20,632 bases of DNA, taken from positions 1 to 20,632 of the forward strand of contig JAWOCD010000063.1 of NCBI GenBank assembly GCA_046483985.1. Direction: 5' to 3'. Position numbers and translations under genes: made by a program. The notes beneath the pieces were generated by a model that was not told the origin of the DNA, ran no database searches, and saw only the letters and a list, made by a program, of their open reading frames with translations. Of the stretch, positions 1-20,632 are shown piece after piece; within the stretch, counting starts at the first letter, position 1; the number at the start of each line of letters is the position of its first letter. Source of the DNA: Promethearchaeia archaeon (GTDB lineage Archaea > Asgardarchaeota > Lokiarchaeia > Sigyniarchaeales > SOKP01).

Positions 1-140
1 ATGAGCCCGCCTATACTTAAAATAATAGCTCCAATCACCAAGCTTATCCACGCAGAAGGGAAAATTGAACAACTCAGAGAACGCACGGGAAACCACCACC
101 ATAAAACAATATTTCCAAGACAAATAAACTCAAAAACCAT
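1..140 (-). CDS. Partial CDS: N-terminus of a hydrophobic (membrane) protein that runs off the window start
   Basis: Minus-strand ATG at 140-138 follows an in-frame TAA. Translation MVFEFICLGNIVLWWWFPVRSLSCSIFPSAWISLVIGAIILSIGGL... stays open to position 1. It is absent from the ORF track because fewer than 60 codons lie inside the window. It competes with plus-strand ORF 1..228, whose product looks like an antisense shadow. Confidence 0.3.
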   Translation of the reverse strand, partial: MVFEFICLGNIVLWWWFPVRSLSCSIFPSAWISLVIGAIILSIGGL

Positions 141-584
141 AGCAACGGCCCGAAATTTACTACAAATATCCCATGCGCTTTTATCCCAAAATCGTTCGAG
201 ATATTTTGGTATAAGACTGAGTAAATAGAAGAAAGAAAAGGAAAACAGAGAGAGAAAGAAGAAAAGAATATTTATTAATGCCCACATACCTCTAATAAGA
301 AGAAAAGGTTTTTATCTTTTATCGTTTATTCTTTATTCTCTTTTTTTTATGACAGAAATTTTTTAGGAATAATATCCTCATATCCCGAGCGTGGATTAAC
401 CGCATATTATGGCTGGACCCCTTCGACTAATTCATGGAAGCATGCTTGCTCTCCAATCCGAATGTCTCCATAATTTATGGAAAAATGAGCCAAGATGAAA
501 TTAATGGGAATTAGAATTTTGTTACCAATATATTTATATTCTGGGAAAATATTATATTTCTGTAATTATTGATTAAAATATAAA

Positions 585-596
585 ATTGTTAACAAT
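585..596. promoter_or_regulatory. 12-nt perfect palindrome ATTGTTAACAAT overlapping the antitoxin start codon; candidate operator
   Basis: Read directly from the sequence: 585-596 is self-complementary and the ATG at 595 lies inside it. AbrB/SpoVT-type antitoxins typically autoregulate at palindromes near their own start. Confidence 0.25.
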
Positions 597-852
597 GAAG
601 ACCGAAGTAAGGAAAGTAGACTCTCAAGGAAGGATTGTATTACCCCATAAATGGAGGGAAAAAGAACTTAAAGAAACTGATGAAGTAATACTTTTTGAAG
701 AAGAGGGCATGCTTAAGATAATACCCAAAAAGAAGATTGATCTAACTAAATTTTTTGACTCTTTAGAATTTGATGAAGATTTAATTGATAAACTTGACAA
801 TTGGGCCGATTTTGAAGCCGCGCTTGGGAATAAAAAATACGAAAATTTTTAG
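595..852 (+). CDS. vapB: AbrB/SpoVT (MazE-like) swapped-hairpin antitoxin, VapB-type
   Basis: MKTEVRKVDSQGRIVLPHKWREKELKETDEVILFEEEGMLKIIPKK matches the AbrB/SpoVT motif (D.qGRi.iP...R..l....gd.v). ATG at 595 is preferred over the track's TTG at 586. It lies directly upstream of a PIN gene. Confidence 0.75.
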   Translation: MKTEVRKVDSQGRIVLPHKWREKELKETDEVILFEEEGMLKIIPKKKIDLTKFFDSLEFDEDLIDKLDNWADFEAALGNKKYENF

Positions 853-862
853 GAGACTAACT

Positions 863-1306
863 ATGATTTATTTAGATGCAAACTTATTTATTTACGCCTA
901 TTTTAAACCGAAAAAAGGGAAGGAATTATCAAAAAAGATACAATGGTGCAAACAAGAAGCGAAAAAAATCGTGGAGAAAATAAATGATGAGGAAAATAAT
1001 TACTGCATTTCTCTAATCCAATTATCCGAGGTTGTGAATTTACTTAAAAACGTCATGTCTTGGGAAAATCTTAGAACCTTTATTATGGGATTATACTCAA
1101 ATAAATCAATAGAAATTGCAGACATTTCGAGAATGTTGTATCTGAATGCGAGTGACAAAATGGGAGAATATTATATGGATTCTAATGATATTTCGGCATA
1201 TCTGATAATGAAAAAAAAGAAAATAGAGAAAATTTATACTTTTGATCGTCACTTTGAGAAGCTTCCGGAGATTAAATGCTTGCCGAAAATACCCGATAAA
1301 TTTTAG
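863..1306 (+). CDS. vapC: PIN-domain ribonuclease toxin (VapC-type)
   Basis: ATG at 863 is preceded by AGGAG at 851-855. The N-terminus MIYLDANLFIYAYF carries the conserved first acidic residue and TFDRHF near the C-terminus carries the last. It starts 11 nt after the antitoxin stop. The track's start at 785 overlaps the antitoxin and is unlikely. Confidence 0.8.
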   Translation: MIYLDANLFIYAYFKPKKGKELSKKIQWCKQEAKKIVEKINDEENNYCISLIQLSEVVNLLKNVMSWENLRTFIMGLYSNKSIEIADISRMLYLNASDKMGEYYMDSNDISAYLIMKKKKIEKIYTFDRHFEKLPEIKCLPKIPDKF

Positions 1307-1325
1307 GGAAGATTATTTCCTTCCC
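1306..1325 (+). terminator. Stem-loop immediately after the vapC stop (GGGAAG-8 nt-CTTCCC), followed by a T-rich tract
   Basis: 6-bp perfect stem 1306-1311 / 1320-1325, then gctattttcc. Archaeal termination mainly uses T-tracts, so its function is uncertain. Confidence 0.25.
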
Positions 1326-1502
1326 GCTATTTTCCAAACTATTATTATATAAATCTCCTTTATAATAATCTGAAAGAATGAGTATCAAGTTTAGTCGTAT
1401 TTAACTCTTAACCTTTCTCTCTTAACCCCTCAAAATCCACTCTCCATTTGTAGATTTTACATGATTTTTTTTAACTAATTCTTTTGTGAAACATTGGATA
1501 AA

Positions 1503-2568
1503 TCAGAGATCTATTCTGTCTTCAAAATTTTGTAAAGGATCTTTTTCATTATAATTCAATATTTTCTGGGCTAAGAAATTTCGATGGCAGTAATGTTTTT
1601 GTGAATTATTTGGTTTAGCAAATTGCTCCATACACATAAAGCAACACTTGCCGCCTTCCTTTAGTAATTTGATAAACTTTTCTAATTCAAATTCAATTTT
1701 TTCCAGATGCCATTCATACCATCCCCTAAATGAATCATCTGAGATATATCCTGCTGTGTAAGGAGCTCTTATTTGAAATATTACACCTAACTCTGGTTTA
1801 TGGATATAATCAATTTTTAACTTTTGGAACTCTCTTTCTAATATTTGAGAGTTAAATTCTGGTTTATGACTGCTCTTTCCGGAATCTCTGATATCAATTA
1901 GCAAGTCTATTTTATTTTCTTGCAGGATTTTAATTAATGTATCCAAATTTTTACCTTGATATCCTATAGTGTAAATAGTTTTATTCTGAAATTTCTTAAG
2001 TGCCTCCCTGGAATCGTTGATGTTTAGATTATTATTTAAAAGATACTTTAAAAAAATATCTTGGTCCTTTTTTTCAAGTTGTGATAGTAATACCGCATGT
2101 GAGGTTGAGATTGTATCAGTTTTTAAAGCCTCTTGCACTTTTTGACTTACATCAAGAATTAATGCTAAACGATTGCTTACCCATGCTTGACTTTTTCCCC
2201 AGCTTCTCGGCAATTTCACTTTGGGTATAACCGAAATCATCTATAATTTTTTTGATCGCTTTTGCCTCCTCGATATCTGTAAGATTTTTTTGGAGAAAAT
2301 TGGTCTTGATTGAAAATATTGCTCCTAAATCCTCTTCAATATCTAAAACTTTTGATTCAATTTCGCTCCATCCTAATTTTCTTACAGCCCTTAAGCGGTG
2401 TCCACCGGAAATAACTTCATAATCTCCATTACTTAATCTTTTAACAAGAATGGGATTCCATAATCCATCCTTCTTTATACTTTTTGCCAATTCCTCAATA
2501 TATTCTTTATCTATTTCCTCACGAGGATCATACTTTGAGAATTTAAGTTTATTAACTTTTATCTTCAT
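1503..2568 (-). pseudogene. ParB-like N-terminal (ParB/Srx) domain + HTH + DUF488 fusion, split into two ORFs by a +1 frameshift in a homopolymer
   Basis: ORF 2152..2568 has the ParB N-domain (ISGGHRLRAVRKLGW) and the start of an HTH (GYTQSEIAEKLGK). ORF 1503..2240 continues that HTH in another frame (SQAWVSNRLALILDVSQKVQEAL). It then carries a full DUF488 domain (TIYTIGYQGK..LLIDIR..KPEF..IDYIHKPELG..CFMCMEQ..CHRNFLA). Removing one A from the coding-strand A5 run (plus-strand T5 at 2192-2196) gives a continuous AEKLGKSQAWVSNRL. Confidence 0.8.
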
Positions 2569-2624
2569 TTTAATTCTTCTCTATTAAATAATAGTAAAAA
2601 TATACATTTTAAATATCTCTTTTT

Positions 2625-3110
2625 TTATACATTCTTTTTGACCTTCTTCCAGCTCGCTAGTATATCTTTTGGGATTTCCACGACTGGAACAAACATATCG
2701 AATCCCTTAGAGATGCCGTAAGACTTCATTGGGAAAATTCTGAGCATAATTGGAACACCATATTTCTTAATCTCGGTCAAAAATTCGATGGTCCGATCGA
2801 TATCATAGACGACTTGGGTTTGCAAAAATTCTGCGCCCGCTTCAGCTTTTCGCTTGATTTTGAGCACTTCAGCCATCATCGGATCCGCATTTGGATTGGC
2901 CGCTCCCCCGATATCCAGCGTCGGCGGACATTCAATTTCTTTTCCATTAATCGTGCCTTTATCTACCATCTCTCTTACTTGTTAGATGAGGGTTGCCGAA
3001 TCCAAATCGAATACAGGTTTCGCTTCGGGCATATCTCCCATTGCTGGATGGTCTCCTGTGTGTGTGGGGCACTATTAATTTTCCTTCATCGAAAGCACCA
3101 GTAAGCCATT
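2625..3110 (-). pseudogene. metF: Methylenetetrahydrofolate reductase (MetF/MTHFR family) remnant: N-terminally truncated, with in-frame stops
   Basis: One minus frame reads ..KEN**CPTHTGDHPAMGDMPEAKPVFDLDSATLI*QVREMVDKGTINGKEIECPPTLDIGGAANPNADP...AGAEFLQTQVVYD...PIMLRIFPM. These are MTHFR-like motifs (TGDhP, AKpVFDLDS, GaANP, AGA.F.qTQ). In-frame stops are TAA at 2982-2984, TAG at 3072-3074 and TAA at 3075-3077. There is no room for the N-terminal ~100 aa before the next gene. The upper boundary is approximate. Confidence 0.6.
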
Positions 3111-3200
3111 CTAAAATCTTATAACCTTTCTTTTTTTTAATTTCAGCAAAAGACAAATAAAAATTCATTAAACTTGAATGTGTTAAAAAATAAATATAAA

Positions 3201-3219
3201 TATGTAGATTATCTACATA
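3201..3219. promoter_or_regulatory. Perfect 9+1+9 palindrome TATGTAGAT-T-ATCTACATA upstream of vapB; candidate TA operator within an A/T-rich promoter
   Basis: Read directly from the sequence. It lies 17 nt upstream of the ATG at 3236. It is flanked by the direct repeat AAATATGTAG (3198-3207) / AAATATGTGG (3219-3228) and a TATA-like TAAATATAAATA. Confidence 0.4.
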
Positions 3220-3235
3220 AATATGTGGACTGTAT

Positions 3236-3499
3236 ATGGCATCTAAAAATATTTCTATTCGGCTGAATTTGTACAAAAAATTAAAAAAACTCAAAGAGAA
3301 CGATGAAAGCTTTTCAGATGTTATTGAAAAGTTGTTGGATGAAGGTTTAACGGGTACATCTTCCCGATTAATGAAACATTTTGGTGCGTGGGCAGATCTT
3401 CCCGAGGATTTTGATCAGATTGTAGAAAATTTCCGAGAATCGGCAAACAAGAATATGGAATCAAGAATAAAGGAGAGATTGGATGATTTTTCTGGATAG
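3236..3499 (+). CDS. vapB: Archaeal VapB-type antitoxin (ribbon-helix-helix-like; former DUF217/UPF0330 type)
   Basis: MASKNISIRLNLYKKLKKLKENDESFSDVIEKLL resembles archaeal putative VapB antitoxins (I.i..e.Y..L..lK...eSFSdvI..Ll). It overlaps the downstream PIN gene by 17 nt. Confidence 0.7.
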   Translation: MASKNISIRLNLYKKLKKLKENDESFSDVIEKLLDEGLTGTSSRLMKHFGAWADLPEDFDQIVENFRESANKNMESRIKERLDDFSG

Positions 3500-3914
3500 C
3501 GATGCGATAATTGCATTTTTACGGGGAAATCCAGGGATAGCATGTTTTTTTGCGGAGCATAAAGATTCAATTTTTGCCATTCCCGTCCCAGTTCTCTACG
3601 AAATTTATTATGGGTTCTATTTTCCTCCATTATCAAAAAAATTTCAAAATGGCGGAGATTTTTTAGAAAAATTGAAAAAAGAAGAACAAAAATTGGTCCG
3701 ATTGCTCAATGATATTGAGATATTTGATCTCACCCCAAAGGCTGTTAGAAAATCCGCAGAGATAAGCGCTTTATTAGATGCGGAAGGCACTCCTATTGGA
3801 AAAATTGATGTGTTAATTGCAGGTATTATTCTGGTGAATGGATATAATGAAATCTTAACAAGGAATGTTACTCATTATGAAAATATTCCTGGGTTAGAAG
3901 TACATTCATATTAA
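3483..3914 (+). CDS. vapC: PIN-domain ribonuclease toxin (VapC-type)
   Basis: MIFLDSDAIIAFLRGNP (first acidic residue), ..DVLIAGIILVNGYNEILTRNVTHY.. (typical PIN C-terminal half). The 4-codon-plus overlap with the antitoxin suggests translational coupling. Confidence 0.8.
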   Translation: MIFLDSDAIIAFLRGNPGIACFFAEHKDSIFAIPVPVLYEIYYGFYFPPLSKKFQNGGDFLEKLKKEEQKLVRLLNDIEIFDLTPKAVRKSAEISALLDAEGTPIGKIDVLIAGIILVNGYNEILTRNVTHYENIPGLEVHSY

Positions 3915-4046
3915 AAAAAAAGAGTTTCAAGAGTATCTTTTATGAAATTATTGAATCTCCGCCCGATCAAGACATAATTCGGCTAGTAAATTCCTTATTT
4001 AAAGGGTTCTCTTGTATAAATAAAATAAAAAGGGTACCTATTCAAA

Positions 4047-7000
4047 TTATTCAGACCTTTCATACTTAGGCAATAGTAAAACAACTCGGGACCCCTTAGT
4101 ATAGTCCCCTTCGATTCTATTTTCAATCCAAATTTCACCATTGGAAATCTTTATGAGTTTCTTCACAATTGAGAGCCCAATACCCAATCCCCTACTAGTA
4201 TTATCTTTAATGGGAGGTCTCTCTTCCAAAATGATTTCCTTCTGTTGATCCCTTATTCCGATGCCATTATCTTCAATAGAGATCTTGTAAAATTCGTTAT
4301 CCTTTTGTTTATAGTTTCCTACTTTGATATTAATTCTTTTAACTTCACTCTCGTTATGTACTATTGCATTATTAAGTAAATTTTGTATCGCCTCATCCAG
4401 AAACTTTGACGCGTAAACGATGAGTGAATCTTCGGGGTAATCAAATTTTATTTCAATATTTTCTTCTGCAAAATCTTTTTCGACAATGGATATTTGTTTT
4501 TTTATCATATCTATTAAATCCAGGGGAGTAGTTTGGGCAACTCTTTTATCAATTCGGGTAAGTTTTTGAATACTTTCTACTAATTTTGCACCTCTCTTGA
4601 TTTGCTCCTCCATCAATTCTACTGTTTCTCTATCTTTCCCCTCAATATTTGCTTTAAGCTGATTGCAACTTAAATTGAGAATAGTTAAGAGATTATTAAA
4701 ATCGTGAGTAACCAAATCTTGATAAAATTCTGTTCGTTTATATGCTTCTCTGTATTTTTTCTCCGATTTTTTCAATTTCTCTCTGGTTATTTTTTTTTCC
4801 GTGATATCAAAAAATGTAAGTATGACTCCTTTTATCCGCCCTTCTTCGCTTTTATAGGGCATTATACGCATTCTATACCATTTGTCGGACTCAGTTTCAA
4901 CATCCTTTTCAATGGAGTTTAAATCCTTTTGTACTTTTAAGATATCATCAATTAAGTTATCGTACTTAAGCTTTGAAGAGATATCGCGTATATTTCTTCC
5001 TAAATCATTATCAATTACTCTAAATATCTCTTTAACAGGAGGGGTAAATCTTTTTATTTCCAAATCGGGCCCTAAAAATATTGTCGAAATCTGACTACTT
5101 CTGATAAGATTGTTAAGATCGTTGTTTAACCTTGTTAATTCTCTGATCTTATTTTCGAGTTCATTATTAACGCTCATCAATTCTTCGTTTACAGATTGCA
5201 GTTCTTCTCTGGAGGATTGTAATTCTTCGCTAGTGCTTTTTAGTTCTTCATTTGACGATTGATATTCTTCATTTGCAGATTGTAATCTTTTATTGGCATT
5301 CTCTAACTCTTCCACTGTCGCTTTTAAATGACTTCGAGTTGCCTCTAATTCGTTTTCAAGTTGTTTTATTCGCCTTTGAGCCATTTTATCAGTTATGTTT
5401 TCGAATTTGTTCTCTGTTAAATCGATGGAATTTATAAAACTCTCCTCGAATACAATCAATAAAAGCTTTTCGTTTTCATAACGCTTTCTTATTGGGCGAA
5501 CGATTAGATTTGTTCTAATCTTATCGCCATTAGATTTTATATCAATATTTTTAAATTTTATTTCTTCTCCCAAATTTCGTGCTTTTTTAATCGCAGTAGT
5601 TAATATAATATCTAATCCTTTCCGTGCCATCTTAAGAATATTAAATTTTGCTTTCCCTACTGGAGGTTCAAGATATTTGCCCGTTCGACCATGGATATAT
5701 ATTATTTCATTATCAGCATTTATTATTATACTTGAGGGAGAATATTCCTTTAGAATGAGATTATTCATTAATTTTTGATAATTTAATTCTTCTTTTTCCT
5801 CTTTTTCTTTTTCAAGGGTTTTATCCTCGGTTGGTATTGTAATTTCGTGATCAATTAATGGAGGAAAAGCTCTTAAATGCGGAACTCTGTGAATGGTTTT
5901 TTCTTCTTTCTTATATATCTTAGAATTTTTAGCTACTTCAGAAAACGATTTGGAGAAGTCTCGTACCGATTCTGAATTTCCGAGAAATAAATAACCCTCC
6001 TTTTTCAATGAATAGTGAAATATGTCGAATAATTTTTTTTGGATATCGATTTTCAGAAAGATTAAAAGATTTCTACAACTGATTAAATCCAAATCAGAAA
6101 AAGGAGGATCTGTAATAACATTATGAACAGAAAAGATAATCATGTTTCTAATCTCCTTTTTTACTTTATAAGTACTATCTTCCTGATTGAAGTACTCTTC
6201 AAGGTATTTGTCCTTGATATCAACCCCAACATTTTCGGGATAAACTCCTGATCGGGCTCTGCTTATGGCAACTTCATTCGGGTCGCTGGCAAAAATCATT
6301 ACTTTATTATTTTTTTGCTTCTTATCCAAATATTCTTTAAGTAGGATGGCAATTGAATAGGCTTCTTCGCCCGTAGAGCAACCGACTATCCAAATTCGAA
6401 TTTTATCGTTTTTATCTTTATTACTAACTATTTTCGGAATGACAAGATCTTTTAACTTTTCAAAAGTGCTCTTATCCCTAAAGAATTCTGTAACCCCGAT
6501 TAAAATTTCAGAGAAAAGGTCCCTTATTTCAGTAGGGTGGTGTTTTAAATATTGAGCATATTCTTTAATTTGTGCTATATTGTTAACTGCCATTCTCTTT
6601 GAAATTCTTCTGCTTAAGGTAGAATTTTTATATACTAAAATTTCTTGTCCCTTGTTCCTCTTTAAAACTTGTAAAATAGGATTGAGATCACGATCAAGCT
6701 GTTGAGATAGGTGGGTATAATTCATCTTAGGGAAGGGTTTGGCATAATTTTTTACATAACGAGTTAATTGTTTTGGTATCTCATCAATAGAAAGAACATA
6801 ATCAATATTAACGTGAGAAGCGGCGCTTTTTAACATACCAGGATATTCTGCCTCTTTAGGATCTTGAATGACCGCAATTCCTCCCCGACCTTTAATTTCT
6901 CTTAATCCCAATGTTCCATCTGTACCCGTACCAGACATTAAAACACCAATCGATTTATTTTCTAATTCCTTTCCCAAGGAACGAAAGAAAAAATCTATGG

Positions 7001-7313
7001 GTAGTCTTTGCCCTCTCGGTTTTTCCGGGTCTTTGAGATAGAATTTTCCTTCTTTGAGGGATGCGTTCTTTCCTGGAGGGACTATATAAGCAATATCTTT
7101 AGCAATTTTTTCTTTCTCTTCCATGAATTTTATCTCTAAATTCGTATTTTTCGCGAGGATACTAATTAATTCTGTTTTATAAGTTGGATCCATGTGTTTT
7201 ACTATAATAAATGACATATCTGGCTTATCAGAGACATTTTCAAAAAATGTTTCTAATGCTTTTAAACTGCCAGCGGAACATCCAATTCCGACAATTGGGA
7301 ACGTATATTTCAT
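4047..7313 (-). CDS. Multidomain sensor: CheB-type methylesterase + CheR-type methyltransferase + coiled coil + PAS + histidine kinase (HisKA-like + HATPase_c)
   Basis: N-terminus IVGIGCSAGSLKALETFF...VLMSGTGTDGTLG is CheB-like. TEFFRD...IWIVGCSTGEEAYSIAILL is the CheR SAM-binding region. The EEL.S.NEEL heptad run (ANEEYQSSNEELKSTSEELQSSREELQSVNEEL) is typical of this fusion family. A PAS block follows (..WYRMRIMPYKSEEGRIKGVILTFFDITEKK). The H-box is DLVTHDFNNLL. The ATPase N/G boxes are NLLNNAIVH and EDNGIGI...GLGIGLSIVKKL. Confidence 0.85.
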   Translation of the reverse strand: MKYTFPIVGIGCSAGSLKALETFFENVSDKPDMSFIIVKHMDPTYKTELISILAKNTNLEIKFMEEKEKIAKDIAYIVPPGKNASLKEGKFYLKDPEKPRGQRLPIDFFFRSLGKELENKSIGVLMSGTGTDGTLGLREIKGRGGIAVIQDPKEAEYPGMLKSAASHVNIDYVLSIDEIPKQLTRYVKNYAKPFPKMNYTHLSQQLDRDLNPILQVLKRNKGQEILVYKNSTLSRRISKRMAVNNIAQIKEYAQYLKHHPTEIRDLFSEILIGVTEFFRDKSTFEKLKDLVIPKIVSNKDKNDKIRIWIVGCSTGEEAYSIAILLKEYLDKKQKNNKVMIFASDPNEVAISRARSGVYPENVGVDIKDKYLEEYFNQEDSTYKVKKEIRNMIIFSVHNVITDPPFSDLDLISCRNLLIFLKIDIQKKLFDIFHYSLKKEGYLFLGNSESVRDFSKSFSEVAKNSKIYKKEEKTIHRVPHLRAFPPLIDHEITIPTEDKTLEKEKEEKEELNYQKLMNNLILKEYSPSSIIINADNEIIYIHGRTGKYLEPPVGKAKFNILKMARKGLDIILTTAIKKARNLGEEIKFKNIDIKSNGDKIRTNLIVRPIRKRYENEKLLLIVFEESFINSIDLTENKFENITDKMAQRRIKQLENELEATRSHLKATVEELENANKRLQSANEEYQSSNEELKSTSEELQSSREELQSVNEELMSVNNELENKIRELTRLNNDLNNLIRSSQISTIFLGPDLEIKRFTPPVKEIFRVIDNDLGRNIRDISSKLKYDNLIDDILKVQKDLNSIEKDVETESDKWYRMRIMPYKSEEGRIKGVILTFFDITEKKITREKLKKSEKKYREAYKRTEFYQDLVTHDFNNLLTILNLSCNQLKANIEGKDRETVELMEEQIKRGAKLVESIQKLTRIDKRVAQTTPLDLIDMIKKQISIVEKDFAEENIEIKFDYPEDSLIVYASKFLDEAIQNLLNNAIVHNESEVKRINIKVGNYKQKDNEFYKISIEDNGIGIRDQQKEIILEERPPIKDNTSRGLGIGLSIVKKLIKISNGEIWIENRIEGDYTKGSRVVLLLPKYERSE

Positions 7314-7562
7314 TTTACTAAATTAGATTGTAATTTCAGTTTGAATAAATCATTATACTAATATCTTTCTTGAGTTATAAAATTATGTAACATATACATT
7401 TAAGGTAGAGCATTTAAAGAAACGTAATCTCTAAGATATTTGTTAATTTAGCGTAGTCCTTTTCCTTTCCAAACATAAAGCGGTATAAATTCCTTTTTGA
7501 ACTATTTTTTTGGAATACTCAAAGTGACTTTTGTTGCTTGTCAACGAATCAAGGATCTCCCT

Positions 7563-7958
7563 TTATTTGAATGTCTTAAGATTTAGAGCCCAATTAGCTA
7601 ATCTTTCAAATATGTCCTCGAGGTCTTTTCCTTGATCGGTTAAGGAATACTCAACCCTTGGAGGAATTTCGTTGAATTGTTTTCTCTTGATTAATCCGTG
7701 TTTTTCTAATTCTCTTAATCGAGCGGTTATAGTTTTGGGGCTACCTTTTAATTCGTCTAAAATTTCATTAAATCGCATAACATTATTAATCAACAATAGG
7801 CGAATAATAGGCATTAGATATTTCTTCCCCAGCATAGTTAAAACTCTTTGGACCTTGCATTCATCAACACAATCATTATTATTCTCGTGTTCAAGACAAT
7901 GCCAAGTTAATTTTTTATTTTTTTCTTCTTCGTGAGATCTATTAGATGATTCTTTCAT
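7563..7958 (-). CDS. HxlR-family winged-helix transcriptional regulator with a Cys/His-rich N-terminal extension
   Basis: CKVQRVLTMLGKKYLMPIIRLL...RFNEILDELKGSPKTITARLRELEKHGLIKRKQFNEIPPRVEYSLTDQGKDL is the HxlR signature (C....l..igGKw...Il..L....RFneL...i..It...Lt..Lr.LE..Gli.R......P.rVEY.LT..G). The N-terminal WHCLEHENNNDCVDEC is unusual. It is divergent from the ABC operon. Confidence 0.8.
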   Translation of the reverse strand: MKESSNRSHEEEKNKKLTWHCLEHENNNDCVDECKVQRVLTMLGKKYLMPIIRLLLINNVMRFNEILDELKGSPKTITARLRELEKHGLIKRKQFNEIPPRVEYSLTDQGKDLEDIFERLANWALNLKTFK

Positions 7959-7975
7959 AAAAAAATTCCCTTTAA

Positions 7976-8032
7976 TACTTCATAGGTAGGAAGTTACTTC
8001 ATTACTTCCCTCTGGAAAATATAAATACTTCC
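7976..8032. promoter_or_regulatory. Cluster of TACTTC(C) repeats, one forming the palindrome GGAAGT-T-ACTTC, in the divergent HxlR/ABC intergenic region; candidate operator
   Basis: TACTTC at 7976-7981, 7995-8000, 8003-8008 and 8026-8031. The inverted copy GGAAGT at 7989-7994 abuts the second repeat. A TATA-like ATTTATATAATAAAAATATATATTATAA follows at about 8033-8060, upstream of the ATG at 8082. Confidence 0.4.
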
Positions 8033-8081
8033 ATTTATATAATAAAAATATATATTATAATTTTTACGGAGTTGATTAAAA

Positions 8082-8231
8082 ATGGGATCTAAAAAAGAAT
8101 CACACGAATGTGAATGTGGCAAACCAGAAATTCGGAAGTCATTTAAAGAAGGATGTTGTTCGGATGAGCAAATTGTTAAATGTCATGGACAAGAATATTT
8201 AAATCGATCAAAACCCAAGGAGAGCGAATAA
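8082..8231 (+). CDS. Unlisted 49-aa Cys/His-rich small protein, stop overlapping the ABC ATPase start (TAATG)
   Basis: Hand translation: MGSKKESHECECGKPEIRKSFKEGCCSDEQIVKCHGQEYLNRSKPKESE. It has 5 Cys and 2 His in residues 8-35 (HxCxC, CC, CH). Stop TAA at 8229-8231 shares its last A with the ATG at 8231 of the ATPase. It is too short for the 60-aa ORF track. Confidence 0.5.
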   Translation: MGSKKESHECECGKPEIRKSFKEGCCSDEQIVKCHGQEYLNRSKPKESE

Positions 8232-9202
8232 TGTCGACCTCTACCGGGGAAATTGCGCTTGAAGCGTTTAATTTGACAAAAAAGTTCGGAGCTCTAACTG
8301 CGGTCAATGATGTTTCATTCAAAATTAATAAGGGAGGAATTGCGGGAATATTAGGTCCGAATGGAGCTGGAAAAACTACCACAATTCGATTGATTACGGG
8401 AATATTTCAGCTAAAAAACAATTCTAAAGTCGAGATATATTCTAAGGATCTAACTTCTAATCCAAAAGAGTTAAAAAAAGAATTTGGCATCGTTCCTGAA
8501 GTGAGTAATGCATATTCGGATTATACGGTTTGGCAGAATCTGGTTTTCTCAGGTACGCTGTATGGATTGTCGAAAAAAGAGATAAAAGACCGCGGGAAGA
8601 TACTATTGAATCGTTTTGAACTCACTGATAAAATAAATGCTAAAATGAAAACTCTTTCAAAGGGCTTGAAACAACGCGTTAATTTATGCTTAGCGCTTTT
8701 ACATGAACCGTCAATTCTTATTTTAGATGAACCCACGAGTGGGTTAGACCCTTTCTCTGTTTCAATTGTTCGCAATCAAATTCTTGACCTTAAGAAAGCA
8801 GGGAAAACCATCTTGATAACCACTCATGACATGCAAGAAGCCCAACAAATCTGTGATCGAATACTGATAATGAACCACGGAAATATTATCGCCGATGAAA
8901 ATCCCGATGATTTACGCAAAAATTTCAAGCCCACCTCAACCTTAATTTTTAAAGTTCAAGGGGGCATCTCGAAGGAGCACAAACAAGACCTTAGTTCCTT
9001 TTTTAAAGCAATTAAGGAAGATAAAGACGAAATAAGGGTTATCAGTGAAAATCCTCTTGAAGATACATCAAAATTTAACGATTATGCGAAAACAAATGAC
9101 ATAAAGATTCAAAATTTTGCCTTAAAAGAAACTTCTTTGGAGGAAGTGTTCATTCATTTAGTAAAGGTTGACACAGAATCTAAAAATAAGGAGGGGATGT
9201 AG
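8231..9202 (+). CDS. ABC transporter ATP-binding protein (ABC-2/DrrA-CcmA-like exporter type)
   Basis: Walker A GPNGAGKTT, Q-loop, signature LSKGLKQR, Walker B ILILDEPTSGLD, H-loop TTHDM. The ATG at 8231 (MSTSTGEIALEAFNLTKKFG) is preferred over the track's start at 8180 because of domain boundaries and the TAATG coupling. Confidence 0.9.
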   Translation: MSTSTGEIALEAFNLTKKFGALTAVNDVSFKINKGGIAGILGPNGAGKTTTIRLITGIFQLKNNSKVEIYSKDLTSNPKELKKEFGIVPEVSNAYSDYTVWQNLVFSGTLYGLSKKEIKDRGKILLNRFELTDKINAKMKTLSKGLKQRVNLCLALLHEPSILILDEPTSGLDPFSVSIVRNQILDLKKAGKTILITTHDMQEAQQICDRILIMNHGNIIADENPDDLRKNFKPTSTLIFKVQGGISKEHKQDLSSFFKAIKEDKDEIRVISENPLEDTSKFNDYAKTNDIKIQNFALKETSLEEVFIHLVKVDTESKNKEGM

Positions 9203-9203
9203 A

Positions 9204-10022
9204 ATGAATTTAAATATGAATTTAGACTCTATGAAAAATATTTGGATGTTAACGAAGAAAAATATAACTCTGTACGTTAAAAAAGGCCCTGTCTTAATCT
9301 TTGGGTTGATGTTTCCCTTTTTCATGGTATTGTCATGGATCTTGGGCAGACAAATTACTCTAAGTCAAATTTTCGTAGGTATTGTTTCAATGACCTCTTT
9401 TTTTACCGCAACCGCGATTAGCCCGGTCATATTGCCAATAGAAACACGGGAAAAATCCTTGGAACGCTTGTTGGGTGCCCCAATCACACTAATAGAGATC
9501 TTATCCGGCATTATCATTGCCTCAACGGTCTACTCCGTCATAATTACATCGCTTATTGCCGTTATCTTTTTAATCCCCATTTTCGCGTTAATTGCCTCAC
9601 CATTATCATTATTCTTAATTTTCGTTGGAATTTCACTGATGGCTGTTTTGGGTTCTATAATTGGGCTTTTCGTTTCGGCTAAGCCAACCGATCAAACATC
9701 AGATATAATGGTTCTTGTGAATCTCGTGAAATTTCCCTTGTTATTTATCGGGGGCGTGTTTATCCCTCTTACAGCAGTGCCGGGTTCGGTAGCAATTATC
9801 TATCTTTTATCGCCAGTGACTTTTCTTACAGAAATTCTAAGGAACAGTGTCCGTGAACCAACGTTAATTCCATTGGAAATGAGCCTAATAGGGTTAATCA
9901 TTTGGACCATCATGGCATTCATAGTAATGTTTTACGTCCAGAAAAAAACCATGGTAAAAAGATTCTCGGAAGCTGGCAGAGAGAATAAAAAAAAGAAAAA
10001 AATGAAAAAGATGATGAAATAA
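9204..10022 (+). CDS. ABC-2 type transporter permease (6 TM), Lys-rich C-terminal tail
   Basis: ATG at 9204 is preceded by AGGAGGGG (9189-9196), 1 nt after the ATPase stop. It is multi-TM and hydrophobic throughout, with the usual ABC-2 size and position after its ATPase. It ends NKKKKKMKKMMK. Confidence 0.75.
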   Translation: MNLNMNLDSMKNIWMLTKKNITLYVKKGPVLIFGLMFPFFMVLSWILGRQITLSQIFVGIVSMTSFFTATAISPVILPIETREKSLERLLGAPITLIEILSGIIIASTVYSVIITSLIAVIFLIPIFALIASPLSLFLIFVGISLMAVLGSIIGLFVSAKPTDQTSDIMVLVNLVKFPLLFIGGVFIPLTAVPGSVAIIYLLSPVTFLTEILRNSVREPTLIPLEMSLIGLIIWTIMAFIVMFYVQKKTMVKRFSEAGRENKKKKKMKKMMK

Positions 10023-10188
10023 CCACCCATTTTAATCAATCTTTCAAAATAGATCATTAAGGTGAAGAAAAATAAACAATAAAAAGGCGATCTGGAAGAA
10101 TATAAAGGCTCAAATAGACGCCTCAGGAGAGCGAATTTTCAAAAAAGATCTCCTCAAAACTGAAGAGTTCAATATCGTTCTCGTATAT

Positions 10189-10392
10189 TTGGGTAAAAAT
10201 CAAGAAATCCCCCCTCATCCTGAATCCTATGCGGTATTTTTTTTAATTTTAGAGGGATCTGGGACTTTTACAAAAAAAGACGGGGAACATTCGCTACAAA
10301 AAAATGATACCCTCTATTATAAGAAAAATGGACTTAGAGGGATTCGAAGTAACAAGAAACTAATTTTACTGGGAATCCAAGAACCACATTGA
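10189..10392 (+). CDS. Cupin-fold protein; start unresolved (frame open from 10066 with no canonical start before TTG 10189)
   Basis: ..FNIVLVYLGKNQEIPPHPESYAVFFLILEGSGTFTKKDGEHSLQKNDTLYYKKNGLRGIRS.. follows the cupin_2 pattern (l.pG..ip.H.h....v.+vleG.g.f......l..gD......g..h.i). The domain clearly begins upstream of TTG 10189 (KNIKAQIDASGERIFKKDLLKTEEFNIVLVY). That upstream part has no ATG, GTG or TTG. The metal-binding His positions are mostly replaced. Confidence 0.5.
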   Translation: MGKNQEIPPHPESYAVFFLILEGSGTFTKKDGEHSLQKNDTLYYKKNGLRGIRSNKKLILLGIQEPH

Positions 10393-10400
10393 TGTAAGAG

Positions 10401-10427
10401 GGGGAAGGTTCTTGGAAGACGAACCCC
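10401..10427 (+). terminator. GC-rich stem-loop after the cupin stop, followed by a T-run
   Basis: GGTTC (10407-10411) pairs with GAACC (10421-10425), extended by GG/CC. TTTCTTTTTTT follows about 15 nt downstream. This marks the end of the plus-strand operon. Confidence 0.3.
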
Positions 10428-10902
10428 ATAAAAAGTTTAAATTTCTTTTTTTAGATAGATATTTTGTCTTTTGCTATAATAATTTTTAATCATGCTTCTT
10501 TTCAGACTTAAGGGTAGATATGATTAAAGTTGCTATCAATTAGAAAAACCGGAATTATAAAATGTAAAAAACTTATGCAAAAGACTATAATATGAATTAT
10601 ACCGAAATAATTATTTTAGCCTTTTACTCTTATCATAGATTCTTTTACAATCTTCGTAACTTTTGGTTTAACTAAGAAAAAAGAGAGTTTTATTGAAACA
10701 TATGAACCAAATCGGGAGTTATTGTGGAAGTGGTCAAGTATTTTTTCTTATACTGGGATGGTTGGTCGGAAATGCGGTGTCTTATTTTATCAATTTATCC
10801 AAAGAATAAAGGATAATGGTTTCATGTTGAACATTTGTTCTCCCAATATTTTTTCTCGTATTTCATATTTGTCCTTTTTCAATATAATCTCTACTCAAGT
10901 CC

Positions 10903-12672
10903 TTAAAATGGAAAAAACAATAAAATTATAGGCACCCCGACAACAACGAGAATAATCTCGATGAAAATGCCCAACCGCCAATAATCAGTAAACTTAAGAC
11001 CACTTGGACCCATTACTAATACATTTGAATGATGTCCGATGGGCGTTAGGAATGGAGCGGAGGCACCTACCAAGACTGCAATAAGAAATGGATCAATCGA
11101 TACTCCGAGCATTGTTGCAGTGGTAATTGCTATAGGAGTCATTATAATCACATCAACATTATTTACAATATTCGCTAATAGAGTAGTGATAATTAAAATG
11201 ATAATAAGCGCAAGAAGGGGGGAAGTAATACCAGAATCCAATATTAAGGAAGTGATAAGTTCGGATCCGCCGGTAACTTCTAAAGCCGTACCAAACGGGA
11301 TTAATGCCCCGAGTAAAATAATTACTGGCCAATTTATACTTTTGTACGCTTCTTGTAATGTAACAACTTTAAAAACGATCATCGCTAACGCGGCAATAGA
11401 GAATGCAATATGAACGGGAAGAATATTGAGTGTTGTGATAACCACCGCGCCAACAAAGATGACAAGTGCAATGTAGAGGTTACGAGACTTTCCGAATTCT
11501 AATTTTCTCTCAGCCAAGGGTAAACATCCGAGTTCTGAAATAGTCTTATTTAAAATATCTTTACGACCTTGAATCAATAATACATCTCCCACCTTTATTT
11601 CAATATCTTTTAGCCTTGTTATTAAATTTTCTTCACGACGAGAGATGGCAAGAAGATTTATGCCATATGTATTAAAGAGATCAATAGACTTTACAGTTTC
11701 CCTGTTCATAATTGAATTGGGGCCAACTACAACTTCTAAGATTTCTACTTTTTCAGATCCTAATATATCTTTTCCAAATTCTCGCTTTTCACTAAGCTCA
11801 ACTCCCGTTTCATCAACTAAAATCCTAAGATCATCAGGATGCCCTTTAACAATAAGGATATCATCTTTCCGTAGTGTTTTTAAGGTAGAAGGCGCTTGAA
11901 TCCTCTTCTCTCCACGGATAAGAGTTAGTATTTTTATCTCCGCCGAGGTAATTTCTGAAATATCATAAATTCTTTTTCCGAGAATTTTACTTTTTTCAGG
12001 TACCCGTATTTCCGTAAGATATTTATTAACTTGTGAAAGATATCCCTCTGTATTGGGAACTTTTCGTTGCGGAATGAGGCGCCAACCCCCAAGTGAAATA
12101 AATAAAATACATATAAGGGCAATTCCTAGTCCAACAGCGGTGAAATCAAACATATTAAAAGCACCCAGACCGCTGCTTTCTCTGAAGGAAGAGATAATAA
12201 GATTGGGCGGTGTTGCGATTAATGTGAGCCATCCTCCGAATTGTGAACCAAAAGCCAGTGGCAGAAGGAATATTGCGGGATGTTTATCATTATTTTTTGC
12301 CAAACGGATCGTTATAGGCATGAGGAGTACTAGAGCGCCGATATTATTCATAAATGCAGATAATAATGTAACAATGAATAAAATTACCAAAATCTGGATG
12401 AATGTATTGTTGTTAAGTTTTGAGAGCAATTTAGAGATGATATCTGTGAGCCCCGAGCTATTTAAACCATTCGAAACCACTAAAATAGCCGCCACGGAGA
12501 TAATTGCCGGATGAGAAAAGCCACTAAACACTTGATCAAAATCCAAGATTCCGAGTGCTGCAATAAAAAGTAAGCCCATCAAGGCAACCACATCGTAACG
12601 CCAATAATCCCAGATAAAAAGCGTTAACATTACGAGGAGTACAATAAACACAATTATCATATCTATGAACAT
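10903..12672 (-). CDS. SLC13/DASS-type (CitMHS-like) anion permease with two central TrkA-C (RCK_C) domains
   Basis: 589 aa. N- and C-terminal multi-TM halves (..FSGFSHPAIISVAAILVVSNGLNSSGL.., ..GASAPFLTPIGHHSNVLVMGP..) flank two soluble repeats (LTEIRVPEKSKILGKRIYDI.. and ILEVVVGPNSIMNRETVKSIDL..GDVLLIQG). The repeats are typical of TrkA-C domains. Confidence 0.8.
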   Translation of the reverse strand: MFIDMIIVFIVLLVMLTLFIWDYWRYDVVALMGLLFIAALGILDFDQVFSGFSHPAIISVAAILVVSNGLNSSGLTDIISKLLSKLNNNTFIQILVILFIVTLLSAFMNNIGALVLLMPITIRLAKNNDKHPAIFLLPLAFGSQFGGWLTLIATPPNLIISSFRESSGLGAFNMFDFTAVGLGIALICILFISLGGWRLIPQRKVPNTEGYLSQVNKYLTEIRVPEKSKILGKRIYDISEITSAEIKILTLIRGEKRIQAPSTLKTLRKDDILIVKGHPDDLRILVDETGVELSEKREFGKDILGSEKVEILEVVVGPNSIMNRETVKSIDLFNTYGINLLAISRREENLITRLKDIEIKVGDVLLIQGRKDILNKTISELGCLPLAERKLEFGKSRNLYIALVIFVGAVVITTLNILPVHIAFSIAALAMIVFKVVTLQEAYKSINWPVIILLGALIPFGTALEVTGGSELITSLILDSGITSPLLALIIILIITTLLANIVNNVDVIIMTPIAITTATMLGVSIDPFLIAVLVGASAPFLTPIGHHSNVLVMGPSGLKFTDYWRLGIFIEIILVVVGVPIILLFFPF

Positions 12673-12728
12673 TTTATCATCTGTTAGTGGGATTATTTGT
12701 GATTATATAATAAACTGATAAAGACTAT

Positions 12729-13988
12729 TTAAAACAAGGGTAATGAATAAAAGATAATAATTGATAACACGCTAGAGAACAATAGAAAAATCGTAATAGA
12801 TTGATAGGAGACCAAATGGAGAAAATATTTTTTCTTATTTTTTTGCTCGTTTAAGGCCTTGAGGGACCAAAAGATTTTATTTAAGATAGCGGCTGCAATG
12901 CCAAGAGCTAACAAAATCATCGCTTGCCCACTAGTTATCAAACCACTCATATAACTTCCCGCTACAAATAAAGAAGACGCTCCACCTGAAAACAATCCAA
13001 TTAAAAAAGCTACAATTGCAAATGATAAAACATCTTCTACTAAGAAATATTCTAATAAAAGTATCAATAAAAGCGCACATGCATAGGTTCCGGTGAATAT
13101 TATGGCGCTTTTTAGAGATACTGGGTTTTTTAATTTATCAAATTCTAAGTTTGTTTTTTTATTTCTTAGGATTATAAATGATCCAAGTAAACCTACCGTC
13201 GCTGTTAAGAGAATCGGAATAAATGCATATGTTAATAAGGCTATAGCTCCCAATAAAAGAATTAATATCATTCGAATTAACATAGTCTGAATAACCAACC
13301 AGATAGAGGAAGAAGAAGCCCCTACTTTCGCAAGCTGAGCTGTTGTAGCTTCACTATGAGCAAAACCCCCTAATAAAGAGATATAATATAAATTATGCTT
13401 AGCCGAATACTGTAATAGGAAATAACTAAAATATTTTATAGCCAAAATAGTGATAAAGATGACTACTATAGCTTCCAATTCGATATTTGCAATCGTAATC
13501 CCCTCTGGTATTAAAATATATAATAAGACCACAATCGCAATAAACTCGACAGTCCCCGTCCATTCTATCCTGTGTAATTTTCTTATCTTGTAAAATTGCT
13601 TTTTTGTTGATAACACTATAAGAAATATAACGGATATCACAATTGCCAAAGTATAATTATAATAGGATAGAATTCCAACCATCATGGCTAAAATCATTGA
13701 TAAAGTCGTGGTATATCCTGCATCTTCTTCATGAAATAATCGATACACACTTCCAATTAGAAGGAAACTCACCATTCCACCAAAAGTTATTATCAAGATC
13801 CAAATAGCTTCGCCTTGAAAATATCTTTCAAAAAGGATAATTAATATGGTTGCTATAACTGAATAAAAAATATGATCTCTGGCTCCATATTGAGCTCTCT
13901 GTCTGGTTCTTTCAATTCCGATGATAAATCCGCAAAAAAACGAAATAATTACCGTAAAAAATAAGCTGTAAAGTTCAAGTTGAGACAT
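12729..13988 (-). CDS. MgtC/SapB-like N-terminal domain fused to a DUF4010-type polytopic membrane domain
   Basis: 419 aa and highly hydrophobic. The N-terminus ..FFCGFIIGIERTRQRAQYGARDHIFYSV.. resembles the MgtC motif (G.ERe.....aG.Rt). Its length and architecture match the common MgtC+DUF4010 proteins. Confidence 0.55.
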   Translation of the reverse strand: MSQLELYSLFFTVIISFFCGFIIGIERTRQRAQYGARDHIFYSVIATILIILFERYFQGEAIWILIITFGGMVSFLLIGSVYRLFHEEDAGYTTTLSMILAMMVGILSYYNYTLAIVISVIFLIVLSTKKQFYKIRKLHRIEWTGTVEFIAIVVLLYILIPEGITIANIELEAIVVIFITILAIKYFSYFLLQYSAKHNLYYISLLGGFAHSEATTAQLAKVGASSSSIWLVIQTMLIRMILILLLGAIALLTYAFIPILLTATVGLLGSFIILRNKKTNLEFDKLKNPVSLKSAIIFTGTYACALLLILLLEYFLVEDVLSFAIVAFLIGLFSGGASSLFVAGSYMSGLITSGQAMILLALGIAAAILNKIFWSLKALNEQKNKKKYFLHLVSYQSITIFLLFSSVLSIIIFYSLPLF

Positions 13989-14068
13989 AATCGTATTACT
14001 TCCTTATATCCTTCATATTTTATATATCTTTTCTTAGAACTTTTTCGATACGATTTCTACTCTATTCC

Positions 14069-14140
14069 TCAAAAATTCCATATAAAAAGAGCTAACATAA
14101 CTATAAGTACAATAAACACAATTATCATTTCTACAGACAT
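14069..14140 (-). pseudogene. Ghost 5' end of an SLC13-type permease (23 codons + stop), paralogous to the start of the 10903..12672 gene
   Basis: Minus-strand ATG at 14140. MSVEMIIVFIVLIVMLALFIWNF* compares with MFIDMIIVFIVLLVMLTLFIWDYW at 12672-12601. My hand count is 57 of 72 nt identical, including a 22-nt perfect block (GTACAATAAACACAATTATCAT at 12639-12660 and 14107-14128). Similarity ends at the stop. Confidence 0.6.
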
Positions 14141-14196
14141 AGGTTCTAATGAAGTTCCATCATCTCTCAAATAAGGGCTCACCGGGCACCTTTTCC

Positions 14197-14352
14197 TTAA
14201 TCAGAACTTTTGCTTCCTTTATCTGTGATATTCATACCAGAAAAAAGCTGTTCCCGCGCGTATAAACGCTCCATCATCTCTTCAAACTCCATTTCATCGG
14301 GGTGTTTTCGAAGAACCGATGCAGTGTCGTCCTTTTTCTTTTCAGAAGTCAT
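14197..14352 (-). CDS. Candidate 51-aa hydrophilic small protein (hypothetical)
   Basis: Hand translation: MTSEKKKDDTASVLRKHPDEMEFEEMMERLYAREQLFSGMNITDKGSKSSD*. It is charged, helix-prone and slightly GC-richer than its surroundings. There is no clear RBS and it is too short for the track. It partly competes with plus ORF 14319..14504. Confidence 0.25.
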   Translation of the reverse strand: MTSEKKKDDTASVLRKHPDEMEFEEMMERLYAREQLFSGMNITDKGSKSSD

Positions 14353-14555
14353 ACCTAAATATAGACTATGAACCGAAATTAAAAAATTTTGAGAGTCGAT
14401 ATATTATGAAAGAAGAGGGGTTCTTATTGGTTATTGGCGGAAAGGTGGAAAATAATTATACCGTCCCTGATACAACCCTCTATGATATCGCTGCTGACGA
14501 TTGATATAGCAGCGAGAACGGAGATTTAACTCTTATGCCGCATATTTTCCTTGAA

Positions 14556-15014
14556 TTAACTCCTCTCAATCCTTAAATATTGTTTCTGTTTTATATACAC
14601 TCTATTAACACGAGCTTCCCGCGCTTTTTTTCGCAACTCATAATCGTTCGTGGCTAAATAGATCTGTTTTTGATTGAATGTTTCTTGAAGATATTTACAC
14701 CTTTCTAATAAAAAATCATCAATAGGTTGAGTTTTTTTCCTCTTACTGGTTTTAATTGTTATAGGATATTGTTCCTGAAATCGTTCTAAAAAAGAGAGAC
14801 TTGCTTGTAATTCCCTTCTGAATCTGCTTCGATTATCCGCTCTCCGCCTCTTGGCTTCTAATTCATCCAAAACTCTTTTATATATGATAAAAACGGTATT
14901 TCCTTCTAACCGAAATTGGAGTTCCTCCAAAAAATTAATTTTATATTGTACCGGAACCATTAAAAAATTCGCATCCACGATAACAAGATTTTGATAATCT
15001 GCTCGAATATTCAT
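14556..15014 (-). CDS. PIN-domain protein of the archaeal Fcf1/Utp24-like type
   Basis: ..NLVIVDANFLMVPVQYKINFLEELQ...VLDELEAK....IDDFLLERC....IYLATNDYELRKKAREARVNRVYIKQKQYL follows the Fcf1-like PIN pattern (vvDtNfl......k.d...el......V..EL.......D..i......vvaTnD.eLr+++...gv.v+.l+). The ATG at 15014 has GAGGA upstream. The track's TTG at 15029 is less likely. Confidence 0.6.
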   Translation of the reverse strand: MNIRADYQNLVIVDANFLMVPVQYKINFLEELQFRLEGNTVFIIYKRVLDELEAKRRRADNRSRFRRELQASLSFLERFQEQYPITIKTSKRKKTQPIDDFLLERCKYLQETFNQKQIYLATNDYELRKKAREARVNRVYIKQKQYLRIERS

Positions 15015-15200
15015 ATCTTTTCCTCGCAAAAAATTGGGAAAAATTTTTAATGAACTACTATAATATTAATTATATTAATGATTTTATAATAAGTAAGAAT
15101 ATTGAATTTGTATTATTGAATTATAAGAAAAAATCTAAGTTTCTTTTTACCGAACTCTTAAGTTAATTTAATTGATAAAATTCTCGCTTACCAAATAAAA

Positions 15201-15230
15201 ATTGTCAAGATTTGTCAAAAATGTCAAAGA
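15201..15230 (+). repeat. Three tandem 10-nt repeats (ATTGTCAAGA / TTTGTCAAAA / ATGTCAAAGA) spanning the GTPase start codon
   Basis: Read directly from the sequence. The core TGTCAA(A/G)A recurs at exactly 10-nt spacing. The third copy contains the ATG at 15221. Confidence 0.6.
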
Positions 15231-15742
15231 AATATATCCTTAAAATAATCCTAGCGGGGGATGGAGGGGTAGGAAAGACCACTCTAATCCGGCGATATAT
15301 AGAAGATAGATTTGATTCCTCCACAAAGATGACGATCGGCGTTGAGTTTTTCTTGAAGGAGTTGGAAGTGAATGGCGATTCCGTTGCGCTGCAAATCTGG
15401 GACTTTGCTGGTCAGCCAAGGTTCCGGTTTTTGCTTGATTCTTACGTGATGGGGGCTAAGGGAGTAATTCTCATGTTTGACCTCACTAGAATGCAGACTT
15501 TGGAAAATCTTGATAAATGGCTCGACTTGGTTCAGGCCGAAAATAAGGATATTCCTATTTTATTTGTCGGTACTAAGTGGGATTTAAAAGATCAAATCCA
15601 AGTACAAGACGACTACGCAAGGCAGATACAAGAAGGATATGGAATGATTGATTATCTTAAAGTATCCTCCAAAACTGGAGAAAATGTTGACAAGGTATTC
15701 GAGGTTATTGCCAAGCATATAGTTCAAAAGCAGAAAATCTAA
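15221..15742 (+). CDS. Ras-superfamily small GTPase, Rab-like
   Basis: G1 GDGGVGKTT, switch I/G2 KMTIGVEF (Rab TIGvdF), G3 WDFAGQPRF (Rab WDTAGQERF), G4 GTKWD, G5 SSKTG. About 173 aa with no C-terminal prenylation Cys. The ATG at 15221 is preferred to the TTG at 15212. Confidence 0.85.
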   Translation: MSKKYILKIILAGDGGVGKTTLIRRYIEDRFDSSTKMTIGVEFFLKELEVNGDSVALQIWDFAGQPRFRFLLDSYVMGAKGVILMFDLTRMQTLENLDKWLDLVQAENKDIPILFVGTKWDLKDQIQVQDDYARQIQEGYGMIDYLKVSSKTGENVDKVFEVIAKHIVQKQKI

Positions 15743-15902
15743 TTTCTTACGAATTTTATAGAGTTCCTCATTTTAGCGCTATTATAATCGAAATTTGTCC
15801 GTCCTTTAATCCTCTTTTAGGCATGCATATCTTGAACTGTTAATTTTTTATGTGTTTTAGTCTTTAATATAATATAAAAATCGATTTGAGTTGATAAAAG
15901 AA

Positions 15903-16187
15903 ATGAAAAAGAAAAAACCAACCGAAGAGGAATTGGACAAATTAGGTGTGGAATCGTGGGGCACGTGGGAAAAAGAAGTTAGCGAATTTCCGTGGAGTTA
16001 TTCTGAAACGGAAACGTGTTATGTGTTGGAAGGAGAAGTGGAGGTAGAATCGGAAGACGGTGAAACACTTGAGTTCGAAAAGGGCGATTTAGTCCAATTT
16101 CCAAAAGGGTTAAAATGTACGTGGAAAGTGAAGAAGCCAATCCGGAAACATTACACTATGGGCGATCTGGATATCGAGGATATTTAA
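15903..16187 (+). CDS. Small cupin protein (cupin_3 / DUF861, EutQ-like type)
   Basis: ..LGVESWGTWEKEVSEFPWSYSETETCYVLEGEVEVESEDGETLEFEKGDLVQFPKGLKCTWKVKKPIRKHY matches the DUF861 pattern (W..We...s.F.W.Y...E.cy.leG.v.v....G......GD.v.fP.G....W.v....rKhY). The ATG at 15903 is preferred to the TTG at 15891. Confidence 0.75.
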   Translation: MKKKKPTEEELDKLGVESWGTWEKEVSEFPWSYSETETCYVLEGEVEVESEDGETLEFEKGDLVQFPKGLKCTWKVKKPIRKHYTMGDLDIEDI

Positions 16188-16200
16188 TCGAGGATATCTA
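16173..16200 (+). repeat. 14-nt tandem duplication ATCGAGGATATYTA x2 across the cupin stop codon
   Basis: 16173-16186 and 16187-16200 match at 13 of 14 positions. The stop TAA at 16185-16187 bridges the junction. Confidence 0.6.
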
Positions 16201-16296
16201 ACTTGTCTTTCACCACTTTTTTTTACTGTGTAAATTGATATAATAGGTTTATAAATGAGGATAAAAATATGTATAATATAATTTAAAAAATTATAT

Positions 16297-17025
16297 TTGA
16301 AGGTCGAAAGAAAAGTGAATAAAAAATATATTTCTACAATTTTATTGAGTTGCTTATTTTTAACGGCTATTGTGGGTACGGCTGTGAGCGCTGAAGATAG
16401 ACCTGATTGGGCAATCGATCCTAAAGAAGATTATGATAGATTAGATGATTCTGCTCTCCATGATGAGTATATATCTTCTGATTATACCAGTTATACTGAT
16501 CTTACAGATAACGTAGATGCATGGTTTCAAGTCTGGGTTTCGCCCGCTGATTGCAATGATTCTACTCCTGATTGTAATGCGGTTATTGGGATCGCGTATA
16601 TAAATATATCCGAAGAAATTGGTCAAGATACTATTGATAACCTCAGAACTCTTTTTGATGGGATGGGAGAAGTTAATGATATCACCGATGATGTTCCCTA
16701 CGCAAGTTTAGCAGTCATTGTAGAATCTGTTACGGATTTTAGTACCAGTGTAGCGGGATTTTGTGTTTATGAGTCCGGAAAGCATATCACCAGTTATGTT
16801 ATAACTTCCACTAACGCGAGTAGTAGTGCAAGCTCTGCCACCTCGGGTGAGATTAGTTTAGCCGCGGAGGATGAAGCAACTGCTATGGAAAATCTTATGA
16901 TTGCCTCTGGGGAAGCTGCCCAATCTGCATTAGGGATGATTCCTGGATATGATGTATTCATAACTCTGGGTCTTGCTAGCGTAGTTACAGCAATACTCAT
17001 CTATAAGAAAAAGAAAAAAGTATAG
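16297..17025 (+). CDS. Secreted acidic protein: N-terminal signal/anchor, Ser-rich linker, PGF-CTERM-like (PGY) C-terminal sorting/anchor signal
   Basis: The N-terminus KKYISTILLSCLFLTAIVGTAVSAED is signal-peptide-like. The body is D/E/S/T-rich, with TNASSSASSATSGE. The C-terminus is IPGYDVFITLGLASVVTAILIYKKKKKV: a Pro-Gly-aromatic motif, one TM and a basic tail, as in archaeosortase substrates. TTG start at 16297, with GTG at 16315 as an alternative. Confidence 0.6.
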   Translation: MKVERKVNKKYISTILLSCLFLTAIVGTAVSAEDRPDWAIDPKEDYDRLDDSALHDEYISSDYTSYTDLTDNVDAWFQVWVSPADCNDSTPDCNAVIGIAYINISEEIGQDTIDNLRTLFDGMGEVNDITDDVPYASLAVIVESVTDFSTSVAGFCVYESGKHITSYVITSTNASSSASSATSGEISLAAEDEATAMENLMIASGEAAQSALGMIPGYDVFITLGLASVVTAILIYKKKKKV

Positions 17026-17079
17026 GAAGTCCTCGTTAAAAATTAATTATTCTATTTTTTTATTTTTTAGTCTGCTCTT

Positions 17080-17571
17080 TTATAAACGATCAGATTTCTT
17101 CAAGGTCTGTTTTATTGCCTTTACTTCCGCCCTTGTTCTTAGATCAAAGGGCTTCAATTCTTTCAGCATTTCTTTTTCGTTTTTCCCCTCTTCATATAAT
17201 TCCAGAAACTTTTCTATTGTAGTGCCGTGATAGAAGATATAGCGTTTATTGAGAAAAACTATGACATAGTCCTTATTTTCGAGATTTTGCGATAGTTCAT
17301 ACATTTTCTGGCGGACTTCTCTTATCGGTCGCTCTAACTCTTGGGCGATGGTATCATCCTCGATCATATAATATTTCTTCATAAAACGGGTTAACTTGGT
17401 AGAGAATAAGATCTCTGGGACATAGGAAAGGAGTATGAGGACGATGGCGATGACGGTCAGCCAAATGGCCGCCTCTTGGTTATAAACAAACACCACCACG
17501 ATAATAACAAGAAGAAAGATAAACCATTTCCGTCCAATAGATTTTAAAAATACCGTAATTTTACGAGGCAT
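17080..17571 (-). CDS. Hypothetical membrane protein (2 N-terminal TM + soluble helical domain)
   Basis: WFIFLLVIIVVVFVY and IWLTVIAIVLILLSYV are TM segments. A charged C-terminal domain follows (..IAQELERPIREVRQKMYELSQ..). I recognise no family. Confidence 0.5.
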   Translation of the reverse strand: MPRKITVFLKSIGRKWFIFLLVIIVVVFVYNQEAAIWLTVIAIVLILLSYVPEILFSTKLTRFMKKYYMIEDDTIAQELERPIREVRQKMYELSQNLENKDYVIVFLNKRYIFYHGTTIEKFLELYEEGKNEKEMLKELKPFDLRTRAEVKAIKQTLKKSDRL

Positions 17572-17794
17572 GGTTATTCCATTTATTTATTTTTCTTAAT
17601 TCTTCCTTAATGATGATATTTCTGAGTAGAGTATAAATTGATATAAAATAATAACGTTAATTGACTATATAAATTTTTTAATCTTTCCTTTTAAGGTTTT
17701 TTACAAAAAGTTTAATTAATACATTTTATTATACTATTCACTTAGTAGGTAATAAACTTAAAATAAGAAAGATTATTACTCATGTATGTGGAAT

Positions 17795-17978
17795 TATAAC
17801 CACATAAATATAGCATTTCGCTACGCGCCGGACACATCCGAACCCGGCAGTTAAACAGATTGCTCGTTATGGCAAGTACTTCCGTTGTTAACGGCGGGAA
17901 ACCATAAACTGTGAGTTCGCTCACGGTCATAGGGCATTTGGATAATACCCGGACGCGCGTATGATTTATGTGGTTATA
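17795..17978 (+). rRNA. 5S rRNA gene (archaeal type) with ~58 extra nt between helix V and the 3' strand of helix I
   Basis: GC-rich island in AT-rich DNA. Helix I: 15 perfect bp, 17795-17809 / 17964-17978. Loop A: AUAGC. Helix II: AGCA 17812-15 / UGCU 17861-64. Helix III: GCCGG 17827-31 / CCGGC 17844-48, enclosing loop C ACACAUCCGAAC (universal CCGAAC), then CAGUUAAAC. Helix V: AUGG 17869-72 / CCAU 17902-05. Loop E: AGUA 17875-78 opposite GAA 17898-900. Helix IV hairpin: CCGUU-GUU-AACGG 17882-94. Spacing from the 5' end to CCGAAC is canonical (about 43 nt). Ends are good to about +/-5 nt. Confidence 0.85.
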
Positions 17979-18073
17979 TCTTGATTTCCCTTATTCTGTT
18001 TCGTTTCTTAATATCTTTTTAAGAAGAGCATCGTTCTATTTAATTATAAAATGAAAAGCTGACGAAAAAAAAG

Positions 18074-18631
18074 ATGGTCCTATTCCAACTTATCTTTCAA
18101 AATGATTCGCTCATCCAATATCTCATAAACGGGGCGATTGTGGTCTCCGGCCGAAGTCTGGACATACTCAGTACCCGGTACGTGACCAGAGATCTAAAAC
18201 TTGAAACGAATAAATTGGCGCAGAAGGTAGGATGGAAAGGGATGGTCCTCATTCAAATTCCGCTTCTCATTTTGGGGGCGCTGGATTTTTATTTTGCCTT
18301 TTTCATTTTCATATGGTCGTTATTCCTAACTGCAAATAACATTCAGGGAAGCTGGTACGTAAAACATGTGGGAGAGGAGGAATATCACAAAGAATTGGAG
18401 GAGAGCGTGAAGCGCTCCAGCAACTTAAAAATTATAATCGGAGAAATCTCTTATTTACTTTCCTTTACCTGTTCGGGGATCTTAATTCTGGTATTTTTAG
18501 TAGTGTATCGCGATTATGTGGCTATTTTTTTCATTGCCTTGGCTCTCATCTTTCAAGGAATTTTGGCCACACTTCGTTCGGTGAGTTATTTAATTGAGTT
18601 AAGAAAAGAAGAAGAAAGCAAAGACGATTAA
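18074..18631 (+). CDS. Hypothetical polytopic membrane protein (possibly DUF5658-like N-terminal region)
   Basis: Four to five hydrophobic segments. SLDILSTRYVTRDLKLETNKLA loosely resembles the LD..(S/T)T......E.NP motif of DUF5658 proteins. The C-terminus is acidic. Confidence 0.5.
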   Translation: MVLFQLIFQNDSLIQYLINGAIVVSGRSLDILSTRYVTRDLKLETNKLAQKVGWKGMVLIQIPLLILGALDFYFAFFIFIWSLFLTANNIQGSWYVKHVGEEEYHKELEESVKRSSNLKIIIGEISYLLSFTCSGILILVFLVVYRDYVAIFFIALALIFQGILATLRSVSYLIELRKEEESKDD

Positions 18632-18644
18632 ATAAGTTATTGAC

Positions 18645-20632
18645 TTATTTTTTATAGACTCTCTCATTTTCCATGCTTATATTTACCTTCTTATGGGAAA
18701 ATAATTCTGGACTGGGCGGTTCGTTATAGGCAACGCTCTTGAGGTATTTCTCCTTTTGCCTCCTATTGACCACGATTGATCCGCCGACAACACTAATGGA
18801 GATTATAACGAAACCCAGTAAAATGTAGTTTGTCAAGGGGGTTTCAATGAAGATAGTAAGGTCGCTGCGATAATATATTCCGTGATTATTGGCATAGTCC
18901 CTCGAAACAAATAGATATTTATAACTGCCTGGATCCAGTTTATGCGCTTTGCAATGGAACGCATCTTCAGACTCCATAGACTTATTGGAAAATGGAAATA
19001 CGTGATAATCCTTGAAATTATTCTTAGAAATTAAGGTAAAGACGCTTTCCACGCCTGATTCATTATCATGGGAATTAACATCAAAGCAGAGATTTTCCGA
19101 CACTGTGGCTTCTCTATCCCCATCCGTATACCCGCTTAATGTAGGTAAATAGGTATCGGGAGCGGTAGTGAAATTAAAATAGGACGGAACCGTGTTATGT
19201 CCGGTGATGGTCGCATTAAAGGTGGTATTTGCTTCTGGGGGGAGGCGAAAACTAACTTCCCCATCGTCATCCGCATAGACTGTTCGATAGGCTCCATCTT
19301 GGTTGGTGAGATGTACTCGTGCATAAGGCACTTTCTGGTCGTTGTTATTTTTAACGTCCAGAGAAACTATTTGCCCTTCGTAGAGAGGAGATGTGAAGGG
19401 ATCTGAGATGTTCTGCGGTTGCCTGGTATAGATATCCACTTCGGGATCCCCGAGTAGGTTATAGGTTAGAAGATTCTTTCGCTCCCACCCTGCGTTAATT
19501 GCCTCATTTTGTAAATAATCATAATTGGAGTCCTTATAATAATTTTGGAAATAATCGGATACCATATAATCCACCTTTGAGTCATAAAGCGCTTTTCCTT
19601 GCTGATATTTTCCTTCTTCGAAAAAGGCCTTCCAGAATAATTTTGCGTTTCCTCTATTGAGCATTTCCAGATTCGTATCGTCCGTAAAATACCAGGTCAC
19701 CCGTAGACCACCGATGTAACCAATTGCGCCTGCATTTTCTCGTTTTATTAACGTTTCGCCGAGATTTGCATCGTTTGGAATTTCATCAGTTAAATCATAT
19801 GGGGCAGTACTACAGGCATCTCCATAAAAAAGTGAGGGCATTCCATAATTATTACTATTTTTTGCGTCATCGAGTATATATTTTGAATCAGCTAACGACT
19901 TTAAATTCTCTCCATCCCCATGTCCCGCAAAAATTACTGTTGAATAACCATTATCAAATTTTTCATCGAATATATCAAGGTTCTCTGTTCCAGAAGTATT
20001 ATCTGGCTCAAAATCTTCCGTAGTTTCATATAGATGGGTAAAATTCATTTCTGATAGGACATAATTCTGCCAGATGTACTGGGTAAGACGGGCTTCATCT
20101 TCATATATGTCATTTTGCTCATCATCATCAGAAATCCCACCCCCCAACAACATTCTATTCATCCATTCACCCGCACGACTCATATTAGTTTCATAGTTTA
20201 TTGTTTTATTTACCATTATCTCCAATTCCCTTGACGTGCTTGCAGGAAATCTGCCGACATACACCTCGGGAGTCCATTCGATTTCCTCCTCCTCGGCATA
20301 CAGTACTGACTCCCCGTAAACTCCATTACTATTATTGTCCCATGTACCGTTTAAATCTGCATAATAAAAATCTGTTGGCTTTAACTCGGAATCTCCATAG
20401 GTCTCTGATGTACCGTCAACTTGTGTGGTGTCTGGATTATAGACGTATCGTATCGGAATCAAACTATCTTCTGCATCCCCCGCGAGTAACACCCATTCGA
20501 TATCCTCCGTTTCATAGTAATCTTTAATCATATTCCGAATTTTTTCGGCTTTATCTTCCCCGGAATATTTGGAAAAATCATCATTATCTAAAATCTTAGT
20601 CTTAACGCCTTTCTCATTTTTCCACTCCTTTA
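18645..20632 (-). CDS. Peptidase C25 (gingipain-like, clan CD) surface protein, 5'-partial: Ig/CarboxypepD_reg-like domains, C-terminal TM anchor, cytoplasmic tail
   Basis: The frame is open to the window end (..KEWKNEKGVKTKILDNDDFSKYSGEDKAEKIRNMIKDYY..), so the track's ATG at 20531 is internal. C25 hallmarks: VLLAGDAEDSLIPIRY, DFYYADL, VGRFPAS, catalytic-His context VIFAGHGDG and catalytic-Cys context FYGDACSTA. A beta-sandwich block follows (VSLDVKNNNDQKVPYARVHLTNQDGAYRTVYADDDGEVSF). There are many N-x-S/T sequons. The TM is ILLGFVIISISVVGGSIVV, then RRQKEK. Confidence 0.8.
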   Translation of the reverse strand, partial: KEWKNEKGVKTKILDNDDFSKYSGEDKAEKIRNMIKDYYETEDIEWVLLAGDAEDSLIPIRYVYNPDTTQVDGTSETYGDSELKPTDFYYADLNGTWDNNSNGVYGESVLYAEEEEIEWTPEVYVGRFPASTSRELEIMVNKTINYETNMSRAGEWMNRMLLGGGISDDDEQNDIYEDEARLTQYIWQNYVLSEMNFTHLYETTEDFEPDNTSGTENLDIFDEKFDNGYSTVIFAGHGDGENLKSLADSKYILDDAKNSNNYGMPSLFYGDACSTAPYDLTDEIPNDANLGETLIKRENAGAIGYIGGLRVTWYFTDDTNLEMLNRGNAKLFWKAFFEEGKYQQGKALYDSKVDYMVSDYFQNYYKDSNYDYLQNEAINAGWERKNLLTYNLLGDPEVDIYTRQPQNISDPFTSPLYEGQIVSLDVKNNNDQKVPYARVHLTNQDGAYRTVYADDDGEVSFRLPPEANTTFNATITGHNTVPSYFNFTTAPDTYLPTLSGYTDGDREATVSENLCFDVNSHDNESGVESVFTLISKNNFKDYHVFPFSNKSMESEDAFHCKAHKLDPGSYKYLFVSRDYANNHGIYYRSDLTIFIETPLTNYILLGFVIISISVVGGSIVVNRRQKEKYLKSVAYNEPPSPELFSHKKVNISMENERVYKK

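What the first reader, a model, noticed from the sequence alone, without database searches (positions are those of the whole stretch)
17795..17978. Stand-alone 5S rRNA gene about 60 nt longer than canonical, with an insertion at the helix I / helix V junction
Seen in sequence: every canonical 5S element is present and in normal register (loop A AUAGC, helices II and III, loop C with CCGAAC, GUUAAAC, loop E AGUA/GAA, helix IV hairpin, helix V AUGG/CCAU). However, 58 nt (17906-17963) separate the helix V 3' strand from the perfectly complementary 15-bp helix I 3' strand. The RNA would be about 184 nt rather than about 120-125 nt. The extra segment folds by eye into two hairpins: GUGAG-UUCG-CUCAC (17911-17924) and GGGCAUU-UGGAU-AAUACCC (17932-17950). 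That would turn the loop A three-way junction into a more complex junction. Established knowledge: 5S rRNA length is among the most conserved of any RNA. The classic exception I recall is the ~108-nt insertion in Halococcus 5S rRNA. Asgard archaea are known for oversized expansion segments in large-subunit rRNA. Inference: this may be a 5S expansion segment, an excised intervening sequence, or a decaying gene copy. Helix I is also unusually long and AU-rich compared with the GC-rich core.
Basis: partly seen in the sequence, partly recalled or inferred. Interest (0 to 1): 0.8.

Follow-up and report, generated by a model that had tools for sequence, protein, structure and literature searches.

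The report
Rewired, oversized 5S rRNA of Lokiarchaeia
This is a real, conserved 184-nt 5S ribosomal RNA gene of Loki-type Asgard archaea, but the "extra" 58 nt are not a simple insert: they supply the RNA's helix I, loop A and one strand of helix II, so the molecule is wired like a circularly permuted 5S, which standard annotation tools miss.

Summary
The oversized 5S-like gene at 17795-17978 (+) is real. The window is a contig of a Promethearchaeia (Loki-type Asgard) MAG. The same gene, with the same extra segment, sits in the same gene neighbourhood in 30 distinct related loci.

It matches Rfam 5S (RF00001) only weakly: 33.1 bits against a threshold of 38. None of 19 related Asgard loci reaches the threshold, whereas ordinary archaeal 5S genes with the same loop C motif score 75-106 bits.

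Comparative analysis does not support a canonical core plus insert. The helix II 3' strand (17856-17865) pairs and covaries with the "insert" (17932-17940), not with the 5'-proximal strand, which pairs in only 19.5% of cells. The hairpin at 17909-17926 takes the place of helix I, and UCAUA (17927-17931) is loop A. The 15-bp AU-rich terminal helix and a small conserved hairpin form an extension that leaves the core at loop B. This rewired structure is 90.2% paired, with 28 of 56 pairs showing changes on both sides.

Two isoforms exist. The helix III/loop C hairpin lies either in the 5' part (as here) or in the 3' part.

No expression data were available. Whether this is the only 5S gene, and the size of the mature RNA, remain open.

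The parts
17795..17978 (+). Whole 5S-type RNA gene (184 nt), delimited by the terminal helix
   Evidence: RF00001 match at 33.1 bits, E=4.1e-05. Fold z = -5.15. Homologous in 30 loci.
17795..17809 (+). Outer terminal helix, 5' strand (UAUAACCACAUAAAU). It pairs with 17964-17978.
   Evidence: Helices 1 and 2 are 87-92% paired, and 9 of their 15 pairs change on both sides. In L138 the sequence is fully replaced (GAAAAAGAUAUUU/AAAUAUCUUUUUC) but the pairing is kept. RNAalifold recovers the helix independently.
17811..17823 (+). Small conserved hairpin UAGC-AUUUC-GCUA, at the place where a canonical helix II 5' strand would be
   Evidence: 95.5% paired, with 2 of 4 pairs changing on both sides. 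Variants: GUAGUG-UCU-CACUAC in L009 and AUAGC..GCUAU in L074 and L117.
17825..17827 (+). Mini-helix M, 5' strand (GCG). It pairs with 17956-17958 (CGC).
   Evidence: 95.4% paired. GCG:CGC becomes GUG:CAC in L009. It is only 3 bp, so this is the least secure helix.
17828..17847 (+). Helix III (CCGG 17828-31 with CCGG 17844-47) and loop C (17832-17843, ACACAUCCGAAC)
   Evidence: 100% paired. It aligns to the Rfam consensus with high posterior probability. The partner is ambiguous, because the CCGG at 17949-52 could also pair.
17848..17856 (+). Loop B 3' strand (CAGUUAAAC). G17850 and U17851 pair with C17948 and A17947.
   Evidence: 100% paired. L001 shows the double change AC:GU to GC:GC.
17856..17865 (+). 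Helix II 3' strand (CAGAU-U-GCUC; U17861 is bulged)
   Evidence: It pairs with 17932-17940. Seven of the 9 pairs change on both sides. Mean duplex energy is -7.1 kcal/mol with the insert strand against -3.9 with the 5'-proximal strand.
17867..17907 (+). Gamma domain: helix V (17867-72 with 17902-07), loop E, helix IV (17882-87 with 17892-97) and loop D
   Evidence: Helix V is 98.9% paired, with 4 of 6 pairs changing on both sides. Rfam alignment.
17909..17926 (+). Capped hairpin CUGUGAG-UUCG-CUCACGG, which takes the place of helix I at the loop A junction
   Evidence: 99.5% paired, with 3 of 7 pairs changing on both sides (GUGAG/CUCAC, GUAAG/CUUAC, GUUGC/GCUAC).
17927..17931 (+). Loop A (UCAUA). 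It matches the 5S consensus CAUA that follows helix I.
   Evidence: Invariant TCAT[AG]G in all 30 loci. The in-silico permuted construct aligns to a canonical archaeal 5S profile from position 5.
17932..17940 (+). Helix II 5' strand, located inside the 'insert' (GGGC-AUUUG)
   Evidence: Covaries with 17856-17865. A blind register search gives 90% paired, against 57-69% at best for the 5'-proximal strand.
17941..17948 (+). Loop B 5' strand (GAUAAUAC, compare Rfam consensus gAaacAC)
   Evidence: Nearly invariant. The AC:GU pairs with 17850-51 are 100% paired.
17949..17952 (+). Spare CCGG, the site that carries helix III and loop C in the other isoform
   Evidence: Invariant in all 30 loci. In L001-L004, L009, L136, L138 and L139 the loop C hairpin follows this CCGG instead.
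17964..17978 (+). Outer terminal helix, 3' strand (AUUUAUGUGGUUAUA)
   Evidence: Same evidence as for 17795-17809.
17705..17722 (+). Archaeal promoter-like box AAAAAGTTTAATTAATAC (BRE/TATA-like), about 75 nt upstream. Inferred only.
   Evidence: Conserved in L001, L005, the L012 clade, L137, L139 and L010. No transcript data.

Best explanation
This is most likely the native 5S rRNA gene of a Promethearchaeia (Lokiarchaeia-type Asgard) archaeon, in a rewired form shared by the lineage.

Shown by comparative analysis:
- The beta-domain 3' half and the gamma domain are ordinary 5S (helix III/loop C, loop B 3' strand, helix II 3' strand, helix V, loop E, helix IV).
- The loop A three-way junction is closed by a 7-bp hairpin capped with UUCG (17909-17926), not by the RNA's two ends.
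- The strand that follows this hairpin supplies loop A, the helix II 5' strand and the loop B 5' strand (17927-17948).
- Topologically the core is therefore a circularly permuted 5S. The canonical ends are joined by a tetraloop, and the real 5' and 3' ends leave the core at loop B / helix III.
- There they form a roughly 65-nt extension: a 3-bp helix, a small conserved hairpin and a 15-bp AU-rich terminal helix.
- The helix III/loop C hairpin can sit on either side of this extension. Type P has it in the 5' part, as here. Type S has it in the 3' part.

Inferred:
- The arrangement arose from a partial tandem duplication of a 5S gene, followed by loss of one or the other duplicated loop C hairpin.
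- The RNA is transcribed from its own promoter, is assembled into the large subunit, and probably keeps the extension in the mature RNA.
For: Lineage and synteny:
- The flanking protein matches a Promethearchaeia MAG protein at 100% identity on a contig of the window's length, 20632 bp.
- The order small membrane gene / 5S / 185-aa gene / C25 peptidase is conserved.
- All 20 Asgard hits of a loop C to loop E pattern scan carry the extra segment. One of them is on the complete chromosome CP070831.1.

Rewired structure on alignment A2 (30 sequences):
- 90.2% of cells are paired, against 30-42% when the partners are slid.
- 28 of 56 pairs change on both sides.
- 0 of 500 shuffles reach any of the five measures.
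- RNAalifold, given no hint, recovers the outer helix, the insert:core helix II, helices V and IV, and the capped hairpin.

Helix II variants, core strand / insert strand:
- UGCUC/GGGCA in the window.
- UAUUC/GAAUA in L001 and L005.
- UAUUG/CAAUA in L136.
- CUUGU/ACAAG in L012.
- CUCGAAUAC/GUACUCGAG in L137.
- The loop B pair changes from AC:GU to GC:GC in L001.

Against the natural-order reading:
- Natural-order helix II is 19.5% paired, proximal helix I 48.1% and hairpin b 44.8%, none better than the controls.
- Blind register searches agree.
- In-silico permuted constructs fit a profile of 19 canonical archaeal 5S better than natural order in 30 of 30 cases. For the window the scores are 38.7 against 23.7 bits, and the alignment starts at profile position 5 instead of 29.

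Precedent: a 5S whose native ends are closed by a tetraloop functions in E. coli ribosomes when opened at loop C or D (PMC7283268).
Against: - There are no transcript or ribosome data. Expression, mature ends and incorporation into the ribosome are all inferred.
- All sequences come from MAGs or metagenome contigs, and many of the 30 are close relatives. The independent covariation events number roughly 6-8 per helix, not 30.
- A canonical 5S elsewhere in these genomes cannot be excluded.
- The helix III partner is ambiguous. Three CCGG elements can pair in three ways of equal predicted energy, about -48 kcal/mol, and RNAalifold chose b:c.
- All three rewired models are less stable than the unconstrained MFE of -68.9 kcal/mol.
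- The mini-helix M is only 3 bp.
- Sequence similarity between the 5' region and the 'insert' is not significant in most lineages. The window gives z=3.07 (13 of 500 shuffles as good); the others range from -1.4 to 1.5. The duplication origin therefore rests on architecture alone.
Confidence: 0.72

Rival explanations
1. The rewired core is right, but the terminal helix, small hairpin and M helix are only a leader-trailer processing stem. Under this reading the mature RNA is a roughly 125-nt single-piece circularly permuted 5S, running approximately 17828-17952.
For: - The terminal helix is long, AU-rich and at the very ends, like rRNA processing stems.
- In several loci complementarity continues into the flanks, down to -32.7 kcal/mol.
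- L138 replaced the whole helix sequence while keeping the pairing.
- Both isoforms would yield one contiguous permuted core after trimming.
- In the window, T-runs that could terminate transcription lie well beyond the helix.
Against: - The helix sequence AACCACAUAAAU and the small hairpin, loop included, are nearly invariant across loci whose neighbouring protein is only 55-65% identical.
- In the L012 clade a TATA-like box (CCTTATATAATGG) lies about 30 nt upstream of the helix start. That would put the transcription start at the helix itself. This is inferred, not measured.
- I saw no bulge-helix-bulge motif by eye, and did not search for one formally.
Confidence: 0.2
2. One reading: a canonical 5S core with a self-contained expansion segment of two hairpins inserted between helix V and helix I. 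Loop A would become a 4- or 5-way junction, as in Halococcus.
For: - The apparent insertion site equals the Halococcus site, E. coli positions 108/109 (PMC7530397).
- In the window alone, a 5-pair helix II with the 5' strand can be drawn from the Rfam alignment.
- Both hairpins can be drawn in the window sequence.
Against: - Natural-order helix II is 19.5% paired across relatives and hairpin b 44.8%, neither better than shuffled or slid controls.
- The insert covaries with the core instead.
- Type S genes lack loop C in the 'core' altogether and carry it in the 'insert'. A passive expansion segment cannot accommodate that.
- The predicted energy of this model is -39.7 kcal/mol, against about -48 for the rewired models.
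Confidence: 0.05
3. A non-ribosomal or decaying 5S-derived element, such as a relic of a tandem duplication. The functional canonical 5S would be encoded elsewhere.
For: - The RF00001 score is below threshold here and in all relatives.
- L010 carries a truncated 5S-like copy next to a complete one, so duplication and decay do occur in this lineage.
- The rest of the genome could not be searched.
Against: - Purifying selection acts on the structure: 28 pairs change on both sides and 90% of cells are paired.
- Loop A, loop C, loop E and the GGGAA motif are invariant.
- The gene is syntenic and present in every related locus examined.
- No canonical copy appeared among the Asgard hits of the core-pattern scan.
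- Closed Heimdallarchaeum genomes were reported to have no predictable 5S (PMC8813620). That fits divergent Asgard 5S genes better than canonical ones.
Confidence: 0.03

Closest known systems
Canonical archaeal 5S rRNA (Rfam RF00001)
   Same: Helix III/loop C with CAUCCGAAC, loop B (AAGUUAAAC and gAaacAC-like GAUAAUAC), helix II with a bulge, helix V, loop E (AGUAC...GGGAA), helix IV and the loop A sequence CAUA are all present. They can be arranged into the standard three-way junction.
   Different: - The order of strands along the gene differs. The helix I equivalent is a capped hairpin, and the helix II 5' strand lies 3' of the gamma domain.
- The RNA ends exit at loop B.
- The gene is 184 nt rather than about 120.
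- The CM score is 33 bits, against 75-106 for ordinary archaeal 5S with the same loop C motif.
Permuted mitochondrial 5S rRNA of brown algae and other stramenopiles (Valach et al. 2014, PMC4267664; model mtPerm-5S)
   Same: The conventional open-ended helix I is replaced by a hairpin. The permutation is present in the gene and, as inferred here, in the final RNA. The gene is missed by the general 5S model.
   Different: - In the algal RNAs the ends lie at the alpha/gamma intersection and the three-way junction is left open.
- Here the junction is closed, the ends lie at loop B / helix III, and they are held by a long extra helix plus a hairpin.
- This is a cytosolic archaeal ribosome, not an organelle.
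Engineered circularly permuted 5S (cp5S) in E. coli (Huang et al. 2020, PMC7283268)
   Same: The native 5' and 3' ends are joined by a 4-nt loop, and the molecule is opened elsewhere in the beta or gamma domain. Those ribosomes were functional.
   Different: The engineered version is opened at loop C or D and fused into 23S rRNA. The RNA here is natural, free-standing, opened at loop B / helix III, and carries an extension domain.
Expanded 5S rRNAs of Halococcus and other prokaryotes (Stepanov and Fox 2021, PMC7812874; Tirumalai et al. 2020, PMC7530397)
   Same: Oversized prokaryotic 5S with the extra sequence apparently at the helix V / helix I boundary (positions 108/109). It is lineage-wide and overlooked in databases.
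   Different: - In those RNAs the canonical core is intact and the insert folds on itself and projects away. Here the 'insert' is part of the core.
- Among archaea, that survey found expansions only in Halobacteriales.

Membership tests
5S rRNA (Rfam RF00001) | Covariance-model score at or above the gathering score (38 bits) | tested here: not met
   33.1 bits for the window, and no hit at the gathering threshold. None of 19 related Asgard loci reaches it. L005 reaches 38.1 bits in a permissive scan.
5S rRNA (Rfam RF00001) | Conserved beta and gamma domain motifs (helix III/loop C, loop B, helix V, loop E, helix IV) | tested here: met
   High posterior probabilities in the Rfam alignment. The natural-order sequence aligns to profile positions 29-106, and the permuted construct to positions 5-105. 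Helices III and V are 99-100% paired.
5S rRNA (Rfam RF00001) | Helix I formed by the 5' and 3' ends closes the loop A three-way junction | tested here: not met
   The proximal pairing is 48% paired. The terminal 15-bp helix does not abut loop A in the supported structure. A capped hairpin closes the junction instead and is 99.5% paired.
5S rRNA (Rfam RF00001) | Helix II between the strand after loop A and the strand after loop B | tested here: met
   Met only in the permuted reading. The partner strand, 17932-17940, follows the true loop A at 17927-31, and 7 of 9 pairs change on both sides. It is not met with the 5'-proximal strand, which is 19.5% paired.
5S rRNA (Rfam RF00001) | Component of the large ribosomal subunit | not testable with these tools
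   No transcript or ribosome data were available.
Expanded prokaryotic 5S rRNA (Halococcus type) | Intact canonical core, with an insert that base-pairs within itself and extends away | tested here: not met
   The insert pairs with the core helix II 3' strand and the loop B 3' strand. The second self-contained hairpin is not conserved.
Permuted 5S rRNA (mtPerm-5S type) | Helix I replaced by a hairpin | tested here: met
   The hairpin at 17909-17926 shows three pairs with changes on both sides.
Permuted 5S rRNA (mtPerm-5S type) | RNA ends at the alpha/gamma intersection, with an open three-way junction | tested here: not met
   The junction strands are continuous: V3-A-hairpin-UCAUA-II5' and II3-G-V5. 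The ends lie beyond loop B.
Archaeal intron / intervening sequence | Bulge-helix-bulge motif at both boundaries, and a functional RNA after excision | not tested
   No formal BHB search was run. Excising 17908-17963 would remove the only covarying helix II 5' strand and loop A, which argues against this reading.

The most novel reading that the evidence does not exclude
Ribosomes of Lokiarchaeia-type Asgard archaea carry a naturally circularly permuted 5S rRNA with a roughly 65-nt extension domain at loop B. It would have arisen from a partial tandem duplication and now exists in two interconvertible topological isoforms, with loop C on either side of the extension. This would be the first such case in a cytosolic ribosome, and it would explain the 5S genes reported as missing from Asgard genomes.
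Probability: 0.55. Interest if true: 0.88.

Novelty: new variant of a known kind. Interest (0 to 1): 0.8.

Why it matters
- **A break in a highly conserved architecture.** 5S rRNA is among the most conserved RNAs in length and architecture. Studies of Asgard rRNA expansions left it out as 'essentially constant' (PMC7594248). [quoted passage not shown] The two isoforms may be intermediate states of that change.
- **Genome annotation and quality grading.** RF00001 misses all 19 related loci tested at its gathering threshold. These genomes will therefore be annotated as lacking 5S, which affects genome-quality grading that asks for a 5S gene. One paper reports exactly this for closed Heimdallarchaeum genomes (PMC8813620).
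- **Cell identification.** The extra domain would add density on the central protuberance. That could help identify Asgard cells in cryo-tomograms, as ES9 and ES39 already do (PMC9834061).

Tried and rejected
- **tRNA or other known RNA families in the window:** none found.
- **Metagenome pattern scan:** I mis-specified the gap length (9-13 where it should have been about 7). L136 still proved useful as a second type S example.
- **Exact look-up of the 163-aa flanking protein:** not on record.
- **L015 and L016 (homologue P0006):** the contig ends before the 5S position, so they gave no information.
- **Sequence-similarity test for the duplication origin** (5' region against 'insert', local alignment against 500 shuffles): not significant except weakly in the window. 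The origin is therefore reported as an inference.
- **Thermodynamics:** could not choose among the three possible helix III pairings, which all come out near -48 kcal/mol.
rejected on pair counts.
- **Intron or intervening sequence:** rejected by argument, since excision would remove the covarying helix II strand. I did not run a formal BHB search.
- **Bacterial promoter/terminator scan:** not used, because it does not apply to archaea.
- **Literature searches for an Asgard 5S expansion or permutation:** nothing found in the held library.

Full report
**1. What is in the sequence**

The region 17795-17978 (+) reads as a 5S-like RNA with a perfectly complementary 15-bp terminal helix, 17795-17809 with 17964-17978. 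At Rfam's gathering thresholds the whole window gives no match, and it holds no tRNA.

A permissive scan of 17650-18100 finds RF00001 at 17800-17917. The match covers the full model at E=4.1e-05 but scores only 33.1 bits, below the gathering score of 38. In that alignment helices I and II are marked as largely non-canonical.

The 184-nt stretch folds far better than shuffles (-68.9 kcal/mol, z=-5.15), and the terminal helix is present in both the MFE and the centroid structure.

**2. Source and relatives**

The downstream 185-aa protein (18074-18631) is 100% identical to a protein of a 'Promethearchaeia archaeon' MAG on a 20632-bp contig. It has 119 homologues, almost all from Loki-type Asgard assemblies. 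The surrounding genes fit this assignment: a Ras-family GTPase, a PIN domain protein and a C25 peptidase.

I fetched contigs that encode homologues of this protein. They show conserved gene order with an intergenic gap at the same place. The gap holds the same 5S-like gene with the same extra segment in L001-L008, L009-L014 and L137-L139. The gene is sometimes on the opposite strand relative to the neighbouring gene.

Twenty of them come from records labelled Promethearchaeota, Promethearchaeia, 'Hermod', 'Odin' or uncultured archaeon, and all 20 carry the extra segment. One lies on the complete chromosome CP070831.1. None of the bacterial or other archaeal hits carries it.

Ordinary archaeal 5S genes sharing the same loop C motif score 75-106 bits with RF00001. 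None of 19 Asgard loci reaches the gathering score.

**3. The extra segment is part of the core**

Reading the homologues side by side showed two things that a passive insert cannot explain.

First, the segment after GUUAAAC is the canonical helix II 3' strand. It varies between lineages, and the middle of the 'insert' varies with it:

| Locus | Core strand | Insert strand |
|---|---|---|
| window | UGCUC (plus CAGAU) | GGGCA (plus AUUUG) |
| L001, L005 | UAUUC | GAAUA |
| L136 | UAUUG | CAAUA |
| L012 clade | CUUGU | ACAAG |
| L137 | CUCGAAUAC | GUACUCGAG |
| L139, L009 | CUCG | CGAG |

Second, five lineages (L001-L004, L009/L010, L136, L138 and L139) lack helix III and loop C at the normal place. 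They carry it inside the 'insert', directly after the invariant AAUACCCGG.

Read from the 3' strand of the first hairpin onward, the 'insert' is a textbook 5S 5' half:
- a helix I strand (CUCACGG);
- loop A (UCAUA; consensus CAUA);
- a helix II 5' strand;
- a loop B 5' strand (GAUAAUAC; consensus gAaacAC);
- a helix III 5' strand (CCGG).

**4. Tests of the two readings**

- **Duplex energy.** The helix II 3' strand binds the insert strand at a mean of -7.1 kcal/mol. It binds the 5'-proximal strand at -3.9.
- **Fit to canonical 5S.** I built constructs permuted in silico to start at the hairpin's 3' strand. They fit a profile of 19 canonical archaeal 5S better than the natural order in 30 of 30 cases. 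For the window the scores are 38.7 against 23.7 bits; for type S they are 34-56 against 11-21. The permuted constructs align from profile position 5 or 6, while the natural order aligns only from position 29-46.
- **Permuted-frame structure.** With pairs anchored from the segment ends, the canonical 5S structure is 93% paired. Fifteen of 28 positions change on both sides, including the loop B pair AC:GU to GC:GC in L001.
- **Blind register search.** The best values are 65% for a proximal helix I and 57-69% for helix II with the 5' strand. The insert strand gives 90% and the hairpin 99.5%.
- **Rewired structure on alignment A2.** A2 holds the 30 sequences in natural order. The rewired structure is 90.2% paired, against 30-42% when partners are slid. 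Twenty-eight of 56 pairs change on both sides, and 0 of 500 shuffles reach any of the five measures.
Natural-order helix II is 19.5% paired, proximal helix I 48.1% and hairpin b 44.8%. The overall value of 42.9% equals the shuffled mean of 43.6%.
- **RNAalifold on A2.** Given no structure, it recovers the outer helix, both parts of the insert:core helix II, helices V and IV, and the capped hairpin.

**5. Resulting architecture in window coordinates**

| Element | Coordinates |
|---|---|
| Outer helix | 17795-17809 with 17964-17978 |
| Small conserved hairpin | 17811-14 with 17820-23 |
| 3-bp helix M | 17825-27 with 17956-58 |
| Helix III | 17828-31 with 17844-47 |
| Loop C | 17832-43 |
| Loop B pairs | 17850-51 with 17947-48 |
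| Helix II | 17856-60 and 17862-65 with 17932-40 |
| Helix V | 17867-72 with 17902-07 |
| Helix IV | 17882-87 with 17892-97 |
| Capped hairpin (helix I equivalent) | 17909-15 with 17920-26 |
| Loop A | 17927-31 |
| Spare CCGG | 17949-52 |

Everything is nested. The loop A junction has the canonical strand connections: V3-A-hairpin, hairpin-UCAUA-II5', and II3-G-V5. The core is therefore a circularly permuted 5S. The real ends leave at loop B / helix III and carry a roughly 65-nt extension.

**6. What stays uncertain**

- **Helix III partner.** Three CCGG-type elements exist: 'a' at 17828-31, 'b' at 17844-47 and 'c' at 17949-52. They can pair a:b, b:c or a:c, all at about -48 kcal/mol. RNAalifold chose b:c. 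I favour a:b, because it gives the canonical loop C hairpin with its inner non-canonical pairs. Covariation cannot decide.
- **The spare CCGG.** It is invariant in all 30 loci, which is not what a useless scar would show. Its role is unexplained.
- **Mature size.** Near-invariance of the outer helix and hairpin sequences favours retention of the extension. So does a TATA-like box about 30 nt upstream of the helix in the L012 clade. The extension could still be a processing stem.
- **Copy number.** I could not search whole genomes.

**7. Origin (inference)**

The capped hairpin looks like an old helix I 3' strand abutting the helix I 5' strand of a second copy. The two isoforms look like alternative losses of one of two duplicated loop C hairpins.

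Two details fit this. Type P 'CCGG-UC-ACGC' equals type S 'CCGG-UC[CCAUCCGAACCCGGAA]ACGC' with an internal deletion. Type S 'GCGCCGG-AAGUUAAAC' equals type P without its loop C module.

L010 carries a truncated P-like copy next to a complete type S gene, so paralogous copies do coexist.

Direct sequence similarity between the 5' region and the 'insert' is not significant in most lineages.

**8. Comparison with what is known**

- A survey of prokaryotic 5S expansions found archaeal cases only in Halobacteriales. In all of them the insert folded on itself and the core stayed canonical (PMC7812874). The Halococcus insert sits between positions 108 and 109 and forms a four-way junction (PMC7530397).
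- Permuted 5S is known from brown-algal mitochondria. There a hairpin replaces helix I, but the junction stays open and the ends lie at the alpha/gamma intersection (PMC4267664).
- Engineered 5S with its ends closed by a tetraloop works in E. coli (PMC7283268).
- Work on Asgard rRNA expansions excluded 5S (PMC7594248). Closed Heimdallarchaeum genomes were reported without a predictable 5S (PMC8813620).
- I found no report of this arrangement in the held library. I file it as a new variant of a known kind.

Noticed in passing
L001 about 1919-2103; L009/L010 2129-2305 (-); L136 4930-5114 (-); L138 1486-1671 (-); L139 469-686 (-): A second isoform ('type S'). The helix III/loop C hairpin is absent from the 5' part (GCGCCGG is followed directly by AAGUUAAAC) and sits after AAUACCCGG in the 3' part. 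It occurs in at least five lineages, including the window's closest relative. RF00001 did not detect L001 or the type S gene of L010 at E<=0.1.
   Followed up: partly
L010 2749-2863 (-) and 2129-2305 (-): Two 5S-like genes lie in tandem. The upstream one is a P-like copy that stops after CUGUAAG and runs into a T-run, with no second half. The downstream one is a complete type S gene with its own AAAGTTTAATTA box. The truncated copy might fold as a near-canonical 5S (GCAAG:CUUGU as helix II), or it may be a pseudogene.
   Followed up: partly
L011 about 2745-2790 (-); L023, L030, L037 and L112 (alignment A2 columns 104-133 and 142-171): Some lineages carry a further insertion of about 30 nt in the helix IV / loop D region of the same 5S gene. 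It occurs at two different positions and each insertion can fold into its own hairpin.
   Followed up: no
L139 about 500-540 (-) (alignment A2 columns 247-276): L139 has an extra 30-nt hairpin (AACCAAC...GUGGUU) inserted inside loop C, a part of 5S that is normally very conserved.
   Followed up: no
window 17661-17794: The 135 nt upstream of the gene are highly conserved in L001 and L005. The block includes a palindrome CCTTTTAAGG (17687-17696) and a BRE/TATA-like AAAAAGTTTAATTAATAC (17705-17722), which recurs about 75-115 nt upstream in distant relatives. This suggests a conserved leader or a second small transcript.
   Followed up: no
window 17782-17791: The leader sequence AUGUAUGUGG nearly copies the 3' strand of the outer helix (AUUUAUGUGG). 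It can pair with CCACAUA at 17800-17806, in competition with the terminal helix. It is conserved in L001 and L005. It may guide co-transcriptional folding.
   Followed up: no
window 17949-17952 and the equivalent position in all 30 loci: The 'spare' CCGG is invariant even though the favoured structure does not need it. It could pair with either strand of helix III, which raises the possibility of alternative conformations.
   Followed up: partly
L028 and L081 (both from MAG DZ3M.289): Two non-identical copies of the rewired 5S lie on two contigs of one MAG, and one copy is cut by a contig end. This could be true paralogues or a mixture of strains.
   Followed up: no
window 4047-7313 (-): A 1088-aa ORF combines CheB methylesterase, CheR methyltransferase, PAS and histidine-kinase ATPase domains in one protein.
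   Followed up: no
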